A stretch of 64,000 nucleotides of DNA. Source: Minisyncoccia bacterium. GTDB lineage: Bacteria > Patescibacteriota > Minisyncoccia > SW-4-49-11. Positions 1 to 64,000 of the stretch are shown one piece after another. The number at the start of each line of letters is the position of its first letter. Within the stretch, counting starts at the first letter, position 1. The notes beneath the pieces were generated by a model. The model was given only the letters and a program-made list of their open reading frames with translations, was not told the DNA's origin and ran no database searches. The position numbers were made by a program, and so were the translations under genes. The DNA is taken from the NCBI GenBank assembly GCA_044341565.1, contig JBIIRM010000005.1, forward strand, positions 882 to 64,881, written 5' to 3'.

Positions 1-1759
1 ATGTAACCCATGGCCATGATGGGTTGGTCCGTGTAACCGTATCTGTAATTAAAGTATTTGCTTGTGTACTTGTATTAGCCCCAACTGATGTGAATTGCGC
101 TCCTCCAATATTTAGAGATGATATCCCCGCTGGCATTTCTATTTGATGCCCCATAGCCATAGTTGTATATCCTGTTGTAGCATTCTGTGAAGAATACGTC
201 TGAATAAATCGATTATTCACTGGGTCCATTACATTTTGCGTTCCAGTATACTGATGACTAGCTGCACTATTGTTTGTTGCACTACTATTTGAATCATATA
301 ATTTGGAGATACCATCTGCACTTAAAATTTGAACCCTACCAGAAGGCCAAATTGACCATCCTGAAACTGGAATAGCACTAGCTGTTCTCCCTGAAAAATA
401 CAACTTATTATTATAATTAGTAAAATCAATAGTACCAGAATTATTAATCCCCCCACCAGCTAAAGTTCTTCCCCATAACAAATTTAGCCCTGAATCAATT
501 GACCATAATCTTCCATCTCCATCGCCAACTACAAATAATTGTCCAGAGCTATCTATAGTTGCTTTTTTAAAAGTAATATTAGAAGATGCACTATATACAT
601 TAATACTATTGACTGTTGAAATATCTAAGGGGAATTGGGCAACGAATCCTTGATTGCTCGTATATATTCCAACTGCTAAAATTGATGTCCCCGTAAATAC
701 AATATCCTGAATTTGTGTACTTACAGCCTCAGTAAATCCTCGGAAAGCATCAATATTTCCTGTTGAAGAAGCTATTTTAGCAATATATCCATCTCTATCT
801 GATGTAGAGCCATATACATAGAGACTGTCATTAGAAGCATTATATTTCATACCTATTACTCTTCGCCCCCCCCCTGAAGATATATTTCTTAAGAAATTTC
901 TTTGCCATTTAATATTCCCCTGATTATCCAATGCCCAAATCGGGATACTATTACCACCAGTAGCAAAATAAAAGGAAATAAATAGATCATTATTAGCCCC
1001 CACGGCTAACACCGGAGTTACACTTGAAAGACCCAATGAGTCTCCTATACTAGGAGATAAAAATCTACTCCATAAAACAACTCCTGTTGCGTCTCTTCTC
1101 ACAATAGCTAATTGTGCTGCAGTCGAAGGAGATTGATAAAAATGAAACACCTGATATGACCCCCCATCCGAAGTTAAAATAATATTTCCTTGAGCATCAT
1201 AGGAGGCAGATCCTATAGTAGCCGCTGTTGTTAGTCTAGACACCCAAATTTGTGGTATTGGAGGTGTTGGAGGTACTACAGATAAAGGGTTTACTACTAA
1301 TGTCTGAGATAATTCTCCATTTAATGCATTAACACTAATTCTATTATTTGTACTATTCCTTGCCACATAATATCCTGTATTTGATCCTGTTGATTGTGGA
1401 TCTCTTGGCATTCCTGCTATATAGGTTGGAATTAATGGTCTTAAATCTAATTTTCCTGTGCAATCTACACTAGGAGGATCTGTTAATAGATCTGTACTAC
1501 TTTTTCGTCCTGTTGCACATACTTCTTGATAACTATCTGTTATTCCTACAGGATATGACCCTGTGTCTATTAATATTTGTTCTAATCCTTTATTTATAGT
1601 ATTTATATCTATTTTCCTTTGTGCATTCCTTGCTTGTGCTAATTGTCTATTTGGGTTTATAGCTATCAATACTATTGCTGCCAATATCCCTATTACAGCT
1701 ATTACTAACAATATTTCTAACAATGTAAATCCTTTACTTACTCTTATTGTCCTTCTCAT
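1..1759 (-). CDS. Type IV pilin-like (prepilin N-terminal domain) large surface protein; C-terminus runs off the window start (partial).
   Basis: Minus-strand ATG at 1759..1757. Translation reads MRRTIRVSKGFTLLEILLVIAVIGILAAIVLIAINPNRQLAQARNAQRK..., a class III signal with the G-F-T-L-L-E prepilin motif. It is a paralog of the 16479..17588 pilin (shared YPVGIT and YIAGMPRDP motifs). The frame stays open to position 1. The plus-strand ORF 1563..1811 in the track is its antisense artifact. Confidence 0.6.
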   Translation of the reverse strand, partial: MRRTIRVSKGFTLLEILLVIAVIGILAAIVLIAINPNRQLAQARNAQRKIDINTINKGLEQILIDTGSYPVGITDSYQEVCATGRKSSTDLLTDPPSVDCTGKLDLRPLIPTYIAGMPRDPQSTGSNTGYYVARNSTNNRISVNALNGELSQTLVVNPLSVVPPTPPIPQIWVSRLTTAATIGSASYDAQGNIILTSDGGSYQVFHFYQSPSTAAQLAIVRRDATGVVLWSRFLSPSIGDSLGLSSVTPVLAVGANNDLFISFYFATGGNSIPIWALDNQGNIKWQRNFLRNISSGGGRRVIGMKYNASNDSLYVYGSTSDRDGYIAKIASSTGNIDAFRGFTEAVSTQIQDIVFTGTSILAVGIYTSNQGFVAQFPLDISTVNSINVYSASSNITFKKATIDSSGQLFVVGDGDGRLWSIDSGLNLLWGRTLAGGGINNSGTIDFTNYNNKLYFSGRTASAIPVSGWSIWPSGRVQILSADGISKLYDSNSSATNNSAASHQYTGTQNVMDPVNNRFIQTYSSQNATTGYTTMAMGHQIEMPAGISSLNIGGAQFTSVGANTSTQANTLITDTVTRTNPSWPWVT

Positions 1760-1805
1760 TTTTTTATTTTATTATGTTGTTTTTATTATACCATATTCGA
1801 AGATA

Positions 1806-2531
1806 TTATAGATAATCTAAAATTTTATCATACTGTAAGAAGTCTAGTCCACTGAATAAATATCTTGCCATTATTTCTAAACTATTGGTGACAAATAATA
1901 CCCCAATTAATACCAAGAATATTCCACTAATAATTCTAATTATAGGAGTTATATGCTCTATTTTTTGTAATACTTCCCGCCCTTGGGCCAATAATAAAGC
2001 TGTCAGTAAAAATGGTACAGCAAGTCCAATGGAGAATATAAACATCAGAAAAGCACCCTGTAATACTGTCCCATCATTGATAAGAAAAGTAAGTATAGTG
2101 CCTAGTATTGGTCCTATACAAGGGGTCCAGCCAATTCCTAAAAGTACCCCTAATAATACAGAGCTCTGTGCTGTTCCGGCTCTCAATGATTTGATACGAG
2201 GAGTCCAGGTTTTTTGGAATAATGCAAATCGGAATAATCCTATCATTTCTAATCCCCAAATAATAATTATTATTCCAGCGATACGAGAAATAAGTAGTCG
2301 GGTTTCTGCATTTAATAACCCAGCTAAGCTCGTTGCAAAAATTCCTAATGTCACAAATACACCCATAAACCCTAATACAAATAGGGCTCCATTGCGTATA
2401 GTTTGGAATCTATTTAATTTTCCATCCCCGGTTATAAAGCCAATATAGGCCGGTATAAGAGGAAATGTACAAGGAGCAAGAAATGTGAACATACCTGCCA
2501 CAAAACTTGCCCCGATTAATGAACTGGTCAT
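1806..2531 (-). CDS. ccdA: Cytochrome c-type biogenesis / thiol:disulfide transfer membrane protein, CcdA/DsbD family
   Basis: Multi-TM protein with the two conserved Cys motifs (FLAPCTFPLIP and WTPCIGPILG) typical of CcdA/DsbD transmembrane domains. Confidence 0.8.
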   Translation of the reverse strand: MTSSLIGASFVAGMFTFLAPCTFPLIPAYIGFITGDGKLNRFQTIRNGALFVLGFMGVFVTLGIFATSLAGLLNAETRLLISRIAGIIIIIWGLEMIGLFRFALFQKTWTPRIKSLRAGTAQSSVLLGVLLGIGWTPCIGPILGTILTFLINDGTVLQGAFLMFIFSIGLAVPFLLTALLLAQGREVLQKIEHITPIIRIISGIFLVLIGVLFVTNSLEIMARYLFSGLDFLQYDKILDYL

Positions 2532-2537
2532 AGTAAT

Positions 2538-3716
2538 TTATTTGTTTCGATATTCTATTATCAATGCTCCGAGTGAAGTATATACTACTACCAATCCTAT
2601 GATGAACCCTACAATTGGAACCCATGCCAAGAAGGATAATAATACATATATTCCTAATGCAATGAAATATATTTGCCAATCATTTTTTCCAAATTGATAT
2701 GTTCTATGTAACCATTGAGCAGTTACAATACTTGCTATTGCTTGAGAAAATATAATTAATGAAATATAGGCAAATAATGTAAATAGAGCTAATGGAATAC
2801 CAATAATAGTAATTATAAGTAATAGAATCACCATGATTGGTATAAAGAATAATAATGCCCCATATCCAAAAGCTCTGAATCCCTCTTCCCAATTAGAAAC
2901 CCTTTTTACTGATTTTTGAATGAATTTTTTATTGAAATTGAATATGAGAGCAATTACAAGAGCTGCTGAGAGCACCTCCCATACGAGGAATCCCGAGAAG
3001 GCTTTGGCTGCCATACCCTTTTTATCCCCTTTATCTTTTAAGAGCTCAGCATCAAATGTTGCTTTTGCTCCTTCTGCAAGATTTGGTTTGAGATCTAATT
3101 CTTTGGTAAATCCATAGGTTACATTACCTCCAAATCGAGATGATTCACTAATATCTACGGTTTGACTTGCAACAAAAGTTGTTTTACCTCCCAAATTTCC
3201 ATCTAGAGCAAAATCTGCTGTTCTGATATTACTATCTCCTTGTACTTCTCCTGTAATGGTAGTATTCTCAGAAGCTACTTTAATATTCCCCTTTACTGTT
3301 CCATCTAATTTGAGCTGAGATACAAAAGCAATAATATCTCCAGAAATAGTTACATCTTTATCTATAATTAAGGTTTGGGCAAATACAATTACATCTCCTT
3401 TCACATTACCTTTGATAGTAACATTAGAGGCTGCAATTCTGACATCATCCCCAATATCTGTATTAACAGCAACAGAATCTCCTGCCACTATTAAATCTTG
3501 CGAGATAGTAGCGTCAATATCTACTTTCCCTGCTGCAATTACAGCATCGCCCTCTATTGGGCTATCTATTTGTACTGTCTGACCAGCTAAATAAGCATCT
3601 CCCTGAACTTTTTCTTTTGGATTAACAATATCACCAGAATCTAATAATAAAGCAGAAGCTGACTGAGTTCCAAATAGTACTATTATAGCTACCAGTGCAA
3701 TAAGATATTTTTTCAT
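2538..3716 (-). CDS. Secreted/membrane protein with beta-helix-like repeats (bactofilin/DUF4097-like) and a C-terminal 4-TM domain
   Basis: Track ORF is 2538..3791. The likely start is the internal Met at 3716 (MKKYLIALVAIIVLFGTQSASA, a signal peptide). The body has many short V/I-x-G-D repeat units; the C-terminal third is hydrophobic. It lies 7 nt upstream of ccdA on the same strand. Confidence 0.55.
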   Translation of the reverse strand: MKKYLIALVAIIVLFGTQSASALLLDSGDIVNPKEKVQGDAYLAGQTVQIDSPIEGDAVIAAGKVDIDATISQDLIVAGDSVAVNTDIGDDVRIAASNVTIKGNVKGDVIVFAQTLIIDKDVTISGDIIAFVSQLKLDGTVKGNIKVASENTTITGEVQGDSNIRTADFALDGNLGGKTTFVASQTVDISESSRFGGNVTYGFTKELDLKPNLAEGAKATFDAELLKDKGDKKGMAAKAFSGFLVWEVLSAALVIALIFNFNKKFIQKSVKRVSNWEEGFRAFGYGALLFFIPIMVILLLIITIIGIPLALFTLFAYISLIIFSQAIASIVTAQWLHRTYQFGKNDWQIYFIALGIYVLLSFLAWVPIVGFIIGLVVVYTSLGALIIEYRNK

Positions 3717-3809
3717 AGCAGTATTCTTATTAATATATGTATAGTATACACCTTCTAGTAATAATTCCAAAATGGGAGTATAGTATAGCAAGAATTAAGA
3801 TAAAAATAT

Positions 3810-4814
3810 ATGAAATTACTTGCCTTCGAAATCGACGAATCAGAAAAAGTATATTTAGAAAATCATTTACCCGACTCTCTACCCCGAGAATATTATTCAG
3901 ATATATTGAAGCTGGAAGATTTAGAGGAAAAACAAGATACCACACATCTTGCAGTATTCGTATACTCTCAAGTAACTGCCCAAATTCTAGAAAAGCTCCC
4001 AAACTTGAAGGCAATATTCACTATGTCTACAGGATATGATCATATTGATATTGCAGCTGCCCAGGCTCGCGGAATTAGCGTACATTCTGTACCATTTTAT
4101 GGCGAGAATACCGTAGCCGAGCATACTTTTGCTCTAATATTAGCTTTGTCTCGACAAGTTGTACCATCTGTTGCTCGTACTCGTACTTTTGATTTTAATC
4201 CTGCTGGACTAGAAGGATTTGACCTCAAGGGGAAAACTCTCGGGATTATTGGTATGGGACATATTGGGTCTTTTGTCGCTCGTATTGCCAAAGGGTTTAA
4301 TATGAATATTCTTGCCTATGACCCCTTCCCTAAACCGGAACGAGCAACAGAAATTGGATTTACTTATACCAGTCTCGAGGAATTACTCCCTCAATCAGAT
4401 ATTATCACCCTACACACAGCCTATAGACCTGAGACACATCATATTATTAATCAGGAATCTATACAATTATTCAAGAGAGGTTCTTATCTCATTAATACTG
4501 CGCGTGGAGGACTTGTTGAAACATCTGCTATTATTAAAGGACTTGAAGATGGCATTCTGGCTGGAGCGGGTCTTGATGTACTCGAAGAAGAATGTTTTAT
4601 TAAAGAGGAAAAAGAATTATTATCACAGTCTTTCCTCAAAACCTGTGATCTTGCAACAGTGGTACAAGATCATCTCCTTATTCAAGATTCCCGTGTTATT
4701 GTAACCCCTCATAATGCCTTTAATTCTCGTGAGGCACTTGAGAGAATTCTCGAGACAACGGTTACGAATATTAAATCTCAATTAGAGAATAATCTTGTGA
4801 ATCAGATACAATAA
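3810..4814 (+). CDS. D-isomer-specific 2-hydroxyacid dehydrogenase (D-lactate / phosphoglycerate dehydrogenase family), NAD-binding
   Basis: GxGxxG Rossmann motif GIIGMGHIGSFVARIA. Catalytic-domain architecture is typical of the D-2-hydroxyacid dehydrogenase family, with conserved R/E/H positions present. Confidence 0.8.
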   Translation: MKLLAFEIDESEKVYLENHLPDSLPREYYSDILKLEDLEEKQDTTHLAVFVYSQVTAQILEKLPNLKAIFTMSTGYDHIDIAAAQARGISVHSVPFYGENTVAEHTFALILALSRQVVPSVARTRTFDFNPAGLEGFDLKGKTLGIIGMGHIGSFVARIAKGFNMNILAYDPFPKPERATEIGFTYTSLEELLPQSDIITLHTAYRPETHHIINQESIQLFKRGSYLINTARGGLVETSAIIKGLEDGILAGAGLDVLEEECFIKEEKELLSQSFLKTCDLATVVQDHLLIQDSRVIVTPHNAFNSREALERILETTVTNIKSQLENNLVNQIQ

Positions 4815-4841
4815 AAGAGGGGGAAATACCCCTCTTTTATT
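4813..4841. terminator. Bidirectional rho-independent terminator between convergent genes
   Basis: aaaagagggg-gaaata-cccctctttt: a 10-bp stem with A-run and T-run flanks, sitting between the 3' ends of 3810..4814(+) and 4852..5283(-). Confidence 0.7.
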
Positions 4842-4851
4842 GTATGAACTC

Positions 4852-5283
4852 CTATCCTCGATTAAGACTAATTACCTTTTTAGATGAGCTAGATTTTTGC
4901 TCTATACGAATGGTAATAATTCCATCCTTATAATCAGCTTTTACTGAATCTTCATCTATATCTCCCGGTAATTGTACTGATCGACTAAATGATTCCTTGG
5001 AAATTGACTTGAAGTAATAATGTCTGTTCTTATCTTCTTTTTCTTCCTCAGATGATACTTTTCCTTCTACAGTAAGCACTCTATTATCTAAAGTGATTTC
5101 TATATCATCTTCCTTGAATCCTGGGGCTTGTAGTTTTACTACTAACTCTGATCCTTCTTGATACATTTCTATATCATTAAAAGTTTTTGTAAAACTTGGA
5201 AAAGAAGTATCAAACATCTCGTCAAATAGCCTACTTGGACTAAGTTCAAATGTATTTAATGTAGGTAAATTACGAATTCTCAT
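4852..5283 (-). CDS. Small heat-shock protein, Hsp20/alpha-crystallin family
   Basis: Alpha-crystallin domain with the ...DDIEITLDNRVLTVEGK... and ...ADYKDGIITIRI... signature blocks. Confidence 0.85.
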   Translation of the reverse strand: MRIRNLPTLNTFELSPSRLFDEMFDTSFPSFTKTFNDIEMYQEGSELVVKLQAPGFKEDDIEITLDNRVLTVEGKVSSEEEKEDKNRHYYFKSISKESFSRSVQLPGDIDEDSVKADYKDGIITIRIEQKSSSSKKVISLNRG

Positions 5284-5390
5284 ATATGTGATAGTTAATA
5301 CTACTACTATATGGTGTACACCATCTGGAGGTTTTCCTCCTTAATTATATTATAACTCTAAATTTAGCAGTGTCAAGAGTAGACTGCTAA

Positions 5391-5942
5391 TCACTTCACC
5401 ACAATTTCACTTAATATTTTTGCCCATTTAGAATCGAGAAAATGTCCACTATTTGGGATTGTTATTAATTCCCCTCCTAAATCTTTTGCAATATTCTGAG
5501 CCTGTATAAAAGGGATATTAGCATCATCCTCTGAACCCACTACTATTATCTTATCCTGTATATGTTGTTTAACTCGCTCAATATCAATGCTATGCTCAAA
5601 AAAATTAGCATAATTACCATCACGAAATTTTGCATTAGTGGTATTATTATCAAAAGGTCCTATGAGGACAATATTATCTACATGTAATTCTGTTTGCTCC
5701 AGGAATAATAATACTGCTCTCGTACCAAGACTATGTCCTACAAGAGTTAGCGTGTATTGAGCTTCTCTCACTGTCTGCTCTATAATAGGATACCATTCTG
5801 TAAAAACAGGATATTTACCTCCTGGTAAATCAAGAGTTATGGCTTCATTTCCCACTTCTGCTATCAATTGCCGAAATTCTGGATGCCAAATACTTTCACT
5901 ATTATGATTATATCCTGGTATATCTATGACGGTAATTGCCAT
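5391..5942 (-). CDS. Serine hydrolase, YdeN/RBBP9-like alpha/beta-hydrolase
   Basis: About 180 aa with a GHSLG nucleophile elbow (LVGHSLGTRAV) and a C-terminal GH motif, as in the PF06821-type esterases. Confidence 0.55.
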   Translation of the reverse strand: MAITVIDIPGYNHNSESIWHPEFRQLIAEVGNEAITLDLPGGKYPVFTEWYPIIEQTVREAQYTLTLVGHSLGTRAVLLFLEQTELHVDNIVLIGPFDNNTTNAKFRDGNYANFFEHSIDIERVKQHIQDKIIVVGSEDDANIPFIQAQNIAKDLGGELITIPNSGHFLDSKWAKILSEIVVK

Positions 5943-6142
5943 TATTTTTGGAAATAATTAATAATTAATTGTATGAATCCGATAATAGTAATTACTATCC
6001 CTACTCCAATCAAAATAGGAAAAATAATCTGAGCAATAAATTGAGCCACAAAACAAAATACCGCAAGTCCCAAACCTCCCCAGATTAACCATTCTGGCTT
6101 TGTTTGTCCTTGAGTTTTCTTACCTACAACTTTAATTTCCAT
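5942..6142 (-). CDS. Small membrane protein (hypothetical)
   Basis: 66-aa ORF with two hydrophobic helices; immediately follows the hydrolase gene on the same strand. Confidence 0.4.
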   Translation of the reverse strand: MEIKVVGKKTQGQTKPEWLIWGGLGLAVFCFVAQFIAQIIFPILIGVGIVITIIGFIQLIINYFQK

Positions 6143-6185
6143 ATATGATATTCCTTAACCTATACTCATTATAACATATGCTTAT

Positions 6186-6212
6186 AAAACCAAAAACCCC
6201 CACGAGGGGGGC
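6186..6212 (-). terminator. Rho-independent terminator (minus strand)
   Basis: The plus strand reads aaaaaccccc-acgag-gggggg. On the minus strand the GC stem is followed by a tttttggtttt run, downstream of the minus-strand gene 6285..6722. Confidence 0.6.
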
Positions 6213-6284
6213 TTGGTAAAAATATAAAAGAGCTTGAATAGTATAGCGATTTTATATAATTATGTCAAGAATAGGTTTTTATTC

Positions 6285-6722
6285 CTAATATTCCGGTGTG
6301 GTGGTACTTTCGGTTGACTCAGTAATAATATTACTGTTTTTATAATTTATGTAATATGCTAATATCATTACTATTAATGATATTAGCATAAGAAAATGAT
6401 ACAAATAATATGGATAAGGTGAGGTTGAGTATACAAACATCAAGACGTATGCTGCTAATATTTGTATTCCTAGTGATAATAAAATTAGATAAGTATTAGG
6501 CTTTATTGATACTCTTTCAATATCATTATCAATAATAATATGTACAATTGAAATAGATAGTAATATTATCAATGTCCATGGAAGCATATGAACCCAGATA
6601 GAAGCTGCGAAAGGTCCTACAAGAAGAAAAGGATATAAATATATTATTATATTATATACCAATAAAATAATAATCAATGTTGATCTATTCATTCCCTTAC
6701 TTTTGCTAAATGAATTGCTCAT
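6285..6722 (-). CDS. Hypothetical integral membrane protein
   Basis: 145-aa ORF with four predicted TM helices and no recognizable motif. Confidence 0.45.
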   Translation of the reverse strand: MSNSFSKSKGMNRSTLIIILLVYNIIIYLYPFLLVGPFAASIWVHMLPWTLIILLSISIVHIIIDNDIERVSIKPNTYLILLSLGIQILAAYVLMFVYSTSPYPYYLYHFLMLISLIVMILAYYINYKNSNIITESTESTTTPEY

Positions 6723-6757
6723 ATGATATTTTATTTATTAGGTCTAAACGCACTCTA

Positions 6758-7405
6758 TTACTCTTTGGTAATTTTTGCTGAAATAATTTTTACATCTTCA
6801 ACAGGCCTATCTGATGAAGCAGTTGCTACATTTCCAATATTTTCTACAATATCTAGTCCTCCAATTACTTTCCCTGCATTAGTATGTACTCCATCTAGCC
6901 AAGGAGTTGAATCAGCTGTTACAATAAAGAATTGTGAACCATTAGTATCCGGTCCGGAATTAGCTAGAGCAAAACTTCCCTTTACAAGAGGTTCATCATT
7001 GAATTCATCATCATATTTTTCTCCAGCATCTCCAGTTCCATATAAAGCAGATTTGCTTGGGTCTTTGGTATTAGGGTCTCCTCCTTGTATCATAAAATCT
7101 TTTATCACTCGATGGAATATGGTATCATTATATACTCCATTGTTAGCGTATTTAGTAATATATTCTACTGTTTTAGGGGATAAATCTTTGAATAATTCGA
7201 TAGTTATTACTCCTTTGTTGGTGGTGAATTCAAGTATTGGTCGCTCTTTCATAATATCTTCATTTAATTTGGTAATTTGTTGAGTAGTATCGAGACTTGC
7301 TTTGATGGCATCATTTCCTTTTTGACTAAAATCTTGATTAATATACATTCCTACTCCTGCTACTATTAAAAAGATTCCTATTGCAAAATATCCTAATTTT
7401 CTCAT
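6758..7405 (-). CDS. Peptidyl-prolyl cis-trans isomerase, cyclophilin type, with N-terminal membrane anchor
   Basis: Cyclophilin signature blocks HRVIKDFMIQGGDP and SFALANSGPDTNGSQFFIVT. Confidence 0.85.
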   Translation of the reverse strand: MRKLGYFAIGIFLIVAGVGMYINQDFSQKGNDAIKASLDTTQQITKLNEDIMKERPILEFTTNKGVITIELFKDLSPKTVEYITKYANNGVYNDTIFHRVIKDFMIQGGDPNTKDPSKSALYGTGDAGEKYDDEFNDEPLVKGSFALANSGPDTNGSQFFIVTADSTPWLDGVHTNAGKVIGGLDIVENIGNVATASSDRPVEDVKIISAKITKE

Positions 7406-7474
7406 ATCTGTATCTATTATTCATATTGGTATGAATATAGTATATCATAAAAAGTTTTTATCCAAAAAGAATCT

Positions 7475-8146
7475 CTATTTCTCCAAATGAGAATAATCAT
7501 TATACACCCATACTCTCCAACCAGTATAAGGGTATTCTGGACTATATTGTAAAATTGTGAGTCCGGTATTCTCTATCCAATACTGCTCTTGTAATCGAGT
7601 ATATAATTCGGGATTAATACTATCCCCTAAAATCGCTCTAATAATTAATGTATTGAGGAAAAATTGATGAGTGACAACTCCTATATTTTGTTCTGGTCTT
7701 GATTGCAATAATTCTAAAGCCTTATCTGCTCGAGTAATAAGAGTATCATAACTATCTCCATCTTCTACCTGCTCACCTGAATTAAATAAACTATGTTTCC
7801 AAGCTTTTTCTGTAGCTAATACGAGCTCATCACTACGTAATTTTCCAATAATAGAACTTGGTTTTTGTCTCTCTACCAACAAATCTGAATATTCAATATT
7901 ATAGTCCCTATCCTGACTAATAATTTCCGTTGTCTCCCGAGCTCGAGTTAAAGTACTAGATAATAATACATCTAATTCAAATTTAGCTATACGCTTAGCT
8001 AATCTTTGAGACTGCTCTCGCCCTAATTCCGTAAGATACTGTTCAGCTAAATGTATATCTTCATTAATAGAATCAAGATGTTGTATATTACCTTCACTTT
8101 GGCCATGCCGGAAAAAATAAATAGTTTTTTGTGATTTTGATTGCAT
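7475..8146 (-). CDS. Histidine phosphatase (phosphoglycerate mutase-like) family protein
   Basis: N-terminal RHG motif (IYFFRHGQSEGN) of the histidine phosphatase superfamily. Confidence 0.75.
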   Translation of the reverse strand: MQSKSQKTIYFFRHGQSEGNIQHLDSINEDIHLAEQYLTELGREQSQRLAKRIAKFELDVLLSSTLTRARETTEIISQDRDYNIEYSDLLVERQKPSSIIGKLRSDELVLATEKAWKHSLFNSGEQVEDGDSYDTLITRADKALELLQSRPEQNIGVVTHQFFLNTLIIRAILGDSINPELYTRLQEQYWIENTGLTILQYSPEYPYTGWRVWVYNDYSHLEK

Positions 8147-8159
8147 AATAAAAGGTTAG

Positions 8160-8232
8160 TGGACCGTACTGGGATCGAACCAGCGACCTCTTCCATGCCA
8201 TGGAAGCGCGCTACCAACTGCGCCAACGGCCC
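8160..8232 (-). tRNA. tRNA-Ala (anticodon GGC)
   Basis: The reverse complement folds into a canonical cloverleaf: acceptor GGGCCGT with a G3:U70 pair (the Ala identity element), D-stem GCGC, anticodon stem CTTCC/GGAAG, loop ATGGCAT (anticodon GGC), T-loop TTCGATC, discriminator A. CCA is not encoded. Confidence 0.8.
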
Positions 8233-8330
8233 TTTTGTATATTATATCAGTATATAAAGTCTATTACAATATATTGAATTCTACCCAAATATATACTATA
8301 CTACATATACTTAGTAACTAATCTAATCAT

Positions 8331-8711
8331 ATGACTAGTAAAAATGCTTTTGGAATTATTATCATTGGAGTTGGAATAATATGGCTATTGGGTAGTTTTG
8401 GAGTTCCTACTCCAAAACTTGGAGATTGGCTACCTGTCTTATTTATTGCGGCTGGAGTTTGGAAATTATTAGAATCTCAATTCAAATCTATTACTTTTCC
8501 TATTATTCTCATTGGGATTGGAATAGTATTGGGACTGCTTCGATTAAATGTGATTACTTGGGACAAATTCTGGCTTGCTGTAGGGCCTGCTATTGTGATT
8601 TTAATCGGTATTAATATACTTACAAGTAAAAAACAGGATAAGGGGCACAAAGAGGCAAGAGTGGAGTCTAAAGCTACAGAAGCTAAGGCAAATGCTAAAG
8701 ACAAAGAATAA
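8331..8711 (+). CDS. Hypothetical small membrane protein with Lys-rich C-terminal tail
   Basis: 126 aa with three hydrophobic helices, then a charged KEARVESKATEAKANAKDKE tail. Confidence 0.5.
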   Translation: MTSKNAFGIIIIGVGIIWLLGSFGVPTPKLGDWLPVLFIAAGVWKLLESQFKSITFPIILIGIGIVLGLLRLNVITWDKFWLAVGPAIVILIGINILTSKKQDKGHKEARVESKATEAKANAKDKE

Positions 8712-8716
8712 TTCTG

Positions 8717-8755
8717 TTGACATTTTTTTCATTTCAGTTCATACTAAATATATAC
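8717..8755 (+). promoter_or_regulatory. Candidate sigma70-like promoter upstream of the heliorhodopsin gene
   Basis: TTGACA at 8717..8722, then a 17-nt spacer and CATACT/TACTAAAT -10-like hexamers, about 20 nt before the ATG at 8774. Confidence 0.3.
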
Positions 8756-8773
8756 TAAATAAATACTAAATAT

Positions 8774-9610
8774 ATGATTTCTTTCAAATTACACAATGGT
8801 TTTGATCGCCTCAAGATGTATAATGGATTCATGGGAGCTGTACATTTCTTCCAAGCTGGATTAATGTTATATATTTCTAAAGAATCTTTACTGCCTGTAT
8901 TTACCAATTATCTCAAATTTGATGCTACAAATCGTAGCGCTGTACCTATGCCAGTACAAGAAAAGTTATTTGATGTAAATATTGGACCAGCTGTTGCCCT
9001 ATTCTTATTATTATCAGCTATAGCCCATTTTATTACTATTTTACCAAGTGTATATCCTTGGTATATCAAAAATCTCAAGAAACATATTAATGTAATCCGA
9101 TGGTATGAATATGCTTTATCATCATCAATAATGATTGTAATAATAGGATTATTGGTTGGTATTTATGATTTCGCTACTCTCTTATTACTCTTTGGACTTA
9201 ATGCGAGTATGAATCTTTTTGGTCTTGTGATGGAGCAAATCAATCAAGATAGAAAAGAAGTAAATTGGCTTCCATATATATTTGGATGTATTGCCGGTAT
9301 AATCCCTTGGATTGTTATTTTCCTTCATTTCCAAGGAGCTCTTGCTAATGCCGATGTAGATGTGCCAAGTTTTGTATATTGGATTGTATTTTCATTATTT
9401 GCAGTATTTAATATATTTGCAATCAATATGTTCCTTCAATACAAAAAAGTTGGGCCTTGGAAATCATATGTATTTGGAGAAAAAATCTATGTTTTTCTAT
9501 CCCTATTTGCAAAAACATTATTAGCTTGGCAAGTATGGTCAGGAACTCTTAGGGGTCGTGAGAATGATGTATCAGCTGCTATTAACCATATTATTCACTT
9601 AATTTCATAG
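8774..9610 (+). CDS. Heliorhodopsin (7-TM retinal-binding photoreceptor, inverted topology family)
   Basis: 278-aa 7-TM protein with blocks matching the heliorhodopsin family: IRWYEYALSSSIMIVIIG, FGLNASMNLFGL, FGCIAGIIPWIVIF, VPSFVYWIVFSLFAVFNIFAINMFLQYKK, and the helix-7 Lys in SLFAKTLLAWQVWSGTL (the Schiff-base Lys position). Confidence 0.7.
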   Translation: MISFKLHNGFDRLKMYNGFMGAVHFFQAGLMLYISKESLLPVFTNYLKFDATNRSAVPMPVQEKLFDVNIGPAVALFLLLSAIAHFITILPSVYPWYIKNLKKHINVIRWYEYALSSSIMIVIIGLLVGIYDFATLLLLFGLNASMNLFGLVMEQINQDRKEVNWLPYIFGCIAGIIPWIVIFLHFQGALANADVDVPSFVYWIVFSLFAVFNIFAINMFLQYKKVGPWKSYVFGEKIYVFLSLFAKTLLAWQVWSGTLRGRENDVSAAINHIIHLIS

Positions 9611-9632
9611 CGTCAAAGAGAAATTAAGTACT

Positions 9633-9662
9633 AAAAAAGCTCCGATTACTCGGAGCTTTTTT
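9633..9662. terminator. Bidirectional rho-independent terminator
   Basis: aaaaagctccg-attact-cggagctttttt, between the convergent heliorhodopsin(+) and RRM protein(-) genes. Confidence 0.7.
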
Positions 9663-9674
9663 AATATCGAGGAC

Positions 9675-9926
9675 TTATTCTCGAGGCTTAGCAGGTTGAA
9701 TAGAGATTTCTCTTTCTAGAAGAGATGCTCCATCTAACTGTTGAATTGCTTTTTCAGCTTCTTCTTCTGTGGCAAATTCGACGAAACCGTAACCTTTGCT
9801 ACGTCCCTCTTCTTTGTCAAAGATGATTTTTGCTGAGACTACAGTCCCAACAGTCTCAAAAAGAGATTGTAAGTCCTGGTTTGTTGCTTTGTACGCAATA
9901 TTTCGTACAAATAGATTCTTGCTCAT
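9675..9926 (-). CDS. RNA-binding protein, single RRM domain
   Basis: RNP-2 (LFVRNI) and RNP-1 (KGYGFVEF) motifs in an 83-aa protein. Confidence 0.85.
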   Translation of the reverse strand: MSKNLFVRNIAYKATNQDLQSLFETVGTVVSAKIIFDKEEGRSKGYGFVEFATEEEAEKAIQQLDGASLLEREISIQPAKPRE

Positions 9927-10067
9927 AATTTACATTGTTGAAGAAAGATTGCTCTTTCTTGCTAATACTTTATCTCCTGTCGACCTGCCTAAGCCCAGGA
10001 TTAATATCAATATACCATATATGTCAAAATTTGTACAATATTATCCACAATTTAGAGAGTAATATAC

Positions 10068-11012
10068 TTATCCTACCAAGATATCTTGTAAATCTGAAAC
10101 TAAATCAAGAGCCTCTACTTTTGGTCTTTGGAAAGCATTTCTTCCCATAATAGTTCCAAAAGCTCCTCCTTCGCGAATAGCTTTTATCTCATCTTCTAAA
10201 GTTTCAGCATTGGTAAAATCTCCACCTGAATGTATAACAATACGATGTCCATTATAGGCAGCCTTCATAACAAGAGCTATTCTATTTTTGAGAGTTTTAG
10301 TATTAAGATTATCATAAATACCAAGTTTTTTATTAGATTCAAGTCCATATCCCTCAAGTGGAAGCTTTACCTTGATAATATGAGCCCCCAAACTAGCTCC
10401 AAGTGCTACAGCATAAGCAATAATATCTACTGCCCTCTCTTGTCCTTTAATCAATCCCTCTCCTCGAGGATATATCCATAATACGGTAATGAGTCCGGCT
10501 TTTCGGGCATCAACTATTAATTCTTTCGCTTGTTGTTCTATTTGATTACTATGTATTGATCCTGGATAAAGGGTAAACCCTACTGCCTCACATCCTAGTC
10601 TCACAGCATCTCCCACCCAAGAATGAATTGAGGGGCGGGGATTTTTCTCATCTGGTATCATTAAATTATGAGAATTTACTTTGAGAATAGTAGGTACATT
10701 ATGCCGAGCCAATACTTCAAAACCTCGCTCGAGGGAACCCAATGGAGCTGCAAAAGCATTAAATCCCCCATCTACAGCAAATTGTGCTTGCTCTAATGGG
10801 TCATACATAATAGGATTAGGTTCAAAGGCTCTTCCTGGTCCATGTTCAAGGATTTGATCAATAGGAAGTATCATCAATTTACCCGTACCTCCAATTCTTC
10901 CGTGATTCAGGATACGTAATAGATTTTTTTGTTGAGCTGGGGTATTAGTGCTACGATACCAAGAAATAATTTCCTCCATACGAGCTTTATGTTTTGGTTT
11001 TGTGGAAGGCAT
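10068..11012 (-). CDS. Class I fructose-bisphosphate aldolase, DhnA/FbaB (archaeal-type) family
   Basis: About 310 aa in a TIM-barrel aldolase layout, with ILPIDQ...HG and the Schiff-base lysine block IIKVKLP characteristic of the DhnA-type class I FBA / ADH synthase family. Confidence 0.65.
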   Translation of the reverse strand: MPSTKPKHKARMEEIISWYRSTNTPAQQKNLLRILNHGRIGGTGKLMILPIDQILEHGPGRAFEPNPIMYDPLEQAQFAVDGGFNAFAAPLGSLERGFEVLARHNVPTILKVNSHNLMIPDEKNPRPSIHSWVGDAVRLGCEAVGFTLYPGSIHSNQIEQQAKELIVDARKAGLITVLWIYPRGEGLIKGQERAVDIIAYAVALGASLGAHIIKVKLPLEGYGLESNKKLGIYDNLNTKTLKNRIALVMKAAYNGHRIVIHSGGDFTNAETLEDEIKAIREGGAFGTIMGRNAFQRPKVEALDLVSDLQDILVG

Positions 11013-11022
11013 AAAAATAGTT

Positions 11023-11709
11023 TTAGATATGTTCTTTTGATATTACATTATTTTCACTATCTAAATTATATACCAAAATATCTCCAATAGCAAACTCTAC
11101 CCCCTCAATTTCATTATCGGATAAATGGTCGAGATATTTTAATATAACTCTCAAAGTATTACCATGTAGGGATAATATGATTCGCTCATTATCTTGTAAT
11201 GCTGAAATAATATGTCCCTCCAAATAAGGGATTACTCGCTTATAGGCATCATCAAGGCTTTCTGTGCGGGGCAATAATTCTTTAGAGATAGAAATATATT
11301 TAGGATCAAAATAGGCATTACGAGGATCATCTAATTCCAATTCTGCTGGTCTAGTACAATATCCTCGACGATAATTATGTAATTGCTCCCAAGATAATTC
11401 ATCCAAAATATCTACCTTTGATTTACCTTGTAATTTTCCATAATGCCTTTCATTAAGACGCCAGTCTCGAGTTGTTGGGATATTAGTCTGCCCCATTTCC
11501 TCTAAAATAATATCCAATGTTATGATAGCCCGCTTCAAAACAGAGGTGTATGCTCTATTGAATACCAATCCTTTGGTCTTAAGTTTTTGTCCCATTAATC
11601 GAGCCTCCTCCACACCCTGAAGAGTTAAATCAACATCTGTCCAACCTGAGAATAAATTTTGTTTATTCCATAAGCTTTGTCCATGCCTTATTAATACTAA
11701 TTTCTTCAT
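11023..11709 (-). CDS. gpmA: 2,3-bisphosphoglycerate-dependent phosphoglycerate mutase
   Basis: LVLIRHGQSLWNKQNLFSGWTDVDL signature. The likely start is MKKLVLI at 11709 (the track ORF extends to 11742). Its start overlaps the xth stop by 1 nt (TAATG). Confidence 0.85.
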   Translation of the reverse strand: MKKLVLIRHGQSLWNKQNLFSGWTDVDLTLQGVEEARLMGQKLKTKGLVFNRAYTSVLKRAIITLDIILEEMGQTNIPTTRDWRLNERHYGKLQGKSKVDILDELSWEQLHNYRRGYCTRPAELELDDPRNAYFDPKYISISKELLPRTESLDDAYKRVIPYLEGHIISALQDNERIILSLHGNTLRVILKYLDHLSDNEIEGVEFAIGDILVYNLDSENNVISKEHI

Positions 11710-12485
11710 TATTCTATATCTAATTCTAGTACTACTGGACAATGATCAGAACCATATACATCAGATAATATATAGGCGTCTTTTACTTTGTCTTTTAATA
11801 ATTCACTCACAAAAAAATAATCTATTCTCCACCCTACATTGCGGTCTCGAGCTCTAGTCTTCATATCCCACCACGTATATAATTCTGGCTTATCTGTTTT
11901 GAGCCTCAGAGTATCTGCGAACCCATATTCTTGAGTTAAGGTATCAAGCCAAGCTCGCTCTTCTGGTAGGAATCCTGAGGTTTTGAGATTGTCTTTTGGG
12001 CGAGCCAAATCTATTTCGGTATGAGCAGTATTCACGTCTCCCGTAATAATAATTTGCTTTGTGTGATAATCTATTCCTTTCAAGTATTGTAATAAAGCCT
12101 CATAGAATTTGAGTTTATAGCCAAGCCTCTCAACTCCAGAACCACCATTAGGAAAATAAATATTTATCAAAATAAATTTCTCATAAGTTGCAATTTGAAT
12201 TCTCCCCTCTTGATCAAATATATCATCGAGCTGAAATCCTGTTTGTATAGATATTGGCTCGGTTTTGGAATAAATAGCCACCCCACTATATCCCTTACGA
12301 ATACCTGATTCAAAATAAGAATTATACCCTGGAATATACAAAATATCATCAGTTAATTGCTCTCGATGAGATTTGGTCTCTTGCATACACAGAATATCTG
12401 GCTGATATTTTTCTAAGAAGGGCTGGAATAATTCCTTTCTTTGCAATGCCCGCAACCCATTTACATTCCACGATATTAATTTCAT
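11709..12485 (-). CDS. xth: Exodeoxyribonuclease III (AP endonuclease)
   Basis: MKLISWNVNGLRA...DILCMQETK N-terminus and the C-terminal SDHCPV motif of the ExoIII/APE1 family. Confidence 0.9.
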   Translation of the reverse strand: MKLISWNVNGLRALQRKELFQPFLEKYQPDILCMQETKSHREQLTDDILYIPGYNSYFESGIRKGYSGVAIYSKTEPISIQTGFQLDDIFDQEGRIQIATYEKFILINIYFPNGGSGVERLGYKLKFYEALLQYLKGIDYHTKQIIITGDVNTAHTEIDLARPKDNLKTSGFLPEERAWLDTLTQEYGFADTLRLKTDKPELYTWWDMKTRARDRNVGWRIDYFFVSELLKDKVKDAYILSDVYGSDHCPVVLELDIE

Positions 12486-12540
12486 ATAATTTTATGACCT
12501 ATTGATACTATTGTATCATATAAATTAGATATTTAGAATG

Positions 12541-12596
12541 GGAGGGACGGAAGAGGATGTGCGTAAAGACAACCCTACAGTCGCCCAAAACTTTTA
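12541..12596. repeat. GC-rich element forming the left arm of an imperfect inverted repeat that flanks the RHH gene (partner at 13166..13219)
   Basis: gggagggacggaagagg ... cagtcgcccaaaactt is complementary to gggcgactg ... aagtttt ... ggaggctttcgtccctcc on the other side of the 12669..13097 gene. Confidence 0.4.
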
Positions 12597-12668
12597 TTCT
12601 TTGGTCACTAGCTATTGATAATATTAGAGAAATATGTTATATATCAAACGTTTCTATGGAGAATCATT

Positions 12669-13097
12669 ATGAATACTAACTTGGTAGAAATTACTCTTTT
12701 AATGAGACAATCTTTCTTTGAACTTCTAGAGCTTATTGAAGACAAGTATAAATTGACAAGGGCAGAAATAGTCCATATCTCTGTCGGTCTATATTCCAGG
12801 AATAGAATTGAATCAACAAAAAGAAATCGGTTAGCTTCAATAAGGCCTGATAATACTATTGTGAGAGTATATGAAGAAATTCCGAGTAATGACTTAACCG
12901 AATTAACTGAAATTATACTTTATGTACATCAATCTCTTGATAGTGCGCTACAAATACTTGCATATAGTGATAGAAAGACAAGGGCAGAAATAGTCCATGA
13001 ATCTGTACATCTATACGAAAAATATATGGCTGACTTAGCAAAAGGATATAGATTAGCTTCAATAAGGCCTGATAATTCTATTGAAACAATCTATTAA
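12669..13097 (+). CDS. Tandem-duplicated ribbon-helix-helix (RHH, Arc/MetJ/CopG-like) DNA-binding protein (single-chain dimer)
   Basis: Two ~60-aa repeats, each a beta-strand (LVEITLLM / LTEIILYV) followed by two helices ending in (L/K)TRAEIVH(I/E)SV.LY, then a repeated RLASIRPDN(T/S)I tail. The DNA shows an internal 33-nt near-identical repeat (12833..12868 and 13053..13088). The start is taken at MNTNLV (12669) rather than the track ORF start at 12615. Confidence 0.5.
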   Translation: MNTNLVEITLLMRQSFFELLELIEDKYKLTRAEIVHISVGLYSRNRIESTKRNRLASIRPDNTIVRVYEEIPSNDLTELTEIILYVHQSLDSALQILAYSDRKTRAEIVHESVHLYEKYMADLAKGYRLASIRPDNSIETIY

Positions 13098-13107
13098 GAT
13101 GCATACC

Positions 13108-13139
13108 CCCTCGTCTCCGGACGAGGGCTTTTTCTTTTT
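13108..13139 (+). terminator. Rho-independent terminator after the RHH gene
   Basis: ccctcgtc-tccg-gacgaggg: an 8-bp GC stem followed by ctttttcttttt. Confidence 0.7.
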
Positions 13140-13216
13140 CATAAAATCTATTTTTGTTATAAACTCAAATACTATGGGCGACTGAGAGGTCGTGAAGTTT
13201 TGTCTCCCTTTGGAGG
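13129..13216 (+). repeat. Repeat family R1, copy a (second copy at 14481..14569)
   Basis: A shared 30-mer tttttctttttcataaaatctatttttgtt, then actgagaggt[c/g]gtg[a/g]agttttgtctccctttggagg, about 85% identical between the copies. Each copy is followed by distinct GC-rich hairpins. Confidence 0.6.
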
Positions 13217-13295
13217 CTTTCGTCCCTCCTATATTTATTTAGGCGGGGGAGTCCCCGTAGGGGGAGGGTGGATTTGTTTTTAACATATTAAATAA

Positions 13296-13420
13296 TTAAA
13301 ACTCTATCCACCTCCGACCTGACGGCCACCTCCTCCAAAGGAGGACATGATAGAATTAGAACCCTCCGCTACAAAAACAATGTTGGCGGGGTGTCGCCAA
13401 ATCTACGAATGTTATACTAA
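13296..13420 (+). repeat. Repeat family R2, copy 1 (structured leader-like element upstream of a small membrane-protein gene)
   Basis: ttaaaactctatccacc + hairpin tcctcc-aaa-ggagga + cattagaacc.tcc.ctacaaaa + hairpin ggcg-gggtgt-cgcc. Copy 2 at 13892..14030 carries compensatory substitutions in both hairpins (ccccctccgaaggggg, tcggcgggggcgccga). Confidence 0.55.
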
Positions 13421-13466
13421 AAAATCAATTTATGGTATAATCATTGTAGATAATAACTATAAAAGT

Positions 13467-13883
13467 ATGGAATTAAATAAATGGACTTTTTGGTGGATAT
13501 TATTAGTATATTTTGTTGTATCTCTTATTTTATTTATATCAACTTCTACTGGATTGAATCAGTTAGGTTGGCTTTTAATCCCTGGACTTATATATGCTAT
13601 AATTTTGCCAGTAGTATTACTAATAAATGTAAATATTGTTACAAAGGCAATAAAAATATCATGGGTATCTTTAATGCTTTTGTTAATAATTCAATCTATT
13701 ACACTGATTGCAAATTTAATTTATGATAGGTTACTCGAGACTAATGGTTTGGAGTATTGTCAAGGTAGTGAAATTTGTTCTAAGACATATTTACTTGAAA
13801 TATCTATTTGGATATATATTTTAGTATTGATTGCATTTATTATTCAAGTTTATTATAGTGGTTTTAAGAAAGTTTCTGAATAG
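13467..13883 (+). CDS. Small multi-TM membrane protein (hypothetical)
   Basis: MELNKWTFWWILLVYFVV...; 139 aa with four hydrophobic helices. The track ORF starts at 13347 but that extension runs through the conserved non-coding R2 element, so the ATG at 13467 is preferred. Confidence 0.4.
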   Translation: MELNKWTFWWILLVYFVVSLILFISTSTGLNQLGWLLIPGLIYAIILPVVLLINVNIVTKAIKISWVSLMLLLIIQSITLIANLIYDRLLETNGLEYCQGSEICSKTYLLEISIWIYILVLIAFIIQVYYSGFKKVSE

Positions 13884-13891
13884 AAATCTAT

Positions 13892-14030
13892 TTAAAACTC
13901 TATATCCACCCCCGCCTTTCAGGCTTCCCCCTCCGAAGGGGGACAGAATAACATTAGAACCATCCACTACAAAATAAATTTCGGCGGGGGCGCCGACTCT
14001 ACAAAATATTTGTTTCTGAATAAATTTATG
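13892..14030 (+). repeat. Repeat family R2, copy 2
   Basis: See copy 1. It occupies the same position relative to the downstream gene 14065..14367 and includes a TATAAT-like box close to the ATG. Confidence 0.55.
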
Positions 14031-14064
14031 CTATGATTATTTTGGATAATAGTTATAATTCTAT

Positions 14065-14367
14065 ATGATAAAAAACAATTTCAGAGTTTTCTTTGTATTA
14101 GTTATAGTATCTTTATTACCTATAATATTTAACTGGATAATTGTATGTATGTTACTTTTAATTCTTGATAGTTTTTATAATGAATATGTAACTTTTTTGG
14201 GATTAAATAGTCCAAATAAGAAAACCCTAAAATTTATCATGACTTGGGGAATGTCAATTTTAGTACCTTTATTTGCACTATTTATACAGACTTATCTAGA
14301 ATTTGAGCCTATAGTTAGATTGTGTTCATTAGGTTGGTGTGGACTACCATCTTGGGTTAATATATAA
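14065..14367 (+). CDS. Small multi-TM membrane protein (hypothetical)
   Basis: 100 aa and hydrophobic; preceded by R2 copy 2. Confidence 0.4.
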   Translation: MIKNNFRVFFVLVIVSLLPIIFNWIIVCMLLLILDSFYNEYVTFLGLNSPNKKTLKFIMTWGMSILVPLFALFIQTYLEFEPIVRLCSLGWCGLPSWVNI

Positions 14368-14425
14368 CATAATCTTGATAAGGTCGATACCTAGATAATT
14401 AAGTAATCTATATTTCAATTAAAAA

Positions 14426-14569
14426 TTAAAGCTCTATCCACCCCACTGGTTCACCTCCCCAACCCTTGGTCACTCAGGATTTTTTCTTTTTCATAAAATC
14501 TATTTTTGTTGTAAAACCCAACCACTACGAGCAACTGAGAGGTGGTGGAGTTTTGTCTCCCTTTGGAGG
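14426..14569 (+). repeat. R2 partial copy 3 (14426..14442) fused to R1 copy b (14481..14569)
   Basis: ttaaagctctatccacc followed by the R1 30-mer and the actgagagg...ctccctttggagg block. More GC hairpins (ccctcaagagggg, cctgacgg) follow up to the hisS stop. Confidence 0.55.
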
Positions 14570-14640
14570 GAGGGTGTGGACTGAGCTTAGATTCCCCTCA
14601 AGAGGGGTGTCAGGCTTACCTGACGGGGTGGAGGTAATTT

Positions 14641-15957
14641 TTACTCAATCTCCCCCAAATCCTCAAGCAATATAATTTCCTGCTCTCCTGATTTCATATT
14701 TTTGACCAATACTTCACCTGTCTTTGTCTCATCAGCTCCGAAGATTATAGCTTTAGTATAGCCTTTGCGATTAGCATATTGCAAAGCTTTTTTGAAATTG
14801 GTGATTTCTGGATATAGGTCAAAGGCTATTCCCTGTTCATCTCGGAGGGCAATAATTGACTTGATATCATCCTCCACAGTATCCTCATTTAATAAGAATA
14901 CTCCTATTTTGGTATTATCTCCATATTGAATTTCTTTGAACCAATCTTGTTCTCTCAAAATTCCAAATAGACGACTTACTCCAATAGAAGCCCCAAATCC
15001 GGTAATAGGTGTATCAATATAATGTGACACAAGATTATCATATCGCCCTCCTGAACAAATACTTCCGAAAGACTCTAACCCCTCAAGGAAACTCTCGAAT
15101 ACTGTTCCCGTATAATAATCCTGCCCTCTTACTATAGAGATGTCTATAACATAGCTTTTAACGTGAAATAACTCTAAATATTTAACAAATTCTTCAAGCT
15201 CTTGTACTCCTTCTGAAAAAAGAGATCCTGGTTTATTACACTGATTTTCTTTTAGTCTATTAATCACATCTTGATTAGTTCCTCCCCTATTTATGACTGG
15301 TGCTGCTGGTAAAATTGAAAGTATAGCTACTGTTTGTTCATGATTTAATACAATTTCTCTTAATGTTCTTGACCACTCTTTATAGGGAAGTTTAGAAATT
15401 TTATCTAAATGCCGAAGCACGGCTGATTTATTTTCAACCTTATATTCTTCCAATAATCCCGCAAGAATTTTACGATTACTGATTTTAAATGTAATAGCTG
15501 GTAATTCTAATATATCAACAGTATTCTGAATTACTGATAATATCTCAGCCTCAGCCAATCTACTATTATTACCCAATATATCAATATCAGCCTGATATAA
15601 TTCTCTATATCGACCCTTTTGTGGTTTTTCAGCTCGCCAGGATTTGCCAATTTGATATATTTTTGCGGGTAATACCATATTACGATTATGCTCAGCTATG
15701 TAGCGAGCTAATGGTACAGTCAAATCAAAGCGTAAACTCAAATCCCTATCTCCTTTTTGAAAACGATATATTTCTTTATCTAATTCTCCCCCAGCCTTAG
15801 CGAGAATAACCTCCGAATATCCAATAGAAGCAGTCTCTATAGGGGTGAATCCCGCATGTTCATATTCTTCTCGAATAGTATCTAATATATGATTAAATTT
15901 CACCTGCTCTTCAGGAGTATATTCAATAAATCCAGATGGTAATTGGAATTTTGGCAT
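14641..15957 (-). CDS. hisS: Histidine--tRNA ligase
   Basis: Class II aaRS motifs plus the HisRS-specific N-terminal block (FQLPSGFIEYTPEE...ETASIGYSEVILAKAGGELDKEIYRFQ) and a C-terminal anticodon-binding domain. Confidence 0.9.
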   Translation of the reverse strand: MPKFQLPSGFIEYTPEEQVKFNHILDTIREEYEHAGFTPIETASIGYSEVILAKAGGELDKEIYRFQKGDRDLSLRFDLTVPLARYIAEHNRNMVLPAKIYQIGKSWRAEKPQKGRYRELYQADIDILGNNSRLAEAEILSVIQNTVDILELPAITFKISNRKILAGLLEEYKVENKSAVLRHLDKISKLPYKEWSRTLREIVLNHEQTVAILSILPAAPVINRGGTNQDVINRLKENQCNKPGSLFSEGVQELEEFVKYLELFHVKSYVIDISIVRGQDYYTGTVFESFLEGLESFGSICSGGRYDNLVSHYIDTPITGFGASIGVSRLFGILREQDWFKEIQYGDNTKIGVFLLNEDTVEDDIKSIIALRDEQGIAFDLYPEITNFKKALQYANRKGYTKAIIFGADETKTGEVLVKNMKSGEQEIILLEDLGEIE

Positions 15958-15968
15958 AATGCATTACT

Positions 15969-16424
15969 CTAAGACAATACTTCTAATACTTGCTCGGCAT
16001 GCTTCAAAGGATTAACCTTTTTAAAATGTTGTATAAGCTTACCATCCTCATCGATAAGGAATGTATCTCGCTGTATACCCATATATTTTTTCCCAAACAT
16101 TGACTTCTCTTTCCAAACTCCATATTCCTCTACTACTTTTTTATCTGTATCGGCTAAAAGAGGGAAGTTGAGATTATGTTTTTCTACGAATTTCTTATGG
16201 GACTTTACATCATCAACACTTACTCCGAGCACCACAATCCCCTTTGCTTCAAGATCATTCATAGAATCACGCATACCCTCTGCCTGAACCGTGCATCCAG
16301 GAGTCATATCTTTTGGATAAAAGTATAATACTACCTTTTTACCCCGATATTGTGACAACGTATGAGACTTCCCATCTTGATCTTGTAGCGTAAAATCTGG
16401 TGCTAATTCTCCAACTGTAGGCAT
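15969..16424 (-). CDS. bcp: Thioredoxin-dependent thiol peroxidase (peroxiredoxin Bcp)
   Basis: YFYPKDMTPGCT peroxidatic-Cys motif. Confidence 0.9.
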   Translation of the reverse strand: MPTVGELAPDFTLQDQDGKSHTLSQYRGKKVVLYFYPKDMTPGCTVQAEGMRDSMNDLEAKGIVVLGVSVDDVKSHKKFVEKHNLNFPLLADTDKKVVEEYGVWKEKSMFGKKYMGIQRDTFLIDEDGKLIQHFKKVNPLKHAEQVLEVLS

Positions 16425-16478
16425 ATATATATTCTTAAACTATTATATATACTAGCATATTATTAGTATCAATACAAT

Positions 16479-17588
16479 CTAAAAAGCCGAGGTAGGTGGA
16501 GTGAAATTTGCTGTATAACGAGCAATACCTTTTGTAATTCTCAATTCATCAATATAGATACCAGCAGGAGCTGACCACCCCGTTCCAGACCAAGGACTCA
16601 ATCCAATCAGTAAAGGATCAGTAGTTATAACCGTAGGAGTTGCATTAACAGTTGTTTGCAAGATACCATTTAAATAGAATCTATGTGTATCACCTGATCT
16701 ACAGATAGCTACATGATACCACGTATTAGGTGACGGGGTAGGCTGTCCTACATCAGCCCCCGTAAATGTAGTCCCCGATGAGTTGGTAGGATAATATCTC
16801 AGATCGTTCCCACCGTAGTACATAAGTGCAAACTCTGTGTTAATATAGGGATTACCCTTGGTAACAACCATCCCCCCAGAAGATCCAGTTGTCAGGTACA
16901 TAAATAGCTCAATTGTATAATCAACATTTCCAATTTGTAGCGCTGTACTACTTGGTATGGATAAATAGGAATTACTATTTGGAATATATCCACTAGCCCC
17001 ACCAAATCTACTTTGGGTCGTACTAGTTTGCATACCATTAAATGCTGTAGATATATGTGCATTATTACTTCTATCAGTAAAGGTTGTACCTCCATTTGCC
17101 CCATCAAAATTAAATAGCAAAGAAACATTCTCAAAATAAGGATCACTTGGTCCTGTACTGGTTACAACATTCCCCCCACTTCCACTTATTGCTATTGTTG
17201 ATCCTAATTCTGCTTCTGATGCTCTTACTCTTACTCTACTATCTACTATTCCTATCTTATAACTTATTCCACTTGGATCTTCTGGTATACCTGCTACATA
17301 ATCTGGTACCAATACTCCTAGATTTACACATCCTGTCGTATTATTATTTATACATATATCTTGCTCTGTCTCTGTTATACCTACTGGATATCCTTGATTA
17401 TCTATTAGATATTGTTCTAATGCTTTATATAGCGTATTTACTTCTGATCTTCTCTCTGCATTCCTTGCTTGGGCTAATTGTTTATTTGGGTTTATGGCTA
17501 TCAATACTATTGCTGCCAATATCCCTATTGCAGCTATTACCAGAAGTACCTCTAATAATGTAAAACCTTTTTGTTTTTCTCCTCTCAT
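16479..17588 (-). CDS. Type IV pilin-like protein with C-terminal LamG/concanavalin-A-like lectin domain
   Basis: N-terminus KGFTLLEVLLVIAAIGILAAIVLIAINP (prepilin cleavage/methylation motif). The C-terminal ~200 aa has the LamG_3-like pattern (TFTDRSNNAHI...WYHVAICRSGDTHRFYLNG...IYIDELRITKG). The plus-strand ORF 17147..17563 is an antisense artifact. Confidence 0.75.
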   Translation of the reverse strand: MRGEKQKGFTLLEVLLVIAAIGILAAIVLIAINPNKQLAQARNAERRSEVNTLYKALEQYLIDNQGYPVGITETEQDICINNNTTGCVNLGVLVPDYVAGIPEDPSGISYKIGIVDSRVRVRASEAELGSTIAISGSGGNVVTSTGPSDPYFENVSLLFNFDGANGGTTFTDRSNNAHISTAFNGMQTSTTQSRFGGASGYIPNSNSYLSIPSSTALQIGNVDYTIELFMYLTTGSSGGMVVTKGNPYINTEFALMYYGGNDLRYYPTNSSGTTFTGADVGQPTPSPNTWYHVAICRSGDTHRFYLNGILQTTVNATPTVITTDPLLIGLSPWSGTGWSAPAGIYIDELRITKGIARYTANFTPPTSAF

Positions 17589-17619
17589 AAGAGTTGTTTT
17601 TATTTATAATTATATTTTT

Positions 17620-17652
17620 ATGATATCACAAAATTATTTTTTGTGATATCAT
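17620..17652. promoter_or_regulatory. Perfect 14-bp inverted repeat (atgatatcacaaaa-ttatt-ttttgtgatatcat) 32 nt upstream of the pilin-LamG start codon; candidate operator
   Basis: An exact palindrome in the pilin promoter region. The stem is AT-rich and is not followed by a T-run on the strand of the upstream gene, so an operator role is favoured over a terminator. Confidence 0.45.
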
Positions 17653-17655
17653 ATT

Positions 17656-18159
17656 TTATTTTATTAATTCTTTTTTACATCTTCGATAATCAGGACAATA
17701 TTGAGCAACAATATTCCAAAATCTCACAGAATGATTCATCTCTACCAAATGAGCAAGCTCATGTATTACCACATAATCCATCAATTCAGACTCCAGAAAC
17801 ATAAGCCGATAAGAAAAATTGAGATTACGCTTACTGGAACAACTACCCCAACGAGTAGTAGTATGCCGTATGCTCAAGCGATTATAGCTAAGCCCCATCA
17901 CCTCTGACCAATATACTACTCTAGCGGTAATAATAATTCTCGCCCTATCCCTATGTTCTTTGTAATGTTGCTCAGTATATATATTCTTAGGAATAGTGGC
18001 TAATTTTTCTCGTATCCAATCCCGCTTAGACTCTACAAATTGCTTGGCAATATATTGGGGCACTCTTGGGGGAATAGTGACAATAACTTCACGATTCGCA
18101 TTGATACGAATACTCACTCGTTTTGTTTTATTGGATTTTTTAATCGTATATGCTACCAT
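17656..18159 (-). CDS. YgjP/DUF45-family (SprT-like) zinc metallohydrolase
   Basis: HEXXH motif in DYVVIHELAHLVEMNHSVRFWNIV, and a WGSCS block upstream, as in DUF45/M48-like proteins. Confidence 0.75.
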   Translation of the reverse strand: MVAYTIKKSNKTKRVSIRINANREVIVTIPPRVPQYIAKQFVESKRDWIREKLATIPKNIYTEQHYKEHRDRARIIITARVVYWSEVMGLSYNRLSIRHTTTRWGSCSSKRNLNFSYRLMFLESELMDYVVIHELAHLVEMNHSVRFWNIVAQYCPDYRRCKKELIK

Positions 18160-18189
18160 ATATTTAGTATATCATGTATCTATATTCTT

Positions 18190-18714
18190 ATGAGTGAATC
18201 ATTTGAAAAAATGTTAACAGGTGGACACCCAAACTCACTGGGACGAACATTAGAGGTGGTAGAATTAATACTTCAAGATAAAAAAAGAGTAGCTGAATTA
18301 TTAGACACCTATTCATCATCAGATGAAGTAGTAAGACTGCGTATTTCTAATGCCCTAAAACGCATATGCAAAGAACATCCAGACTGGATATATCCATACA
18401 CCGATATATTACTCTCAAAAATTGCTAAAATTAATCAAGCATCCACCCAATGGACTTTAGCTACCCTATTTCGATTATTATCATCCTCCTTAACTACCGA
18501 TCAAAAAGACCTTGCCATACAACATCTCAAACATAATCTGGATACTCATAGTGATTGGATTGTAATCAATACCACTATGGAAACATTATTCACTTGGGGC
18601 AAAGATAATCCCCCATTAGCTGAATGGCTTATTCCAAGACTTAAAAAATTCCAACAAGATACCCATAAATCAATATCCGGAAGGGCAACTAAATACCTTA
18701 TAGCCTTATCTTGA
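18190..18714 (+). CDS. HEAT-repeat protein, possibly DNA alkylation repair (AlkD-like) family
   Basis: Helical repeat composition. Start taken at MSESFEKML (18190) to avoid the overlap with the minus-strand gene implied by the track ORF start at 18040. The product call is weak. Confidence 0.4.
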   Translation: MSESFEKMLTGGHPNSLGRTLEVVELILQDKKRVAELLDTYSSSDEVVRLRISNALKRICKEHPDWIYPYTDILLSKIAKINQASTQWTLATLFRLLSSSLTTDQKDLAIQHLKHNLDTHSDWIVINTTMETLFTWGKDNPPLAEWLIPRLKKFQQDTHKSISGRATKYLIALS

Positions 18715-18762
18715 CTATATCTCTCTTATTCGGTACAATATACAAGTACCTTGCAAATCTAA

Positions 18763-18900
18763 TTCCGCGATAGCTTTTACCTCAAAACTGTCCCTTCTCG
18801 CAAAGAAGCCAGAGAATTAGAAAAAAAGTTAAAATCAGGACAAGGAAAAGAATATCTCAAATCAATTATGATTAAGAAATTCAATCTAAATTCTGACTAG
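18763..18900 (+). pseudogene. Truncated remnant of a small GIY-YIG-family nuclease gene (C-terminal ~40 codons only), fused to a duplicate of the tRNA-Asn 5' end
   Basis: The frame reads ...SRKEARELEKKLKSGQGKEYLKSIMIKKFNLNSD*. This matches the characteristic C-terminus of ~90-aa GIY-YIG proteins, but there is no N-terminal GIY/YIG block and no start codon. A 16-nt exact copy of the tRNA-Asn 5' end (taattccgcgatagct, 18760..18775 vs 18903..18918) sits at its 5' edge. Confidence 0.35.
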
Positions 18901-18905
18901 ATAAT

Positions 18906-18980
18906 TCCGCGATAGCTCAGCGGTAGAGCAGTCGGCTGTTAACCGATTGGTCGTAGGTTCGAATCCTACTCGCGGAGCCA
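18906..18980 (+). tRNA. tRNA-Asn (anticodon GTT), CCA encoded
   Basis: Cloverleaf TCCGCGA-TA-GCTC-AGCGGTA-GAGC-A-GTCGG-CTGTTAA-CCGAT-TGGTC-GTAGG-TTCGAAT-CCTAC-TCGCGGA-G-CCA. Confidence 0.85.
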
Positions 18981-19100
18981 AACAAGATAAAGCCAGGGTA
19001 ATTCCTATCTTGAGTTAATTTTTGTATATCTAAAGGGAGAGACTGCAATGTCTCTTGAGTAATAGAATCCCAATCTAGCGGTAATAGTTTCATACTATTA

Positions 19101-20405
19101 TTATATATACTTCTGAGCCTCTTCCCATTCCTCCTCAGATAAATTCCCTTTGATTCCTAGCGCTTTTATAGGTGAGGAAATAAATCTTTGCATCAATGCT
19201 ATCAATTCATTATAGGAAGTTGTCCTAATATTATTATAATAGTCATCGGGAGTATATATAATCCCCTCAGGATATTGTAATAAAGATCCATAAAACTCAT
19301 TCAAGGCATAAATACTAGAATAATATTGCTTAGAAGCACTTATTTGTGCTATTTTGAATCTTTCAATATCTTCTATTGTAATATATTGCGTAAAGTTATG
19401 TAATACGGTATTAATTATCTGTAGTGATTCAATAAGAGACTCTTTATTTATAGTATATGTTATTGCAATATTATAAGAACCTCCATAGTCATAATAATCA
19501 GTATTAACCCAATATATTAACCCCCTTTTCACTCTGAGTTCCTGTAATAAAATTGATGTCCAGAAATTTCCTAATGCTGTACGTAATAAAGCAAGTGAAG
19601 CACAATCTTTATAGTAAAAAGACCCTTGAAGTCCATAATTAAATACACCTTTTATATTGTCTTCTGAAGAATTGAGTACTATATTTGTAGAAGATACATT
19701 TTCTATTAGTGTGTTAGTAGACAAGGAATGAGAAATGCCATCTTCCTCTAAGATTATTGCCGAGATATCAGGAGAGATAATAACTAAATGAGCCTTATCT
19801 TTGGTATAATGCAATTGTGCATACTGGATATATTGCTCATACGAAATATTGTCTAAATCTCCAAATACATCTTGTGCTAAAGCTGATCCAAAGAAAAGAT
19901 TATCAAATGTACGTCGTTCTATATCAGTTTCTGAATCTTGTTTTTCTTGAGCAATGATTTTCTTTTCTTTATCAAATATCTCTTGAGATACTGATTCTTG
20001 ATCAAAATTTTTCAATAATAATTGAAGAGACGATATTAGATGAGCTGGATCTTGTATATGAGAATAATTGGTTAAATATGCTGCTGTGTAAGCACTAGCA
20101 CTAATACCATACTCTTCTAAAGTTTTTGCCTTAGTATATTCATCATCTCCTCCTGCCCAAAGATGTTCAAAAAAATGAGATAACCCTTGAGCATTAGCAT
20201 CATCAAGTGCATATCCTCGTGCAAACCAAAGAGATGCAGAAGACATAATTTGTTGCTTATCTTCTATTACTGTTGTCTTTATTCCTTGATATATCCCCTG
20301 TTTAATATTGGACATAATAATGTTGTTTAAACTATACTCAGTATATATAAAATAATGAGGGAAGGCAACTTGTACCTTCCCTGTTTGGAACATGGAGCTA
20401 AACAA
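19101..20405 (-). CDS. M16-family (pitrilysin/insulinase-like) zinc peptidase
   Basis: Inverted zinc motif HxxEH in GLSHFFEHLWAGG, with the overall M16 N-domain layout. The true start may be the internal Met (MSNIKQG, ~20315). Confidence 0.65.
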   Translation of the reverse strand: MFSSMFQTGKVQVAFPHYFIYTEYSLNNIIMSNIKQGIYQGIKTTVIEDKQQIMSSASLWFARGYALDDANAQGLSHFFEHLWAGGDDEYTKAKTLEEYGISASAYTAAYLTNYSHIQDPAHLISSLQLLLKNFDQESVSQEIFDKEKKIIAQEKQDSETDIERRTFDNLFFGSALAQDVFGDLDNISYEQYIQYAQLHYTKDKAHLVIISPDISAIILEEDGISHSLSTNTLIENVSSTNIVLNSSEDNIKGVFNYGLQGSFYYKDCASLALLRTALGNFWTSILLQELRVKRGLIYWVNTDYYDYGGSYNIAITYTINKESLIESLQIINTVLHNFTQYITIEDIERFKIAQISASKQYYSSIYALNEFYGSLLQYPEGIIYTPDDYYNNIRTTSYNELIALMQRFISSPIKALGIKGNLSEEEWEEAQKYI

Positions 20406-20418
20406 CTAATGTTGAGGC

Positions 20419-20517
20419 TTACTTGCCACCACCACCAGGTCGAGTAGGAGCGGGACCGCCGCCGCCAGTACCTTTCGTTCCACTTCCAGGGTTACCATGA
20501 CGATTGTTGTTGCCCAT
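20419..20517 (-). CDS. Glycine-rich micro-ORF 2 (32 aa: MGNNNRHGNPGSGTKGTGGGGPAPTRPGGGGK)
   Basis: ATG preceded by cggagaattacctca (GGAG about 11 nt upstream), an upstream context nearly identical to that of micro-ORF 1. GC-rich. The alternative reading is the 100-aa track ORF 20419..20721 in the same frame. Confidence 0.3.
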   Translation of the reverse strand: MGNNNRHGNPGSGTKGTGGGGPAPTRPGGGGK

Positions 20518-20569
20518 TGAGGTAATTCTCCGAAGTACTAAATGGATTAGACCTTGATACAGTGAGGGA

Positions 20570-20659
20570 TCATTTCCCCCGGGTACCCGAGCCACCACCA
20601 TGTCCACCGCCATTGCCGGTGCCGCCACCGGTTTTGGTTCCACCTGTTTGAGCTGCCAT
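20570..20659 (-). CDS. Glycine-rich micro-ORF 1 (29 aa: MAAQTGGTKTGGGTGNGGGHGGGSGTRGK)
   Basis: First ATG downstream of the predicted promoter, preceded by cggagattcatttca (GGAG). It has its own TGA stop and is in a different frame from the 100-aa track ORF. Confidence 0.3.
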   Translation of the reverse strand: MAAQTGGTKTGGGTGNGGGHGGGSGTRGK

Positions 20660-20705
20660 TGAAATGAATCTCCGAGCGAGGGTGTAATGAGACGGAAATG
20701 TCTCG

Positions 20706-20752
20706 CAATAAAATCTATCATGATTATTAATATTTGTCAATAGTTGTCAATT
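20706..20752 (-). promoter_or_regulatory. Strong sigma70-like promoter (two phased TTGACA boxes) driving the glycine-rich micro-ORFs and M16 peptidase
   Basis: The minus strand reads ATTGACAActATTGACAAatattaataatcatgaTAGATT. TTGACA has a 17-nt spacer to TAGATT; the second TTGACA has 17 nt to ATAATC. Confidence 0.45.
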
Positions 20753-20794
20753 ATATTAATTCTTCCTGAAAACCTCCTAGATTACCCACTCAAA

Positions 20795-20824
20795 GGTTCG
20801 AACATTGTCCAACTCGCGGAGCCA
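20795..20824 (+). repeat. Degenerate direct repeat of the tRNA-Asn 3' end (att-like remnant)
   Basis: ggttcgaa-cattgtcca-actcgcggagcca versus tRNA-Asn ggttcgaa-tcct-actcgcggagcca: exact matches of 8 and 13 nt, 1.8 kb downstream of the tRNA. A weaker third copy lies at 23282..23310 (tctaactcccgaagcc). Confidence 0.55.
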
Positions 20825-20895
20825 ACTCCCCTTAAACAGCTTAATCGTAATATTCTCAATTAATGCTATACTATATGTATATTTAACTCTATTAT

Positions 20896-22443
20896 ATGAA
20901 AGTTAGTAGAAAAATCTTTTTCATAGCCCCAGGGATTATATTGTTATGTGTAGTGATATTAAGTGGGTATATAATAATGAATAGTAATACTCAATCAGCT
21001 ACCTCTCCTAATACACCACCCTACTTAACGGAAGTAAGGGATTATACATTACATAATACTATTTCATTTATAAAACCAATTGATTATACAAAATACCAGG
21101 ATAATCAGGAAGATCTAGATATTGCTATGCAAAAAACCTATCTCGAGGGAGGAATAACTTTTGATGAATTTTTAGAACTGAATAGTATGGTAAATTTAAT
21201 AGATAATAATCTTAAAGATATAGAAGCAAATCTATATTACAACTCAGAAACTGTGCTATCTGGAGTTATTTTGAGCTCTAATAAAGAAGATTTTTATACA
21301 AATGCACGCCAAAAACTACAAGAGTTGAATATTAATTCCCCAGATCTCACCTCTCTCAAAATCACTGAGATATATTTTCGGACCACCTCTCAAGATTCTA
21401 GAGCTTTAGAGTTAGCTTATTTATTCAATATCAACACTGATGTTGAATTTAATAAAAATCTTAAAATAAAACTAGATAATGCTATTAACTCTAATAATTA
21501 CTCCGATTTAGAAAATACAGGATTAAATATATCTAGCCCTTATAATACCGATAATTATGGACTCAAAAGATTAAAAAGGGAGAATGAAGAAAAGACTAAG
21601 AGATTAGCACAAATTGAGTCCTGTATACTTGATTTATATATTCAAGAAGCCAATTTAAAGATTAGATTAAATCAACCTACATGGAGCACCAAAAAAGACC
21701 AATATACAGAAACTATATCTAATCTAAGTAATAAAATTGGATCAATAAACTCACAAGGAGAAAGGACTATAATAGGATGTGAACAATATCATTTCCACAA
21801 TATCCAAATCAGATTCACAAAACCACTCTCTATTAGTGATATTCAAGAGATTGAGAATACCTTACCATTAATTTATCCCAAAAAATATATAGCGGAATTA
21901 GATCCAGACTATAGGACTAACACTACTAGTGCAGAAATAGACATATTAAATGCTCAATTTGATGACTATGGACCTGAAGACTATACTTATCGTGATATAG
22001 ATTTAATAACCACCACATCTACTGAAACTTCACAGTTATTTGCTTTATTTAATCCTGGGAAAAATTGGGAAGATATGAAAAATAATTATTATCAAAATCG
22101 TACATACTTAAATATCCCTAAAGATAGTGTCGAGAAATATAGAAATGACCAGGATACAATCTATTACTTTACTAACAACCCTCAGTATACTAATTTAAGT
22201 ACTCAGTATATTGATGGTGTTACTCTCTTTACCACAACCCTAGACGATCCATATCTATGCTTACAACAATTATTAACATCAGATAACCACTCATCTTGTA
22301 GTGTATTCTCTTTAAATCAAAGCCAGAAAAAGCTCTTACAATCCTACATAAAATTGATTGAAATTACCCCTGTAACACCACATACCCACACAGACTTATA
22401 TAAATTTGAGGTAAGCCCAACTTCTTCTTTTTGGGTAAAGTAA
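20896..22443 (+). CDS. Hypothetical secreted/membrane-anchored protein (515 aa)
   Basis: N-terminal TM/signal anchor, then an Asn/Thr/Tyr-rich body with no recognizable domain. Confidence 0.5.
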   Translation: MKVSRKIFFIAPGIILLCVVILSGYIIMNSNTQSATSPNTPPYLTEVRDYTLHNTISFIKPIDYTKYQDNQEDLDIAMQKTYLEGGITFDEFLELNSMVNLIDNNLKDIEANLYYNSETVLSGVILSSNKEDFYTNARQKLQELNINSPDLTSLKITEIYFRTTSQDSRALELAYLFNINTDVEFNKNLKIKLDNAINSNNYSDLENTGLNISSPYNTDNYGLKRLKRENEEKTKRLAQIESCILDLYIQEANLKIRLNQPTWSTKKDQYTETISNLSNKIGSINSQGERTIIGCEQYHFHNIQIRFTKPLSISDIQEIENTLPLIYPKKYIAELDPDYRTNTTSAEIDILNAQFDDYGPEDYTYRDIDLITTTSTETSQLFALFNPGKNWEDMKNNYYQNRTYLNIPKDSVEKYRNDQDTIYYFTNNPQYTNLSTQYIDGVTLFTTTLDDPYLCLQQLLTSDNHSSCSVFSLNQSQKKLLQSYIKLIEITPVTPHTHTDLYKFEVSPTSSFWVK

Positions 22444-22455
22444 TCTCAAGACTAG

Positions 22456-22698
22456 CTACCTCATCAAAAGCCAAATGTCTATTGAGGTAATAATTATTGC
22501 AGTAATTATGGCAAGTGCGACTATACTAGATCCAATATCTTTAATTCTTTTGATATGAATATTCCACTTAGGTTCCATAAAATCACAAATTAACTCTATG
22601 GTAGTATTAATCAATTCTAAAATAATAATTGAAATACCAAATAATATCGTTTGCTTTATTAATTCCCAACTTTCCAAAAAAACTTCTAGTCCAACCAA
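22456..22698 (-). CDS. Small membrane protein (hypothetical)
   Basis: 80 aa with two hydrophobic helices. Confidence 0.35.
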   Translation of the reverse strand: MVGLEVFLESWELIKQTILFGISIIILELINTTIELICDFMEPKWNIHIKRIKDIGSSIVALAIITAIIITSIDIWLLMR

Positions 22699-22786
22699 TA
22701 CCAGAGTAGTAATAATTGTTTGTATGATTAGGTTATTATCTCTAGAGAAAGCATATGATAAGCCTTCAACTCATAATTGATATTTT

Positions 22787-23110
22787 TTAAGCAGTTTCAT
22801 AGGGTAGATTATCTTTTACCCAATGCATCATCCCGACAGCACTATTGATTACATAAAAACCTTGTTTCTCCATAAGTAAAGAAGCTATTTGAGAGCGTCC
22901 ACCACTTTTACAGTAGATAATATAGGTTTTCGATGGATCTAATCTTTTTATTTCCTGAACAATATCAGACCTACTAATATCAAAATTTACCGCTCCCGCT
23001 ATATGCCCTTGATTAAACTCCTCTGAAGTCCGAACATCAAGTAATATTTCATTCTCTTGTAAATTGTGAGATTTAAATTGTAACTCTTGGGTTGTAGATA
23101 TTATATTCAT
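22787..23110 (-). CDS. Rhodanese-domain sulfurtransferase (single domain)
   Basis: LLDVRTSEEFNQGHIAGAVNFD...YIIYCKSGGRSQ, with the active-site Cys loop CKSGGR. Confidence 0.85.
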   Translation of the reverse strand: MNIISTTQELQFKSHNLQENEILLDVRTSEEFNQGHIAGAVNFDISRSDIVQEIKRLDPSKTYIIYCKSGGRSQIASLLMEKQGFYVINSAVGMMHWVKDNLPYETA

Positions 23111-23362
23111 GCTATTATAGTAAGCTAGACATATACTTTACTACATATATCTATCCATTTCAATTTGTAATCACTTCTCTCTTTTCAAATTTATATACTT
23201 GTTAGCCATATAATACTTTAGTAGAGAACGTGTATTCTACTATACTAAAGTAAAAGTGGATTAAGCACTGCTGTCTACCACTCAAACATCGTCTAACTCC
23301 CGAAGCCTAGATGATGTGTGCAACGTATTAATACAAATCTAATTACCAAATTATTGTATTTA

Positions 23363-24091
23363 TCATCTATTTATCCAGGCGAAAATTCTGTTCAATTCCG
23401 ATATAATATCTTTATCTAATATTTTTCCATGAGCCATTATAATTCTTTTTGGATTTAAAACTTTAACCCGATCAATTGATTTTTTTAATAATTGATGATT
23501 ACCCCCAAATAATGCTCTTTGGTCTTTAGTTGTACCTCCATTTGGATGCAAAGCCCCACCTATATATGCTAAAGCTCGGAAAAATGGATTTATTTTCTTT
23601 GCTTCAAAATTCTCTATAATATCAGTTACAATCCAGGATTGACTAGGAAAATGAAAAAAAGTATACTCAGTCATAAATCGATTACCATACATAGGCAGAA
23701 TTTCTAAATCTGGAAAATAATCCTGCTTTAAATCCTTTAATTCCTTATTCCACCTTATATCTTGACCAGCTTTTTTACTCCGTCTTCGTACTCCATCACT
23801 GGCAAAAGTAACTGCTTCTGGATATGCTTTTTGGAAATCATATATATACCAATAGTGAATTTTATTTGGAGATATTAAATACTTTACATTTCCTAACTCA
23901 TCTAATTCTTGCTTCAAAGCACTCGTTAAACTAATTGGAGAGTGGATGAAAAGGTCATTATTAGAAAATCTTATTACTACCATTCTCGTAGTAAATGGCA
24001 TTCCATAAAAATATATTATAGGACCATCTACAATCCATAGATTTTCACTAATTAATTTTAACGTATGTATTGGTTGATACAAATTATCCAT
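23363..24091 (-). CDS. DUF4336-like protein (hypothetical)
   Basis: Pattern LWIVDGP...TTRMVVIRF.NNDLFIHSPI.LT..L..EL..LG.VKYLISPNK.HY resembles the DUF4336 family. Confidence 0.45.
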   Translation of the reverse strand: MDNLYQPIHTLKLISENLWIVDGPIIYFYGMPFTTRMVVIRFSNNDLFIHSPISLTSALKQELDELGNVKYLISPNKIHYWYIYDFQKAYPEAVTFASDGVRRRSKKAGQDIRWNKELKDLKQDYFPDLEILPMYGNRFMTEYTFFHFPSQSWIVTDIIENFEAKKINPFFRALAYIGGALHPNGGTTKDQRALFGGNHQLLKKSIDRVKVLNPKRIIMAHGKILDKDIISELNRIFAWINR

Positions 24092-24330
24092 ATTATTTTT
24101 ATGATTCTATTGTAATTATACACATTTATATATATTTTATCTACTTATAAAATTTATCTCCTCTCAAAACTATAGTGAGCCCCCTTTAGGGTAATTAGTA
24201 CTCTCTACCTCTCATTTTTATTATTGATTTTGAGAGAGTATGATGAGAAAAACGTAAGAATAAAGAATCCCCCCACTTAGGTGAGAGGATTGTTGGAATT
24301 AGAGTTTACTTATCTTTCGTAGAGATTAAC

Positions 24331-25302
24331 TCAGTGATTTGCCTTTGCTAATAAAGCCTGTTTACTAGGAATCCGTAGCTGATAAGCCCAACCAAGACGC
24401 TCCAGAAATCGTATGAAGTAGTAGGTAGGGTCTGGTAATGTCACTACCTTGTTACCCTGTAGGGTAAAGCCTTGTCTTGCTGAGTATTCGAAGCTATGGT
24501 GTAGATTATGCCAACCTTCGCCAAGAGTGATAATAGCCACCCAAGGGTTGTTACGACTACCATCGCGGGTAATGAATGGCTGATCACCTACTAAGTGGGC
24601 CACAGAGTTTACCGTAGCAACACCGTGGAACAAAAGAGTAGTACTCAGACAAAATGCACCCAACCATTCTATACCACCGATATGCCAGGAGATCCAAGCT
24701 AATGCCAAAGCTGGCACTATATGTAGTCTATCGATCAAACGTAATACAGGATCAGACTCTATATCAGCTGGTAGGGTACTAGGATGAAATCCAGGTGAAA
24801 GTATCCAACCTATCTGAGAATGCCAAAAACCATGCAGTCGATTTCTATACATCAGAGGGCTATGAGGATCATCCAAGGTATCAACATGACGATGATGAGC
24901 CTTGTGATGAGCCTTCCACCAACTTGGTCCCATCTGGCCTGCTGAGGCTGTTATTATGGATCCGATCCACCATACTAGTCTAGGAGCCTTATAGCTATTG
25001 TGAGTAATCAAGCGATGGTAAATGGCAGTAATTCCAAGCATCCGTACTAGGTATAATACTGTAGCCCAGAGGATGGCGTATAATCCAAGTCTCTCCCGAA
25101 ACAGCAGTAGACAGCCTATATGCGCAACCAGTATGAATACCGGTCCCATACCATGCAAAAACCGAAGGAGATGGGATTGGGAAATAGAATGGGAAGATAC
25201 TGCTGTGGAACTGATAGATTTTGAATTAAACATCAGCATATTCCAGTCTAAACTGGACCATAAGGACATAAACACCTTAGCATACTTATTATGTTTAATC
25301 AA
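24331..25302 (-). CDS. desC: Acyl-CoA/acyl-lipid delta-9 fatty acid desaturase (membrane di-iron, three His boxes)
   Basis: His boxes HRLITH, HKAHHRHVDTLDDPHSP and GEGWHNLHHSF match the stearoyl-CoA/DesC delta-9 desaturase family. The body is ~45% GC against a ~30% background. The AT-rich first ~50 codons suggest the true start may be an internal Met (~25149). Confidence 0.75.
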   Translation of the reverse strand: MIKHNKYAKVFMSLWSSLDWNMLMFNSKSISSTAVSSHSISQSHLLRFLHGMGPVFILVAHIGCLLLFRERLGLYAILWATVLYLVRMLGITAIYHRLITHNSYKAPRLVWWIGSIITASAGQMGPSWWKAHHKAHHRHVDTLDDPHSPLMYRNRLHGFWHSQIGWILSPGFHPSTLPADIESDPVLRLIDRLHIVPALALAWISWHIGGIEWLGAFCLSTTLLFHGVATVNSVAHLVGDQPFITRDGSRNNPWVAIITLGEGWHNLHHSFEYSARQGFTLQGNKVVTLPDPTYYFIRFLERLGWAYQLRIPSKQALLAKANH

Positions 25303-25349
25303 TATACAGAAATATATCTATTCTAGGATATGATACTTCTATCCTTCAA

Positions 25350-25382
25350 AGAAAAATCCCTCCAGCTGAACCAGAGGGATTG
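25350..25382 (-). terminator. Rho-independent terminator downstream of the ADO gene (minus strand)
   Basis: Plus strand aatccctc-cagctgaacca-gagggatt preceded by gaaaaa, i.e. stem plus T-run on the minus strand. Confidence 0.6.
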
Positions 25383-25401
25383 AATTAGATTGAATTGTAG
25401 A

Positions 25402-26103
25402 TCAGATTAGGGCTGCGGTAGCGAGCTTGGCGATTTCACGGGTGGAGAATCCGATTTTCGTCAAAGCTTCTTGATATGAGATGAGGAAATCCTCAATGAG
25501 GTCTTCCCTGTCCATTTGGAGGACGGCCGCGTCACCGGCTACCTGATCAAGCATAATGCGTACCAATGGGAGATTGTCCCGATTGGCCTGCTCCAACTCC
25601 TTACGAATAGCTTCGAAATTAGACCTAAGCCATTCTTGACCATAATTGAGATGAGCGTATTCATCCTTGACTACTCCCTCGGTGATTTTCCGTGCAAACG
25701 GATCAGCAACTGGGATATAGATGTGATAAGCTGCAATTGCAAAGGCCTCGATGAGAATCGCTTGAATCAGCAAACAGGTGACTACCTTCCTCTCTGTAAA
25801 AGCTTTTTGAAAATTACCATGTAGGGGCAAGAAAAACTCTTTAGCAAAAGGTATATCTGCTTGCACTCCCAAGTTGCGGGCACAGGCAGTGAAACCCTTC
25901 ATATGCCTCAGCTCCATACCCGCAAGGCGGGTAAGCTCTTCAGCCTGATCGGGTAGCAAGCTACCAAGGGAAATGTAATTGTCATAAGCTTCTTGCTCAC
26001 CTTCAATCACAATTGCATTGATGCGACTATAAGCATCTTTGTAATCCCTGGTGGTGAAATCTGGTAGACCTTCCACAAGTGGTTTAGAAGACGTAATTGA
26101 CAT
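25402..26103 (-). CDS. ado: Aldehyde-deformylating oxygenase (cyanobacterial-type fatty aldehyde decarbonylase, ferritin-like di-iron)
   Basis: Very close match throughout to cyanobacterial ADO: [128 protein letters not shown] is clearly elevated relative to flanking genes. Confidence 0.9.
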
Positions 26104-26317
26104 GGTAGATACTGGATAAAATCCAATGGGGCAATCTCATTATACACTTTTTATACCTTTTGTATATAGGTGCATACATCCTATTATCTTAATAATATAC
26201 TATCAATTTCATACTCTCATATATATTAAAATTAGCTTTATAAGCTTTTAAAACCCATATTAAGTATATATAAGTTAAAGGTAAAGTGAGGTCAAGGTGA
26301 AGACTATTTCTGTACCC

Positions 26318-26342
26318 CCTTGTGCAAATAATGTGCACAAGG
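26318..26342. promoter_or_regulatory. 9-bp inverted repeat (ccttgtgca-aataatg-tgcacaagg) in the divergent ado/fasciclin intergenic region; candidate operator
   Basis: Exact 9-bp arms, 39 nt upstream of the fasciclin ATG. Confidence 0.3.
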
Positions 26343-26380
26343 TATACTTAAAAGGTATTAATAACTAATATCGTACCGAT

Positions 26381-27022
26381 ATGAAGACAAAGTCATTGAA
26401 ACACAGTATTGCCCTGTCCCTATTAGCTTTTGCTCTTGTATTAAGTCCTCTTTATGCAAGCGCTGCTACTGATACTATCACTGGTTTGTTAAACAAAACA
26501 AGTGATTTATCTACTCTTAAAACTCTTGTAGGGTTGGCAGAATTAGATGGAGCATTAGATAGCACTTCTTCCCAGTACACTGTATTCGCACCTAAGGACT
26601 CTGCTTTCGCAGCACTTCCTAAAGAAGTTACTGATGCATTAGTAAAGCCAGCTAATAAAACTGTTCTCGCTGGAATTCTAAAATATCATGTAATTCCTAG
26701 CAAAATTCTTTCTACTGATTTAGCTGCAACTCAAACTGTAACTACCTTAAATGGAGATACTTTAGTTGTAAAAAAAGCTGATGGTAAAGTTACTATCACT
26801 GACAAAGTAGGTACTATTTCTACTGTAACTACTGCTGATGTAGAAGCTACAAATGGAGTTGTTCATATTGTAGACAAAGTTCTTCTTGACAAAGCATATG
26901 ACTTTTCTACCCCAACAAAATTACAAAGCACAGGTATTAACTTAGTTATTCCTGCAATTGTAAGTGGTATATTAATTCTAGGTGCAATCTTTATCTATAC
27001 GAGAAAATCTTCAAAGATCTAA
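26381..27022 (+). CDS. Fasciclin (FAS1) domain surface protein with signal peptide and C-terminal TM anchor
   Basis: FAS1 blocks TVFAPKDSAFAALP, LKYHVIP and VVHIVDKVLL; N-terminal signal and a C-terminal hydrophobic segment. Confidence 0.8.
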   Translation: MKTKSLKHSIALSLLAFALVLSPLYASAATDTITGLLNKTSDLSTLKTLVGLAELDGALDSTSSQYTVFAPKDSAFAALPKEVTDALVKPANKTVLAGILKYHVIPSKILSTDLAATQTVTTLNGDTLVVKKADGKVTITDKVGTISTVTTADVEATNGVVHIVDKVLLDKAYDFSTPTKLQSTGINLVIPAIVSGILILGAIFIYTRKSSKI

Positions 27023-27103
27023 TAGTATATTGTCCTGATTAAAAAGAGGTGTTAGTATTACTATAGCCTCTTTTTAATTTTTCTATCAAGCTTAATCCTA
27101 TTT

Positions 27104-27745
27104 ATGAATAGACATTTTTTGAAAATTTTAAATACATTTTTATTAATACTTATTATTATAAGTGCTGTATATATTATAGGAGCACCATTTTTTCCTCAAT
27201 TAATAAAAGCTGAGAAGACTGAAAATCCTTCTGAGGAAGCTCAAAGCTCAATAGAGATAGTTAATTCACCTACTAATACAGCCCCTATAGCATTACAATC
27301 TCCTGAAGCTAAGCCAAAAGAAAGACCTCCTGCTGATAAGAATAATGCTGATAAAAACTTTAATATCGCTATATCATCTCTTAAATTAAATTCTAAACTT
27401 TTTACGAGTAATACTAATAAGGATTTAGGAAAAGGTATTTGGCATAGAAGTAGTACTGGTAATCCTCTTTCTGGAGGAAATATGGTTATATCTGCTCATA
27501 GATTTCTGTATACTGGGAATAATAACACTTTTTATCGTCTTCCAGACATCAAATTAGATGATACTATAGTGATAACATGGGAAGGGAAACAATATGATTA
27601 TAAGGTAACAAAATTATTTGAAGTTACTCCAGATGCAGTTGAAATTGAAGCTCCCACAGAAGAGCATATATTAACTCTCTATACTTGTATTCCTCTTTGG
27701 ACTAGTGCTAAACGATTTGTGGTACAAGCAGCCCCCCTATTCTAA
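27104..27745 (+). CDS. Sortase family transpeptidase
   Basis: N-terminal TM anchor, with conserved His (ISAHRF), TLYTC catalytic Cys motif and a downstream Arg. Confidence 0.7.
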   Translation: MNRHFLKILNTFLLILIIISAVYIIGAPFFPQLIKAEKTENPSEEAQSSIEIVNSPTNTAPIALQSPEAKPKERPPADKNNADKNFNIAISSLKLNSKLFTSNTNKDLGKGIWHRSSTGNPLSGGNMVISAHRFLYTGNNNTFYRLPDIKLDDTIVITWEGKQYDYKVTKLFEVTPDAVEIEAPTEEHILTLYTCIPLWTSAKRFVVQAAPLF

Positions 27746-27952
27746 TATTTCTCTATTATGACTGAAATTAAAAAAACAATATTATTAAGCTTTATCTTAT
27801 TTGTATTGATAGCTATTATGTTTATTGCACAATACTCACAACTATAATAATTTAAAAGAAAATTAAGGATATATCTGGTATTATAGCTTGACTTTTACCT
27901 CATTTCCTGTTAGTGTTTCAAAGCATACTCTTCGGGGTATCGTTCTTTCACA

Positions 27953-29158
27953 ATGGAGCATTTAACCATGTCTGCTCAGACACGTGTTGAGAGATTTTTT
28001 GATAAGGCAGGAGTTGACCAAACCTTTATTACTGCAACTTCTAATTTTTATAAAGCTTTCAATGGACGGTTCACCCTTGGAATGGGTGAATCTTATATCA
28101 ATGGCAGTTTTGCGATTGGCGATGAGAATCTCATCGCAATGTTCACCAAGATTTTTGCAAGCTTGAATGGATTCTTGCGGGGAGATGATTATGCGGGGTT
28201 TAGCTCACTGGGATTTTATCGGCTGTATCAGCTGATGAATGCCACCCAAATGATCAATTGGCAGTACATTCGTGCAAAGTATTTTGCGGATATTCACTAT
28301 GAGCTACCTCATCAGCTTTTTGTCCAGATGCTTGGCCCCTCTCGGGCTTATAGCTCTGGGTATTGGCCAGAAGGGGTGGAGACTCTAGACCAAGCCCAGG
28401 ATGCCAAGTTTGACTTGATTATCCGCAAGCTTGGCTTAGAAGCTGGCGACACCGTCCTCGACTTCGGTTGTGGGGCGGGTAGTTTTGGCAGATATGCAGG
28501 ATCTCGCGGTATTCGAGTCGTTGGACTCAATATCTGCCAGGAGCAACTCGCTTATGCTCGAGCTCACAATGACCAAGAAGTTACTGCCATTTACCTTGAT
28601 TTTAATTTGGTAACACAAAGTGTTGCTGAGTTACAATCAATTCTCAAACCCTATGGGATTGAGAACTTTGATGCTGTGACCTTTATTGGCTCGATTGAGC
28701 ATGTGGGGTGGAAGAATTATGATTCCCTCTATCGCAAACTCAATCAGCTTATGAATCCTACGGGACGGATTCTCTGCCATGTTATTGGATCCTATATTCC
28801 ATTACCGGTGGCCGATCCCTATATCATGACCAAGATTTTCCCTGACTCGCAGCTTGCTGTGAACAGTGAAATGACAAGGGCAACTGAGAAGGCTGGTTTC
28901 CAGCTAATGGATTGGCATAACCTGGAAACAGGTATTCACTCCTATGCCAAGACACTGAGAGCTTGGCTTAACAACTTCCAAACCAACTGGGAAACTATCA
29001 AGCCCTCTATGCCTCACAAAGATAAGGAAGCCTTTTACAGGGAATGGGTATTCTACCTAATGCTCTGTATTGGAGCCTTCGAGTCTGACTTTGTCAATGT
29101 TGGACACTATGTGTTCCGCAAGACTGCAGACACTCGCCCATTCACTCCAGCCCGCTAA
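27953..29158 (+). CDS. Cyclopropane-fatty-acyl-phospholipid synthase-like SAM-dependent methyltransferase
   Basis: CFAS/mycolic-acid-synthase family layout with SAM motif I VLDFGCGAGSFGRYAG. GC is elevated (up to ~50% in the 3' half). Confidence 0.7.
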   Translation: MEHLTMSAQTRVERFFDKAGVDQTFITATSNFYKAFNGRFTLGMGESYINGSFAIGDENLIAMFTKIFASLNGFLRGDDYAGFSSLGFYRLYQLMNATQMINWQYIRAKYFADIHYELPHQLFVQMLGPSRAYSSGYWPEGVETLDQAQDAKFDLIIRKLGLEAGDTVLDFGCGAGSFGRYAGSRGIRVVGLNICQEQLAYARAHNDQEVTAIYLDFNLVTQSVAELQSILKPYGIENFDAVTFIGSIEHVGWKNYDSLYRKLNQLMNPTGRILCHVIGSYIPLPVADPYIMTKIFPDSQLAVNSEMTRATEKAGFQLMDWHNLETGIHSYAKTLRAWLNNFQTNWETIKPSMPHKDKEAFYREWVFYLMLCIGAFESDFVNVGHYVFRKTADTRPFTPAR

Positions 29159-29171
29159 ATCAATCACTCAT

Positions 29172-29197
29172 AAGGAAGCATTTCGCTTCCTTTTTTA
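29172..29197 (+). terminator. Rho-independent terminator after the methyltransferase gene
   Basis: aaggaagc-atttc-gcttcctt followed by ttttttatt. Confidence 0.65.
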
Positions 29198-29266
29198 TTA
29201 CTCTTGTTATTTTACTCATAATATATTATGATAAAGCCGTTGTGAAAATAATAATATACTAAATAT

Positions 29267-29626
29267 ATGAAAAATTTGGGTATAGAGATTGTAGGAGATC
29301 TCAAAGGTATTGATAAAGAATTTTTAACTCATATTAATAGTGATGAAATTCAGGCTGAGATTTCTCGACTTATTACTCATTATGGATTCAATGAGCTGGG
29401 AAACTATTATCATTCTTTTGAACCAGGTCTTACAGCTGCTGTAGCGCTTGCTGAATCTCATGTTACCTTTCATACTTGGCCGGAATTTGGATATGTAAGC
29501 TTGAATGTTTTTACCTGTAATTATACTAAGGATAATGATGATAATGCTAAAGCTTTATTTGATGATATTGCCTCCCTATTCCGAGCAGAGAATATAGATA
29601 AACAAATTATTTTACGCAATCATTAG
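29267..29626 (+). CDS. speH: S-adenosylmethionine decarboxylase proenzyme (small, SpeH/SpeD class 1)
   Basis: Pyruvoyl self-cleavage motif AESHVTFHTWPE in a 119-aa protein. Confidence 0.85.
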   Translation: MKNLGIEIVGDLKGIDKEFLTHINSDEIQAEISRLITHYGFNELGNYYHSFEPGLTAAVALAESHVTFHTWPEFGYVSLNVFTCNYTKDNDDNAKALFDDIASLFRAENIDKQIILRNH

Positions 29627-29679
29627 AAATAAAAAAGCCCCCGACAAATGCCGGGAGCTGAGTGGAAGGGCAAAAGCCC

Positions 29680-29943
29680 TTATTGTTTGTGAACCTTCCC
29701 AGGTAGTGAAGGGTTGGGGTTGGTCGGATCCACACCCAACAGCGCCGGCCCAGTTAGGGCTGCAAGGCCCACAACCAAAAGACCTAGCAACACCTTCTTG
29801 AAGGGTGAGCGACGATCCTGACGAGGAGGGAGAGGGGGATCGAGAACAACTCGATCCACTTTGAGGTTACCCCCTTTGAGAAAAGGGGGAAGCTCAGGCC
29901 CCACTCGGGCAACATTGAGAAAGGCGGGAAGTTCAGGTGCCAT
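29680..29943 (-). CDS. Hypothetical proline-rich small membrane protein encoded in a GC-rich patch
   Basis: 87-aa ORF (~55% GC) with one TM helix. A minus-strand hairpin plus T-run (29638..29668) lies just downstream. Coding status is uncertain because GC-rich DNA yields long ORFs by chance. Confidence 0.3.
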   Translation of the reverse strand: MAPELPAFLNVARVGPELPPFLKGGNLKVDRVVLDPPLPPRQDRRSPFKKVLLGLLVVGLAALTGPALLGVDPTNPNPSLPGKVHKQ

Positions 29944-30065
29944 TGAATGAACAAAACAATGTATTTCAAAAAAAATTATACCACAAAAACCCTATTTTGT
30001 CAATATACAATAACATTATTTTAACATATGCTTGCGAATTTTACTGGAAAAGGTATACTATCTTT

Positions 30066-31220
30066 ATGAATATATTACCCCCTTTGCGCTATATTAAATC
30101 TTTATTCTCTGCCCGTATAAGCCCATTGATTACGGTACATATTGATGGGGCGGACTTATTACATAATTTGAGAGAATATAGACAAGCCTATCCAGATATA
30201 CAATTTGCACCTGTACTCAAAAGCAATGCCTATGGACATGGACTAATCCCTATTGCTCGTATATTAGATAACGAGAATATTCCTTTTTTGATTGTCGACT
30301 CTTATTATGAGGCTTTGACCCTGCGGCAAAATGATATCAAATCCCCTATTCTAATTATTGGGTATATTGCTCCTGAAATTATCAAAAAATCTCGGATCAA
30401 AAATGTATATTTCACCGTGACAAGTCTAGCCCAATTGCAGAGAATTGATGATATTATTCGCCACCCCATATCTATACATCTCAAAATCGATACTGGAATG
30501 CATAGACAAGGTTTATTGCCGACTGAAATTCATCAAGCTATTACTATTATTAAAAAGAATTCCTCTATACAATTACAAGGTATATGCTCTCATCTGGCTG
30601 ATGCGGATAGCAAGAGACGCAAATATAATAAAGCTCAATTAGAGCAATGGGAGCAAAGTATTCAATTTTTTAAAACGACTTTTCCTAATCTCAAGTATTA
30701 TCATATATCTGCTAGTGCTGGGCTTATACATACGGCTAAATCTCATCATAATCTCGCTCGATTAGGTTTAGGATTATATGGAATTAGTATTATTGAAAAT
30801 AATAAACTCTCATTAAAACCTGCTCTCAAACTCACCTCTATTATTAGTGGGATAAAAGTTATTAAAAAAGGAGATGCCGTTGGATATAATAATACCTTTA
30901 TTGCCAAAAATGATATGTTAATCGCGACTATACCCGCTGGTTATGCTGAGGGAGTCGATCGCAGATTATCTAATATCGGGCAGGTAGAGATAGACGGAAC
31001 TTTATGCCCTATTATTGGGCGAGTAAGTATGAATATTACCACTATTGATATTACACATATACCTAATATTCAAATTGGGGATATAGTGACTCTTATCAGC
31101 AATGACAATTCCTCCCCTATTTCTGCCAATGCTATCGCTAAAATATGCGATACTATTCCCTATGAAATTCTGATACATATTCCAGGGTATTTGCACCGAG
31201 AGATCATTAAAATAAAATAA
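30066..31220 (+). CDS. alr: Alanine racemase
   Basis: PLP-lysine motif PVLKSNAYGHGL and the C-terminal domain. Start taken at MNILPPLRY (30066) rather than the track ORF start at 29937. Confidence 0.85.
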   Translation: MNILPPLRYIKSLFSARISPLITVHIDGADLLHNLREYRQAYPDIQFAPVLKSNAYGHGLIPIARILDNENIPFLIVDSYYEALTLRQNDIKSPILIIGYIAPEIIKKSRIKNVYFTVTSLAQLQRIDDIIRHPISIHLKIDTGMHRQGLLPTEIHQAITIIKKNSSIQLQGICSHLADADSKRRKYNKAQLEQWEQSIQFFKTTFPNLKYYHISASAGLIHTAKSHHNLARLGLGLYGISIIENNKLSLKPALKLTSIISGIKVIKKGDAVGYNNTFIAKNDMLIATIPAGYAEGVDRRLSNIGQVEIDGTLCPIIGRVSMNITTIDITHIPNIQIGDIVTLISNDNSSPISANAIAKICDTIPYEILIHIPGYLHREIIKIK

Positions 31221-31475
31221 TATTGAAATTGCATATAGGATATGATAAAGTAAAAAGGAATTTGAACTTTAGGTATGACCACACCTCCCTCAGGCTATGT
31301 ACATCTTACCGATGTTCCCCATACTGAATTGAGCTCCCGACTTAACTCTTGGGAAACCGCATTACCAGGGACACCAAGATCCGATGGGACAACCCCCATT
31401 TTTGTCCAGGATTCAGAATTCACTCAATGGAAGTCTCTGCAATGCGACTCCACCCGCTAACCACAATACCACCCA

Positions 31476-31510
31476 AAGCCCCGCCAATGATGGGGCTTTT
31501 CCACATTTTT
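31476..31510 (+). terminator. Candidate rho-independent terminator closing a GC-elevated intergenic transcript
   Basis: aagcccc-gccaatgat-ggggctt followed by ttccacattttt. Confidence 0.4.
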
Positions 31511-31533
31511 AGGGCAATACTTTTCCCCTTCTC

Positions 31534-32514
31534 TTAGTTTGCAATATATTTTTTATTAATATTAACTGAGGCATACCCAAGTCCAATAAATACAAATCCC
31601 AGAAAAACAAGTGATATTGGCCAACCAAGTGAATCTGCAAAATACTCCCCTGTAATATACGAAATATGAGCAATAAGGAAAAGAGTACTTATAATAAGAA
31701 TACTACGACTTTTCAGATATACCGATAGGGCGACACCTCCAAGCACAATAATAAAGTAGAATAGTTGCCACAAGCCCGAATCAAAAACTTGTAAAAATGC
31801 AGCGCCAAGAAATCCAATAATACCAAAGAAATGAAGTATTCCAATAAGTGGTTTATTCCAGCCATCACGAAAAGCATATGCTAATAACAAGTAACTTAGA
31901 CCTATTATCATAGTTATATATTCATATACATTTTGATAGCTATAGTATTGTTGGTCCAAAATAGCTCCTACAGCAAAATATACAGAGGCTGTACCATTTA
32001 CTATTGCAAAAAGAGTCAAGACAGGACTTTTATGTACAGAGTTTAGGGATAGATAGGCTATAAAAATAACTCCAAATGTAATCGCAACAGGCCATAAGGA
32101 AACCGCCTCATTACTTAATTCTGAAAGTGTAACAAGTGCCCCACCGGGAATTAATAACCCCCCAATGGCATGAAAGGCATTTCCTATATTATCATTTGGT
32201 TTATTCTTGAGTAAGGTTGAACCGATAGCAGTAATTAATATTCCAAGACCTAAAGTTACTACTATGCGTCCAAAAGATCCAATATCATCCCAAATTTGAG
32301 AAACAAAAATAATAATACCGATAATCACAATAGCTGCTCCCAGAACATAAAGCATTTTTGTTATAGAAAAAGAAGTGAATTTATTGGCTTTTTCTGGTGC
32401 ATCTATACGTTGTGATGTAGGGATAAGATTAAAACGAGTTGTTATTTCTTCAGGACCTATTTCTCCTGCACTTAATTTACGAGAAAGCTCTTGTAATAAT
32501 TCTTCTTTATTCAT
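31534..32514 (-). CDS. Hypothetical polytopic membrane protein
   Basis: 326 aa with about 9 TM helices after a soluble N-terminal segment. Confidence 0.5.
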   Translation of the reverse strand: MNKEELLQELSRKLSAGEIGPEEITTRFNLIPTSQRIDAPEKANKFTSFSITKMLYVLGAAIVIIGIIIFVSQIWDDIGSFGRIVVTLGLGILITAIGSTLLKNKPNDNIGNAFHAIGGLLIPGGALVTLSELSNEAVSLWPVAITFGVIFIAYLSLNSVHKSPVLTLFAIVNGTASVYFAVGAILDQQYYSYQNVYEYITMIIGLSYLLLAYAFRDGWNKPLIGILHFFGIIGFLGAAFLQVFDSGLWQLFYFIIVLGGVALSVYLKSRSILIISTLFLIAHISYITGEYFADSLGWPISLVFLGFVFIGLGYASVNINKKYIAN

Positions 32515-32536
32515 AAAAGCAAATAAGTATTAATAA

Positions 32537-33121
32537 TTAATTTCTTCCAGGTAATACCCAGCCGATAAACTGGAAATTATCTCGAGAATAATACTGGTCA
32601 GGATTATTTATAAGGTTTAATTTTTCTCTACTATTTCCTTTTGTAAGATAATATCCATAAGAGGAAGAGTTTCCACCAAAAATAAAGAAGCTACTGCCTC
32701 CACTATAGTTACCCGTGACAGCAACCCCATCAGGTGATGATAAAAAATTATTTAGTGTAAGAGTCTGAGCTTCTTCAAAGGTTATTTCTCTACTTTCATT
32801 TTTTTCTGTATCATGTAAGAAGATTCGAACAGTATAATTTTCATTAATATCTAGTATTTTATCATTATCTGAATCTAAGGTTGAATCTATATTATTGATA
32901 ATCATTTTATTATTTACAACAGAGTAACGTTTTTGGGGGTAATTATTACAATTATATTGATCATAACTACTTATCCCATCAGTACATATTGTATAGACAA
33001 AATTATATTTAGTTGATAAAAAAAGTGACGGAAGATAGATGCTCAAAGCCACTCCAACTATTAATAAAATTGGTAATGTAAAAGCAAGTAGTATTACGAT
33101 ATTCTGTTTTATAAATTTCAT
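32537..33121 (-). CDS. Hypothetical secreted protein with N-terminal TM anchor
   Basis: Start taken at MKFIKQNIVILLAF (33121); the track ORF extends to 33178. Confidence 0.45.
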   Translation of the reverse strand: MKFIKQNIVILLAFTLPILLIVGVALSIYLPSLFLSTKYNFVYTICTDGISSYDQYNCNNYPQKRYSVVNNKMIINNIDSTLDSDNDKILDINENYTVRIFLHDTEKNESREITFEEAQTLTLNNFLSSPDGVAVTGNYSGGSSFFIFGGNSSSYGYYLTKGNSREKLNLINNPDQYYSRDNFQFIGWVLPGRN

Positions 33122-33194
33122 ATCTTTATTATATACTATATATATTACAATAATATCATAGTATATAAATGATAACAATATAAGGAGAAGCTAA

Positions 33195-33872
33195 TTAAGA
33201 CAATACTTCTAATAATTTTTGTTCGCTGAGTTTACGATATCCTCCTTCTGGGATATCGTTTAATTCTATATGTCCAATGCGTATTCTCAGTAAATCTAAT
33301 ACATTATATCTCAGAGCCCTCGCCATACGCCGTATTTGCCTATTCTTGCCCTCAGTTAGGGTTATCTTGATTGTGTCATTACTCATACGCTTGATTCGAC
33401 AGGGTTTGGTATGATAGCCGGTATCAATTTTGACCCCTTCTCTTAATTTTTCTATATCAGCTTGAGAAATAGGGCGATTCAATGTCACTATATAATCTTT
33501 TTCCATTTGAACTTTTGGCTCTAGGAGCTTTTTGGTAATACGCCCATCATTGGTAAGTATAATGAGTCCTCGAGAATCTTTATCTAATCTTCCAACTGGG
33601 AAGACATCATCTCCAAAATCGGTAATATCTTGTATAGATTTTTCTCCTTCTTGGGGGCTGTGGGATACGATTCCAACTGGCTTATGATAGGCATAATATT
33701 TGTATTGCTTCTCATATCCTATTATTTCTACTTTATCCCCTTCTTTGATATCTACACCAAGTTCAGCGACAATATCATTGACGAAAACTTTTCCCTCTTG
33801 AATTAATCTATCTGCCTCACGCCGAGAACAAATATCTTGATCGGCTAAATACTTATTAATTCGCATATACAC
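33195..33872 (-). CDS. Pseudouridine synthase, RsuA/RluB family (S4 domain + catalytic domain)
   Basis: N-terminal S4 domain (MRINKYLADQDICSRREADRLI) and the catalytic Asp motif GRLDKDSRGLIILTNDG. Confidence 0.85.
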   Translation of the reverse strand: MYMRINKYLADQDICSRREADRLIQEGKVFVNDIVAELGVDIKEGDKVEIIGYEKQYKYYAYHKPVGIVSHSPQEGEKSIQDITDFGDDVFPVGRLDKDSRGLIILTNDGRITKKLLEPKVQMEKDYIVTLNRPISQADIEKLREGVKIDTGYHTKPCRIKRMSNDTIKITLTEGKNRQIRRMARALRYNVLDLLRIRIGHIELNDIPEGGYRKLSEQKLLEVLS

Positions 33873-33960
33873 TCTTATTATATGCCCTATACTAACATGC
33901 TTTTGAAATTTACGGAATAGTATGATAGATTATATATAGTACTAAATAAATATACATACT

Positions 33961-34794
33961 ATGCAAATTGAGCCTGGTACTTCTCCAAAACATCGCTATG
34001 AATTAATCAAAGCTACTCTTCTTGTTATTGTTGGTGCTCTTATTACTATTACGATAGTATATGGAGTACCCTATTTCTCTCCTAAGGAAGTAGCCGATCC
34101 TATTGAGCCTGTTGTTTCAGTTCCTGAAGTAAAGCCAACTCCTGTTGTAGAAAATACTACCATTCCTACCACTCCTGAAGCACCTACAGAGAAGGTTTAT
34201 ACTCAGGAAGAACTTAATACTATTTTTGAGATAGATAAGAAAAAAGCTGGTACTAAACTCTTTTATTCTCCTACATTAGGTGTTGGGTTTACGTATGCTC
34301 CTCTAGAAGAAGATCCAAAGTCAAGAGTATTATCTATTAAGGAAAAAACCTCCAAGATTGCTATCGTTGACCAATATTCAGGGCAACTAGGAGATAAGGT
34401 TTTCGAATACGCAAATATAGAAGTATTTACAAAAGATCCTAAAGATAATCTCGAGCAAGCTATTAGTAAAGAATTTTTGAAAGGTGTTGATTCTAAAAAA
34501 TGTTTTGCTAAGAAATATACTGATGGAGATTCATCTGGAAAACAGTTCGAAGGATACATATATGCTGAGATATCTTATGCTCCTACTCCTGGATCAGATG
34601 CTGTCATAAATAATGGTATTGAAAATTGTCCAAAGAAAGTACAAACCTATGCTACAACAAATGCAGTTCAATTCTTTTTAGAAGATCCCAAAATACCGTC
34701 TAAGTATGTATTCCTACGTCTTGGGCAAGAAGCTTTCGCTTCCTCGGGGACTGGAAATGACCTCTGGGAAAGGTCTCTAAGAATATTAAAGTAA
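33961..34794 (+). CDS. Hypothetical secreted protein (N-terminal TM anchor)
   Basis: 277 aa, with a Pro/Thr-rich linker after the anchor. Confidence 0.5.
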   Translation: MQIEPGTSPKHRYELIKATLLVIVGALITITIVYGVPYFSPKEVADPIEPVVSVPEVKPTPVVENTTIPTTPEAPTEKVYTQEELNTIFEIDKKKAGTKLFYSPTLGVGFTYAPLEEDPKSRVLSIKEKTSKIAIVDQYSGQLGDKVFEYANIEVFTKDPKDNLEQAISKEFLKGVDSKKCFAKKYTDGDSSGKQFEGYIYAEISYAPTPGSDAVINNGIENCPKKVQTYATTNAVQFFLEDPKIPSKYVFLRLGQEAFASSGTGNDLWERSLRILK

Positions 34795-34806
34795 ATCTTA
34801 GCTACT

Positions 34807-34838
34807 AAAAAAGGGAGCTGCCACTCCCTTTTTTGTTT
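34807..34838. terminator. Bidirectional rho-independent terminator
   Basis: aaaaaagggag-ctgcca-ctcccttttttgtttt, between convergent genes. Confidence 0.7.
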
Positions 34839-34859
34839 TATCTTAGAAAATATCACTCC

Positions 34860-36623
34860 CTAACTTCTCCCCTCTTGGTTTTGTATCAGATTGAGAGCTG
34901 TGTCAAAATCTTCAGCTGGAGTTAACATTCCCCCACTAATAAAGAATATTTGATCTGCTTTTTTGATAGTATTAAGTCTATGGGCGATAATAACTTTGGT
35001 AGTTGTATCTGGTAATTGAGATAATATTGATTGAAGATTTTGCTCAGTTACCGTATCTATATTGGCTGTGGCCTCATCGAGAATAAGGAGTTCTGGTTCT
35101 CGGAGGAGAGTACGAATAAAGGAAATAATTTGTTTTTGCCCAATACTAATACCATTATTCTCTATAATAGTCTCTATACCATTATCAAAAGTATCCATAA
35201 GCTCAGTCAAATTATGAGATTTGAGTTTGTCTAATAATTCCTCATCACTACTATTGAGCAATTCACTATTACCATATCTAAGATTATCTCCTATTGTACC
35301 AGTGAATAGGAATGGCTCTTGGAGAATAAATCCAATACTATTGGTTCGCTCTTCTTCAGTATAACTTCTAATATCTCTATTTTTGAGCTCTATAATACCT
35401 TGTTGAGGATCATATAATCTTGCCATTAATGAGGCTGTGGTACTTTTACCTCCTCCAGTTGGTCCGACTAAAGCATAGGTTTTTCCTTTTTCTAAAACAA
35501 AGCTCATATTATGAATAATCATATCTTCATCATATCCGAAAGATATATCTTTGAATGCTAATAATTCATTTGATTTGTTTTCACTATTATCATTCGCTTC
35601 TTCTATAATAAGATTAGATTCAAGTGAGATAATTTCTCTTACTCGAGTCCAAGCTGCCAGAGCCCCTTGAAGACTTCCTACAATAGAACCTAATATTCTT
35701 AATGGCTCAAAGAATTTCTGAGCATAGGCGAGAAATCCAATTAATAATCCTATAGTGATTGATCCTGCTAAAATAAATCGAATACCTACTATTAATAGAA
35801 TTATTTGCGCTATATTAGCAGTAAAATTATATAATGGTGCTATACCATCATTTAATATATTAGCTTTTATTTTAGACTTATATACTCGCTCACTAATATT
35901 GGTAAAATGATCTTTAAAATAATCTTGTATTTGAAAGGCTACCAAAGCATTAAAATTGGTTAATCCTTCTTGTATTTCAGATGATAAGGCCCCCTGATCT
36001 ACCAGGCTTCCTTTATTAATTCCTTCAATATACGGGGTTGCAATCCGGGTAATGATAATAATACCAGTGGTAAGCAAAAGTACTATACTAGCTAATTGCC
36101 AATTAAGATATAGCATAATAGCTGCGATTCCAATCAAGGAGAAAAACAGTGAAGTGAATCGTAATATACCCTCAGATAAAAATTGATTAATTTTATTGGT
36201 ATCATTATTAATACGAGAAATCAAATCCCCCGCTTTATTACGATTAAAGAAATCAATAGGTAAACTTTGTAGAGATGAGAATACTGTTCCTCTGAGTCGA
36301 AATAATACTCTTTGGGAAACATATCCCATAATTCTTGCCTGTCCATATGCTGCAATTGCTGATATGATAAATAATAATACCAATCCCCCAGACATTATAC
36401 CTAGAGTTTGTATATCTTTATTAGCAATAGGACCATCTATAGCTCTGGTTATAATATAAGGTGTAGCAACACTGGTTCCAATATTGATGAGTACGGTAAA
36501 TACAATGATAACCATATTCCAGCCCTCTCCTATGAAAAGGGGTTTAATGGTTCTCCAAGTATCTGCCAGTGTTGATGGTATTTTGCTTTCAGTGGAATTG
36601 AGTAAATTATATTGGTTCGACAT
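34860..36623 (-). CDS. ABC exporter permease/ATPase fusion (half-transporter), degenerate signature motif
   Basis: 6-TM domain plus NBD. Walker A GPTGGGKST, Walker B LILDEAT, but the signature is ISIGQ instead of LSGGQ. The likely start is the internal Met (track ORF extends to 36650). Confidence 0.8.
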   Translation of the reverse strand: MSNQYNLLNSTESKIPSTLADTWRTIKPLFIGEGWNMVIIVFTVLINIGTSVATPYIITRAIDGPIANKDIQTLGIMSGGLVLLFIISAIAAYGQARIMGYVSQRVLFRLRGTVFSSLQSLPIDFFNRNKAGDLISRINNDTNKINQFLSEGILRFTSLFFSLIGIAAIMLYLNWQLASIVLLLTTGIIIITRIATPYIEGINKGSLVDQGALSSEIQEGLTNFNALVAFQIQDYFKDHFTNISERVYKSKIKANILNDGIAPLYNFTANIAQIILLIVGIRFILAGSITIGLLIGFLAYAQKFFEPLRILGSIVGSLQGALAAWTRVREIISLESNLIIEEANDNSENKSNELLAFKDISFGYDEDMIIHNMSFVLEKGKTYALVGPTGGGKSTTASLMARLYDPQQGIIELKNRDIRSYTEEERTNSIGFILQEPFLFTGTIGDNLRYGNSELLNSSDEELLDKLKSHNLTELMDTFDNGIETIIENNGISIGQKQIISFIRTLLREPELLILDEATANIDTVTEQNLQSILSQLPDTTTKVIIAHRLNTIKKADQIFFISGGMLTPAEDFDTALNLIQNQEGRS

Positions 36624-36625
36624 AT

Positions 36626-38353
36626 TTATGTGGTTTGTTGACTTTGCCAAATTTGTCTATATTCAATAGAGGACTTCAATAATTCTGTATGTGTACCTGT
36701 AGCAAGAAGTTCCCCTTCCATAATCACAATGATTTGATCATAATCTTGAATTGGTTCAATTTTTTGAGTAATGGATATAAGAGTAATATCTGGATAATTG
36801 GTAAACAATGAAGCAATTATTTCTTTTTCTGTCTTTAGGTCTACTCTTGCTGTAAAATCATCCAATAAGAGTATTTTTGGACTTCTTACAAGGGCGCGAG
36901 CTAGCATTATACGTTGTTTTTGTCCTCCTGAGAGATTGGTTCCACGCTCACTGATTTGCGTCGCAAGCTTATTAGGAAGATTCTCTATAATTTCAGAAAC
37001 ATTGGTAGTATTTAATGCCTTTTGTAGTTCTTCTTCTGATATACTTTGGTTAAATACAATATTATCAGTAAGCGAAGAATTAAACAAAATACTTTCTTGA
37101 AATACTAATCCCATAGTTTTAAATATATATTTAGGATCCCATTGATTAAGCGGAATATCATCTATTAAAATCTGTCCTCCACTTGGCTGAATAAGACCTG
37201 TGAGAAGAGATAATATGAGGCTTTTACCGGATCCTGTTGGTCCAATTATAGCATTTTTGGTTTGAGAATTAATCGCAAATGAAATATCTTTTAATAATGA
37301 CTTTCCATCAATTTCATAACATACCTTATCAAACACAATATTTCCTTTTACTTCTTGGCGGATTAAGGTTGACTCATCAATAGCTGGGCCTTCGGGAGCT
37401 TGTAATACCTCTTGTATACGAGATAATGATACAAGTCCGCGAGATATAAAGCTACTTACAAATCCCAGTATAAAAATTGGAGTAATCAAAAGATTAAAAT
37501 AGGAAATAAAGGCACTAAATTCTCCCAGAGTTAAATCTACTACCATTACCTGCCTCCCTCCAAACCAAATAATAGATATAATAGCAAAATTTGAAACTAA
37601 ATTAATAGCAGGAATAAGGCTTGCAAACAAATTGGTGATTTTAAATCCAATATCACGCCCTTTTGTATTTACCTCATCAAATTTACCATTTTCATAACTT
37701 TGAGCATTTAATACTCGAATTAGCATAGCCCCAATAACACTTTCATTAATAACTTTATTAATATTACCAAGAATTTCCTGCGCCGCACGGAATAATGAAG
37801 AGATATTCTTAAAAATAAAAACAAATACTCCAATAATAAGTGGTAGTGAGAGTATTGCAATAAAGGCTAATTTTACATTAATACTAAATATTAAAATAAC
37901 ACTTCCAATCAATATAATAATAGCTGAGAATACACTAGCAAATCCCTGGGAAATAATATCTTTAACCTGCTCAGTATCTGATGTAATATTGGTGAATAAA
38001 TCAGAAGATTCACGCTTATTTACAAAACTAATTGGTTGAGATACTATTTTTCGAATTAAATCTGCTCGTAAATCTTTAGCTACTCTCTCTGAGACATATA
38101 CACTAATTATGATTTGTAGGAGAGTAAGAATTAATACCCCGACAGCAATTCCTGCCAAAAGCCATAAATCTCCGGTAATATTATAATTAGCTCCATTTTT
38201 ACTAAAATTATCAATACTAGCTCCTAATATACGTGGAATTAGAAGAGTAGCCCCATTAGATAAAAATAAGAATATAATTAATACTATTGTCCAACCTATA
38301 TATGGCTTGAGAAAAGTAAAATCAATTTTTGGCTTTTGGGGAGCTTGTTTCAT
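36626..38353 (-). CDS. ABC exporter permease/ATPase fusion (half-transporter), canonical motifs; likely heterodimer partner of 34860..36623
   Basis: Walker A GPTGSGKS, signature LSGGQKQRI, Walker B LLLDDFT. Confidence 0.85.
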   Translation of the reverse strand: MKQAPQKPKIDFTFLKPYIGWTIVLIIFLFLSNGATLLIPRILGASIDNFSKNGANYNITGDLWLLAGIAVGVLILTLLQIIISVYVSERVAKDLRADLIRKIVSQPISFVNKRESSDLFTNITSDTEQVKDIISQGFASVFSAIIILIGSVILIFSINVKLAFIAILSLPLIIGVFVFIFKNISSLFRAAQEILGNINKVINESVIGAMLIRVLNAQSYENGKFDEVNTKGRDIGFKITNLFASLIPAINLVSNFAIISIIWFGGRQVMVVDLTLGEFSAFISYFNLLITPIFILGFVSSFISRGLVSLSRIQEVLQAPEGPAIDESTLIRQEVKGNIVFDKVCYEIDGKSLLKDISFAINSQTKNAIIGPTGSGKSLILSLLTGLIQPSGGQILIDDIPLNQWDPKYIFKTMGLVFQESILFNSSLTDNIVFNQSISEEELQKALNTTNVSEIIENLPNKLATQISERGTNLSGGQKQRIMLARALVRSPKILLLDDFTARVDLKTEKEIIASLFTNYPDITLISITQKIEPIQDYDQIIVIMEGELLATGTHTELLKSSIEYRQIWQSQQTT

Positions 38354-38391
38354 CTATTTAGTATACGCCTATTGTGGTTAAAAATCAAAAA

Positions 38392-40047
38392 CTAACTTCT
38401 ATCAATAAATTCTTCTCTTGAGCTGGCATCTGGTTTTGTAATAGTATTAGGGATAAGTGCTGATAATAATGGTTCACTTTCAGCCCCAAGACGTGCTAAT
38501 TCATAGGCTAAATAGCGATAATTAATATGCCCTCCTGGTCGCACTCGAAGTTGTGTCATATAGCTGATTTCTTTTGGAGAGGCATGAAAAATACTGATAA
38601 AAATATGTCCAAAGGGTAATAATTGCGTCCAGAGATATTGAGGAAACCATGTATATTCACGAGTAAGTGCAACAAAGTCCTGCAATTTGACATAATACCC
38701 TTGTAAATCCTTCTCAAATTCCTCGCGAATAGAGGTGAATACAGGGTTATCAGTGAGATATAATGGTAAGGTATAGCCATTATATAATGATGCCTCATAA
38801 TTCTCAGTGCTAAGAGTTGGAATATATCGTCCCCATGCACGATGACGATTCAAATCTCTAAGCTCGGAATTAGAGCTCATCAGTACAAAGCTATGAGTAT
38901 TTACCCGAAACAAATTACCCATTTGCTTATGATGATTAAAGTCTTTGAATAGTATTTGAGATATAGTTTTTTCCTGCTCTTCTGTGAGTGTTTCAGTCCA
39001 ATCTAGTACTGATTTAACACTTGCATTTGGATATAGGGTAAGAATATTCTGAAAGAGAATTTTAATCCCTGTACTTAAATTAATATCTAATAATTCAACA
39101 TTGAGATTATGATAGCCAATAGTTTCTGATATCTCTAAATATTGCTCTATTTTTAATTCCTCATTAAGATATGTTTTAAGTTCACTAAGATTATTGCGTG
39201 TAATGGTATCTGCCTGAGTATGACGAATTAAATCAGGAGCTTCTGCAGTATAGTTAATTTCCTTTGCATAGGCTTCATCTGGCGCAAATAATACTTCTAA
39301 TTGCTCAGCTAAATATACTAATTCTTGTTCTGCAGAGGCTTTAAACACAGAGATTAATCGAGCCCATTCCCGAGCTGAGGTAATATAGGCAAGAGAAGTT
39401 TTATTCATAAGCCCTGAGGGGAGAAAATATCGGGTAGAGTCAAATACCCGAGCTGTAAGAGCTCCCGTCTCTGATTTATTATTCTCATCAATACCATAGC
39501 CTTTAATATAGGTACTGGTTAATTCAGCCTGCCAATATTTATATTTATCAAGAGCATATTGTTGTAAATCTAAGAGAGATTCATTCACCTTATCATAATT
39601 CTCTGCATCAGAATTAATACCGAGACTATTGAGTCCAAGTGGTTTACTATTCCCAAAATCTTGATATCGAGTTGAGCGCTGTTGCCCACCTCCTACACTG
39701 GTTTCATTAAAGAAAATTGTAGAATAATGATCGGGAATTTGCTCAATATAGGCAAATAGTTGAGCCATATCAGCTACTGAAGAATGGCCATAATTACGAA
39801 ATATATTGGCTAATTTTTCATTGGCATTACTTCCTGCAGCTTGAATTTCTTGGAATAATTCCTCTGCAGATAATGCTGAGCGAGAAAATCTTGCTCCAGC
39901 AAAAGCCATAATAGAGGCTGTTTGCTTACCCGCATTCGGAAGAGCGGTTCTGACAGTGTATCCTGTGCGAGTATCAGTCACTGAGACAATAACTAAATCG
40001 GTTTTATCTGGGTCTGAGACCGTGAATGTAAAATGCTCATATGCCAT
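38392..40047 (-). CDS. Hypothetical large protein (550 aa) immediately downstream of dcd; weak ThyX-like RHR motif
   Basis: Start taken at MAYEHFTF (40047), 1 nt after the dcd stop. Contains ...SELRDLNRHRAWGRY..., reminiscent of the ThyX RHR-x-RY signature but with different spacing. No confident family assignment. Confidence 0.45.
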   Translation of the reverse strand: MAYEHFTFTVSDPDKTDLVIVSVTDTRTGYTVRTALPNAGKQTASIMAFAGARFSRSALSAEELFQEIQAAGSNANEKLANIFRNYGHSSVADMAQLFAYIEQIPDHYSTIFFNETSVGGGQQRSTRYQDFGNSKPLGLNSLGINSDAENYDKVNESLLDLQQYALDKYKYWQAELTSTYIKGYGIDENNKSETGALTARVFDSTRYFLPSGLMNKTSLAYITSAREWARLISVFKASAEQELVYLAEQLEVLFAPDEAYAKEINYTAEAPDLIRHTQADTITRNNLSELKTYLNEELKIEQYLEISETIGYHNLNVELLDINLSTGIKILFQNILTLYPNASVKSVLDWTETLTEEQEKTISQILFKDFNHHKQMGNLFRVNTHSFVLMSSNSELRDLNRHRAWGRYIPTLSTENYEASLYNGYTLPLYLTDNPVFTSIREEFEKDLQGYYVKLQDFVALTREYTWFPQYLWTQLLPFGHIFISIFHASPKEISYMTQLRVRPGGHINYRYLAYELARLGAESEPLLSALIPNTITKPDASSREEFIDRS

Positions 40048-40048
40048 A

Positions 40049-40627
40049 TTATTCTTCTTTATTTTCAAAATTTTTATGCATATCACTTGCTTGTACTCCT
40101 CTTGAGTCATAATATTTACTTCCTAGAGAGGCTGATCCATAAGGATTTTGGGCAGGATTTTTGAGCTCATAAAAAGCAATTTGAGCAATTTTCATTTCTG
40201 GATAAAGCCGAATTGGTACCGTATTGGTATTTACAAATTCAAGAGTGGCATTGAGTTTATTCCCGGGGTCAATAAATCCAGCTGTGGTATGTACTATTAA
40301 TCCGTATCGAGCAAGAGAACTTTTTCCCATAATTTGACAGGCATATTTCTCATTACATCCAAAATAATCTTTGGTTACCCCTAATACAAATTGACCTGGA
40401 TGAATTACAAAATACTCTTCCTTATCTGTTAATATAACTTTTTCCATAAATTCATGTACTGATTTCTTGGGGTCAATATATTCAAATTTGTGACTATTAA
40501 AAATCATAAATTCATATCCAAGTAAAACATCATAGCTAGCAGGTTGAAGTCGAGCTTCATCAAAATCATTAATGATAATATCCCCTAATTCGATTCCCTT
40601 CTTCATATCGACATCAGATAATTGCAT
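40049..40627 (-). CDS. dcd: dCTP deaminase
   Basis: GKSSLARYGLIVHTTAGFIDPG matches the Dcd/dUTPase-fold catalytic block. 192 aa. Confidence 0.85.
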   Translation of the reverse strand: MQLSDVDMKKGIELGDIIINDFDEARLQPASYDVLLGYEFMIFNSHKFEYIDPKKSVHEFMEKVILTDKEEYFVIHPGQFVLGVTKDYFGCNEKYACQIMGKSSLARYGLIVHTTAGFIDPGNKLNATLEFVNTNTVPIRLYPEMKIAQIAFYELKNPAQNPYGSASLGSKYYDSRGVQASDMHKNFENKEE

Positions 40628-40638
40628 AATGAGATAAA

Positions 40639-41568
40639 TTAAACCTTTAGATACCGATTAATAGCAATAAGAGTACTCCCTACTCCCAAAGCAATTCCGA
40701 CAGCCAATTGCACCCCAATAATTACAAAAGCATTGCTCAGCACATAACTACTTGGTGATTGAGCTCCATCTACAAAGGCGGTAATTGGACCCGAAATAGC
40801 AAGCACCACAATAAAGAGTATTAGAAAGCTAATAAATGTTCCAAATATTCCAAATAATATTCCTTCCACAAAAAATGGCCCCTTAATTTGAGCATCACTA
40901 GCTCCAACCAAACGCATAATTTCAATTTCTTGCCGATAAGAATATAATGTAAGCCGAATAGTATTATAGGTAATTAATACTGCAATAGTAGCAAGTACAA
41001 TGATTACACTAATTCCCACATTGCGAGTGACACTAATAATTTTATTTAATTTATCAATAATTTCTTTTGAGGTTGATTTTTGGAAATCAGTTTCTTGAAT
41101 AACAGTCTCCTTATATTGAGATTCTAGGAGATTATTATTAATTTTCTCATAAAATTTACTATCCTCGGCTTGTATTGCCAAGGTTACCGGGAGAGGATTA
41201 GTGTCTAACACCTGTAATGATTGTAAAATAGAAGGATTGTCCTGATAGGTTTCTTTGAACTTATCTAAAGCTTCTTCTTTGGTTACCAAATCAATTTCTC
41301 TTACCCCCTCAATACCTTTTACATAATTTTGGAACTCATCTATTTGAGTTTGTTCTATCCCATCTTTTAGGTATATACTTATATTTACTTTATTTTGTAC
41401 ACTAGTCAAAGCATCACTACTAATTTGATTAATTACCATAAAAAATCCCAGTCCAAATAGAGTGAGCACCATAATACTAGTTGTAGCAATAGATAAGAAT
41501 AAATTACGTCCAAAATTTTGAAATCCGTATGTAATGCTGCGTATGATATTAGTAAAGAATGAGTCCAT
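40639..41568 (-). CDS. ftsX: Cell division permease FtsX
   Basis: 4-TM FtsX layout with a large extracellular loop after TM1; lies directly downstream of ftsE. Confidence 0.8.
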   Translation of the reverse strand: MDSFFTNIIRSITYGFQNFGRNLFLSIATTSIMVLTLFGLGFFMVINQISSDALTSVQNKVNISIYLKDGIEQTQIDEFQNYVKGIEGVREIDLVTKEEALDKFKETYQDNPSILQSLQVLDTNPLPVTLAIQAEDSKFYEKINNNLLESQYKETVIQETDFQKSTSKEIIDKLNKIISVTRNVGISVIIVLATIAVLITYNTIRLTLYSYRQEIEIMRLVGASDAQIKGPFFVEGILFGIFGTFISFLILFIVVLAISGPITAFVDGAQSPSSYVLSNAFVIIGVQLAVGIALGVGSTLIAINRYLKV

Positions 41569-41583
41569 AAATTTTATATTGAT

Positions 41584-42270
41584 TTAGATAATATATTTTC
41601 CGTCTAGGCTATCACGAATAATTTTACCTTTATCGAGGCTAATAACACGCTTATTAATACTATTTACCACTTCTTTATTATGTGTTGCAAAAATAATAGT
41701 AGTTTTTAATTGTTCATTAATTTTGAGTAGTAAATTCACAATATCCCAGCTATTAAATACATCGAGATTTCCTGTTGGTTCATCTGCTAATAATACAGCC
41801 GGCTCATTGATAAGAGCCCTCGCTATCGCTATTCTTTGTCTTTCTCCTCCTGATAATTGATTAGGGAATTTATTAGCCTTAGCTCCCATACCTACAATAT
41901 TCAAAAATCGTGGAACTTTGCGACCAATTTCAACACTATCTTTACCTAGAATTTCCATCGCAAAAGCAATATTTTCAAAAGCAGTTTTTTGGGCTAATAA
42001 TTTAAAATCTTGAAAAATAATACCGAGAGAACGTCTATGTTTTGGCAAATCTTTATATCTCAAATCATTAATACGGGTTTTTCCTAAATACACCTCTCCT
42101 TTATCTGGTCTCTGCTCACCTGTAATCAGTTTCATCAGAGTGGACTTACCAGCACCACTTTGCCCAACAAGTACTACAAATTCTCCATCTTCTATCTTGA
42201 GATTAATATTTTCAATTGCAAAGGCTTCCTCTTCGCCATATTTTTTGGTTACATTTTTGAATAAAATCAT
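41584..42270 (-). CDS. ftsE: Cell division ATP-binding protein FtsE
   Basis: Walker A GQSGAGKST, signature LSGGERQRIAIARAL, Walker B VLLADEPTGNLD. Confidence 0.9.
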   Translation of the reverse strand: MILFKNVTKKYGEEEAFAIENINLKIEDGEFVVLVGQSGAGKSTLMKLITGEQRPDKGEVYLGKTRINDLRYKDLPKHRRSLGIIFQDFKLLAQKTAFENIAFAMEILGKDSVEIGRKVPRFLNIVGMGAKANKFPNQLSGGERQRIAIARALINEPAVLLADEPTGNLDVFNSWDIVNLLLKINEQLKTTIIFATHNKEVVNSINKRVISLDKGKIIRDSLDGKYII

Positions 42271-42285
42271 AGAATCTATTAATCT

Positions 42286-43359
42286 TTATTTAGCTATAAG
42301 TACTGATGTAATAATTTCCTCTAAATTCCCCGCCAAAACTCCATCTACATCTGTTGTTTCAAATCCACTACGCTGATCTTTTACTAATTTATAGGGATTC
42401 AATACATATGATCGAATATGATTTCCCCATGAAATAGATATATCTTCGGTATAGTCGGCTTGCTCTTGTTTTCTCTCAGCTTGTTTTAATTCCCATAATT
42501 TAGCTTTGAGAATACTCATTGCCAAGGCTTTATTTTGCAATTGAGAGCGTTCAGTTTGAATTGCTACCACAATATTAGTAGGCATATGCGTTATACGAAC
42601 AGCGGAATCGGTGGTATTAACACTTTGCCCGCCTGCCCCTTGAGAACGATATACATCAATTTTGAGATCACCCGGGCTAATAACAATATCCTGTGAGTGA
42701 ATATCTTCCATTTCTGGCAAGGCTTGCACCATTACAAATGATGTATGCCGGAGGCCCGCTGCATTAAATGGAGATACTCGCACCAGACGATGAACTCCTC
42801 GCTCTTGGCGAAAAATTCCATATGCATATTGACCTTTTATTTGTAGCAAGGAGCGTTTAATTCCAGCCTCTTGGCCTTGTATATATTCTATCACATTCAC
42901 TTCAAAATTTCGAGACTTTGCATATGAAATATACATTTTTGTTATCATTTCAGCAAAATCTTGCGCATCAACCCCTCCCGCTCCGGCTTGTATAAAGACT
43001 AAAGCATTACCAGTATCATACTCAGAATCAAAGAATAAGCTTCTCCAATATTCATTAACAAGATTATTTAGACCTTGTAATTCTTCCTCATATTCAGAAT
43101 TGATTTCTGATATGAGCTGCTCTATAAATTCTATGTTTTCTGGAATATTTTTGATATCTTGTATCTTTTTTTGAGTCTGAGACAAATATTTGAGGATATT
43201 CTGAGCCTCATCTGGATTATCCCATAATTGAGGGTTTTCTGATTTCTGCGTATATTCCTGCAAGTCTTTTTGTAAGTCCTCAAGTTGTATTCCGAGTTCA
43301 ACCTGCTTCCACTTCTCTTTTATTTCACCCAAAAGATTATAGGCTCGCTCCTGAGTCAT
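42286..43359 (-). CDS. prfB: Peptide chain release factor 2
   Basis: GGQ motif (SQGAGGQSVNTTDSAVRITHMPT) and the SPF tripeptide (RVSPFNA) specific to RF2. The frame is uninterrupted, with no programmed +1 frameshift site. Confidence 0.9.
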   Translation of the reverse strand: MTQERAYNLLGEIKEKWKQVELGIQLEDLQKDLQEYTQKSENPQLWDNPDEAQNILKYLSQTQKKIQDIKNIPENIEFIEQLISEINSEYEEELQGLNNLVNEYWRSLFFDSEYDTGNALVFIQAGAGGVDAQDFAEMITKMYISYAKSRNFEVNVIEYIQGQEAGIKRSLLQIKGQYAYGIFRQERGVHRLVRVSPFNAAGLRHTSFVMVQALPEMEDIHSQDIVISPGDLKIDVYRSQGAGGQSVNTTDSAVRITHMPTNIVVAIQTERSQLQNKALAMSILKAKLWELKQAERKQEQADYTEDISISWGNHIRSYVLNPYKLVKDQRSGFETTDVDGVLAGNLEEIITSVLIAK

Positions 43360-43362
43360 TAT

Positions 43363-43602
43363 TTATTTCTTTAAAACACTAGAAAGATGAGGAATTACCC
43401 TACGTGCAAGATGGGTGTCAGCATTAGTATATAAATTATTTTCAATATTGCGACTATATCGACTTAAACTCTCCTCAGTAACAGGCTTATACCTCCCTCC
43501 CATAATATTATAAATAGCATCATGAACTACCTTTTCATCAGGATGTCCCCTATGTATACCCGCACTTTTAGTAACCTCTTTAGCATAATCTTCTGCAATC
43601 AT
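43363..43602 (-). CDS. Hypothetical small protein
   Basis: 79-aa ORF 6 nt downstream of the preceding small ORF; possibly co-transcribed. Confidence 0.4.
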   Translation of the reverse strand: MIAEDYAKEVTKSAGIHRGHPDEKVVHDAIYNIMGGRYKPVTEESLSRYSRNIENNLYTNADTHLARRVIPHLSSVLKK

Positions 43603-43608
43603 AATATT

Positions 43609-43884
43609 TTATGTTAATTCCTCTTCAATTGCTTTAGCAAGTATTTCTATATCTTGCTCTGATATAATATCTTTTTTATTCTCAAGTAGATGAGCCTTTA
43701 TCTCATTCCATTCTTCTAGAGACACCAAATCTCTATCCTTACCATAGCGATCAAAAGCATCATCAAATACTGCTTTTATATATTCTTTTTTCTGATCACT
43801 ACTAGGTCCAGATGAAAAAAAACCACCACCCTCAAAATAGACTCTTTTTAATATTTCCTCAAATCGATACTTAGATAAATACAT
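43609..43884 (-). CDS. Hypothetical small protein
   Basis: 91-aa charged protein. Confidence 0.4.
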   Translation of the reverse strand: MYLSKYRFEEILKRVYFEGGGFFSSGPSSDQKKEYIKAVFDDAFDRYGKDRDLVSLEEWNEIKAHLLENKKDIISEQDIEILAKAIEEELT

Positions 43885-43981
43885 ATACTAACCCTTTATA
43901 CTCTTATAGTAACATAGATTTAGTGAAATTATAAGTATCTATAAGATAAATACTTATAATTATCTTGAGTTTAATATAATA

Positions 43982-44482
43982 TTATACAGATTTAATTTTT
44001 GATTTTTTGACAATAATTCCATATTCCTCTCTCAGCTCACCTATAGTTCTCTGCATAAAGGCCTCAGTTTCTAATACAGGCCATTTTTTCTTCATTCTCA
44101 AAGAAAGATATAGGCAATATGGGATATACCAAATATGTAAAGTCATGGTGGAAAAAACCTTCCAAAATCCAAGTTTTTTCAGAATATCAAATGGTTCTTT
44201 ACTAATTTCATTATTAGATACCATGGCATAATACTCTTTTAAAGTAAGATTTACACAAAAAAATGTAGTGATTTCTACCCTAAACTCCCCTTTTAAACTT
44301 GTATCGCAACCAAAAACTATATGCATGATATCATGTGATTTCATAGTTTCTTGTTGCAATTGGGTAGTATAATCATTCCACCGAGTAAATATAGGGTTTA
44401 GCTCATAATGTTGCTCCAAAGCGGACTCAAGAGTTAGGGAATTTATAGCCGAGGTATAAAAATTTTGATATGTATTTTTCAT
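43982..44482 (-). CDS. Hypothetical protein
   Basis: 166-aa ORF with no recognized motif. Confidence 0.45.
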   Translation of the reverse strand: MKNTYQNFYTSAINSLTLESALEQHYELNPIFTRWNDYTTQLQQETMKSHDIMHIVFGCDTSLKGEFRVEITTFFCVNLTLKEYYAMVSNNEISKEPFDILKKLGFWKVFSTMTLHIWYIPYCLYLSLRMKKKWPVLETEAFMQRTIGELREEYGIIVKKSKIKSV

Positions 44483-44555
44483 ATTGAATGAATTTTATAT
44501 TGTTTTTATTCTAATATATATCTTATATTATATCGCAAAAATAGCTATAATTCAA

Positions 44556-45626
44556 TTATACATTGAATTTAAAATGACATATATCCCCATCCTGGATTAT
44601 ATAGGATTTCCCCTCTTGCCTGAGTTTACCTTGTTGCCTGGCACCAGACTCACCCCCACAATCAATAAAATCCTGATAGGATATAATATCTGCCATAATA
44701 AAACCTCTTTCAATATCTGAGTGAATTACTCCACCAGCCTGAGGAGCTAAAGTTCCTCGCTCTACAGTCCAAGCTCTGGTTTCCTGAGGACCCGTGGTCA
44801 AAAATGATATTAAGTTAAGTAAATCATATCCCGCTCGAATCAATACATCAAGCCCACTGATATCTCGGCCAAGCATATTGAGATACTCTTTTTGCTCTTC
44901 CTCTTCCATTAAACTAATTTCTGATTCAATTTTTATTGATAAAGGGATAATAGATTTACCTAAGTTATTTACTAAATCATCATCTAGGGTATATGTCTCA
45001 TCTGTATTTACTACATAAAGCATTGGCTTAGCGGTAAGAAAACTATATGACTTGATAGCGAATAATTCTTCTACCTCTAGCCCAGCATCTCGAATAGCAG
45101 TTCCTGATTCAATTAGGGGCAGAATTTTTTGTAATATTGGCAATACTTCCAGGGATAAAGCATCTTTTGACTTAGCTTTTTTCTCTACTTGTGGGAGAGC
45201 CTTGGTAATCTGGTCTAAATCAGCCAATAATAGTTCGGTATTAATTATATCAGCGTCCTCCAAAGGATGTATTCTATTCTCTACATGCGTAATGTCATCA
45301 TTATGAAAACTTCTAATAACATGACAAATAGCGTCTACTGATCGGATATTTGCTAAAAAGGCATTCCCAAGCCCCTCTCCTTTAGACGCACCTCTTACTA
45401 GCCCTGCAATATCAATAAATTCTATGGTTGTAGGTAAAACTTTGAGAGACCCAGATATATCGGCCAAAGCCTGAAGCCGGCTATCTGGTACGGGAACCGT
45501 ACCAATATTAGGCTCAATAGTACAAAAAGGATAATTCTCGGCTGAGACTTGTTTTTTGGTTAAGGTTTGGAATAAAGTTGATTTTCCAACATTCGGAAGT
45601 CCTACTATTCCAATAGATAATGACAT
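44556..45626 (-). CDS. ychF: Ribosome-binding ATPase YchF (Obg-family GTPase fold)
   Basis: IGIVGLPNVGKSTLFQTLT P-loop, with the YchF N-terminal block and a C-terminal TGS domain. Confidence 0.9.
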   Translation of the reverse strand: MSLSIGIVGLPNVGKSTLFQTLTKKQVSAENYPFCTIEPNIGTVPVPDSRLQALADISGSLKVLPTTIEFIDIAGLVRGASKGEGLGNAFLANIRSVDAICHVIRSFHNDDITHVENRIHPLEDADIINTELLLADLDQITKALPQVEKKAKSKDALSLEVLPILQKILPLIESGTAIRDAGLEVEELFAIKSYSFLTAKPMLYVVNTDETYTLDDDLVNNLGKSIIPLSIKIESEISLMEEEEQKEYLNMLGRDISGLDVLIRAGYDLLNLISFLTTGPQETRAWTVERGTLAPQAGGVIHSDIERGFIMADIISYQDFIDCGGESGARQQGKLRQEGKSYIIQDGDICHFKFNV

Positions 45627-45729
45627 ACTATATATTATTAACTCTTATATAGCCCCCAGTATACTATATATTAAGCTTTTTTACTAGAGATATGATACAA
45701 TATATGTATCTATTTGCTCCTTAACAATT

Positions 45730-46101
45730 GTGACACATTCCTGGATTCCTTCTCTCCCTAAACAGGACTTAGGGGCACCCGATCCCAAAACCATTATCAA
45801 AGAACATCTTTTAGATTTAATCCGTAGGGATTTGACAGAAATCAATACTGATGAGTTTTCATCCATGCTTAAACTCCTTCACATCAATGTTCTCAAGCAA
45901 GTGTTTAATAAATATAGGCTTAGCGAGATTCCGCTGGAGGCAACTGAGTATTCTCGGGTTATATCAGCTCTTCACTATATAAATAATCGACTTCCATCTC
46001 ACTTTGAGGAGTTAGATGGTGACTATAAGGTAATCGATCGGCAATATAGCATTATACAAAGCTATTTAGACTCAATCATACTTCAAATTCCACAACCCTA
46101 A
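45730..46101 (+). CDS. Hypothetical protein
   Basis: 123-aa ORF ending exactly at a strong rho-independent terminator. Confidence 0.45.
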   Translation: MTHSWIPSLPKQDLGAPDPKTIIKEHLLDLIRRDLTEINTDEFSSMLKLLHINVLKQVFNKYRLSEIPLEATEYSRVISALHYINNRLPSHFEELDGDYKVIDRQYSIIQSYLDSIILQIPQP

Positions 46102-46127
46102 ACCCCGCAATCAGGGGTTTTTTCTTT
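46101..46127 (+). terminator. Rho-independent terminator
   Basis: aacccc-gcaatca-ggggtt followed by ttttcttt. Confidence 0.65.
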
Positions 46128-46245
46128 ACTATTGCTAAATATCCAATTTTATGCTATAATAACAACAAACTTCGCAAGTTCTTTCAACTTCACAATGTCT
46201 GAGTATCTACAGACAAATGTCCATTTATTAGTATTGTATAGAATA

Positions 46246-46641
46246 ATGTTATACGAAATCACCTATATCCTAAAGCCTGAGCTTACTGATGAGGAGCAAA
46301 TTGCTATCAATTCCGTAGTATCAGAGCAGATCAAATCCCTTGAGGGAAAGCCCAATGAGACCGAAAGAACATTTTCAGCCGAAAGAGGTGGAACTGATGA
46401 GAATAATCTTCGAAAATTTGCTTATCCAATTAAGCATTATAGACAAGGTTATTATTATACAAACACCTTTGAATTAGACCCAAGCAAACTCAATGAACTT
46501 GAAACATCTTTATCTCGAGAAGCTGCTATGCTACGATTCTTAATCGTAAAAGATTTTGTTGAATTAAGCGAAATTCCAGTAGAAGCTATTGCTGAGAAAG
46601 CAAAAGAAGAAACTCCTACTGAAGCTCCTAAAGTTGAATAA
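46246..46641 (+). CDS. rpsF: 30S ribosomal protein S6
   Basis: MLYEITYILKPELTDEEQ... S6 N-terminal signature. Start at the internal Met of the track ORF. Acidic C-terminal tail. Confidence 0.85.
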   Translation: MLYEITYILKPELTDEEQIAINSVVSEQIKSLEGKPNETERTFSAERGGTDENNLRKFAYPIKHYRQGYYYTNTFELDPSKLNELETSLSREAAMLRFLIVKDFVELSEIPVEAIAEKAKEETPTEAPKVE

Positions 46642-46660
46642 ACATTAATATAATTGCTGT

Positions 46661-47137
46661 ATGTATTTAAATAAAGTCTATCTTATTGGAAATCTTACTC
46701 AAGATCCTGAGTTCAAGGCTTTACCAAGTGGATCATCTGTATCAAGTTTTAGCCTCGCCACCAATCGCACATGGGTTGATAAGCAAGGACAAAAGCAAGA
46801 AACAGCTGAATATCACAATGTAGTAGCTTATGGAAAGCAGGCTGATACTATTAGCCAATATCTCAGAAAAGGTTCTCTTATCCTTGTAGAGGGAAGATTA
46901 CAAACCCGATCATGGGAAGCTCAAGATGGACAAAAAAAATATCGTACAGAAATTATCATTGAGTCATTTCAATTTGGACCAAAAGGATCATCAGGAGCAG
47001 GAGCTGCTTCAAGTCCAGCATCTAGGTCAAGCGCTCCTAAGCCTGCCGCTTCAAAACCAGTCGCTAACATTCAGGAAGAACTTCCTACTGTCAACCTAGA
47101 TGAGGATGAAATCGACTTAGAAGAAATTCCATTTTAA
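46661..47137 (+). CDS. ssb: Single-stranded DNA-binding protein
   Basis: OB-fold block ([35 protein letters not shown]...[12 protein letters not shown]) and the acidic C-terminal tail ending EEIPF. Confidence 0.9.
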
Positions 47138-47151
47138 TTAATTTACCACGT

Positions 47152-47376
47152 ATGAGAACGAACAATAAGAAGAAAGTCCCTAAGGTATGCTATTTCAGCA
47201 CTAATAATGTTGCAATAGACTATAAGGATGCAGTTACCTTGAAGATGTTTTTAACTCCTCAAGCTAAAATCGTAGCATCACGCCGAACAGGAACTCGAGC
47301 AAATCATCAGAGAAATCTGTCCAAGGCTATGAAAAGAGCTCGATTTTTATCAATTATCCCTTATGTAACCAGATAA
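47152..47376 (+). CDS. rpsR: 30S ribosomal protein S18
   Basis: S18 block [26 protein letters not shown]; follows ssb. Confidence 0.85.
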
Positions 47377-47380
47377 ATCT

Positions 47381-47650
47381 ATGCCTATTACACAATCTGC
47401 TATTAAAGCACATCGACAATCTCTCAAGAAAAATGCTGAGAATAATATCGTAAAGAAAAGACTAAAAAACTCTGTAAAGGAGTTTATAGGATATCTTGCA
47501 ACCGATATTACAAAAGCTCAGGAATTTATGCCTAATGTTTATAAGGCAATTGATAAGACTGCTAAGCGAGGAATTTTGAAAAAGAATTCTGCAGCCCGCA
47601 AAAAATCACGTCTTATGACCAAGCTTAATCAAGCATTAGCTGCTAAATAA
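47381..47650 (+). CDS. rpsT: 30S ribosomal protein S20
   Basis: Basic helical protein with the S20-like N-terminus (PITQSAIKAHRQSLKKNAEN). Confidence 0.75.
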   Translation: MPITQSAIKAHRQSLKKNAENNIVKKRLKNSVKEFIGYLATDITKAQEFMPNVYKAIDKTAKRGILKKNSAARKKSRLMTKLNQALAAK

Positions 47651-47661
47651 GTCCCTAAACC

Positions 47662-47695
47662 TAAAAAAGCTCCCGGATTATTTGGGAGCTTTTTA
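47662..47695. terminator. Bidirectional rho-independent terminator
   Basis: aaaaagctccc-ggattattt-gggagcttttt, between rpsT(+) and the convergent minus-strand gene. Confidence 0.7.
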
Positions 47696-47712
47696 GGTTA
47701 TTTTAATTTATA

Positions 47713-48825
47713 TTATGGAGTAATACGCATTGGGATAGCTTCTCCAATAGGGTATTGTTGTATCACCCTTTGAGGTAAGGTTATCACTTCATTGAATGTA
47801 TACCCATAGGAAAATAGTATTGCTGGACCATTAATTGGCCTTAGTTTGCGATTACTAAACCCATATATTTGTGGTGAGTTATCTGCTTTTACTAAAACAC
47901 CTTCTGTGGGGAATCTTATTGATTTACCCATACTATTAAACCCTGTGTTTTCAGTAGGAATACTAGCAAGTTCAGTTGGGGTAACTGCTTTTACTTGCCC
48001 CCAAGATAATCCTAAACTCTCAAATATTTCTGGACTATATATTGGTAGTTTTTTATTATTTTCAGTTACCCATACTGTACCCTCTCCTGATATCAAAACA
48101 CCATCTCGAATAGTAACATCTCCTTTTTCACTTGGATTATATACGGGTGCTACAGGAAGAGATAAATCTACAGTTTCATTCCACTTGAATTGAGATTCAA
48201 ATATAAGGGGAGATGGAACATATCTTCGCTTATCATCATCTACTAAATACATTTTTCCGCTACCTGTTTTGATCACTACTCCATCTGGATAATTAGAGCT
48301 TGTGGTAACTGCTTCTCCGAGTGGATGGAGATTAAGTTCAGCATCAGATACCGGCCTTACATTTTCCCACTTAAATCCTAATCTCAAAAATGCTGCTGGG
48401 GATACTATAGGTCTTCTTAATCCATCTGATATAATATAAGCTCCACCCCTATTAGATAATAATGACCCATCTCTAAAGGTTAATACCGGACCATCTGGAA
48501 TAAAATCTACATCGGCTTGAGATGCTATTATTAATGCTCTCCAATCAAAATTTCGAGATTCAAATAAGGCCGGAGACTCTATAGCTCTTTTTTGAAATTC
48601 ATCTATATAATATACTTTTGGAGATTTATTTGATTTAATAATACTTCCATTAGGAAAAGCATTCCCCGCTCCCTGAGAATAGCTTGGGATAGTAATTGTT
48701 CCCTCCCCATTATTACAGACTGTAAACGCAGGACAGACTTGAACATCTGCATTACTATATGGGGTTAATGTAAAAAATATCCCGATAAACAGTGAGCTTA
48801 ATAATAATTCTTTTTTGAATTTCAT
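47713..48825 (-). CDS. Secreted protein with five tandem ~55-aa repeats (possible cell-wall-binding/adhesin-like)
   Basis: Signal peptide, then repeats of the form R(R/P)I.SP..F.S.GF.W..V..V....L...P.G (five copies). Confidence 0.55.
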   Translation of the reverse strand: MKFKKELLLSSLFIGIFFTLTPYSNADVQVCPAFTVCNNGEGTITIPSYSQGAGNAFPNGSIIKSNKSPKVYYIDEFQKRAIESPALFESRNFDWRALIIASQADVDFIPDGPVLTFRDGSLLSNRGGAYIISDGLRRPIVSPAAFLRLGFKWENVRPVSDAELNLHPLGEAVTTSSNYPDGVVIKTGSGKMYLVDDDKRRYVPSPLIFESQFKWNETVDLSLPVAPVYNPSEKGDVTIRDGVLISGEGTVWVTENNKKLPIYSPEIFESLGLSWGQVKAVTPTELASIPTENTGFNSMGKSIRFPTEGVLVKADNSPQIYGFSNRKLRPINGPAILFSYGYTFNEVITLPQRVIQQYPIGEAIPMRITP

Positions 48826-48858
48826 ATTATTGTATTATATTTTATATACTTATATTAT

Positions 48859-48869
48859 CCCCCCCCCCC
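48859..48869. repeat. Homopolymeric C11 (G11 on the coding strand) tract 34 nt upstream of the start codon of gene 47713..48825
   Basis: cccccccccc c at 48859..48869, lying between -35-like and -10-like (gATAATat) hexamers on the minus strand. Confidence 0.8.
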
Positions 48870-48924
48870 GATTTTGTATAGACTAGTTATCCACAATTTA
48901 AATAGTTTTTATCATATATCTTAA

Positions 48925-49947
48925 CTACATATTCATTTGTAGGACAATCGATTTCAATTTTTCATAAGCATCCTTACCTTGAAATTTAATTTCATAATCC
49001 CCTTGTATTAGATTTAAATATATTTTTTTGAGGTCTTTAGAATTCCAAGATTGAATATTCTGAGCAGTTATTTTGAGTGCATAGGGATGTCCTTTTACAT
49101 AATCAATATATTGTTTTTGGCTTTCTTGAGACATTTTGATAATAAGTGCTGTCTTGATTTGGGATAATAATAGTCCATATACTTTTATCCCTTCTATACC
49201 TTGTTTTTGAAGAAAGTTTAATGTTGCAATATATTTGCCATAATTCCTTGCATATATTGATTCAGCTAAAGAAAATATACTATATGATTGCTCTTGAGGA
49301 AGTATTTTTTTAAGCATTTCAACCGTAATAAGCTTATTTTCATAGTAGTTATATAATGTATTTAAGAGCAATTCTATTGCATATAAATCTATTTGAAAGG
49401 CATTGGCTTTTGATTTTGACCTATTATCTGATTTTTCTTGAGCTAATGTATACTGCACTTTTTGATAAGAAATAAGATATATAATACCATCTCTTTTGAT
49501 ATCTATACCCTGCTCTAAACTCATTTGATGAATATAGGCTATTACTTTTGGTTCTGATAAAAAAGTATATTCCGTGTTTTTTGCTTTTACTTGATCTAGA
49601 GTTTTTGTTAGTGGATGCGTTTTGAGTATACTTACCGTATCATAAAATAATACAATAATATCGGCATTATCTTTGAGTATAGATAAACTTTTTTTGATTG
49701 TGGCATATAAGGCTTTAGGCAGGGAAGCTAATCCTTTAATAATCAGTAATCTTTTTTCAGTGAATAAAGAACTCGTATTGAGACTTTGTTTTAATCGAGA
49801 TAATATCATTTCCGGAGTTTCTGGTAATACAATTTCAGTAAAATCAAAGACTTCTTGTTTTGCCTGTTTCTGAATTCCTAATTCTTGTATAGAATAAAGT
49901 TTTTCTCTTGAACGATAGGTATCTGGTCCAGAAATTGATATAATCAC
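48925..49947 (-). CDS. holA: DNA polymerase III delta subunit (HolA-like)
   Basis: N-terminal pattern MIISISGPDTYRSREKL...SLFTEKRLLIIKG and a length of ~340 aa, typical of HolA. Confidence 0.5.
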   Translation of the reverse strand: MIISISGPDTYRSREKLYSIQELGIQKQAKQEVFDFTEIVLPETPEMILSRLKQSLNTSSLFTEKRLLIIKGLASLPKALYATIKKSLSILKDNADIIVLFYDTVSILKTHPLTKTLDQVKAKNTEYTFLSEPKVIAYIHQMSLEQGIDIKRDGIIYLISYQKVQYTLAQEKSDNRSKSKANAFQIDLYAIELLLNTLYNYYENKLITVEMLKKILPQEQSYSIFSLAESIYARNYGKYIATLNFLQKQGIEGIKVYGLLLSQIKTALIIKMSQESQKQYIDYVKGHPYALKITAQNIQSWNSKDLKKIYLNLIQGDYEIKFQGKDAYEKLKSIVLQMNM

Positions 49948-49966
49948 GATTGTCGCAAGCTAATCA

Positions 49967-51103
49967 CTAATTAAGCTCCCATTTCAAACTTTGATTTGGT
50001 TCGAGAACTTGAATAAAAGTTGATCCCGGAACAAGTGCAATTTCTTCCCCTGCTTCATTATAGAATCTCAAAGTTTCTTTGAAGCCATCTTTTTTCCAAG
50101 TGATAGTCTTTTCTTGACCATTTTGATATATTTTTCCCTCTCCTTTACCATAAAGACTAACCTCATTATATTGTCCCTCAATTTGTCGAGACTCTGCTCT
50201 GATAACAACAATGTTTTTAGGGGTAATATCTGCATTATTATTCCCCCTATCAGTATCTTTTTGTCCAGCCCAATATCGAGTATAACTATTAGTATCTTTA
50301 TTATATTGCCAACGAGTTGCGAATACTCCTCCAAACCCTACATATAAAGTTCCATTTTTTGCATTTGCTTTTTCAGAGTCAATATTTTGATTACTTTGAA
50401 AATTATATCCCTCAAAGTCAGTAGTAAGAGAATAACCTCGAGATTTTGCTAAATCTAGAACTTTTGGTAAGGAAGCAAATCCATTATGAGGGGCTGGGGC
50501 TGTGCTTTTACGGAAAAATGGTCCACTTGATGACATCGCATCAATATCTGATATTTTTCCTAAATCTTCACCAGAATATCTCTTCCCGGTTTTGAGCTCA
50601 TCAAGAGCAAAATGTGATCCTCCCCAATGCACATAAATAGCATCCCAACCTCTAACCAAACTAATATAATCATGTCTAGCACTGCGAATTGAACCAACTT
50701 CTTGTGGTAAATTACATACAAAAACCCCCATTAATCTTGTTACACTACCAGTTATTACAGGCATTTCTACCACAATATCTGCCTGACTAAGACCAGATAA
50801 TGGCCTTGCTACAGCGTCTCCCGCCATCATTACAGCCACAGGTCTTTGTTTATAATTATCACATTGAATACCACTCAGTGGACTCGCATTTGCAATTTTC
50901 TCTTCACTTGGTTTTAATATATTTCCTGCCTCATCAGTTTTTTGATCTTGTGTACCAGCAACTATATCAGAAGAAGTTTCTGCGCTACGTGTAAAGGCAT
51001 ATATTCCTATACCAAAAACTCCCACTATTAGAATTAGAATTCCATATACCGTATATTTTTGTTTGGTAGTTAATGTATTCCAACGCTTAAGAAAAGTTTT
51101 CAT
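49967..51103 (-). CDS. DUF3048 (YerB-like) secreted protein
   Basis: RPVAVMMAGDAVARPLSGLSQADIVVEMPVITGSVTRLMGVF...IRSARHDYISL matches the YerB/DUF3048 pattern; N-terminal TM anchor. Confidence 0.55.
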   Translation of the reverse strand: MKTFLKRWNTLTTKQKYTVYGILILIVGVFGIGIYAFTRSAETSSDIVAGTQDQKTDEAGNILKPSEEKIANASPLSGIQCDNYKQRPVAVMMAGDAVARPLSGLSQADIVVEMPVITGSVTRLMGVFVCNLPQEVGSIRSARHDYISLVRGWDAIYVHWGGSHFALDELKTGKRYSGEDLGKISDIDAMSSSGPFFRKSTAPAPHNGFASLPKVLDLAKSRGYSLTTDFEGYNFQSNQNIDSEKANAKNGTLYVGFGGVFATRWQYNKDTNSYTRYWAGQKDTDRGNNNADITPKNIVVIRAESRQIEGQYNEVSLYGKGEGKIYQNGQEKTITWKKDGFKETLRFYNEAGEEIALVPGSTFIQVLEPNQSLKWELN

Positions 51104-51104
51104 A

Positions 51105-51485
51105 TTATTGTAATAATTGATTAATCTTTGCTACTATTTCAGTGGGGGAATAATGTGCCTTAATAACATAGTCGATTGCACCCAATTTTAAAGCTTTGGT
51201 AATATAATTTTGTTCATTAAGATTACTCATTATTACAATTTTAGAATTAATAGTATCTGGCTTTTTTTTCTTATATTCTTCTAATACTTCAAAGCCCGTC
51301 TTGATCGGAAGCATAATATCCAAAAGCACAATATCATATTCTTGAGCTAATAATTTTTTAAGCCCCTCTTCACCATTTGAAGCCTCGGTTACCTGATATT
51401 TGGAATCACGTAATTTGATACCAACTAATTCTTTGAGGAAAATATCATCCTCTACGAGTAATACTGTTCTCTTATTTTCTGCCAT
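51105..51485 (-). CDS. Single-domain response regulator (CheY-like receiver)
   Basis: Receiver domain with the acidic pocket (LLVEDD), phospho-acceptor Asp (VLLDIMLP) and conserved Lys near the C-terminus. Confidence 0.85.
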   Translation of the reverse strand: MAENKRTVLLVEDDIFLKELVGIKLRDSKYQVTEASNGEEGLKKLLAQEYDIVLLDIMLPIKTGFEVLEEYKKKKPDTINSKIVIMSNLNEQNYITKALKLGAIDYVIKAHYSPTEIVAKINQLLQ

Positions 51486-51589
51486 ATTAATTTATTATAG
51501 ATTAACTTTATTATATCATATATATTTCATTTGGTGAATATATTTTTATGAACATTGCTATCATAATATTTAATGCTATACTAATAGGT

Positions 51590-53623
51590 ATGAAGTTTAA
51601 AATTTCCTCACATTATGAGCCGAAAGGTGATCAACCTCAAGCTATCGACAAATTAAGTCGAGGGCTAGCTGAAGGGCGAGCACATCAAACCTTGCTAGGA
51701 GTAACTGGTTCAGGAAAAACCTTTACTATGGCTCATTTGATTGAAAAAAATCAAAAACCAACTTTAATTATTTCTCATAATAAAACTCTCGCGGCTCAAT
51801 TATATCAAGAATTTCGTGATTTTTTCCCAGAAAATAATGTCCATTACTTTGTATCCTATTATGATTATTATCAACCTGAAAGTTATCTTCCCTCTTCTGA
51901 CACCTATATTGAAAAGGAGTCTATGACCAATGATCAGGTAGAGCGCTTACGGCATGCAGCTACGCAAAGCCTATTATCTAATCCTGATACTATTATTATT
52001 TCCTCCGTATCTTGTATTTATGGTATTGGGTCACCTGAAGATTATGGGAATTTATCGGTAATTATTGAGATAGGCCAAAAAATTCAAAGAGATGATTTTA
52101 TTCGCTCTTTGATTAGTATTCAATATAGCCGTAATGATATTGATTTTAAGCCGGGATGTTTTCGTATTAAGGGAGATGTAATAGAAATTCATGAGCCCGG
52201 AGAAAAGCGTTTAGTAAAAATTAGCTTTTGGGGAGATACTATTGAAACCATTTCATATAATGAATATCAGGATAGTATTTTAGAACAACTTCCCGCCAAA
52301 TATCTCGATAGCTATCGAATATTCCCCGCTACTCATTGGATTTCAACCCGAGCTAAAGTAGATAATATGATTCCTCTTATTAAGGAAGAGATGGCTACAA
52401 GAGTAGATTTTTTTAAAAAGCACAATAAATTAGTAGAGGCTCAGCGTATCGAAGAGAGGGTTAATTATGATGCAGAAATGTTATCTGAGGTCGGTTTCAC
52501 TAAAGGAATTGAGAATTATTCTCGCTATTTAACTGGTAGGGCCCCCGGAGAACCTCCTTATACACTTATTGATTATTTTCTTGAATCAGATAGTGAATTT
52601 CTTACCCTCGTTGATGAGTCTCATATTACCCTACCTCAAATTAGAGGTATGCATAATGGGGACGCTGCTCGCAAAAAAAACCTGATTGATTTTGGGTTTA
52701 GATTACCTTCTGCGGCGGACAATAGGCCTTTAAAATTTTATGAATTTGAGTCTAAAATACCTCGTATTGTGTATGTGTCAGCAACTCCTGGAGAATATGA
52801 GCTCGCTCATTCTACTCATGATATTGTACATTCTATTATTGAGTTACAACAATATAAAGAAAGTCCCGATGGTATTGCAGAACAAATTATTCGCCCTACC
52901 GGACTTTTAGAACCCATTATTGAAATTAGGCCTACAGATAATCAAATTCAAGATATTATTACAGAAATCGGTACTATTATTGCTAAAGATGAGAGAGTAT
53001 TAATATTAACTCTTACTAAAAGAATGGCTGAGGATATCACCGATTATCTCAAAGAACGTGGTATTAAAACTGAATATTTGCATTCTGATATTGATACCCT
53101 AGATAGACCTGAAATTCTTACCAAATTACGCCAAGGGGAATTTGATGTTTTAGTTGGTATTAATTTACTTCGAGAAGGTTTAGATTTACCCGAAGTATCC
53201 CTAGTTGCTATTCTGGATGCAGATAAAGAAGGGTTCTTGCGTAATGAAACCTCTCTTATTCAAACTATTGGAAGAGCCGCCCGACATCAAAATGGTAAAG
53301 TTATTCTATATGCTAATAAAATAACCAGATCTATTGAGAGAGCTATTGCTGAGACAAATCGCCGTCGAGATATTCAAGAAGCTTATAATACTGAGCACGG
53401 TATTACTCCTCAAGGTATTAAAAAAGATATTCGCTCCAGTATTATAAAAGATAAGAAAAAAGAATTATTGGAGCAAAAAATCTCTTCTCTTGACATATCT
53501 GAGCGAGAATTTATGATAGAAGAATTAACAAAGCAAATGAATATTGCAGCTCAAGCATTAGATTTTGAAAAGGCAAAAGATTTACGAGATGAAATAGCTC
53601 TCATTAAAGATTTACAGGAATAA
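51590..53623 (+). CDS. uvrB: Excinuclease ABC subunit B
   Basis: N-terminal FKISSHYEPKGDQPQAI, Walker A GVTGSGKTFT, helicase motifs, and a C-terminal UVR domain (ALDFEKAKDLRDEIALIKD). Start at the internal Met 51590. Confidence 0.95.
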   Translation: MKFKISSHYEPKGDQPQAIDKLSRGLAEGRAHQTLLGVTGSGKTFTMAHLIEKNQKPTLIISHNKTLAAQLYQEFRDFFPENNVHYFVSYYDYYQPESYLPSSDTYIEKESMTNDQVERLRHAATQSLLSNPDTIIISSVSCIYGIGSPEDYGNLSVIIEIGQKIQRDDFIRSLISIQYSRNDIDFKPGCFRIKGDVIEIHEPGEKRLVKISFWGDTIETISYNEYQDSILEQLPAKYLDSYRIFPATHWISTRAKVDNMIPLIKEEMATRVDFFKKHNKLVEAQRIEERVNYDAEMLSEVGFTKGIENYSRYLTGRAPGEPPYTLIDYFLESDSEFLTLVDESHITLPQIRGMHNGDAARKKNLIDFGFRLPSAADNRPLKFYEFESKIPRIVYVSATPGEYELAHSTHDIVHSIIELQQYKESPDGIAEQIIRPTGLLEPIIEIRPTDNQIQDIITEIGTIIAKDERVLILTLTKRMAEDITDYLKERGIKTEYLHSDIDTLDRPEILTKLRQGEFDVLVGINLLREGLDLPEVSLVAILDADKEGFLRNETSLIQTIGRAARHQNGKVILYANKITRSIERAIAETNRRRDIQEAYNTEHGITPQGIKKDIRSSIIKDKKKELLEQKISSLDISEREFMIEELTKQMNIAAQALDFEKAKDLRDEIALIKDLQE

Positions 53624-54754
53624 ACTTAGTATTCCAAAGCTAAAGACCATAATCATACCAATACCTATCCATTTTAAATGTCCCAGGCTATAAGCTGGAT
53701 TAATCTTGCCCACAACTTTTGATCGCCAAAACATTAATACAATTAAAATAGATATTATACTAATTCCTATTCCACCCGCATAGCGAATAATAGTATCAAA
53801 TTCAGCCCAATCTAAGGTAATTATAGCAATAGGAGGTATTACCGTAATAATAGTGGCACTTAATTTTGATATATTTCCAAAAGAAATATAAGAATCTATT
53901 AAAGCAATTCCCATGGTAATAAATGAGGTTATCATGGCTAAAAGTGCAAACACAGTAATAATACCGAGTACCTGTGGTCCCATTTTTTCTCCAAGAGCTA
54001 TAGTGGCGACTTTGGTAATATCTGATCCTGCCACACCTATTACCAATGTGGCAAATATACTATAGACTAAAATTGGTATCAATACCCCGAGTTGTATAGC
54101 TGATTTCATTTGCGCTCTTTGTTTTCCTAATATTTTTTTAACTTGGGGAATAGTAATAAGTCCAAAATATGAGAAGATAATAATTCCATATGGAGCAATG
54201 GTATCAGAAAATGAGGTGATTGGCTGAATAGTAAATTGGCTCCAATCAATACTCTGAGTATATAGAGCTTTTAACCATATAGTGATTACAATAAGGAGCA
54301 TACCTATACCGAATACCAATTCCCATTTACTCACTACTTTTAATCCCTTTATAATCAAATAACTTCCAATGCTAAAAAATATAATTGACCAAGCAAAAGA
54401 ATTCGCTGGAATAATAGCATTAACTATATCTCCTGCAGCTCTGATATAGGCTGTCATAGCTCCATATATTACAATCATTGTTGAAGCTAAGGCTAACAAA
54501 TAGCCCCTTTTACCAAGATATTTTTTGATAAGCTCTGGTACTTGTACAATTCCTTTTGTCCTCAAACTCACTTCACCAAGCATCAAATGTAATATCATCA
54601 TGACAACTCCCAATATCACCAAATATAATATTCCTGGCCAATATCCGGCATAATAAATAGTATAGGGAATGGCAAGTGTCCCGGCTCCAATAATAGTGCC
54701 TGATAATATAGCTACAGCTCTAATAAACTGATATTCTTTTATATTTTTTGTCAT
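53612..54754 (-). CDS. Amino acid permease (aromatic amino acid/HAAAP-like transporter family)
   Basis: 11-TM protein with an N-terminal block (ILSGTIIGAGTLAIPY) resembling the Trp/Tyr permease family. Confidence 0.5.
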   Translation of the reverse strand: MTKNIKEYQFIRAVAILSGTIIGAGTLAIPYTIYYAGYWPGILYLVILGVVMMILHLMLGEVSLRTKGIVQVPELIKKYLGKRGYLLALASTMIVIYGAMTAYIRAAGDIVNAIIPANSFAWSIIFFSIGSYLIIKGLKVVSKWELVFGIGMLLIVITIWLKALYTQSIDWSQFTIQPITSFSDTIAPYGIIIFSYFGLITIPQVKKILGKQRAQMKSAIQLGVLIPILVYSIFATLVIGVAGSDITKVATIALGEKMGPQVLGIITVFALLAMITSFITMGIALIDSYISFGNISKLSATIITVIPPIAIITLDWAEFDTIIRYAGGIGISIISILIVLMFWRSKVVGKINPAYSLGHLKWIGIGMIMVFSFGILSLFL

Positions 54755-54903
54755 TATATTTTATTTATCTTATCTCCAGTATACCACATTACATAAAATG
54801 ACAATATATTAATCCCGCTCTTTTTTATTACATATAGTACTAATGTATACGTCTCCATTAGCTTATTTTATGATATACTATACATACTAAGAAAATTTCC
54901 GCT

Positions 54904-57900
54904 ATGCAAGAATTTGTCCATCTTAATACTCGCTCTCATTACAGCATACTCGAGGCCATTGGTTCCATTGATGCTATTATTGCAAGGGCTCAATTATTAA
55001 AGTTTGATACCATAACCCTTGCCGATAAGGATAATATGTTTGGGGCTATTGAGTTTTATGAAAAAGCAAAAAAAGCTAATATAAAACCAATATTAGGAAT
55101 ATGTCTATCTGTTGGAAGCTTTGATGCAGGAGATAATAAAAGCTATTCCTTAACCCTACTTGCTAAATCCTATCCTGGATATATGAATTTGATTGAGCTT
55201 GCCTCTCTGGTTCGACTTAATGCTCATAAATATGTTTCTTTTGAAGAATTATCCCAATATTCTGATGGTATTATTTGTCTTACTGGTAATTATACAGGGG
55301 AAATTGCCTCTTATCTTATTCATACTCCTTCCAAAGTTTCAGCTTGGATAAAATCTTATAAAGATATTTTTAAAGAAAACCTTTATTTTGAAGTTTTACC
55401 ACTTATCAATACCCCTGACCAATTAAAAGCAAATACCCTATTAACTAAGCTCGGGGTATCTGCTCAAATTCCTCTTGTTCTGACAGCTCAAAGTATGTAT
55501 CTCACTTCTGAGCAAAAAACAGCTCACGATATTATGCTTGCCATTAAGTATAAAACAAATATTCAAAATCCTGATCGTATTAGCTTTGCCTATGAAGATT
55601 ATTCTCTCAAATCAGCCAAGGAAATATATACTTTAGCTCAAGAACTTAATATTCCAGAAGAGGCTATCCTTAATACCAGAACTATTGCTGATGCTTGTAA
55701 TGTAGAAATTCCTCTGTATCAAATTCAACTTCCTGCCTTTGAAGTGCCCCCACTTGAGTCAGGAGAAAAATTGTCAAATGAAAATTATCTTCGGTATCTT
55801 TGTGAAGATGGAATAGTAAAACGCTATCCAGGCAAAGATCAAAAACCTATACGAGAACGCCTCGAATATGAGTTTGATGTTATCAAAACTGCTGGATATA
55901 TTGACTATTTTCTTATTGTATCTGATTTTATTAATTGGGCTAAAAATAATAGCATATTAGTAGGACCGGGTAGAGGTTCTGCGGCTGGAAGTTTGGTTGC
56001 TTATTTACTTGCTATAACCGATCTTGATCCTCTAGAATATCAGCTTTTGTTTGAGCGATTTTTGAATCCTGCCCGTGTATCTATGCCCGATATTGATATT
56101 GATTTTCAGGACAATAAGAGAGAATTAGTATTACAATATGTAGCTCAAAAATATGGTCAAGATCATGTGGCTCAAATTTGTACTTTTGGAACTATGGCAG
56201 CCAAAGCCGCGATTCGAGATACAGGGAGGGCTCTCGGGTATTCTTATGGATTATGTGATTCTATTGCAAAGCTTATCGAACAAAAAACTATTGCTAAATC
56301 TATAGCTAATTCTCGAGAACTCAAAGCTCGCTATGAGCAAGAAGAAAAAGTAACAACTCTTATTGATGCTGCTCAAGAATTAGAAGGGTCGGTGAGGCAC
56401 ACTTCCACACATGCTTGTGCTGTGGTGATATCTCCCAAAAAACTAACATCCTATACTCCCCTACAAATTTCTGAATCTGGAGGAAAAACGTCTATTACTA
56501 CTCAATATGAAATGCATGCGATTGAAGATTTAGGGCTTCTTAAAATGGATTTTTTGGGATTATCTAATCTCTCCACTATTGAATCTACTCTTGAGTTAAT
56601 ACAGTCTCAGACAGGAACTATTATTGATATCAATAATCTTCCTATCAAGGATGCGTTAACCTATAAATTATTCCAAAAAGGACAAACCACTGGGGTATTC
56701 CAATTCGAATCTCAGGGAATGAAAAAAGCTCTTATTGGATTAAAACCATCAGACTTTAATGATCTTATTGCTATGGTTTCCCTGTATAGACCGGGTCCTA
56801 TGGAGCTTATACCAACTTATATAGCTCGTAAACATGGTAAGGAGGAGGTTTCTTATTTACACCCTAATCTGGAGCCTATTTTGAAACCAACTTATGGAAT
56901 TATGATTTACCAAGAGCAGCTGATGCAAGCATCTCAAGCGGTAGCAGGATTTTCGCTACCAGAAGCCGATACTTTACGTAAAGCTGTGGGGAAAAAGATT
57001 AAAGAGTTAATGGATGAACAAAAAACTAATATTATTGAAGGTACTGTTAAACAAGGTATAGAGAGACAAGTTGGAGAAAAATTATGGGAATTAATTGAGC
57101 CTTTTGGAGATTATGGATTCAATAAATCGCATGCCGCTTGTTATGCTTTTATCGCCTATCAGACAGCCTATCTCAAAGCACATTATCCTCTACAATTTAT
57201 GGTAGCTCTCCTCAATAGTGATGCCAAGGATATGACGCGTATCGCTATTGATATTACAGAATCTCGACAATTAGGTCTCAAGATTCAAGCTCCTCATATC
57301 AACAAGAGTAGTGCTCAATTTTCTGGCAGTGATTCTACAATTTTCTATGGTCTTGCGAGTATCAAGAATATGAGTTCCCATTTAGCAGAATATATTGAGC
57401 AAGAGCGAATAAATAATGGTCCCTTTAGCTCTTTAGAGAATTTTTTCAAAAGAATACCTGCAAAAGAATTGAATAAGAAAAATTTAGAAGCCTTAATCAA
57501 AGGGGGAGCTTTAGATGAATTAGAGAAAAGACATACACTTATCACAAATATCGATACTATTAGTGTATATATCAAAAAACTTTCTGATATTAATACCATA
57601 GTCCCAACCAATTCTTTATTTGGAAATACTGCCCCTACTGCACCTGTATTGGATTTAGTAGATAGCCCGATTTCTCCAACAGAACAATTAAATCAAATTT
57701 TAGAATTAGAAAATCATTATCTTGGCTTATGGATTTCAGCTCATCCAATCGATGAGTATAAAACAATTATAGAAGATTTAGCATTTCCAAGTATAAAAGA
57801 GCTCAAAGAATCTAAAAGAAAAACGGGGATGATTTTAGCTGGTATCATCAAAGAGAATAAAATTATTATGACTAAAAGTGGCTCCAAAATGGCATTTGTA

Positions 57901-58425
57901 ACATTAGAAGATTATAATGATAGTATTGAGGCTATTATATTTCCAAGTATTTATGGACCTATATCTGATGCTATTGTCCCCGGTAAAGGTTTTGCTCTCA
58001 AAGGAAAGCGCCAAGATAAAGATGGAAGTTCTCAATTTATTGTATCAGAAGTCAAATCTCTCTCTGATACTGATATAAATACTTGGATTACCACAAAAGA
58101 AAAGAGAGATAATGGTAATTCGGTTGAGGATATTGGAGCTAGTATACCTGAGCCTGATGAGAGTATACCAAATACTATCCCCACAACTCCTGAAGGACAG
58201 GAAATTGTAGGTGTTAATATTATTATCCCCCCACACACCTCTAAAGATTCCTTGGAAAAAGTAAGAGATATATTAAATCGAGAGCCTCGAGGTAATTGTC
58301 CGGTATATCTAGTTGCTAATTATAATACCCCAAATGTACAAATAAAATCCACTAATTTTGTAATTCAATATTCCGAAGAACTTATCTCTAGAATAAAATA
58401 TATTCTCAATAATCAAGAAGATTAA
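54904..58425 (+). CDS. dnaE: DNA polymerase III alpha subunit
   Basis: PHP domain (FVHLNTRSHYSILEA), polymerase core (GRGSAAGSLVAYLLAITDLDP, PDIDIDF), and OB fold. A ~120-aa C-terminal extension follows the OB domain. Confidence 0.95.
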   Translation: MQEFVHLNTRSHYSILEAIGSIDAIIARAQLLKFDTITLADKDNMFGAIEFYEKAKKANIKPILGICLSVGSFDAGDNKSYSLTLLAKSYPGYMNLIELASLVRLNAHKYVSFEELSQYSDGIICLTGNYTGEIASYLIHTPSKVSAWIKSYKDIFKENLYFEVLPLINTPDQLKANTLLTKLGVSAQIPLVLTAQSMYLTSEQKTAHDIMLAIKYKTNIQNPDRISFAYEDYSLKSAKEIYTLAQELNIPEEAILNTRTIADACNVEIPLYQIQLPAFEVPPLESGEKLSNENYLRYLCEDGIVKRYPGKDQKPIRERLEYEFDVIKTAGYIDYFLIVSDFINWAKNNSILVGPGRGSAAGSLVAYLLAITDLDPLEYQLLFERFLNPARVSMPDIDIDFQDNKRELVLQYVAQKYGQDHVAQICTFGTMAAKAAIRDTGRALGYSYGLCDSIAKLIEQKTIAKSIANSRELKARYEQEEKVTTLIDAAQELEGSVRHTSTHACAVVISPKKLTSYTPLQISESGGKTSITTQYEMHAIEDLGLLKMDFLGLSNLSTIESTLELIQSQTGTIIDINNLPIKDALTYKLFQKGQTTGVFQFESQGMKKALIGLKPSDFNDLIAMVSLYRPGPMELIPTYIARKHGKEEVSYLHPNLEPILKPTYGIMIYQEQLMQASQAVAGFSLPEADTLRKAVGKKIKELMDEQKTNIIEGTVKQGIERQVGEKLWELIEPFGDYGFNKSHAACYAFIAYQTAYLKAHYPLQFMVALLNSDAKDMTRIAIDITESRQLGLKIQAPHINKSSAQFSGSDSTIFYGLASIKNMSSHLAEYIEQERINNGPFSSLENFFKRIPAKELNKKNLEALIKGGALDELEKRHTLITNIDTISVYIKKLSDINTIVPTNSLFGNTAPTAPVLDLVDSPISPTEQLNQILELENHYLGLWISAHPIDEYKTIIEDLAFPSIKELKESKRKTGMILAGIIKENKIIMTKSGSKMAFVTLEDYNDSIEAIIFPSIYGPISDAIVPGKGFALKGKRQDKDGSSQFIVSEVKSLSDTDINTWITTKEKRDNGNSVEDIGASIPEPDESIPNTIPTTPEGQEIVGVNIIIPPHTSKDSLEKVRDILNREPRGNCPVYLVANYNTPNVQIKSTNFVIQYSEELISRIKYILNNQED

Positions 58426-58432
58426 TATCCCC

Positions 58433-59065
58433 TCACCTCTCAATAAATGGAAATATTTTTATATCATTAATTGAGGATGTATGTAAATTAACCCCCTTAT
58501 ATAAAGGGAAAAATATATTTTTTACATATTTATTTTTACTCCCGAGTAACCCAATAGATATTTGTCCCCCTATAAATACAAGAGACCATAAAGCCTGGTC
58601 CCAATAGCAATACAAATTTATCAGCTTTATCTTTTTTTGTTGTAATTTTTCTTGTAAATAATCCGGGAATACCGTATTTTGAGGAATATTGCTCTGAATA
58701 AATATAATTTTTTTGACTGAAGAGGGTAATATATGTTTTGTAAGATATTTGAATAACAAAGAACTCCCTGCTGAGTGGCATACAATCACCTCTGGTTGTG
58801 TTAATTTTAATTCTTTTTGTAAGCTATCATATACTTCTTGATTTTCTATTTTTAACATCTCAGCATTATATTGTTTTATACTTGTTTTTACATTAATAGT
58901 TTCCCAAAAATTCAGTTTACGAGACATTTCCCAACGAAATACTTTAGCCTCCCCCGCCTCAATTAAATCATCAAAAGCTCCAAAGCCAGCATTTTCTCCT
59001 TCTGCTGATTTTAAAAAAGAATATTGCAAACCAATACCATATCCATGTATAAGTAAATATTTCAT
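58433..59065 (-). CDS. Alpha/beta-hydrolase-like protein (hypothetical)
   Basis: Nucleophile-elbow-like VCHSAGS, about 210 aa. Confidence 0.4.
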   Translation of the reverse strand: MKYLLIHGYGIGLQYSFLKSAEGENAGFGAFDDLIEAGEAKVFRWEMSRKLNFWETINVKTSIKQYNAEMLKIENQEVYDSLQKELKLTQPEVIVCHSAGSSLLFKYLTKHILPSSVKKIIFIQSNIPQNTVFPDYLQEKLQQKKIKLINLYCYWDQALWSLVFIGGQISIGLLGSKNKYVKNIFFPLYKGVNLHTSSINDIKIFPFIER

Positions 59066-59210
59066 ATGTCTATATTATACATTTTTGAAACCTATTATGC
59101 TATACTATGTATACTTCTCTATTATTTTCATGTCCTCAAATCCTCTGAACACATTACAGACTACTATCTGGCAAACTCTTCTGAAAGACTTCAATGCACT
59201 GTACTCAGAC

Positions 59211-59355
59211 CAACAAACTCCTCCAGAAGTACTGAGGAATCATCCTATACTCCGCCACCCTAACCCAACTCCCCTTACACAAGCAACAAACTCCTCCAGA
59301 AGTGCTGAGAAATCATCCTGTACTTCACCACCCTAACCCAACTCTCCTTACAGAT
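59211..59355. repeat. Two tandem copies of a ~72-nt direct repeat in an intergenic region
   Basis: caacaaactcctccagaagt[a/g]ctgag[g/a]aatcatcct[a/g]tact[c/t]c[g/a]ccaccctaacccaact[c/t][c/t]ccttaca occurs twice back to back (59211..59283 and 59284..59355). Confidence 0.75.
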
Positions 59356-59435
59356 TAGTAGGTGGGAGTTTTTCTTGTTTTGCAAAAAATGTATATTTAG
59401 TCTATAATACTTAAGTCTAAAAATAACTGTTATTT

Positions 59436-60491
59436 GTGTTGGGCCAAGCCCTATTATTTCCCTTATATATGTCTAGAATATCTTCTCTTGGCACACTTCT
59501 TAGTTTGCCTACCCAAATTATATCTTCAAAGGATTCTGTTGAGAATTCTTGTGAGAATTATCGTACTATTGAATGGGGAAAATATTCTCGGTCCTATCAT
59601 AATCTTTTATCCGCTCAATTTACCGCGCTTTTATCTAATCATAGAGGATTTAGTTATATAAATAACTCTATTTATCATAATAATTCTAAAAACTCTCTTA
59701 ACTTAGAGAATTTAGTACAGCAAAGTCTCATTCATCGTCCTAAAATTATATGGCTTCCTTGTATGGACGAGAGAATACAATATCTCACAGCCTCTCATCA
59801 TGCTTTATCTCTTGGAATGCCGGGATGTGAATGTCTTATGTCTTATACCAATAAAGCTACAATGATAGATGATATTATTGATATTTGCAAAGATAGTCCA
59901 AGCATACAAGAAATTATTACTACCTCTCATTCTGACTGTGGAGCTGTTGATTATGCGATAAAAAAATATGATAAGGCCCATATAGTAAGTCGTATTACTC
60001 ATAAATTAAAAAAGAGAGCGGCTCTCATTGATAAAGAGGGAGAAAAATATGCCCTCCATTTTACTCACTTATTAGAAAATGCTCTCCAAGAAAATAATCT
60101 CAATATTTCCGTAAGAACTCATCATTTTCAACAACAAGAATTACATTCCCAAAATCTACATAATGCCTTTGGGGCAATTATTAATTTCAACCCTCTTCTT
60201 AATAGTGCTGAATTAGAGGAAAATCTAGAATTACCGATGTTTAATATTTATGCTGGTGGCCAAAAGCCGACACAAATACTCAAAAATATTGAGTTAGCTT
60301 TACGTATATCTGCAGGGGAGAATGGATTCGGTAATATCTATTTCAATAAAGAGAATCCTTTCATCTTATTCTTCACCCTTAATCAAAACCAATCCCCCGA
60401 TTCAATCAAATTCACTCAATCTATTATCAAAAAATTACAAGAAAAAGACCTCCCACTTGAAGTTGTGTACACTATATTAGAGACAGCCTAA
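59436..60491 (+). CDS. Hypothetical protein with beta-carbonic-anhydrase-like Cys/His/Cys motif arrangement
   Basis: WLPCMDERI followed ~57 residues later by TSHSDCGAV, matching the beta-CA CxDxR ... HxxCG zinc-site spacing. The remainder is unassigned. Confidence 0.4.
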   Translation: MLGQALLFPLYMSRISSLGTLLSLPTQIISSKDSVENSCENYRTIEWGKYSRSYHNLLSAQFTALLSNHRGFSYINNSIYHNNSKNSLNLENLVQQSLIHRPKIIWLPCMDERIQYLTASHHALSLGMPGCECLMSYTNKATMIDDIIDICKDSPSIQEIITTSHSDCGAVDYAIKKYDKAHIVSRITHKLKKRAALIDKEGEKYALHFTHLLENALQENNLNISVRTHHFQQQELHSQNLHNAFGAIINFNPLLNSAELEENLELPMFNIYAGGQKPTQILKNIELALRISAGENGFGNIYFNKENPFILFFTLNQNQSPDSIKFTQSIIKKLQEKDLPLEVVYTILETA

Positions 60492-60554
60492 TTTTTATTT
60501 GACGATATTCTTTAGAATTGTTAATCTAACATATATACATCAAAAAAATATACT

Positions 60555-62390
60555 ATGTTTAGATCACGCAAATCTCTGTTTATCTTTTTAGGATTTGCTA
60601 TTATATTAAGTTTTGCTATAGGATACAGTATTCCAAATAATTTTATTCAATCACCACAAATAAATCCTTCAGATACCATTCCCACAGAATCTTTTTCTGA
60701 GCAAAATCTTCATTATTCCTATCTTAATGATAAAAACTATTTTGAAGAAGCCTTTCAAAATTTACCTCAACCGACAAATTCCAAGAGTGAGGATATAAAA
60801 GGTCTTATTATACCTCATCATCTGGTCGCAAAAAAACTTATTGCTAATGCCTTTAATCAAGTTACATCTGATAAACCTCTTACAGTATTTCTTATTAGTC
60901 CTAATCACTTTAATACTGGTCGAGGGCAAATCATCACATCTCAATATGACTGGAGTACTCCCTATGGTATTATTGAGCCCAATACTCAAATAATTGATAA
61001 GCTGATTGAAATTAATACTACTATAAAAATAGATGAATCTCCATTTACTAATGAACATGGAATATCAAATGAAGTTTCTTTTATCAAAAAAACTCTTCCT
61101 CAGGCTCAAATTGTCCCCCTTATTATTAAAGATACAATATCACAGAATCAAATTAATACTTTTGTTGATAATTTAACTCAAAATCTTCCAGAAAATTATC
61201 TTTTCGTTGCTTCCCTAGACTTTTGTCATAATAAAGGAGTTACCATATGTAATCAAAATGATAAAAAAAGTCTTTCTATTCTCTCCAAATTTGACTATAA
61301 AGACACTAAAAGTGTTGATGTAGACTCTCCAGCAGGATTACAAATACTATTACAAAGTCTCAATAAACTTGGCTATTCTCAATTTAATCTTCTAGAAAAT
61401 ACTAATTCTGTAAATATTATAGGAGAAGCACCTAATGATGAAATGGTCAGTTATATTACAGGATATATCACCAAAAAATCTGAGAGCAAAAAAGTAGATA
61501 TATTATCTTTTGGGGATATGATGCTTGATAGATATATGCGTAATGCCATTAATTCTAGAGGTTTTGATGCTATTTTTGAGAATATGAGAAGTATTATTAA
61601 GGATAAAAATATTGTTTTAGCTAATTTAGAAGGAAGTTTCACCTCTTTTACCCCAAAACCCCTTAATCCTAATAATTTACAATTTACTTTTGACCCTGCT
61701 ATTGTACCTAAATTAAAAGACTTGGGATTTACTCATTTTGGACTTGCTAATAATCATTCTCTTAATTTTGGATTAGCTGGGCTTAATCAAACCAAAGATT
61801 TTCTCAGTAAATCAGATATAGACTATTTTGGAGAACCCAATAATAAAGATGCTATTTCCTTTATTCAATCAGTTAATGATATGAATATTGGACTTATTGG
61901 ATATCATGAATTTAACAATCCTGATACTAATTCTGTAATACAAGAAATCAAATCTCTCAAGGATAAAACTGATTTTATTATCGTATATCCACATTGGGGT
62001 ATTGAATATCAAACTCAATTCTCTAAAGGACAGCAAGTTAAAGCACATCAATTTATTGATGTGGGGGCAGATGCCGTAATTGGAGCTCATCCACATGTTA
62101 TACAACCAATAGAAATATATCAGAATAAACCCATATTCTACTCCTTAGGAAATTTTATATTTGACCAAACATTTTCAAAAAACACCCAACAAGGACTTGC
62201 TATCAATATTACCTTACAAGATAATAATGCTACTTATACATTAACCCCTCTAGAGTCTCGCAATTTAATCCCCTATATTGCAGAAGATAATTCTCGTAAA
62301 ACAATACTCTCAAAGCTTACTGAAAATTCATCTATTCCTGAAAATATAAAACCTCAGTTAGAATTGGGGACAATTAATTTGACCCGATAA
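60555..62390 (+). CDS. Fusion protein: N-terminal Memo-like domain + C-terminal CapA-family (poly-gamma-glutamate synthesis) metallophosphatase domain
   Basis: Signal anchor. The N-terminal half has GLIIPHHLVA...ISPNHF. The C-terminal half has the CapA/PgsA metallophosphatase blocks (DILSFGDMMLDR, GLANNHSLNFG, IGAHPHVIQP, YSLGNFIFDQ). Confidence 0.55.
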   Translation: MFRSRKSLFIFLGFAIILSFAIGYSIPNNFIQSPQINPSDTIPTESFSEQNLHYSYLNDKNYFEEAFQNLPQPTNSKSEDIKGLIIPHHLVAKKLIANAFNQVTSDKPLTVFLISPNHFNTGRGQIITSQYDWSTPYGIIEPNTQIIDKLIEINTTIKIDESPFTNEHGISNEVSFIKKTLPQAQIVPLIIKDTISQNQINTFVDNLTQNLPENYLFVASLDFCHNKGVTICNQNDKKSLSILSKFDYKDTKSVDVDSPAGLQILLQSLNKLGYSQFNLLENTNSVNIIGEAPNDEMVSYITGYITKKSESKKVDILSFGDMMLDRYMRNAINSRGFDAIFENMRSIIKDKNIVLANLEGSFTSFTPKPLNPNNLQFTFDPAIVPKLKDLGFTHFGLANNHSLNFGLAGLNQTKDFLSKSDIDYFGEPNNKDAISFIQSVNDMNIGLIGYHEFNNPDTNSVIQEIKSLKDKTDFIIVYPHWGIEYQTQFSKGQQVKAHQFIDVGADAVIGAHPHVIQPIEIYQNKPIFYSLGNFIFDQTFSKNTQQGLAINITLQDNNATYTLTPLESRNLIPYIAEDNSRKTILSKLTENSSIPENIKPQLELGTINLTR

Positions 62391-62436
62391 GATACTATGT
62401 TACTATTAACATATCATTAATATAAAAACCTATTTT

Positions 62437-64000
62437 ATGGCTGATAATATTGACCCTATCAATACATCCTCAACTCCTGAATCTACTCCAAATCCAATAA
62501 CTCCCCCTATACAAAACCCTAAGAAAAATCCAAAGAAAACACTTCTTATTATTGTATTTGCTCTTCTCTTACTCGGAGCAGCTGGAGCAAGTGGATATTT
62601 TTTATCTCAAAAAATGAATCCTTCTAATCCAGAAACTCCTATTCAGACAGAAGTCACTAATACAAACACCATACCTGAGGCTACAACCCCTGAACCAGCA
62701 ACACCCTTTATATCTTGGATAGAACCTCAAAAAATAGCTTCTCTAGGATTATATCCAACAACAAAAACAGAGGAAGATTTTGATGCAGTGATTGATGAGC
62801 AAGCAACCTATTCTAAGTTAGGAACTATTAATAAAGATGTCTATAAAGGGTATGATATTATTTTAGTCACAGTTGATGGAGGTCTTGGTGGGGGAGGTTC
62901 TAGGTACTTACGGTTTATAAAAAATGAAGATAAAATTGTATTTTTAACTAAATACTCCACGGAAAGATTTGAAAATGATAGATTAATAGATAGTAAATTT
63001 ACTGAAGACAAAACTTTTGCAATATTAGATCTTGATTTTCCAAAAACTATTACAGGAGCTTCTCCTCGACAAATATTAACCAAGACTACGGAAGCCAATG
63101 GTATTAATTATATTCCTTTTGATAAAACTAATTTAACCAAAGCATTTACTGATGCTAAGCTTGGAGATGTATATACTTCTACAAAAAAATCACGAGAATT
63201 TAATCTTGCCAATAAAATTACAAGTGTAAGTGATGTAAACTCAGCTTTTTTTGGAAAAAGTGGATTTTATATTAAATCTCCCGATGGTGGAACAGTAGCT
63301 TATAATCTTGATATTGATTTTATCAAAGATAAAAGTACTCCTGAAATAACATATCTTGATGGAAAGAACAATACCAAGGAATTCCTCTCTACTGATATCG
63401 GTGGTTGTGGTAGCACTAATTTTATATCTGTAGTTGATGATATTAATGTCACAACGGATCTTGAGAAAATTGGAACCAATTCTAAAGGAGATGATATATA
63501 TAAGCTTAAAGATACTAATAATACTCTCCTAAAGAACTTCTATGATAATAATTATTTCCCAGAAGGAAAAAAATTAGCCTATAAAGATTTTGTAGCAAAA
63601 AACCCTCTTATTTTCTGGGTTGATCCCTTTAACCGCATAGTCAAATTTACTGATGTTACCTATATTCCTGCTGCAGAATGTGGAAAGCCTGTTATTTATC
63701 TATATCCAAAAGAGACAACTCAAATAAATGTACAAGTTGAGCCACAAGGAGGATTTACTTATACTGATCCTGTATATCCTGAAGGTGGGTGGAATGTACT
63801 TGCTACTCCTCAAGGTAAATTAACATATCTTCTTGATAATAAGCCTTATCCTTATCTCTTCTGGGAAGGTCGTGGAGGTTTATATGAAAAGCCAAAACAA
63901 GGTTTTGTCGTAAAAAAAGCAGAAGTATATTCTTTCTTACAACAAAAATTAGCTGAATTAGGACTTAATACACAAGAATCAGTAGATTTCCTAGAATTCT
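62437..64000 (+). CDS. Hypothetical secreted protein, partial (runs off window end)
   Basis: MADNIDPINTSSTPESTPNPITPP... followed by a TM anchor; the frame stays open for 521 codons to position 64000. Confidence 0.5.
   Translation, partial: MADNIDPINTSSTPESTPNPITPPIQNPKKNPKKTLLIIVFALLLLGAAGASGYFLSQKMNPSNPETPIQTEVTNTNTIPEATTPEPATPFISWIEPQKIASLGLYPTTKTEEDFDAVIDEQATYSKLGTINKDVYKGYDIILVTVDGGLGGGGSRYLRFIKNEDKIVFLTKYSTERFENDRLIDSKFTEDKTFAILDLDFPKTITGASPRQILTKTTEANGINYIPFDKTNLTKAFTDAKLGDVYTSTKKSREFNLANKITSVSDVNSAFFGKSGFYIKSPDGGTVAYNLDIDFIKDKSTPEITYLDGKNNTKEFLSTDIGGCGSTNFISVVDDINVTTDLEKIGTNSKGDDIYKLKDTNNTLLKNFYDNNYFPEGKKLAYKDFVAKNPLIFWVDPFNRIVKFTDVTYIPAAECGKPVIYLYPKETTQINVQVEPQGGFTYTDPVYPEGGWNVLATPQGKLTYLLDNKPYPYLFWEGRGGLYEKPKQGFVVKKAEVYSFLQQKLAELGLNTQESVDFLEF

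Follow-up and report, generated by a model that had tools for sequence, protein, structure and literature searches.

The 64 kb stretch of DNA analysed here (the window) encodes a genuine, intact heliorhodopsin (HeR; a light sensor that binds retinal), as confirmed by its profile score, its predicted fold and every defining residue tested. The protein is probably a functional HeR that acts as a non-transporting, light-responsive regulator loaded with scavenged retinal. Its host is a freshwater Patescibacteria/CPR bacterium of the class Paceibacteria and the GTDB order SW-4-49-11, a name found in no paper in our literature search for a described host of the order. The alga-associated Phycocordibacterales form a separate Paceibacteria order, UBA9973. 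The earlier note, made from the sequence alone, had spoken of a small AT-rich genome. The window is indeed AT-rich (GC 0.342 over the 64 kb), but a small size is not readable from it and is taken instead from the statistics of a close relative's MAG (0.90 Mb estimated, 34.2% GC), which give a genome of about 0.9 Mb and 34% GC. Sunlit freshwater is the habitat of its relatives, which were sampled in the Lake Zurich epilimnion, Lake Mendota and rivers.

HeRs in CPR bacteria have already been published, and the present protein is a good example of a known family and not a new system. Within one freshwater family, no fewer than 12 lineages at species level keep it under strong purifying selection in a genome of only some 0.9 Mb, which shows that an HeR is useful even to an organism very likely unable to make the chromophore. 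HeR function is known in few cases, and a small genome offers few candidate partners; it is therefore a convenient place to look for the partner of a stand-alone HeR. Two clade-specific features, a C-terminal tail and a LiaF-TM neighbour, are added here and leave the family picture unchanged. The positions of the gene, its signals and its neighbours are collected in Table 1.

Table 1. The heliorhodopsin (HeR) locus: features and their positions in the window
Feature	Position	Strand	Remarks
Cyclophilin PPIase	6758-7405	-	HeR neighbour
Histidine phosphatase	7475-8146	-	HeR neighbour
LiaF-TM membrane protein, 126 aa	8331-8711	+	Upstream of HeR; PF22570, E = 5.8e-14; separate transcription unit
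Sigma-70-type promoter	8717-8745	+	TTGACA 8717-8722, 17-nt spacer, CATACT 8740-8745
AT-rich leader, no Shine-Dalgarno	8746-8773	+	TAYTAAATAAAYATTAAATAT before ATG
HeR coding sequence	8774-9610	+	ATG start, 278 aa plus stop; profile, PDB and model matches
Glu112 codon (GAA), Schiff-base counter-ion	9107-9109	+	E107 of 48C12, E108 of TaHeR; invariant in 120/120 homologues
Lys247 codon (AAA), retinal Schiff-base lysine	9512-9514	+	From alignment; invariant in 120/120 homologues
C-terminal tail G261-S278, 18 residues	9554-9607	+	Clade-specific; predicted extracellular amphipathic helix
Bidirectional intrinsic terminator	9633-9662		Serves HeR (+) and the convergent RRM gene (-); A6-GCTCCGA-TTAC-TCGGAGC-T6
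RRM protein	9675-9926	-	Convergent with HeR

Identity, fold and retinal pocket

An HMM search, one of the checks suggested in the earlier note, matched HeR profiles from end to end: Pfam PF18761 with E = 2.7e-94 (315.5 bits, cut-off 26.7, profile positions 1-242 of 242) and the NCBIfam equivalog NF038020, 'heliorhodopsin HeR', with 321 bits (cut-off 100, positions 1-244 of 244). The PDB sequences of TaHeR (6is6) and 48C12 (6su3) were matched with E = 2.8e-73 and 1.8e-56, respectively. As judged from sequence, these matches lie far beyond chance. The AlphaFold (AF2) model (pLDDT 87.1, pTM 0.84) comprises seven helices, A-G, and an AB β-hairpin with strands at residues 39-46 and 61-69. Its ten best PDB matches in Foldseek are all HeRs (E from 6e-21 to 5e-15, rmsd 1.8-2.8 Å), with target-normalised TM-scores of 0.91-0.93 and an rmsd of 1.9 Å for TaHeR (7u55/6is6); type-1 rhodopsin structures follow in the list at E ≥ 4e-3. 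The 278-residue, seven-helix heliorhodopsin originally read from the sequence is thus borne out both by full-length profile matches and by a TaHeR-like predicted fold. A type-1 microbial rhodopsin was also considered and rejected: PF01036 (Bac_rhodopsin) gives no match to the protein at E up to 1, Ser replaces the Asp of DxxxK, and the type-1 structures show TM-scores of about 0.55-0.63 at 6-17% identity.

To describe the retinal pocket, 44 positions were mapped from structural papers (Kovalev et al. 2020, PMC7049168; Kornilov 2025 preprint) onto a set of 120 homologues, comprising 31 clade members and 89 outgroup proteins. The Schiff-base, cavity and fenestration residues were all matched and are invariant in the 31 clade members. 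The helix-7 stretch SLFAKTLLAWQ, in which the Schiff-base lysine had been placed, is present exactly, and S243-L-F-A-K247 aligns with S237/K241 of 48C12 and S234/K238 of TaHeR, so that helix G carries SxxxK where type-1 rhodopsins have DxxxK. The second suggested check, an alignment to 48C12, finds both the counter-ion Glu112 and Lys247 in place. Ser81 and Ser116 (Ser76 and Ser111 of 48C12), which occupy the positions that stabilise the counter-ion (PMC7049168), are present and invariant. The polar cavity is complete, with His24, His85, Asn17, Asn106, Arg109, Tyr97, Tyr113, Glu236 and Glu154 corresponding to His23, His80, Asn16, Asn101, Arg104, Tyr92, Tyr108, Glu230 and Glu149 of 48C12. Also complete, at the sequence level, is the fenestration motif (Tyr168/Phe212, Cys172/Ala216, Gly175 and Asn213), which in 48C12 numbering consists of aromatic residues at 162/206, small residues at 166/210, Gly169 and Asn207 (Kornilov 2025 preprint).

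Such conservation bears on the idea that, for want of a chromophore supply in this organism, the protein has a mainly retinal-independent role, such as that of a lipid scramblase or a structural component of the membrane, which we consider quite unlikely. Opsins of all domains have been found to scramble lipids independently of light and retinal, and this activity has been proposed to explain opsin genomes without retinal synthesis (bioRxiv 10.1101/2025.08.17.670764); the window has no retinal or carotenoid genes, and a lipid-dependent CPR cell might profit from a scramblase. However, the same study found no conserved residue requirement, so that scrambling would not explain why the lysine, the counter-ion and about 20 residues of the pocket and cavity are invariant in 31/31 clade and 89/89 outgroup proteins, at a dN/dS of about 0.08. 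Moreover, the study covers no heliorhodopsin, the word being absent from its text. The sunlit habitat also argues against a retinal-free role, blh-carrying Actinobacteria being common in such water (PMC9296517).

Sequence and model helix limits together place no Asp or Glu at all in the extracellular halves of helices A-G. Leu208 (Leu202 of 48C12) stands where transporting viral HeRs often carry Glu, and Pro178 (Pro172 of 48C12) is present. Members of viral subfamily 2 have an altered retinal pocket, an acidic helix F residue at the Leu202 position, no Pro172 and no fenestration motif (PMC7049168; Kornilov 2025 preprint), and membership of that subfamily was rejected on the strength of Leu208, Pro178 and the complete fenestration motif. 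As cited in the Kornilov 2025 preprint and PMC11109279, some subfamily 2 HeRs move protons. Ion transport of the kind seen in the proton-conducting giant-virus HeRs is nonetheless extremely unlikely here, given the same differences from subfamily 2, the lack of acidic residues in the extracellular helix halves and the fact that the closest structures are those of the non-transporting TaHeR and 48C12.

HeRs have an inverted membrane topology, the N-terminus lying in the cytoplasm and the C-terminus outside. In the present protein Lys and Arg account for 10 of 56 residues in the putative cytoplasmic loops and 6 of 71 in the putative extracellular ones, a modest, statistical bias in favour of a cytoplasmic N-terminus. 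The cytoplasmic BC and FG loops are Lys-rich and among the least variable segments of the protein. The most variable segment is the C-terminal tail (14/19 positions), which is found in relatives of 276-282 aa (P0001-P0029) and is absent from P0030 onwards and from TaHeR and 48C12 (ending ...GTLRP). Its helix is predicted to span residues 263-277 (pLDDT 65-73) and has a hydrophobic moment of 0.42, a value reached by 2.2% of shuffles.

Retinal supply and proposed function

The earlier note saw no retinal-biosynthesis genes in the window, and a Pfam scan of the ORFs of at least 120 aa across the 64 kb agrees, being empty for Blh/BCD, RPE65-type proteins, phytoene synthase, CrtI and lycopene cyclase. 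Five unannotated ORFs of the window were also inspected for Blh-like multi-helix membrane proteins and none was found. Scavenging of retinal is the usual explanation in cases of this kind, and it gains support here from the fenestration residues and from the lack of blh in CPR rhodopsin carriers (Jaffe et al. 2022, PMC9296517). The same paper cites an uptake of external retinal by TaHeR that takes seconds and proceeds via a lateral opening. The organism, for which the absence of synthesis is known for 64 kb of about 0.9 Mb, probably scavenges retinal from others.

We envisage five steps, of which the first two rest on sequence and comparison and the remaining three are carried over from the biochemistry of TaHeR, 48C12 and other characterised HeRs. 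First, the gene is a transcription unit by itself, reaching from a conserved sigma-70-type promoter to the bidirectional terminator. Second, the product would adopt the seven-helix HeR fold, its N-terminus probably in the cytoplasm; it has the full set of HeR retinal-pocket residues, with Lys247 in SxxxK, Glu112 held by Ser81, Ser116 and Ser243, a polar cavity on the cytoplasmic side (His24, His85, Asn106, Arg109 and Glu236) and an uncharged extracellular half. Third, since retinal synthesis is most likely beyond this organism, the apoprotein would take all-trans-retinal from neighbouring or host cells, entry being via the helix E/F lateral fenestration (Tyr168, Cys172, Gly175, Phe212, Asn213 and Ala216). 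Fourth, light would isomerise the retinal and the Schiff-base proton would move inside the internal cavity only, so that no ion would be transported. Fifth, a long-lived photo-intermediate would reshape the conserved, lysine-rich BC and FG loops on the cytoplasmic side, which would bind and modulate a partner, so that the HeR would act as a light-responsive regulator. This mode of action would mirror that of HeRs known to act on glutamine synthetase, photolyase or an ABC exporter (PMC9529153, PMC11109279).

The window also encodes a sortase. Sortases are enzymes of Gram-positive-type envelopes, and because the gene is present a monoderm-type envelope is suggested; we infer that the host is monoderm, matching the reported distribution of the HeR family. 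This envelope has a bearing on a proposal in which the protein is a light harvester with two antennae, an exogenous xanthophyll on the fenestration feeding the retinal as has been put forward for most HeRs, and in which the output is related to energy and not purely sensory. Every element of the carotenoid-binding-site motif in the Kornilov 2025 preprint, whose positions are those of the fenestration motif above, occurs in this protein. The genes transferred from picocyanobacteria are a hint that a partner is rich in carotenoids. We regard the proposal as very unlikely all the same. It derives from structure comparison and docking, with no measured carotenoid binding by an HeR (Kornilov 2025 preprint), the motif occurs in 91% of HeRs and hence indicates nothing specific to this one, and an energy-converting output, meaning ion transport, is not known for this HeR subfamily. 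The second antenna is compatible with the main explanation, that of a regulator loaded with scavenged retinal, as an add-on. A broader scenario would make the organism, which has obtained two lipid genes from donors of the Cyanobium/Synechococcus type, a light-sensing epibiont or associate of freshwater picocyanobacteria, with retinal, and perhaps xanthophyll, supplied by the partner and with a day/night signal synchronising the symbiont via the tail and/or the LiaF-TM protein; this we hold to be unlikely.

Transcription, inheritance and genomic context

The sigma70-like promoter reported earlier matches at 10/12 positions and is the joint-best site in the scanned region. The scan contained 14 promoter-like sites against 10.1 ± 3.0 in shuffles, and a single AT-rich window is no proof. 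More telling is the comparison of 12 related lineages, in all of which TTGACA is invariant and CATAMT conserved, whereas spacer and upstream sequences differ between them. In the more distant L086, TTGACT-17-CATACT occupies the corresponding position. In the leader, the 12 lineages agree without exception at 15 of the 30 positions that precede the ATG, compared with 1-8 of 30 for most neighbouring genes. A structured RNA was considered for this conserved leader but rejected, as an Rfam scan of the window returned two tRNAs and nothing else, the leader itself being some 28 nt of A/T. Shine-Dalgarno sequences are nearly absent window-wide (2/53 ORFs).

The strong bidirectional terminator of the earlier note is also confirmed. 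Its hairpin arms, AAAAAAGCTCCGA-TTAC-TCGGAGCTTTTTT, give a folding energy of -20.5 kcal/mol (z = -4.5 against shuffles), and a hairpin is kept in 11/11 relatives. The stems differ (GCTCCGA, ACTCCGA, CCCGG, TCCCGA and CCCCGA), and these differences amount to compensatory change. With a conserved promoter and a terminator of its own, the HeR gene is therefore monocistronic. PMC11109279 gives 61% as the share of HeR genes without a neighbour predicted to be on the same transcript, and this gene belongs to that 'HeR alone' class.

The native composition noted at the outset is also evident, the gene (GC 0.319) having a GC3 of 0.222, within the range of 0.15-0.29 for neighbouring and housekeeping genes of the window, compared with 0.38-0.47 for clearly foreign genes there. 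In 11 related genomes at species level, sampled in different lakes and rivers, the HeR gene sits at this same locus, and the identical protein is found on independent JGI and Logan contigs. Foreign origin and assembly chimerism were each rejected on these grounds. A 96%-identical orthologue lies on the MAG ZE-Oct18-75, produced by the Chiriac study. Values of dN/dS of 0.06-0.13 point to strong purifying selection. As a separate observation, the aldehyde-deformylating oxygenase and delta-9 desaturase genes of the window were recently acquired, with picocyanobacterial donors of the Cyanobium/Synechococcus type, and the third high-GC gene is CMAS.

The four neighbours listed in the earlier note (PPIase, histidine phosphatase, small membrane protein and RRM protein) are all present, but its view that they are informative needs qualifying. 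They belong to a collinear genome backbone within one family that is not shared with the HeR loci of other lineages, and the HeR gene is a transcription unit of its own. As a functional clue the neighbourhood was rejected, since 13 neighbours in the window, searched by tblastn in 80 HeR loci, were recovered in the collinear clade only. Similarly, 111 immediate neighbours from 58 other HeR loci, surveyed with Pfam, had nothing in common with the window, and an HMM of the clade's LiaF-TM protein found no neighbour in 69 other loci bar a weak match 2.7 kb off in L022.

The LiaF-TM protein consists of that domain alone, with four hydrophobic segments, and its gene lies directly upstream of HeR in each of the ten clade loci that extend upstream (L002-L008 and L010-L012). 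In the more distant P0030 lineage (HeR identity 73%), the gene 77 bp upstream of HeR encodes a LiaF-like protein of full length, with both LiaF-TM and LiaF-like_C and 30% identity to the window's protein, although the other flanking genes, a response regulator and type IV pilus genes, differ. That the LiaF-TM protein is a membrane partner of the HeR is possible but unproven. By analogy with sensory rhodopsin/Htr, or with LiaF controlling the LiaS kinase, the pair might form a two-protein light/envelope signalling module with the four-helix protein as membrane transducer; both the same-strand pairing in 10/10 clade loci and its retention in P0030 amid different flanks would favour this. We nonetheless think it improbable. 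The HeR gene has its own conserved promoter, and in L006, L009 and L012 a terminator hairpin lies between the two genes, evidence on which an operon was likewise rejected. At equal divergence LiaF-TM evolves far faster, with 44-52% identity against 78-83% for HeR. The pairing is missing in the next lineages (P0032, P0036, L013 and L085), and P0032, P0033 and P0036, which lie between the clade and other HeRs, have different contexts with no LiaF-TM neighbour. It is absent from the 58 other HeR loci except for a LiaF-like gene in L022, 2.7 kb off on the opposite strand, and published surveys do not have it among their recurrent partners. Finally, in small genomes that are related, two genes may stay side by side through residual synteny and nothing more.

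Comparison with known heliorhodopsins and rhodopsins

TaHeR, from Thermoplasmatales archaeon SG8-52-1 (PDB 6is6, 7u55, 7clj), is 49-50% identical to the window HeR over 249 aligned columns and has in common with it the Schiff-base lysine, the Glu counter-ion, the His pair, the polar cavity, Met at the Gln213 position and the fenestration Tyr. Its host likewise lacks a retinal pathway and its uptake of external retinal is rapid, as cited in PMC9296517. The host of TaHeR is archaeal, however, whereas that of the window HeR is a CPR bacterium. In two respects the window HeR resembles 48C12 and not TaHeR: its EF loop is five residues longer, and its fenestration neighbours are Ile176/Phe209, compared with Phe172/Ala200 in TaHeR. 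With 48C12, the founding member, from a freshwater actinobacterial fosmid (PDB 6su3, 6uh3), identity is 41-42% and the TM-score 0.87-0.90, and all the family-conserved residues of Kovalev et al. (2020, PMC7049168) are present. Differences are Met219 for Gln213, a common family variant, and His185 for the dimer-interface Tyr179. The 18-residue amphipathic tail at the C-terminus is an extra with respect to both proteins.

Regulatory HeRs do not transport; their positively charged cytoplasmic surface binds a partner and modulates it in the light (PMC9529153, PMC11109279). The same action is proposed here as for AbHeR with glutamine synthetase, TsHeR with photolyase and OcHeR with the OmrDE ABC exporter (PMC9529153, PMC11109279), but in those three the partner gene is co-transcribed whereas the window HeR is monocistronic. 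Assignment to the operon-coupled regulatory HeRs (ten partner groups, Kim et al. 2024) was rejected in view of the gene's own promoter and terminator and its flanking LiaF-TM and RRM genes. Neither glutamine synthetase nor photolyase is found among window ORFs of at least 120 aa; two ABC exporter genes lie 25 kb from HeR, and the nearest α/β hydrolase gene lies on the opposite strand at a distance of 2.8 kb.

The SacRs of Saccharibacteria (Jaffe et al. 2022, PMC9296517) likewise have CPR hosts in sunlit freshwater without blh, other cells being the presumed source of their chromophore, which would enter the apoprotein via an opening. They are, however, type-1 outward proton pumps of normal topology, whereas the window protein matches no type-1 profile. 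The HeRs already reported from CPR bacteria (Chiriac et al. 2022, PMC9166423; Bulzu et al. 2021, PMC8612252) belong to the same family, follow the same SxxxK logic and come from the same type of host, fermentative freshwater CPR bacteria with small genomes. PMC9166423 gives SLVAK, SLIAK and SFVAK as the commonest motifs, compared with SLFAK in the clade of the window HeR, and assigns 80 HeRs to Saccharimonadia, seven to Dojkabacteria, three to ABY1 and a few to other classes, Paceibacteria not being named there. Relative to the classes named there, the documented distribution of HeRs in CPR bacteria is extended to the Paceibacteria order SW-4-49-11.

Identity and defining residues of the heliorhodopsin

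The open reading frame for 278 aa that the earlier note had assigned to the heliorhodopsins (HeRs), starting with ATG and encoding SLFAKTLLAWQ, is borne out as such. Its product aligns with the entire Pfam Heliorhodopsin profile (E = 2.7e-94, 315.5 bits; gathering score 26.7) and matches the NCBIfam equivalog 'heliorhodopsin HeR' (321 bits, cut-off 100). Among all PDB sequences the only matches are six HeR sequences, the best being the crystallised protein of Thermoplasmatales archaeon SG8-52-1 (TaHeR; E = 2.8e-73), with the founding member 48C12, from an actinobacterial fosmid, at E = 1.8e-56. An AlphaFold2 model built from 67 homologues (mean pLDDT 87.1, pTM 0.84) predicts seven helices and the AB β-hairpin typical of HeRs. 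In Foldseek the model matches TaHeR structures with rmsd values of 1.8-1.9 Å and target-normalised TM-scores of 0.91-0.93, type-1 rhodopsins ranking far below.

Structurally important residues were taken from Kovalev et al. 2020 (PMC7049168) and from the preprint of Kornilov et al. 2025, which analyses the fenestration; 44 positions were mapped in an alignment that also contains TaHeR, 48C12 and 120 homologues from databases. The proposed Schiff-base lysine is found as Lys247 in S243xxxK247, and the counter-ion as Glu112, with Ser81 and Ser116. Also conserved are His24, His85, Asn17, Asn106, Arg109, Tyr97, Tyr113, Glu154, Glu236, Trp110, Gln222, Tyr232, Pro41, Pro178, Gln27/Trp252 and Gln253/Ser207. 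The Schiff-base, counter-ion and other listed defining residues are unchanged in all 31 close-clade members. The two departures, Met219 for Gln213 and His185 for Tyr179, are ordinary family variants. The fenestration, or carotenoid-site, motif is complete (Tyr168, Cys172, Gly175, Phe212, Asn213, Ala216); that the protein is a carotenoid two-antenna harvester nonetheless appears decidedly improbable. Ion transport is a very remote prospect. Proton transport is known for viral HeRs (PMC9529153, PMC11109279); the extracellular helix halves of the window protein hold no acidic residues, and Leu208 occupies a site that is often Glu in the transporting viral members of the family. The distribution of Lys and Arg, 10/56 residues in predicted cytoplasmic loops against 6/71 in outer loops, agrees with the inverted topology of the family without proving it.

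Pairwise dN/dS between the window HeR and ten relatives is 0.06-0.13. The least variable segments are the CD loop (0% of positions varying) and the cytoplasmic FG (14%) and BC (17%) loops, with helix E close to the latter two (15%); the AB and EF loops and the termini vary most. All full-length clade members end in an 18-residue extension, G-[RT]-E-N-x-V-S-x-x-I-x-x-x-x-x-L/I-x-S, which is absent from TaHeR, 48C12 and every more distant homologue. AlphaFold2 predicts it to be helical (residues 263-277, pLDDT 65-73), and it is amphipathic, its hydrophobic moment of 0.42 being reached by 2.2% of shuffles. In a protein of HeR topology, this extension would be at the outer surface of the membrane.

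Transcription and genomic context

As supposed earlier, the gene is native in composition (GC 0.319, GC3 0.222), its GC3 falling in the range of adjacent and housekeeping genes (0.15-0.29); three window genes that are clearly foreign have GC3 of 0.38-0.47. The sigma70-like promoter also stands, being the joint-best match in the region scanned. Since promoter-like matches are common in AT-rich DNA (14 found, 10.1 ± 3.0 expected), the comparative evidence weighs more. Comparison of all 12 related lineages shows an unchanged TTGACA box, a conserved CATAMT box and near-invariance of the 24 nt preceding the ATG, whereas the spacer and all DNA upstream of the -35 box differ. In L006, L009 and L012, three HeR loci of the close clade, a GC-rich hairpin terminator separates the upstream gene from the promoter. 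Downstream, the strong bidirectional terminator of the earlier note is confirmed as a hairpin kept in all relatives with changed stem sequences, and it serves both HeR and the convergent RRM gene. The conserved promoter, the upstream terminators in relatives and the downstream hairpin together make HeR a monocistronic unit.

The HeR leader contains no Shine-Dalgarno sequence. Its 15/30 invariant positions exceed the 1-8/30 of most neighbours; the Hsp20 gene is similar, with 13 of its last 30 positions unchanged across 8 lineages, and the RRM gene higher, with 25 of its last 30 unchanged across 12. The RRM leader, with its inverted repeat, might serve autoregulation or respond to temperature, and the repeat-containing element upstream of Hsp20 may be a heat-shock control element. 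A GGAG/GAGG/AGGA motif precedes the start codon in only 2 of 53 window ORFs, so that Shine-Dalgarno sequences are all but missing from the genome. TATACT- or TAYTAAAT-like boxes lie 6-12 nt before many starts, and the corresponding mRNAs may be short-leader or leaderless.

Features of the window and of HeR loci in other genomes (L-numbers)
Feature	Location	Strand	Details
Hsp20 upstream element	5284-5343	-	inverted repeat AAGGAGGGAAACCTCC, then TGTACA
LiaF-TM gene	8331-8711	+	transmembrane domain and Lys/Glu-rich tail only; 105-127 aa in clade
HeR promoter	8717-8745		TTGACA-17-CATACT
HeR gene	8774..9610	+	278 aa
Terminator hairpin	9633-9662		A6-GCTCCGA-TTAC-TCGGAGC-T6; -20.5 kcal/mol, z = -4.5
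RRM/RNP-1 gene leader	9927-9986	-	inverted repeat AAGAAAGAG-YAAT-CTTTCTT
Repeat ORF, unannotated	12615-13097	+	160 aa; two copies of ~45-residue unit (…TRAEIVH.SV.LY……RLASIRPDN…)
ADO-desaturase island	24331-26103		
Delta-9 acyl desaturase	24331-25302	-	adjoins ADO
Aldehyde-deformylating oxygenase (ADO)	25402-26103	-	PF11266, E 1.4e-115
Cyclopropane-fatty-acid synthase (CMAS)	27953-29158	+	foreign composition, GC 0.454, GC3 0.468
LiaF-like gene, P0030 lineage	L086:4201-4923		240 aa; retains LiaF-like C-terminal domain
~155-aa cluster	L059:6766-7242	+	
~155-aa cluster	L063:900-1364	+	
~155-aa cluster	L030:6832-7296	+	
~155-aa cluster	L040:6737-7246	+	
~155-aa cluster	L048:6964-7284	+	
~155-aa cluster, further member	L066:4936-5814		

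HeR is preceded by genes for Hsp20, a serine hydrolase, small membrane proteins, a PPIase, a histidine phosphatase, tRNA-Ala and the LiaF-TM protein, and followed by the convergent RRM gene, a class-I aldolase, a phosphoglycerate mutase-like gene and exonuclease III. This order is kept, as far as each locus extends, in all clade loci with flanks (L002-L008, L010-L012); L009, too short for flanks, covers just the HeR and RRM genes. None of these neighbours lies beside HeR in 69 loci of other lineages (Chloroflexota, other CPR, Thermoplasmata, Actinomycetota), and in 58 of them the 111 genes immediately flanking HeR, surveyed with Pfam, had nothing in common with the window. Kept within the clade and absent elsewhere, the context represents conserved genome backbone, and the earlier suggestion that it is informative fails except for the LiaF-TM gene. 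The unannotated repeat ORF further downstream is without Pfam match and is 71% identical in L005.

That exception raises the question of whether HeR is coupled to the LiaF-TM protein. In the P0030 lineage, outside the clade, HeR is 73% identical and has no C-terminal tail, and the gene 77 bp upstream of it once more encodes a LiaF-like protein, here of full length (LiaF-TM plus LiaF-like_C). The other flank differs, holding type IV pilus genes and one for a response regulator. The pairing is gone where HeR identity falls to 60-62%. Separate promoters argue against tight coupling, as does the far higher rate at which LiaF-TM evolves (44-52% identity against 78-83% for HeR), and we think coupling unlikely.

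Outside CPR, the commonest immediate HeR neighbour is a cluster of ~155-aa proteins. In several Anaerolineae loci and one of Microthrixaceae a Staygreen (Mg-dechelatase family) gene neighbours HeR, and the cluster very likely accounts for six Staygreen (PF12638) matches (best E = 1.9e-49). In the loci with a tabulated gap (L059, L063, L040), the cluster gene follows HeR directly and in the same direction, either 12 bp away or overlapping it. Bulzu et al. 2021 (PMC8612252) do not mention the family in their main text.

Relatives and foreign lipid genes

Proteins identical to the window HeR occur on independent JGI and Logan contigs. The nearest database proteins, labelled Parcubacteria, are 78-94% identical and 276-282 aa if full-length. 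Scanning one genome per GTDB species yielded 11 with HeRs 78-99% identical, named as Paceibacteria, Paceibacterota, Parcubacteria or Minisyncoccia and sourced from Lake Zurich, Lake Mendota, rivers and similar waters. DNA identity over 8-10 kb around HeR is 92.9% for L002, 88.5% for L003 and L005, and 74-80% for the rest. L003 is the MAG ZE-Oct18-75 of Chiriac et al. 2022 (PMC9166423), classified there as Patescibacteria; Paceibacteria; o__SW-4-49-11; f__SW-4-49-11, with an assembly of 0.79 Mb, an estimated size of 0.90 Mb and GC of 34.2%. Window GC is also 34.2%, and from this congeneric MAG we infer that the earlier description of a small AT-rich genome is right.

HeRs in CPR are already published: Chiriac et al. 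found 98 (PMC9166423), Bulzu et al. included Patescibacteria (PMC8612252), and an orthologue 96% identical to the window HeR sits on a MAG of the former study. Since its text does not name Paceibacteria among HeR-bearing classes, and its commonest motifs differ from the SLFAK of the window clade, the present case extends the documented distribution slightly.

The ADO and desaturase genes stand apart in GC3 (0.38-0.46 against 0.15-0.28 in native genes). Freshwater Cyanobium, Synechococcus and Vulcanococcus have an ADO 83-84% identical and proteins 66-72% identical to the desaturase; no acyl-ACP reductase partner for ADO was seen. Assemblies from three independent samples place the island in the same surroundings. 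In the relative L084 the arrangement is CMAS-ADO-desaturase, with one small unannotated ORF alone between CMAS and ADO, where the window has native fasciclin and sortase genes. This indicates recent transfer of ADO and desaturase from picocyanobacteria into a CPR genome, and perhaps an association with them which, if true, would offer HeR a pigment source.

Retinal supply and likely function

In keeping with the earlier reading, no retinal or carotenoid synthesis family is present among window ORFs of at least 120 aa, nor any Blh-like membrane protein among the unannotated ORFs. Saccharibacteria with rhodopsins likewise lack blh; their rhodopsins and TaHeR bound added retinal within seconds through an apoprotein opening, and Actinobacteria carrying blh are common in the same lakes (PMC9296517). 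This literature supports retinal scavenging as a plausible supply. A retinal-independent role such as lipid scrambling appears improbable, set beside a clade-wide Schiff-base lysine.

The window HeR is probably a non-transporting, retinal-scavenging, light-responsive regulator acting on some partner through its conserved cytoplasmic loops. Gene context elsewhere has led to the proposal that HeRs of CPR are linked to protection against oxidative stress (PMC8612252, PMC9166423). Where a function is known for HeRs, it is a regulatory interaction with another protein, namely glutamine synthetase (PMC9529153), photolyase or OmrDE, an ABC exporter (PMC11109279). With no co-transcribed neighbour predicted, the window gene resembles 61% of the HeR genes surveyed (PMC11109279).

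Follow-up and report, generated by a model that had tools for sequence, protein, structure and literature searches.

MITEs with a structured core are inserted beside genes, where they can provide promoters or terminators, and one of them, BOX, is modular, being composed of boxA, boxB and boxC. The minimal mobile elements and intergenic mosaic elements of Neisseria place variable cassettes between conserved housekeeping genes, and these cassettes are exchanged by homologous recombination. One REP superfamily is defined by a GTAG tag (PMC3733652), and whalefall-1 was described as a stand-alone non-coding RNA, seen in a whale-fall metagenome only (PMC2864571). Here we compare with these systems a repeat-rich segment between xth and hisS on a Paceibacteria (candidate phyla radiation, CPR) chromosome, using a 64-kb stretch of DNA, referred to as the window, to which all positions refer unless another locus is named. 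On balance, we think it probable that the elements in this segment are dispersed modular palindromic repeats bordering swappable small-gene cassettes in the xth–hisS slot. The locus adds a new case to a known class of elements and does not constitute a new regulatory system.

A preliminary description of the segment had reported two copies of a repeat R1, three copies of a repeat R2 and an inverted repeat bracketing a gene for a ribbon-helix-helix (RHH)-like protein, all built from GC-rich hairpins. R1 is indeed present twice (13129–13216 and 14481–14569, 88.8% identity over 89 nt, BLAST E = 2e-20; families D3 and D5), the two full copies of R2 align over 90 nt (13302–13391 with 13900–13989, 76% identity; D1) and the third is a partial copy (14421–14442, 91–95% identity; D6); the recurrence of both is clearly non-random. 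The inverted repeat is also present, but it is weak and is made up of two collinear arms (I4 and I5), pairing 12569–12587 with 13175–13193 (79% identity) and 12538–12553 with 13217–13232 (88%). The hairpin cggggg-agt-ccccg is located at 13245–13258, in agreement with the earlier description, and tcctcc-aaa-ggagga and ggcg-gggtgt-cgcc are located at 13330–13344 and 13386–13399, with the variants of the second R2 copy, which differ from the first by compensatory changes, at 13928–13943 and 13981–13996. The GC content of the repeat-bearing segments is 0.42–0.48, compared with 0.34 for the window and about 0.25 for both membrane-protein genes, TM1 and TM2. Neither BLAST nor a covariance model run with filters off detected other copies of the repeats in the 64-kb window. 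A second, independent assembly, L001 (Logan SRR27335585), matches window positions 9669–13684 at 100% identity and stops inside TM1, covering the first copies of R1 and R2 and not the second ones; because of this identity, neither R1 copy 1 nor R2 copy 1 is an assembly artefact.

The repeats are structure-conserving copies of small palindromic families that are scattered in the intergenic DNA of Paceibacteria, and they are mosaics of dispersed modules, of which W and U are REP-like hairpins with a GTAG head and V and Y are accessory modules. Degenerate inverted module remnants lie 5' of the RHH cassette (12538–12596; I4 and I5), where 12538–12553 is a copy of 13217–13232 in the inverted sense and 12569–12587 contains the 3' half of a W hairpin (..ctacagtcgccc); at the equivalent position of L002, a close relative, modules X, X, U, W and V are intact (5707–5946). 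R1 copy 1 (plus strand) consists of a conserved AT-rich stretch (13129–13165), a degenerate inverted W (GGCGAC-TGAGAG-GTCG, 13175–13193) and the 5' half of an X (13198–13216), and taken alone it has an ordinary folding energy (z = −0.1). An inverted X doublet, resembling the core of a REPIN or MITE, extends from 13198 to 13347; its left arm is a plus-strand X (13198–13275) interrupted by a nested 31-nt hairpin insertion (13217–13247), and this is followed by an AT-rich spacer (13276–13306) and an intact minus-strand X (13307–13347). The covariance model matched the intact X with 60.4 bits and 13221–13272 with 19.2 bits. The doublet folds with −59.3 kcal/mol (z = −3.7), a stability reached by 0 of 200 shuffles, and much of it is base-for-base identical in L002 and L006.

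Both full R2 copies (13296–13406 and 13892–14004) read U, V, X on the minus strand. In copy 1, U is a GTAG-headed hairpin (GTAG-att-TGGCGACACCCCGCCAA) with a T-run, V is also GTAG-headed (GTAGCGGAGGGTTCTAAT) and a terminator-like minus-strand hairpin is located at 13400–13383; a U unit of this type is found immediately 3' of the hisS stop codon in L022 and L004. In copy 2, X (13905–13945) matched the covariance model with 56.8 bits, the U hairpin (TCGGCGCCCCCGCCGA, 13996–13981) is preceded by GTAG and is terminator-like, and a whalefall-1 match of 21.5 bits is sub-threshold. On the hisS side, a truncated third R2/X' copy (14421–14457, plus strand; D6) is fused to the degraded remains of the ancestral RHH terminator (14458–14480), and window 14458–14572 is 87% identical to L002 6449–6562, the sequence that natively follows the RHH gene in that relative. 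R1 copy 2 (plus strand) flanks R2 and pairs with copy 1 as direct repeats. The last stretch (14551–14640, plus strand), with a covariance-model match of 25.1 bits and an ordinary folding energy (z = −1.1), contains a truncated X (14554–14580) and then module Y, in which the hairpins CCCCTCaagaGGGG and GTCAGGcttaCCTGAC are followed by GGGGTGGAGG and a T-run. Y adjoins the hisS stop codon at 14641, is found at the same position in L002 and L006, and lies 3' of a TM1 homologue in L127.

Module X is about 41 nt long and consists of TGTC, two hairpins and GGNGGTGGA (consensus TGTC-[CYYCCU-UYGG-AGGRRG]-[variable hairpin]-GGNGGTGGA), usually arranged as an inverted doublet with an AT-rich spacer. A pattern scan of GTDB species genomes matched at least 118 DNA blocks, and among the matches listed the X-bearing blocks belong mostly to Paceibacteria/Parcubacteria MAGs and in some cases to MAGs labelled Saprospiraceae, a label that is a bin assignment. 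The family is intergenic: among the matches listed, there are at least 179 strict ones, 163 of them outside ORFs of at least 100 aa, with such ORFs making up 81% of the sequence. It occurs in inverted doublets, 24 of the 32 close pairs among the matches listed being convergent, with spacers of 22–64 nt. With the covariance model, 261 copies were found in 714 kb of pre-selected blocks, and copies sit beside unrelated housekeeping genes, in both orientations, in many genomes. Since the modules occur at one locus only in the 64-kb window, it is in the relatives, and not in the window's own genome, that this dispersal is documented.

Both hairpins of X covary, and the proposal that they are kept through compensatory changes holds for the wider family. 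In about 100 distinct copies, 94.9% of the cells are paired, as opposed to 81.6% in shuffles and 55–70% in slid controls; 143 cells have changed on both sides, compared with 48.5 in shuffles (0 of 500 as high), and RNAalifold detected compensatory changes in six of nine pairs. The variable pairs of hairpin 1, at which the search pattern admitted all 16 combinations, are CT/AG in 46, CC/GG in 26 and TC/GA in 22 of the 101 distinct copies among the matches listed. These three types could be a few ancestral subfamilies that were later multiplied, in which case the cell counts would greatly overstate the number of independent compensatory events. MAGs assigned to two phyla share the 41-nt fold, and its loop and tail sequences do not vary, with several of these constant residues having been fixed by the search pattern itself; such invariance and spread would equally be expected of a functional RNA or of a site bound by a protein.

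Another reading is that X, as a single module or in doublet form, functions as a structured RNA akin to whalefall-1 (RF01762), transcribed from many loci and working through a conserved protein or RNA partner, so that its many copies would be due to function and not to mobility. No Rfam family reaches its threshold for the repeats, and whalefall-1 is the nearest (21–26 bits against a cut-off of 37). The sub-threshold alignments are full-length (21.5–25.8 bits) the order of parts is the same and the sequence agrees in part, with a 5' tag (GU.UC), a C/U-rich hairpin of 7 bp whose loop is UYGG, then a second hairpin and a G-rich 3' tail (GGGUG.GGA); one X variant even has the CUUG loop of the second hairpin. 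Whalefall-1 has been graded as certainly an RNA and as not cis-regulatory (PMC2864571), and the covariation of both hairpins, the invariant loop and tail residues and the occurrence of the motif in MAGs assigned to two phyla would all be in line with this reading. However, the second hairpin of X is much shorter, copies of X stay below the 37-bit cut-off throughout, 18 repeat-rich loci included, and the residue invariance is in part built into the search pattern. X is moreover a dispersed repeat found mostly in inverted doublets, its orientation relative to neighbouring genes varies, it tolerates both the nested insertion at 13217–13247 and the truncation at 14554–14580, and it is carried in elements with terminal inverted repeats and target-site duplications. 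We thus regard an RNA of this type as unlikely.

These carriers are MITEs of 233–337 nt, of which the X doublet is the core in relatives, and their aligned copies share conserved arms and terminal inverted repeats. Perfect 5-bp flanking duplications are present in 5 of 15 such elements and at least four of the five positions match in 8 of 15, compared with 0 and 7, respectively, of 210 mismatched control pairs. In the gap between bcp and ygjP, L004 and L073 contain an X-doublet element complete with its two terminal inverted repeats, and in L002 and L006 the gap is short and has no such element. The MITE terminal inverted repeats gave no match in the window copies, which may be MITE remnants or a different composite. 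As for a mobilising enzyme, we identified neither a RAYT nor an IS with matching ends, and there is no integrase or transposase near the locus.

The three genes of the segment are arranged as cassettes. The first has a predicted promoter module P and 5' UTR (12615–12668, plus strand), with a −35 box TTGATA (12615–12620), a 17-nt spacer ending in TGt, a −10 box TATATA (12638–12643) and a Shine–Dalgarno (SD) sequence GGAGA (12658–12662). This module is 85% identical to L002 5947–6000, and P (..CGCTAATTACCCTTGACAAAATTAG..TGnTATAT) is also found 5' of the 71-aa and lipoprotein cassettes in L004, L022 and L130; the hairpin type of the intrinsic terminator T, which a terminator scan placed behind the gene (CCCTCGTCTCCGGACGAGGG and a T-run, 13105–13136, plus strand), closes the same cassettes. 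The cargo is an ORF of 142 aa (12669–13097, plus strand) that had been read as a single-chain tandem RHH protein. Its internal duplication is confirmed (the halves, each of about 71 aa, share 46% identity; direct repeats D2 and D4 at a spacing of 222 nt), but the fold is less certain. A search of 1.84 billion representative proteins gave three matches, one of which, the remote relative P0013, falls just short of the RHH_1 cut-off (19.9 bits, cut-off 20.5) and is the sole link to RHH; the protein itself has no match in Pfam or the PDB, and its AlphaFold model has a pLDDT of 47. Judged by its sequence, it is possibly a tandem RHH. The gene has only four homologues, all in the xth–hisS slot, and in the comparison with L002 the flanking genes are 91–97% identical and the RHH cassette only 80%, a faster divergence within the slot.

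Cassettes 2 (13429–13883) and 3 (14025–14367), both on the plus strand, each combine a predicted extended −10 promoter with a membrane-protein gene. TM1 (13467–13883, 138 aa, about four TM segments) follows TGgTATAAT at 13433–13441 and has seven homologues at 46–100% identity, with the motif AATTTATGnTATAAT kept 5' of those in L126, L127 and L078; TM2 (14065–14367, 100 aa, about three TM segments) follows TGcTATGAT at 14029–14037, a variant that matches the one found 5' of the TM1 homologue of L127 and of that of L078. A longer TM1 ORF from 13347 and the NCBI call of 167 aa both enter the U hairpin and are probably over-extended. The homologue search with TM2 returned nothing besides itself (an ORFan), and TM1 and TM2 are unrelated to each other. 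As they are not paralogues, the suggested expansion by duplication applies to the modules upstream of them and not to the genes themselves.

In the preliminary description, selection on RNA structure had been taken to indicate leaders, small RNAs or MITE-like elements. The last of these fits best, and we consider it very unlikely that R2 or R1 control the RHH, TM1 and TM2 genes in cis, as leaders or attenuators of a riboswitch-like or SD-sequestering kind. R2 does lie 5' of both TM genes, and CCTCC-aaa-GGAGG-ACATG in copy 1 resembles an anti-SD/SD pair with a start codon; however, the ATG is AGA in copy 2, where the frame also contains a stop codon. The conserved extended −10 promoter AATTTATGnTATAAT falls between R2 and each TM start, in the window as well as in L126, L127 and L078, so that R2 would be upstream of the transcript and not in its 5' UTR. 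In addition, these same modules adjoin unrelated housekeeping genes in either orientation, and there is no Rfam cis-regulatory match.

That the segment is accessory is evident from the syntenic xth–hisS gaps of relatives, which differ in gene content: RHH alone in L002 and L006, a 71-aa gene and RHH in L004, a lipoprotein gene in L022, the 71-aa and lipoprotein genes in L130, TM1 alone in L125 and L126, and RHH, TM1 and TM2 in the window. The cargo of the slot varies and the cassette borders are constant, each cassette having its own promoter and being bounded by the same modules, which bears out the cassette-like organisation. The RHH, 71-aa and lipoprotein cassettes end with a terminator and are arranged as promoter, ORF, terminator, R1, X, spacer, X'; a TM cassette consists of an R2 unit (X'-V-U), the extended −10 promoter and the ORF. 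The junction of CTCTATCC with TAAATCG is constant at the L004, L022 and L130 loci. In the window, TM1 and TM2 are carried by a 1,352-nt insert (about 13124–14476) with R1 copies on both sides, which is located between the RHH stop codon and the ancestral RHH terminator.

An integron-like array, in which X'-bearing borders would serve as attC-type single-stranded sites for a site-specific recombinase inserting cassettes, shares with this locus the tandem cassettes with differing small ORFs, the imperfect palindromes between them, kept in structure more than in sequence, and the constant junction within a palindromic element. However, no integrase or recombinase gene is present near the locus in the window or at the syntenic loci, all cassettes have their own promoter and several their own terminator, which integron cassettes do not, attC core sites (R''/R', RYYYAAC/GTTRRRY) were not seen at the borders by inspection, and the more than 100 nt shared per border suffice for homologous recombination; we therefore give this reading very little credence. 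It is just as improbable that the genes form an addiction or toxin–antitoxin-like module, with an RHH antitoxin or regulator, small membrane toxins and repeats acting as operators or antisense RNAs, since the weak RHH-like signature, the small hydrophobic neighbouring proteins and the terminator-like minus-strand hairpins of R2 that face the 5' ends of the TM genes are outweighed by the occurrence of RHH without TM genes (L002, L004, L006) and of TM1 without RHH (L125, L126), the ORFan status of TM2, the separate promoter of each gene, the dissimilarity of TM1 and TM2 (138 and 100 aa, three to four TM segments) to type I toxins and the lack of a Pfam toxin or antitoxin match, so that we see no sign of the addiction-like system proposed earlier.

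According to the reading that we favour, that of dispersed palindromic modules bordering swappable cassettes, the modules would assemble into mosaics much as BIMEs or REPINs do, with R1 and R2 being the repeated borders of cassettes. Homologous recombination across the shared modules might then lead to the gain, loss and exchange of cassettes. The hairpins may be kept because a mobilising enzyme recognises the single-stranded DNA or RNA fold, or because RNA turnover or termination acts on it. Some units, notably U, could double as terminators, and R2 units could supply outward promoters.

Compared with the REP, BIME and REPIN elements of E. coli, Pseudomonas and others, the repeats described here are likewise imperfect palindromes, short and rich in GC, that occur in multiple intergenic copies, often form inverted doublets and mosaics, carry an unpaired GTAG head in W and U, and in some units are placed at gene 3' ends as terminator-like hairpins. 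They differ in that X has two hairpins and conserved TGTC and GGTGGA tags in place of GTAG, in that no RAYT gene was found here, and in that the host is a CPR bacterium, a group for which our literature search found no paper describing such repeats. Moreover, at least part of the X family moves in MITEs that make 5-bp target duplications, whereas RAYT/IS200-type transposition is not known to make any. With the bacterial MITEs (Correia of Neisseria, BOX and RUP of pneumococci, ERIC), the elements of the relatives have in common that they are non-coding, 230–340 nt long and equipped with terminal inverted repeats and target-site duplications; the inner region folds into a stable hairpin and the modular build is comparable to boxA-boxB-boxC. 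However, the sequences are unrelated, the window copies have no terminal inverted repeats, and the X core is found both inside and outside MITEs. The fixed xth–hisS slot, with whole-gene cassettes that differ by strain, repeat mosaics around them and no dedicated recombinase, resembles the minimal mobile elements of Neisseria, and exchange might here too proceed by homologous recombination. In contrast to those elements, the cassettes of the xth–hisS slot share border modules and a stereotyped promoter, and several also a stereotyped terminator, and because each cassette brings shared borders and a promoter of its own, tandem arrays can accumulate.

The gap between xth (11709-12485, minus strand) on its left and hisS (14641-15957, minus strand) on its right contains a 142-aa ORF for an RHH-like protein (12669-13097) and two small membrane-protein genes, TM1 (13467-13883) and TM2 (14065-14367). 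A reading of positions 12000-15200, a repeat finder and BLAST all bore out the repeats and hairpins that the preliminary description had reported here, and every hairpin named in it was found in the window sequence. R1 occurs at 13129-13216 and 14481-14569 with 88.8% identity over 89 nt (BLAST E = 2e-20), R2 occurs at 13302-13391 and 13900-13989 with 76% identity over 90 nt according to the repeat finder, and a third, partial copy of R2 (19-22 nt) lies at 14421-14442. Collinear inverted arms stand on either side of the RHH-like gene (12569-12587/13175-13193 and 12538-12553/13217-13232). The GC content of the repeat segments is 0.42-0.48, compared with 0.34 for the window and about 0.25 for both membrane-protein genes. 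Window positions 9669-13684, a stretch that spans the first copies of R1 and R2, are matched without a difference by an independent assembly (L001). No further copies of R1, R2 or the module X described below were found in the 64-kb window outside this locus, either by BLAST or with a covariance model run without filters.

By comparing loci, we could break R1 and R2 into shorter units, which are designated X, W, U and V and are given a prime when inverted. On the plus strand, R1 consists of a T-run/AT-rich stretch followed by W' and the 5' half of X, and R2 reads X'-V'-U'. A metagenome scan with the AT-rich 28-mer of R1 matched a single locus, L130, and that part of R1 is therefore lineage-specific. 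X is about 41 nt long and is composed of TGTC, a first hairpin (CYYCCU-UYGG-AGGRRG), a variable second hairpin and then GGNGGTGGA. Scanning a degenerate X pattern over one genome per GTDB species returned at least 118 DNA blocks, nearly all of which belong to Paceibacteria, Parcubacteria or Minisyncoccia MAGs, with several labelled Saprospiraceae. In the relatives X is found in either orientation and at other intergenic sites too, for example at 520-628 in locus L002 and at 6051-6187 in locus L004. Among the matches listed, 163 of 179 strict X matches (91%) lie outside ORFs of at least 100 aa, and such ORFs make up 81% of the sampled DNA; also among the matches listed, related MAGs have dozens of X-bearing blocks per genome, and in 24 of 32 neighbouring X pairs the two units converge as an inverted doublet, separated by 22-64 nt. 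Trained on 96 distinct copies, a covariance model detected 261 X copies in 714 kb of pre-selected blocks, many of them with nested insertions, and four in the window, all at the xth-hisS locus: two on the minus strand (13307-13347 and 13905-13945) and two on the plus strand, one truncated (14554-14580) and one split by an insertion (13221-13272). Within the loci searched, no recurrently X-flanked gene that could be a RAYT-like candidate was seen; besides TM1 in the window and the RHH gene in L002, the genes with X on both sides are mostly housekeeping genes. X was also observed, singly and as inverted doublets, on contigs of 0.36-0.46 GC (loci L008, L009, L015, L023, L076 and L088) from MAGs whose Saprospiraceae/Bacteroidota label is a bin assignment, so that they reflect either a true cross-phylum distribution or a binning error. 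In the Saprospiraceae-labelled MAGs X lies, for example, on either side of a biotin carboxylase gene.

Paired substitutions that preserve the hairpins had been claimed from the copies within the locus, and this covariation is real at the level of the family. Among 101 distinct copies, the two variable pairs of hairpin 1 are CT/AG in 46, CC/GG in 26 and TC/GA in 22, that is in 94 in all, with a search pattern that admitted all 16 combinations at these positions. RNAalifold predicted both X hairpins, with compensatory changes in six of nine pairs, and 94.9% of cells are paired in the X structure compared with 81.6% in column shuffles, a value that falls to 55-70% when the partner is slid by one to three columns. 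Changes on both sides of a pair affect 143 cells, against 48.5 in shuffles and with none of 500 shuffles equally high, although independent events are far fewer than such cell counts because the three hairpin-1 types are subfamilies that have each multiplied. Hairpin 2 has more independent compensatory cases (GCCT/AGGC versus GTCT/AGAC, GGCAC/GTGCC versus GGTAC/GTACC, and TGCC/GGCA versus TGTC/GACA). The window doublet at 13198-13347 has a folding energy of -59.3 kcal/mol (z = -3.7), while, on its own, R1 gives a z of about 0 and R2 a borderline value of -1.5 to -2.1. The arms of a doublet are mostly of different subtypes and their second hairpins are unable to pair with each other, and thus the local hairpins, not pairing from arm to arm, appear to be the conserved feature. 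They may be conserved for recognition by a mobilising enzyme, or for effects at the RNA level.

The second dispersed hairpin, W (cGTAG-GGGCGAC-CTYTCA-GTCGCC-TGT), has a GTAG no more than 12 nt upstream in 43 of 75 fuzzy matches; each R1 contains an inverted and degenerate W, and the W of the window is without the GTAG tag. U and V start with GTAG when read on the minus strand of R2, and both U units of the window consist of GTAG plus a palindrome on that strand. A T-run follows U, which was detected by a terminator scan in both R2 copies and which lies directly after the hisS stop codon in loci L022 and L004. A further module, Y (14560-14640), is shared with L002 and L006, where it likewise lies on the hisS side, and with L127, where it follows a TM1 homologue. 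On inspection, the X doublets themselves were rejected as classical intrinsic terminators, with the T-run 5' of X and the A-run 3' of X'; only U fits.

The X doublet of several genomes is embedded in a longer conserved element whose ends are terminal inverted repeats (TGTAYRAGATGAG..ATCGTMGACAA). Fifteen such elements of 233-337 nt were collected from related genomes, and directly outside their ends 5-bp direct repeats are perfect in 5 of the 15 and agree at four or more of five positions in 8, compared with 0 and 7, respectively, of 210 mismatched left/right control pairs. The gap between bcp and ygjP carries an X-doublet element in L004 and L073, and is short and without the element in L002 and L006. 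These 15 elements are MITEs in the ordinary sense, and no transposase was seen in the fetched loci. The terminal inverted repeat had no match in the window with three mismatches allowed, and the window copies are therefore remnants or a different composite. In the window, the bcp-ygjP gap is occupied at 16464-17685 by a gene for a 369-aa type IV pilin-like protein with an N-terminal methylation motif and a Laminin_G_3/ConA-like domain, and the two flanking genes are directly adjacent in L002 and L006; this looks like a second variable slot.

The content of the xth-hisS gap differs from relative to relative. It holds the RHH-like gene, TM1 and TM2 in the window, just the RHH-like gene, with about 480 nt of GC-rich hairpins behind it, in L002 and L006, a 71-aa gene and the RHH-like gene in L004, a 109-aa lipoprotein gene in L022 (Ca. 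Paceibacterota P_PACE2), a 71-aa cassette and a lipoprotein cassette in tandem in L130, and a TM1 homologue only in L125 and L126. The cargo seen so far thus comprises a putative DNA-binding protein, membrane proteins, a small acidic protein of 71-73 aa (L004 2847-3062, L130 8643-8864) and a 109-aa lipoprotein with the lipobox ..LATAGC (L022 7176-7505, L130 9142-9510). Compared with L002, the window shows 91-97% identity in the flanking housekeeping genes and 80% in the RHH cassette, which argues that the slot evolves, or is exchanged, faster than its surroundings. The preliminary description had proposed cis-regulatory leaders, small RNAs or MITE-like elements; the repeats are not regulators of the three genes beside them but copies from dispersed, modular and structure-conserving families, and they border exchangeable gene cassettes. 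Cassette turnover would then proceed by homologous recombination across the shared modules.

The anatomy of the cassettes gives this reading its detail. In L004, L022 and L130 the unit runs from TAAATCG..CGCTAATTACCC-TTGACA-17 nt-TGnTATAT (promoter P) through an ORF, a terminator, R1, X and a spacer to CTCTATCC, and it is tandemly repeated with differing ORFs, with a complete X' after the last unit alone. The window segment 14458-14572 is homologous (87%) to what in L002 is the native sequence 3' of the RHH gene, and the window RHH gene is now closed by a terminator of the kind found behind the 71-aa and lipoprotein cassettes of other loci; the simplest reading would be that an insert of 1,352 nt with TM1 and TM2, flanked by the two R1 copies, separates the RHH stop codon from the former terminator of this gene. 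A conserved extended -10 promoter unlike P, AATTTATGnTATAAT, stands 25-30 nt ahead of the ATG in TM2 and in the homologues of TM1. Of its two variants, TM2 has the one seen with the TM1 homologues in L127 and L078. This promoter is preceded by X'-V'-U' in the window and L126, and by an X doublet and an inverted W in L127 and L078. With this promoter between R2 and the TM genes, R2 lies upstream of promoters and not in leaders, contrary to the idea of a cis-regulatory leader. The unit that bears this promoter has been joined to unrelated cargo.

The 142-aa protein has only four homologues among 5.8 billion clustered proteins, all within the xth-hisS gap, and a profile search of 1.84 billion representative proteins gave only three matches for its family. 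It had been described as an internally duplicated, single-chain RHH dimer, and the duplication stands (nucleotide repeats 222 nt apart, halves 46% identical). As to the fold, the whole protein and either half had no Pfam match at E <= 5, sequence and profile searches of the PDB returned no meaningful match and no RHH chain, and the AlphaFold2 model (pLDDT 47, pTM 0.32) gave no interpretable structure. The family profile matched a 115-aa remote relative, P0013, at E = 1.7e-4, and P0013 in turn matched the whole Pfam RHH_1 model with E = 7e-4 and 19.9 bits, just under the cut-off of 20.5; by this indirect link a tandem RHH is a plausible candidate identity for the 142-aa protein. TM1 is a real gene of narrow distribution with seven homologues, and TM2 is an ORFan for which no homologues were found; the two show no similarity, and we rejected the idea that they are paralogues. 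Longer TM1 calls (a 178-aa ORF from 13347 and the 167-aa NCBI call) start inside R2 and read through the U hairpin, and they are probably too long because the homologues have 138 aa and the promoter is conserved. The suggestion of an addiction-like system found no support: each gene has a separate promoter, as opposed to partners that co-occur in one operon, the RHH gene is found without TM genes in L002, L004 and L006 and TM1 without the RHH gene in L125 and L126, and TM2 is without homologues.

A minority alternative that we regard as live is that X is a functional RNA resembling whalefall-1 (RF01762), a motif described as a candidate ncRNA and recorded solely in a whale-fall metagenome (PMC2864571). 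Whalefall-1 was the sole consistent weak Rfam match at permissive E-values (21-26 bits), and both X hairpins and both tags are in register with its model over positions 1-56. The invariant loops and tails of X, its presence in MAGs assigned to two phyla and the transposase search of the fetched loci, which gave none, are also in line with an RNA. However, the best scores (21.5 bits for the window, 25.8 bits elsewhere) fall below the cut-off of 37, and at gathering score the Rfam scans returned two tRNAs only for the whole window and no matches for 18 repeat-rich loci. We consider it improbable that X belongs to a broad whalefall-1-like superfamily of CPR and Bacteroidota with a function of its own, for example as an ssDNA/RNA recognition site for a recombination or processing enzyme; the xth-hisS array would then represent integrase-independent cassette capture in ultra-small genomes, and the tandem RHH-like protein might control the promoter shared by the cassettes via the inverted repeat CTAATT-N12-AATTAG in it. 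A coding explanation of R2 through overlapping frames was rejected, since in copy 2 the frame is interrupted by a stop codon and lacks an ATG, X is found in either orientation, and the 89-aa ORF that spans the modules of L002 has a low-complexity, G/R-rich translation. Also rejected were a diversity-generating retroelement, on inspection (the R1 copy differences are not adenine-specific, and no reverse transcriptase was found near the locus) and a CRISPR or TIGR-like array (the units are inverted doublets, not regular direct arrays).

Several other features came to light at these loci. In L127 (1410-1820) about 330 nt of inserted sequence between ..gcagtcggctgt and taaccgattggtcgtaggttcgaatcc.. 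appears to split a tRNA-Asn gene after the position of the anticodon loop; it may be an intron. Downstream of tRNA-Asn in L002, an island of about 2 kb (10220-12330) has three repeated copies of the tRNA 3' end (..ggttcgaac..ctcccggagcc) and small ORFs with a TTGACA-17-TGnTATAT promoter of the same type as that of the cassettes, an arrangement suggestive of serial integration at the tRNA; no such island occurs in the window, whose tRNA-Asn (18906-18980) is directly followed by an M16 peptidase gene. The window also has GC-rich stretches between about 20400 and 29940 (up to 0.75 GC in 40-nt windows), where genes for a fatty-acid desaturase, a cyclopropane-fatty-acid-synthase-like protein and a DUF4336 protein form a content unusual for a CPR genome, a GC-rich 306-nt segment with only a doubtful ORF (29632-29937) and a match to long-chain aldehyde decarbonylase. 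A heliorhodopsin gene (8774-9610, Pfam E = 2.7e-94) is conserved in L002 and L125, and the contig is Paceibacteria-like.

CPR/Patescibacteria genomes are very small and usually called streamlined, and the literature searched yielded no description of repeat families of the REP, BIME or MITE type for them. If our interpretation as dispersed repeats at cassette borders is correct, some Paceibacteria would carry dozens of structured palindromic repeats per genome, including an active-looking MITE with 5-bp target duplications, and the repeats would mark a hot spot for the exchange of small accessory genes between strains, which would be a simple way for episymbionts to vary their surface and regulation. 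The Rfam orphan whalefall-1 would acquire plausible relatives and could plausibly be understood as a dispersed repeat rather than a stand-alone ncRNA. For annotation, the modules yield spurious ORFs, such as the 89-aa G/R-rich 'protein' called over a hairpin array in L002 (6615-6884, minus strand) and also in L006, and over-long gene starts, such as those of the 167-aa and 178-aa TM1 calls, which arise at window 13347-13466.

Among known systems, integrons differ in several respects. Instead of promoterless cassettes with attC, each cassette has a consensus-like promoter and several have a terminator, the adjacent IntI integrase and attI that an integron would have were not seen, and inspection of the border junction CTCTATCC|TAAATCG revealed no GTTRRRY core. 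Pfam scans of the window ORFs (best 25 of 83 families) and of the genes around the slot showed no integrase, resolvase or transposase near the window slot, and the genes called in L002 and L004, both syntenic with it, include no integrase or recombinase; in L006 a 90-aa resolvase-family gene lies about 4.6 kb away. The slot is akin to the 'minimal mobile elements' of Neisseria. One of the two REP superfamilies is defined by an unpaired GTAG tag beside a GC-rich palindrome (PMC3733652). The W consensus and the window U units combine such an unpaired GTAG with a GC-rich, imperfect palindrome of 20-40 bp, and in related MAGs the copies of X are many and mostly extragenic. The 64 kb of the window has the modules at one locus. 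The X doublets, including that at window 13198-13347, have the make-up of a REPIN, with two inverted units, a short spacer and a long-hairpin fold. Taken as a whole, the elements behave like REP/BIME/REPIN sequences and like the structured bacterial MITEs (Correia, BOX and RUP).

Follow-up and report, generated by a model that had tools for sequence, protein, structure and literature searches.

A tRNA-Asn hotspot with a truncated GIY-YIG cassette and decayed tRNA copies, probably the wreckage of tRNA-linked selfish DNA

The tRNA-Asn gene and its relatives

The locus described here belongs to a Saccharibacteria-like (Patescibacteria) genome and was studied in a 64-kb window, the whole stretch of DNA that was analysed; features are on the forward strand unless stated otherwise. 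An intact tRNA-Asn(GTT) gene with an encoded CCA occupies 18906..18980 (ARAGORN; Rfam tRNA, 73.5 bits). A consensus scan placed its likely native promoter, TTGACT-17 nt-TACAAT, at 18711..18739 (10/12 match), and this sequence is kept in the relatives L018, L010, and L046. Directly 3' of the gene is a stump (18981..19007) consisting of the first ~27 nt of a 182-nt tRNA-linked repeat unit, with half of a terminator hairpin; it shows 26/26 identity with the start of unit C of L018, where the unit is complete. An isolated 35-nt fragment resembling the spacer of this unit (blastn, 84-89%) lies at 24214..24249, where it borders a GC-rich foreign block.

The relatives L018 and L010, about 95% and about 80% identical to the window in nucleotide sequence, were found by a tRNA-Asn pattern scan followed by BLAST, and L046/L047 (about 88%) and L048 (about 70%) were found through look-ups of GIY-YIG homologues. 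Three relatives, L018, L010, and L052, cover the 3' side. Group I introns with homing endonucleases occur in bacterial tRNA anticodon loops, and L046 carries one, with an HNH ORF, in this very tRNA-Asn gene; the gene is therefore a target for multiple elements. No group I intron is present in the window, and both the mechanism (self-splicing) and the insertion site differ from those of the cassette described below.

The preliminary description of this DNA had called the tRNA-Asn gene an integration hotspot from which no integrase remains. Its character as a hotspot is upheld here, as is the missing integrase: all 52 window ORFs of at least 150 aa were read and 20 of these were searched against Pfam, and no integrase or recombinase was found among them, nor was an integrase seen in the islands of L018, L010, and L052.

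A GIY-YIG cassette on the 5' side

The 16-mer TAATTCCGCGATAGCT occurs exactly twice in the window. The right copy (18902..18917) spans the 5' boundary of the functional tRNA, taking in TAAT of the flank and the initial 12 nt of the gene, and the left copy (18760..18775) has the same make-up, with 4 nt of flank joined to tRNA positions 1-12. Between them, tblastn located a GIY-YIG gene remnant (18775..18900) that covers residues 47-87 and the stop codon (18898-18900); its 41 aa (18775..18897) are 92.7% identical to the same residues of the intact 87-aa GIY-YIG protein of L010. The exact 5' copy and the truncated gene are thus both real, as first described, but the copy is not a scar of integrase action. 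It forms the left end of a cassette found whole at the same place in L010, L046, and L048, between the tRNA promoter and the tRNA.

The intact cassette, about 350 bp long, comprises a mimic of tRNA-Asn positions about 1-28, which two hairpins interrupt in the D-loop region, and then an 87-aa single-domain GIY-YIG gene. In the three relatives that carry it, the 16-mer runs on as a hairpin, CAGCGGTA, a second hairpin, and GAGCAGTC, and the left repeat of the window is the leftover of this tRNA 5' mimic. L048 has two cassette units in tandem. Intact cassettes contain two copies of the 9-mer TTTTACCTC at a distance of about 210 nt, the first following the mimic and the second lying within the ORF, and the deletion junction of the window lies in this 9-mer at 18775..18783 (window versus L010 1343-1351 and 1553-1561, and versus L046). 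These alignments demonstrate that the window cassette was truncated by a 210-bp deletion between the two repeats, which took the hairpins and the catalytic half and left the 16-nt repeat and a 41-codon stump. With the N-terminal half went the MYYVY, YVG, and RRL motifs, which are conserved in the aligned proteins of the relatives. The 87-aa protein has no recognizable DNA-binding domain.

The closest relative, L018, has a single 16-mer and no cassette. Given the identity tree, it is parsimonious that the cassette was lost in L018 and truncated in the window, and the state of L018 is most simply read as a precise loss. In the cassette-bearing relatives the tRNA-Asn promoter sits 5' of the cassette and therefore probably drives both cassette and tRNA. 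Folding of the 5' leaders was not thermodynamically unusual (z = +0.3 to -2.4), the cassette was not found in IMG/VR, and we found no description in the literature of a tRNA-mimic/GIY-YIG arrangement.

Similar genes stand beside other tRNAs in a like arrangement. Five of the six distant GIY-YIG homologue clusters looked up adjoin a tRNA gene, at 19 nt or less or overlapping it, with GIY-YIG genes against tRNA-Pro (L049), tRNA-Lys (L051), and tRNA-Leu(UAA) (L057/L059, in tandem) and downstream of tRNA-Leu(CAA) (L050, Melioribacter, in tandem); the L060-L065 cluster has no tRNA nearby. A partial tRNA copy lies on the far side of the cassette, exact over 22 nt in L049 and matching at 31/32 nt in L050, and the copies at these other cassettes bear D-loop or T-loop insertions. 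The Melioribacter cassette encodes no integrase and yields the same kind of 3'-end direct repeat, so such repeats are not diagnostic of integrase action. Among 28 unrelated tRNA-Asn loci checked for GIY-YIG genes, L005 has one about 200 nt downstream of the tRNA, and a weaker, partial match stands about 180 nt downstream in L012. In this clade GIY-YIG genes were not found 3' of tRNA-Asn; it is therefore by architectural analogy with L050, L005, and the L018 units that the 3' copies described next are linked to such cassettes.

Decayed copies of the tRNA 3' end

Copy 2 (20786..20825) is a decayed mimic of the tRNA-Asn 3' end, CCCACTCAAAGGTTCGAA-CATTG-TCCAACTCGCGGAGCCAA; in its core (20794..20825) a 5-nt insertion, CATTG, separates 9 and 14 exact nt, AGGTTCGAA and TCCaACTCGCGGAGCCAA. 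Aligned with the tRNA 3' half by Smith-Waterman, it scores 36, compared to ≤22 at other window positions, and the exact 14-mer is present only at the described sites. Identity begins in the T-loop and extends past the tRNA end into a terminator-type flank, and the flank remnant CTCCCCTTAAACAGCTTA (20826..20843) is found directly after tRNA-Asn in L010; window 20785-20843 is 93% identical to L010 6427-6485 (blastn). Orthologues of copy 2 lie at L018 5001-5041 and L052 ~17576-17636, in both cases adjoining the promoter of the Gly-rich/M16 operon, and this shared position makes copy 2 older than these lineages. Related copies are found at L018 2359-2399 and L010 6427-6467.

Copy 3 (23274..23309) is a further decayed member of the copy-2 family, with an 8-nt deletion of GGTTCGAA and the CATYG insertion kept. 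It matches the tRNA itself weakly (score 14); with the tRNA set aside, nothing else in the window matches copy 2 as well (27 versus a background of 24). A profile built from the decayed copies of the relatives plus copy 2 recovers it with E = 6e-4, the next best match being 6.3 (nhmmer), and it is also present in L018 at ~7490-7525. The alignments establish copies 2 and 3 as one decayed family with a common T-loop insertion. Both had been pointed out from inspection of the window, and both are genuine and above chance.

The 182-nt unit is present in L018 as two copies in exact tandem and a diverged third, each ending in AATCCTACTCGCGGAGC. The unit starts with the tRNA terminator hairpin and includes the T-stem 5' strand, so that it can be read as a T-arm whose T-loop carries a large insertion. 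The units fold with z = -6.0 and -4.9, and 4 of 44 predicted pairs are changed on both sides with pairing kept, none being broken. In L010, a 4.7-kb accessory block lies between repeats of about 75 nt that consist of the 3' end plus terminator. Neither the att-arm motif nor the 182-nt-unit motif had a match in IMG/VR.

Genes between the copies

The interval between the stump and copy 2 opens with what is left of a deleted S9-family peptidase/hydrolase gene, its N-terminal ~27 codons (19013..19093, reverse strand), which match the start of L018 2617-3465(-), a Pfam Peptidase_S9 protein, and of L010 6504-7337(-). It is followed by an M16 peptidase gene with an HFFEH motif (19101..20315, reverse; Pfam). 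Compared to L018, the window is without about 2.4 kb beside the tRNA, and a diverged block from 19007 to about 20080 (52-82% nucleotide identity) replaces the L018 sequence between flanks of 88-100%. The M16 protein is a mosaic, about 90% identical to L018 over the N-terminal ~80 aa and 30-60% over the rest; overall the two share 58% of residues, compared to 88% for L018 and L052. From these alignments, the window M16 gene is shown to be a replaced or mosaic allele.

Two Gly-rich micro-ORFs share its strand: B (20419..20517, reverse; 32 aa, MGNNNRHGNPGSGTKGTGGGGPAPTRPGGGGK), read from the sequence in a region that is hypervariable with respect to L018, and A (20570..20659, reverse; 29 aa, MAAQTGGTKTGGGTGNGGGHGGGSGTRGK), which L052 has in nearly identical form and L018 in a related form. 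The promoter-like site of the micro-ORF/M16 operon, TTGACA-16 nt-AATAAT (20723..20750, reverse; 11/12 match), is conserved in L018 and L052, and L010 reuses it for different cargo. The higher GC content ascribed to this interval holds only for about 20400-20700, where the micro-ORFs have their glycine codons; GC content is about 30% in the M16 gene.

Beyond copy 2 lies a gene (20896..22443) whose 515-aa product has a membrane anchor at its N terminus and matches no Pfam family; the gene is present in L018, and L052 has different genes at this place. The next gene, first described as encoding a small membrane protein, is a diacylglycerol kinase truncated to its C-terminal 80 aa (22456..22698, reverse; Pfam DAGK_prokar, profile positions 38-99 of 102), 75% identical in nucleotide sequence to the full 152-aa gene in L052. 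This fragment and the rhodanese gene (22787..23110, reverse; Pfam) belong to a conserved gene block that is located elsewhere in L052; judged by that comparison, this part of the second proposed island is displaced neighbourhood DNA rather than cargo. The notion of two discrete islands fails more generally, since copy 2 is orthologous in L018 and L052 and the interval has been reshaped by deletion and allele replacement. The content between the copies does vary among relatives; none of the three that cover the 3' side has an empty site.

Comparison with known systems

Sublocation classes for integration in tRNA genes were reportedly laid out by Williams in 2002. Like genomic islands (tDNA islands as Islander defines them) and prophages integrated in tRNA genes, the locus combines an intact tRNA with displaced partial copies in direct orientation, variable accessory DNA between copies, and identity that starts in the T-loop. 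Unlike them, it has very short intervals, and no integrase was found in it or in the islands of its relatives. Lineages share its copies at orthologous positions, a nuclease cassette contributes a further copy, that of the 5' end, and some of the cargo is rearranged neighbourhood DNA.

Phage T4 SegB is encoded by a free-standing GIY-YIG homing endonuclease gene in a tRNA gene cluster (PMC2330249). Such genes share with the cassette their position among or against tRNA genes, a presence or absence that varies at one site among close relatives, and a selfish-element logic. Here, however, the protein is a minimal 78-92-aa Slx1/COG2827-like domain without a DNA-binding extension, its nuclease activity is predicted, and the chromosomal cassette, found in CPR, Ignavibacteriota, and one further lineage, is flanked by tRNA-end direct repeats with a loop insertion and often forms tandem arrays. 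The L018 units, for their part, resemble the E. coli tRNA-linked repeats, such as the 178-bp repeats at tyrT (PMC8144298), in being tandem units of about 180 nt directly 3' of a tRNA gene, each closing with a stretch of about 19 nt that repeats the tRNA 3' end exactly. The 182-nt unit has no sequence or Rfam similarity to those repeats, is strongly structured with compensatory changes, and survives in the window only as the 27-nt stump.

Interpretation

We consider it probable that the locus is an old insertion and recombination hotspot containing the reworked wreckage of at least two kinds of tRNA-linked selfish DNA, rather than two integrase-borne islands. That the repeats are chance similarities in an AT-rich genome is suggested at most by copy 3, which alone scores barely above background against copy 2, and the idea is refuted to the point of being negligible by the exact 16-mer and 14-mer, each confined to the described sites, by the copy 2 score, by the profile E value of copy 3 and its conservation in L018, and by the same copies standing at the same positions in relatives. 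A 3' side formed without any mobile element, by local tandem duplications or unequal crossing-over that involved the tRNA 3' end and downstream DNA, with later shuffling of genes, is improbable: the 100%-identical tandem units of L018, each ending in the last 19-24 nt of the tRNA, fit the description of E. coli tRNA-linked repeats (PMC8144298), and the common derived indels of the copy-2 family are expected if decayed copies duplicate one another, but the 5' cassette, the same loop-insertion design in GIY-YIG-attached mimics at other tRNAs, and the kilobases of unrelated genes between copies are left unexplained.

A more serious competitor, though still an unlikely one, holds that tyrosine or serine integrases, their genes later lost or acting in trans, inserted at least two small islands into the tRNA-Asn 3' end, each displacing the old 3' end, with the 5' copy as the scar of a similar event. 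It draws on the partial 3' copies in direct orientation that delimit DNA varying among relatives, on the L010 accessory block between its 3'-end and terminator repeats, and on copy 2, whose identity from the T-loop into the flank is as in displaced tDNA fragments (Islander; PMC9897764). Against it, neither the window nor the islands of L018, L010, and L052 contain an integrase or recombinase, the islands measure 1.8 and 2.5 kb, copy 2 has orthologues in other lineages and adjoins a conserved operon promoter, part of the supposed cargo is displaced core-neighbourhood DNA, cassettes without an integrase (L050, L005) give the same repeat signature, and the att-arm and 182-nt-unit motifs are without an IMG/VR match. 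On the 5' side the intact GIY-YIG cassettes show the integrase reading to be wrong; on the 3' side the homology of the copies to the tRNA stands and their origin from integrase-borne islands is not demonstrated. The T-loop is a classical integrase crossover sublocation, and the start of copy 2 identity there counts against the hotspot-and-wreckage explanation. The multi-kilobase cargo between the 3' copies resembles decayed integrase islands, which likewise counts against it. So do the lack of a recognizable DNA-binding domain in the 87-aa protein, the unremarkable folding of the 5' leaders, the L060-L065 cluster without a nearby tRNA, the missing GIY-YIG genes 3' of tRNA-Asn in this clade, and the coverage of the 3' side by three relatives, none with an empty site.

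Under the explanation we favor, that of reworked selfish DNA, the 5' cassette would be a homing-type element whose mobility is predicted from its sequence. The putative nuclease may cut tRNA-gene DNA in the segment coding for the D-loop or T-loop, and the partial copy together with the real tRNA would serve as portable homology arms, allowing repair-mediated copying into any genome having that tRNA. The loop insertion would make the decoy copy unfit, be it as a target of the nuclease or as half of a tRNA. The cassette presumably rides on the tRNA promoter, with the tRNA still freed by processing, and the same flanking repeats would permit tandem amplification and precise loss. By analogy, the 3' copies may derive from duplications of the cassette type or the tRNA-linked-repeat type; the wreckage would later have been reworked by deletion and homologous replacement, the 3' copies now acting as conserved anchors between which accessory genes may be swapped by homologous recombination. 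Read in this way, what the copies 3' of the tRNA record is a site of prolonged gene exchange rather than the recent integration of two islands.

Partial copies of tRNA-Asn and the relatives compared

The single tRNA-Asn(GTT) gene of the window lies at 18906..18980 on the forward strand (ARAGORN; Rfam tRNA, 73.5 bits). The preliminary description had reported an exact 16-nt copy of its 5' end, a copy of its 3' half and a further, more degenerate 3' copy, and all three proved to be homologous to the tRNA gene. The 16-mer TAATTCCGCGATAGCT, which combines 4 nt of upstream flank with tRNA-Asn positions 1-12, occurs exactly twice in the 64 kb, at 18760-18775 and 18902-18917. On the downstream side, copy 2 (20786-20825, forward strand; 20794-20825 reads AGGTTCGAA-CATTG-TCCaACTCGCGGAGCCAA) has a local alignment score of 36 against the tRNA 3' half, compared to no more than 22 for the rest of the window. 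Copy 3 (23274-23309, forward strand) resembles copy 2, including the insertion, here CATYG, and matches tRNA-Asn itself poorly; a profile of the decayed copies, built from five sequences (copy 2 and four copies found in relatives), finds it at E = 6e-4, with the next match in the window at E = 6.3. The arm sequence of the 3' side is CCACTCAAAGGTTCGAACAT, and both copies lie in direct orientation to the tRNA, like the displaced fragments of tDNA islands. The uniqueness of the 16-mer, the score of copy 2 and the profile E value of copy 3 place the repeats clearly above background, and a chance origin was rejected.

Relatives were sought with a degenerate tRNA-Asn pattern among species-representative genomes, which gave 30 loci, two of them with the same neighborhood by BLAST. 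L018 is a Saccharibacteria metagenome-assembled genome (MAG) with ~95% nucleotide identity to the window, and L010, labelled Paceibacterota, has ~80%. L046/L047 (~88%) and L048 (~70%) were reached through GIY-YIG protein homologues and have in common with the window the HisRS-AhpC-YgjP-174-aa synteny. L052, reached through homologues of the downstream DUF4336 protein (83% amino acid identity), spans the M16 peptidase side. A metagenome scan with the 174-aa upstream protein was of no use for synteny, since it returned only loci of ≤62% identity, none carrying a tRNA. The identity tree is ((window, L018), L046), L010, L048.

A GIY-YIG cassette upstream of tRNA-Asn

The 5' copy belongs to a cassette that is dead in the window and intact in relatives. 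In L010, L046 and L048, an 87-aa GIY-YIG gene ends 5 nt upstream of tRNA-Asn, and its protein has an intact GIY-YIG domain (PF01541) with the MYYVY, YVG, RRL and E..K motifs. The left end of the cassette reads, in order, TAATTCCGCGATAGCT, hairpin TTTACCTCCCGYAGGGAGG, CAGCGGTA, hairpin ACTACCnnnnGGTAGT and GAGCAGTC, so that this end duplicates tRNA-Asn positions ~1-28, interrupted in the D-loop region by two hairpins (the mimic). L048 has two cassette units in tandem. The window retains at 18775-18900 only 41 residues and a stop, 92.7% identical to residues 47-87 of a relative's intact protein, so that no intact catalytic domain is left. The deletion amounts to 210 bp between two TTTTACCTC 9-mers, one after the mimic and one inside the ORF, which in L010 lie at 1343-1351 and 1553-1561. 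L018 has no cassette at all; at a junction otherwise 95-99% identical, its upstream flank continues directly into the tRNA via a single 16-mer. Because of the branching order of the identity tree, the cassette is most likely ancestral and was lost in L018 precisely across the repeat.

A probable tRNA promoter, TTGACT-17-TACAAT at 18711-18739, lies upstream of the left repeat and would thus place the cassette within the tRNA transcription unit; we infer that the two are co-transcribed. An Rfam search of the window, L018, L010, L046 and L048-L051 returned only tRNA and one group I intron, with no family for the cassette leaders or the 182-nt unit described below. Hairpins exist on folding, and since overall stability is ordinary we do not claim that the leaders are structured RNAs. 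The intron (RF00028, 75 bits) is 558 nt long, occupies L046 9258-9815 in the tRNA-Asn anticodon loop after CTGT, is the same in L047, and encodes a 106-aa HNH endonuclease; ARAGORN reports no tRNA there. The same tRNA gene is thus targeted by a third kind of selfish element.

Similar cassettes at other tRNA genes

Five of the six more distant homologue clusters, counting those with readable contigs, are tRNA adjacent. The GIY-YIG ORF extends into tRNA-Pro in L049 (Dojkabacteria) and into tRNA-Lys in L051 (Daviesbacteria); two units and a truncated third lie immediately 5' of tRNA-Leu(UAA) in L057/L059; and the units of L050 (Melioribacter) lie 3' of tRNA-Leu(CAA). The cluster L060-L065 has no nearby tRNA. 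Among 28 unrelated tRNA-Asn loci, a GIY-YIG gene follows the tRNA at a distance of ~200 nt in L005, and a weaker, partial match follows it at ~180 nt in L012. At a density of a few dozen tRNA genes per Mb, we estimate the probability of chance adjacency within 20 nt at well under 1% per gene. The overlaps in L049 (3242-3264) and L051 (3253-3273) cover 21-23 nt and stop at the D-loop TAG, an arrangement that likely confuses annotation pipelines.

Wherever the arrangement is well resolved, the side of the gene away from the tRNA carries part of the neighboring tRNA end over again: L049 has 22 exact nt, L050 matches at 31 of 32 nt, and L005 has a terminator-plus-flank repeat. The upstream-type mimics are interrupted in the D-loop, by a hairpin in L057 and L051 and by three 59-nt repeats in L049, and the downstream-type mimic of L050 is interrupted in the T-loop. 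The L049 insertion (2824-2990) consists of the 59-nt unit in tandem and that of L050 of six copies of a ~22-nt repeat, and these insertions seem to expand.

The homologues are all 70-131 aa long, with PF01541 alone in most and PF10544 as well in a few. Like free-standing GIY-YIG homing genes, the cassettes show presence/absence polymorphism; they differ in the lack of an intact catalytic domain in the window and in the lack, among the homologues, of a DNA-binding domain conferring specificity, which I-TevI and the Seg proteins possess. The family has no match in IMG/VR. In the searchable literature, T4 SegB and endonucleases of organelles or introns are the only links between GIY-YIG and tRNA genes, and a 2006 survey of the superfamily describes stand-alone Slx1-like prokaryotic proteins with no mention of tRNA linkage. 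By comparison of about ten loci, from CPR bacteria, Ignavibacteriota and two MAGs without firm placement, the cassettes apparently represent a consistent, undescribed architecture at tRNA genes.

182-nt units with predicted structure downstream of tRNA-Asn

Directly after the tRNA, L018 carries two identical 182-nt units in tandem (1340-1703), and beyond an ORF of 180 aa and a decayed 3' copy comes a third (2379-2560), 85% identical by gapped BLAST and 68% ungapped. Each unit begins with the tRNA terminator hairpin, continues with GTAGG (the T-stem 5' strand) and ~110 nt of structure, and ends with GGTTtGcAATCCTACTCGCGGAGCC. The units fold far better than shuffled sequences (z = -6.0 and -4.9), and comparison of the diverged copies shows two-sided swaps at four consecutive pairs and no break in any of the 44 pairs. 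A 44-aa ORF in the unit was rejected in favor of a nucleic acid structure, because the differences between units are the four consecutive compensatory swaps and loop changes. No Rfam family reached threshold on the L018 units (best ylbH, 27 bits against a gathering score of 50), and IMG/VR has no match for the unit motif. On the evidence of their predicted folding, the units are candidates for a new structured element, either RNA or single-stranded DNA. They have the layout that defines the tRNA-linked repeats (TLRs) of E. coli, i.e., a position immediately downstream of a tRNA, a 3' end of ~18-19 nt identical to the tRNA 3' end, and one to five copies (PMC8144298), but Rfam reveals no sequence or structure homology to the TLR/RtT RNA family. 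They also resemble the L050-type 3' mimic, only without an ORF.

DNA between the downstream copies

The region from the tRNA to copy 2 had been taken as a first cargo island (18981..20794). Here the window keeps just the first 27 nt of a 182-nt unit (18981-19007), and these run into the opening ~27 codons (19013-19093) of an S9-family hydrolase gene, which L018 and L010 have in full; therefore, ~2.4 kb present in L018 is missing from the window. From 19007 to ~20080 the window and L018 are 52-82% identical, compared to 88-100% in the flanks, and the M16 peptidase (19101-20315, reverse strand) is 58% identical between window and L018, compared to 88% between L018 and L052. The window allele is thus replaced or mosaic, with the tRNA-linked stump as its left boundary. 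Copy 2 sits directly beside the conserved promoter of the Gly-rich micro-ORF/M16 operon, in L018 and L052 as in the window, and so is older than these three lineages. The T-loop insertion is found again in related copies at L018 2359 and L010 6427. The terminator-type flank AACTCCCTTTAAACAGCTTATTTTAGCTG... directly follows the tRNA in L010, where the same flank appears again 4.7 kb on; elsewhere it follows decayed copies or the third 182-nt unit. The 3' copies are an old family shared with relatives.

The Gly-rich micro-ORFs encode 32 and 29 aa (20419-20517 and 20570-20659, reverse strand). The higher GC content claimed for the first island is limited to these glycine-codon micro-ORFs, and GC content was rejected as evidence of an island. 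A near-consensus promoter (20750..20723) lies upstream of the micro-ORFs and the M16 peptidase, with a terminator-like hairpin between them (20358-20382). The micro-ORF region and most of the M16 gene are hypervariable between flanks of 95-100% identity, and one micro-ORF is kept in L018 and L052; a peptide/peptidase pair that undergoes diversifying exchange is conceivable here. At L010 2686-4200, a promoter region matching window 20716-20761 (87% over 46 nt) drives different cargo, i.e., a 64-aa ORF, a JmjC-domain protein and a Polbeta-like nucleotidyltransferase, which suggests cassette swapping behind a fixed promoter.

The second proposed island (20825..23280) is present in L018 at 96% identity, copy 3 included. 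In L052 the genes after copy 2 differ from those of the window, and a block beside CMAS brings together the rhodanese, a diacylglycerol kinase of full length, DUF2200 and DUF4336. The rhodanese and truncated kinase of the window are therefore rearranged neighborhood DNA rather than imported cargo. The gene described there as a small membrane protein is the C-terminal 80 aa of the kinase. Further downstream, a fatty-acid desaturase and a cyanobacterial-type aldehyde decarbonylase (Pfam Ald_deCOase, E = 1e-115) occupy 24331-26103 on the reverse strand at ~45% GC, within a Saccharibacteria-like genome of ~31% GC; L052 lacks this block between DUF4336 and CMAS. It is probably a hydrocarbon-pathway gene acquisition by horizontal transfer into a CPR bacterium. 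At its edge, between DUF4336 and the desaturase, a 35-nt fragment (24214-24249) is 84-89% identical to the 182-nt-unit spacer and may be another junction scar.

Origin of the partial tRNA copies

Partial tRNA direct repeats are routinely taken as att scars of integrases and used to delimit genomic islands. Applied to the 3' side, this explanation would make the DNA between the copies decayed, integrase-borne tDNA islands, and the layout fits: multi-kb cargo between direct 3' copies, with identity starting in the T-loop, is how decayed tDNA islands appear (PMC9897764; Islander). However, the defining gene is absent from four genomes. No ORF for a tyrosine or serine recombinase was found in 18981-23310 or elsewhere in the window, which bears out the earlier remark that no integrase remains, and no integrase or other recombinase is present in the L018, L010 and L052 intervals. 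In IMG/VR, the copy-2 arm has no match, and the tRNA 3' end matches only two large viral contigs, of 198 kb and 314 kb. Moreover, the repeat signature is not specific to integrases, and we consider an integrase origin of the 3' side, which three relatives cover, rather unlikely. The repeats are thus homologous tRNA copies, as had been supposed, but their reading as integration scars fails at the 5' end, which is the end of a GIY-YIG cassette, and on the 3' side lacks the integrase. Nor are there two discrete islands, since the DNA between the copies has been deleted, replaced and rearranged and copy 2 is shared with L018 and L052.

An integrase-free origin is offered by the cassette family: a tiny GIY-YIG cassette with a deliberately spoiled tRNA fragment leaves this signature at the 5' as well as the 3' end of tRNA genes. 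The cassettes would be selfish elements of the homing type that carry their own homology arms in the tRNA sequences at their flanks and spoil the decoy copy by the loop insertions. The 3' copies and 182-nt units would go back either to such an element or to duplication of the TLR type, and the conserved repeats and tRNA could then anchor homologous exchange of accessory genes. In its widest form, which we hold tentatively and short of an even chance, the proposal is that a widespread, undescribed class of selfish cassettes, each a minimal single-domain GIY-YIG gene fused to a loop-interrupted partial tRNA copy, homes into tRNA genes across bacterial phyla. The partial copy, interrupted in the D-loop or T-loop, would serve as both portable homology arm and immune decoy; the cassette would be expressed from the host tRNA promoter; ORF-less TLRs (the 182-nt units and perhaps those of E. 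coli) would be decayed or non-autonomous derivatives; and the tRNA-Asn locus of the window would be a fossil bed of such elements.

Hotspots at tRNA genes are ordinary, the copies in the window are fossils, and the unexpected part lies mostly outside it. For the window itself the consequence is a modest one, namely that neither "island" should be annotated as a mobile element. To our knowledge, the function of TLRs has been unexplained since 1978. Should the cassette family be confirmed, it would provide TLRs with an origin and represent a new homing strategy, with the homology arms built into the element and a universally conserved target, and it would bear on the annotation of CPR genomes as a source of pseudo-tRNA fragments and tRNA-overlapping ORFs.
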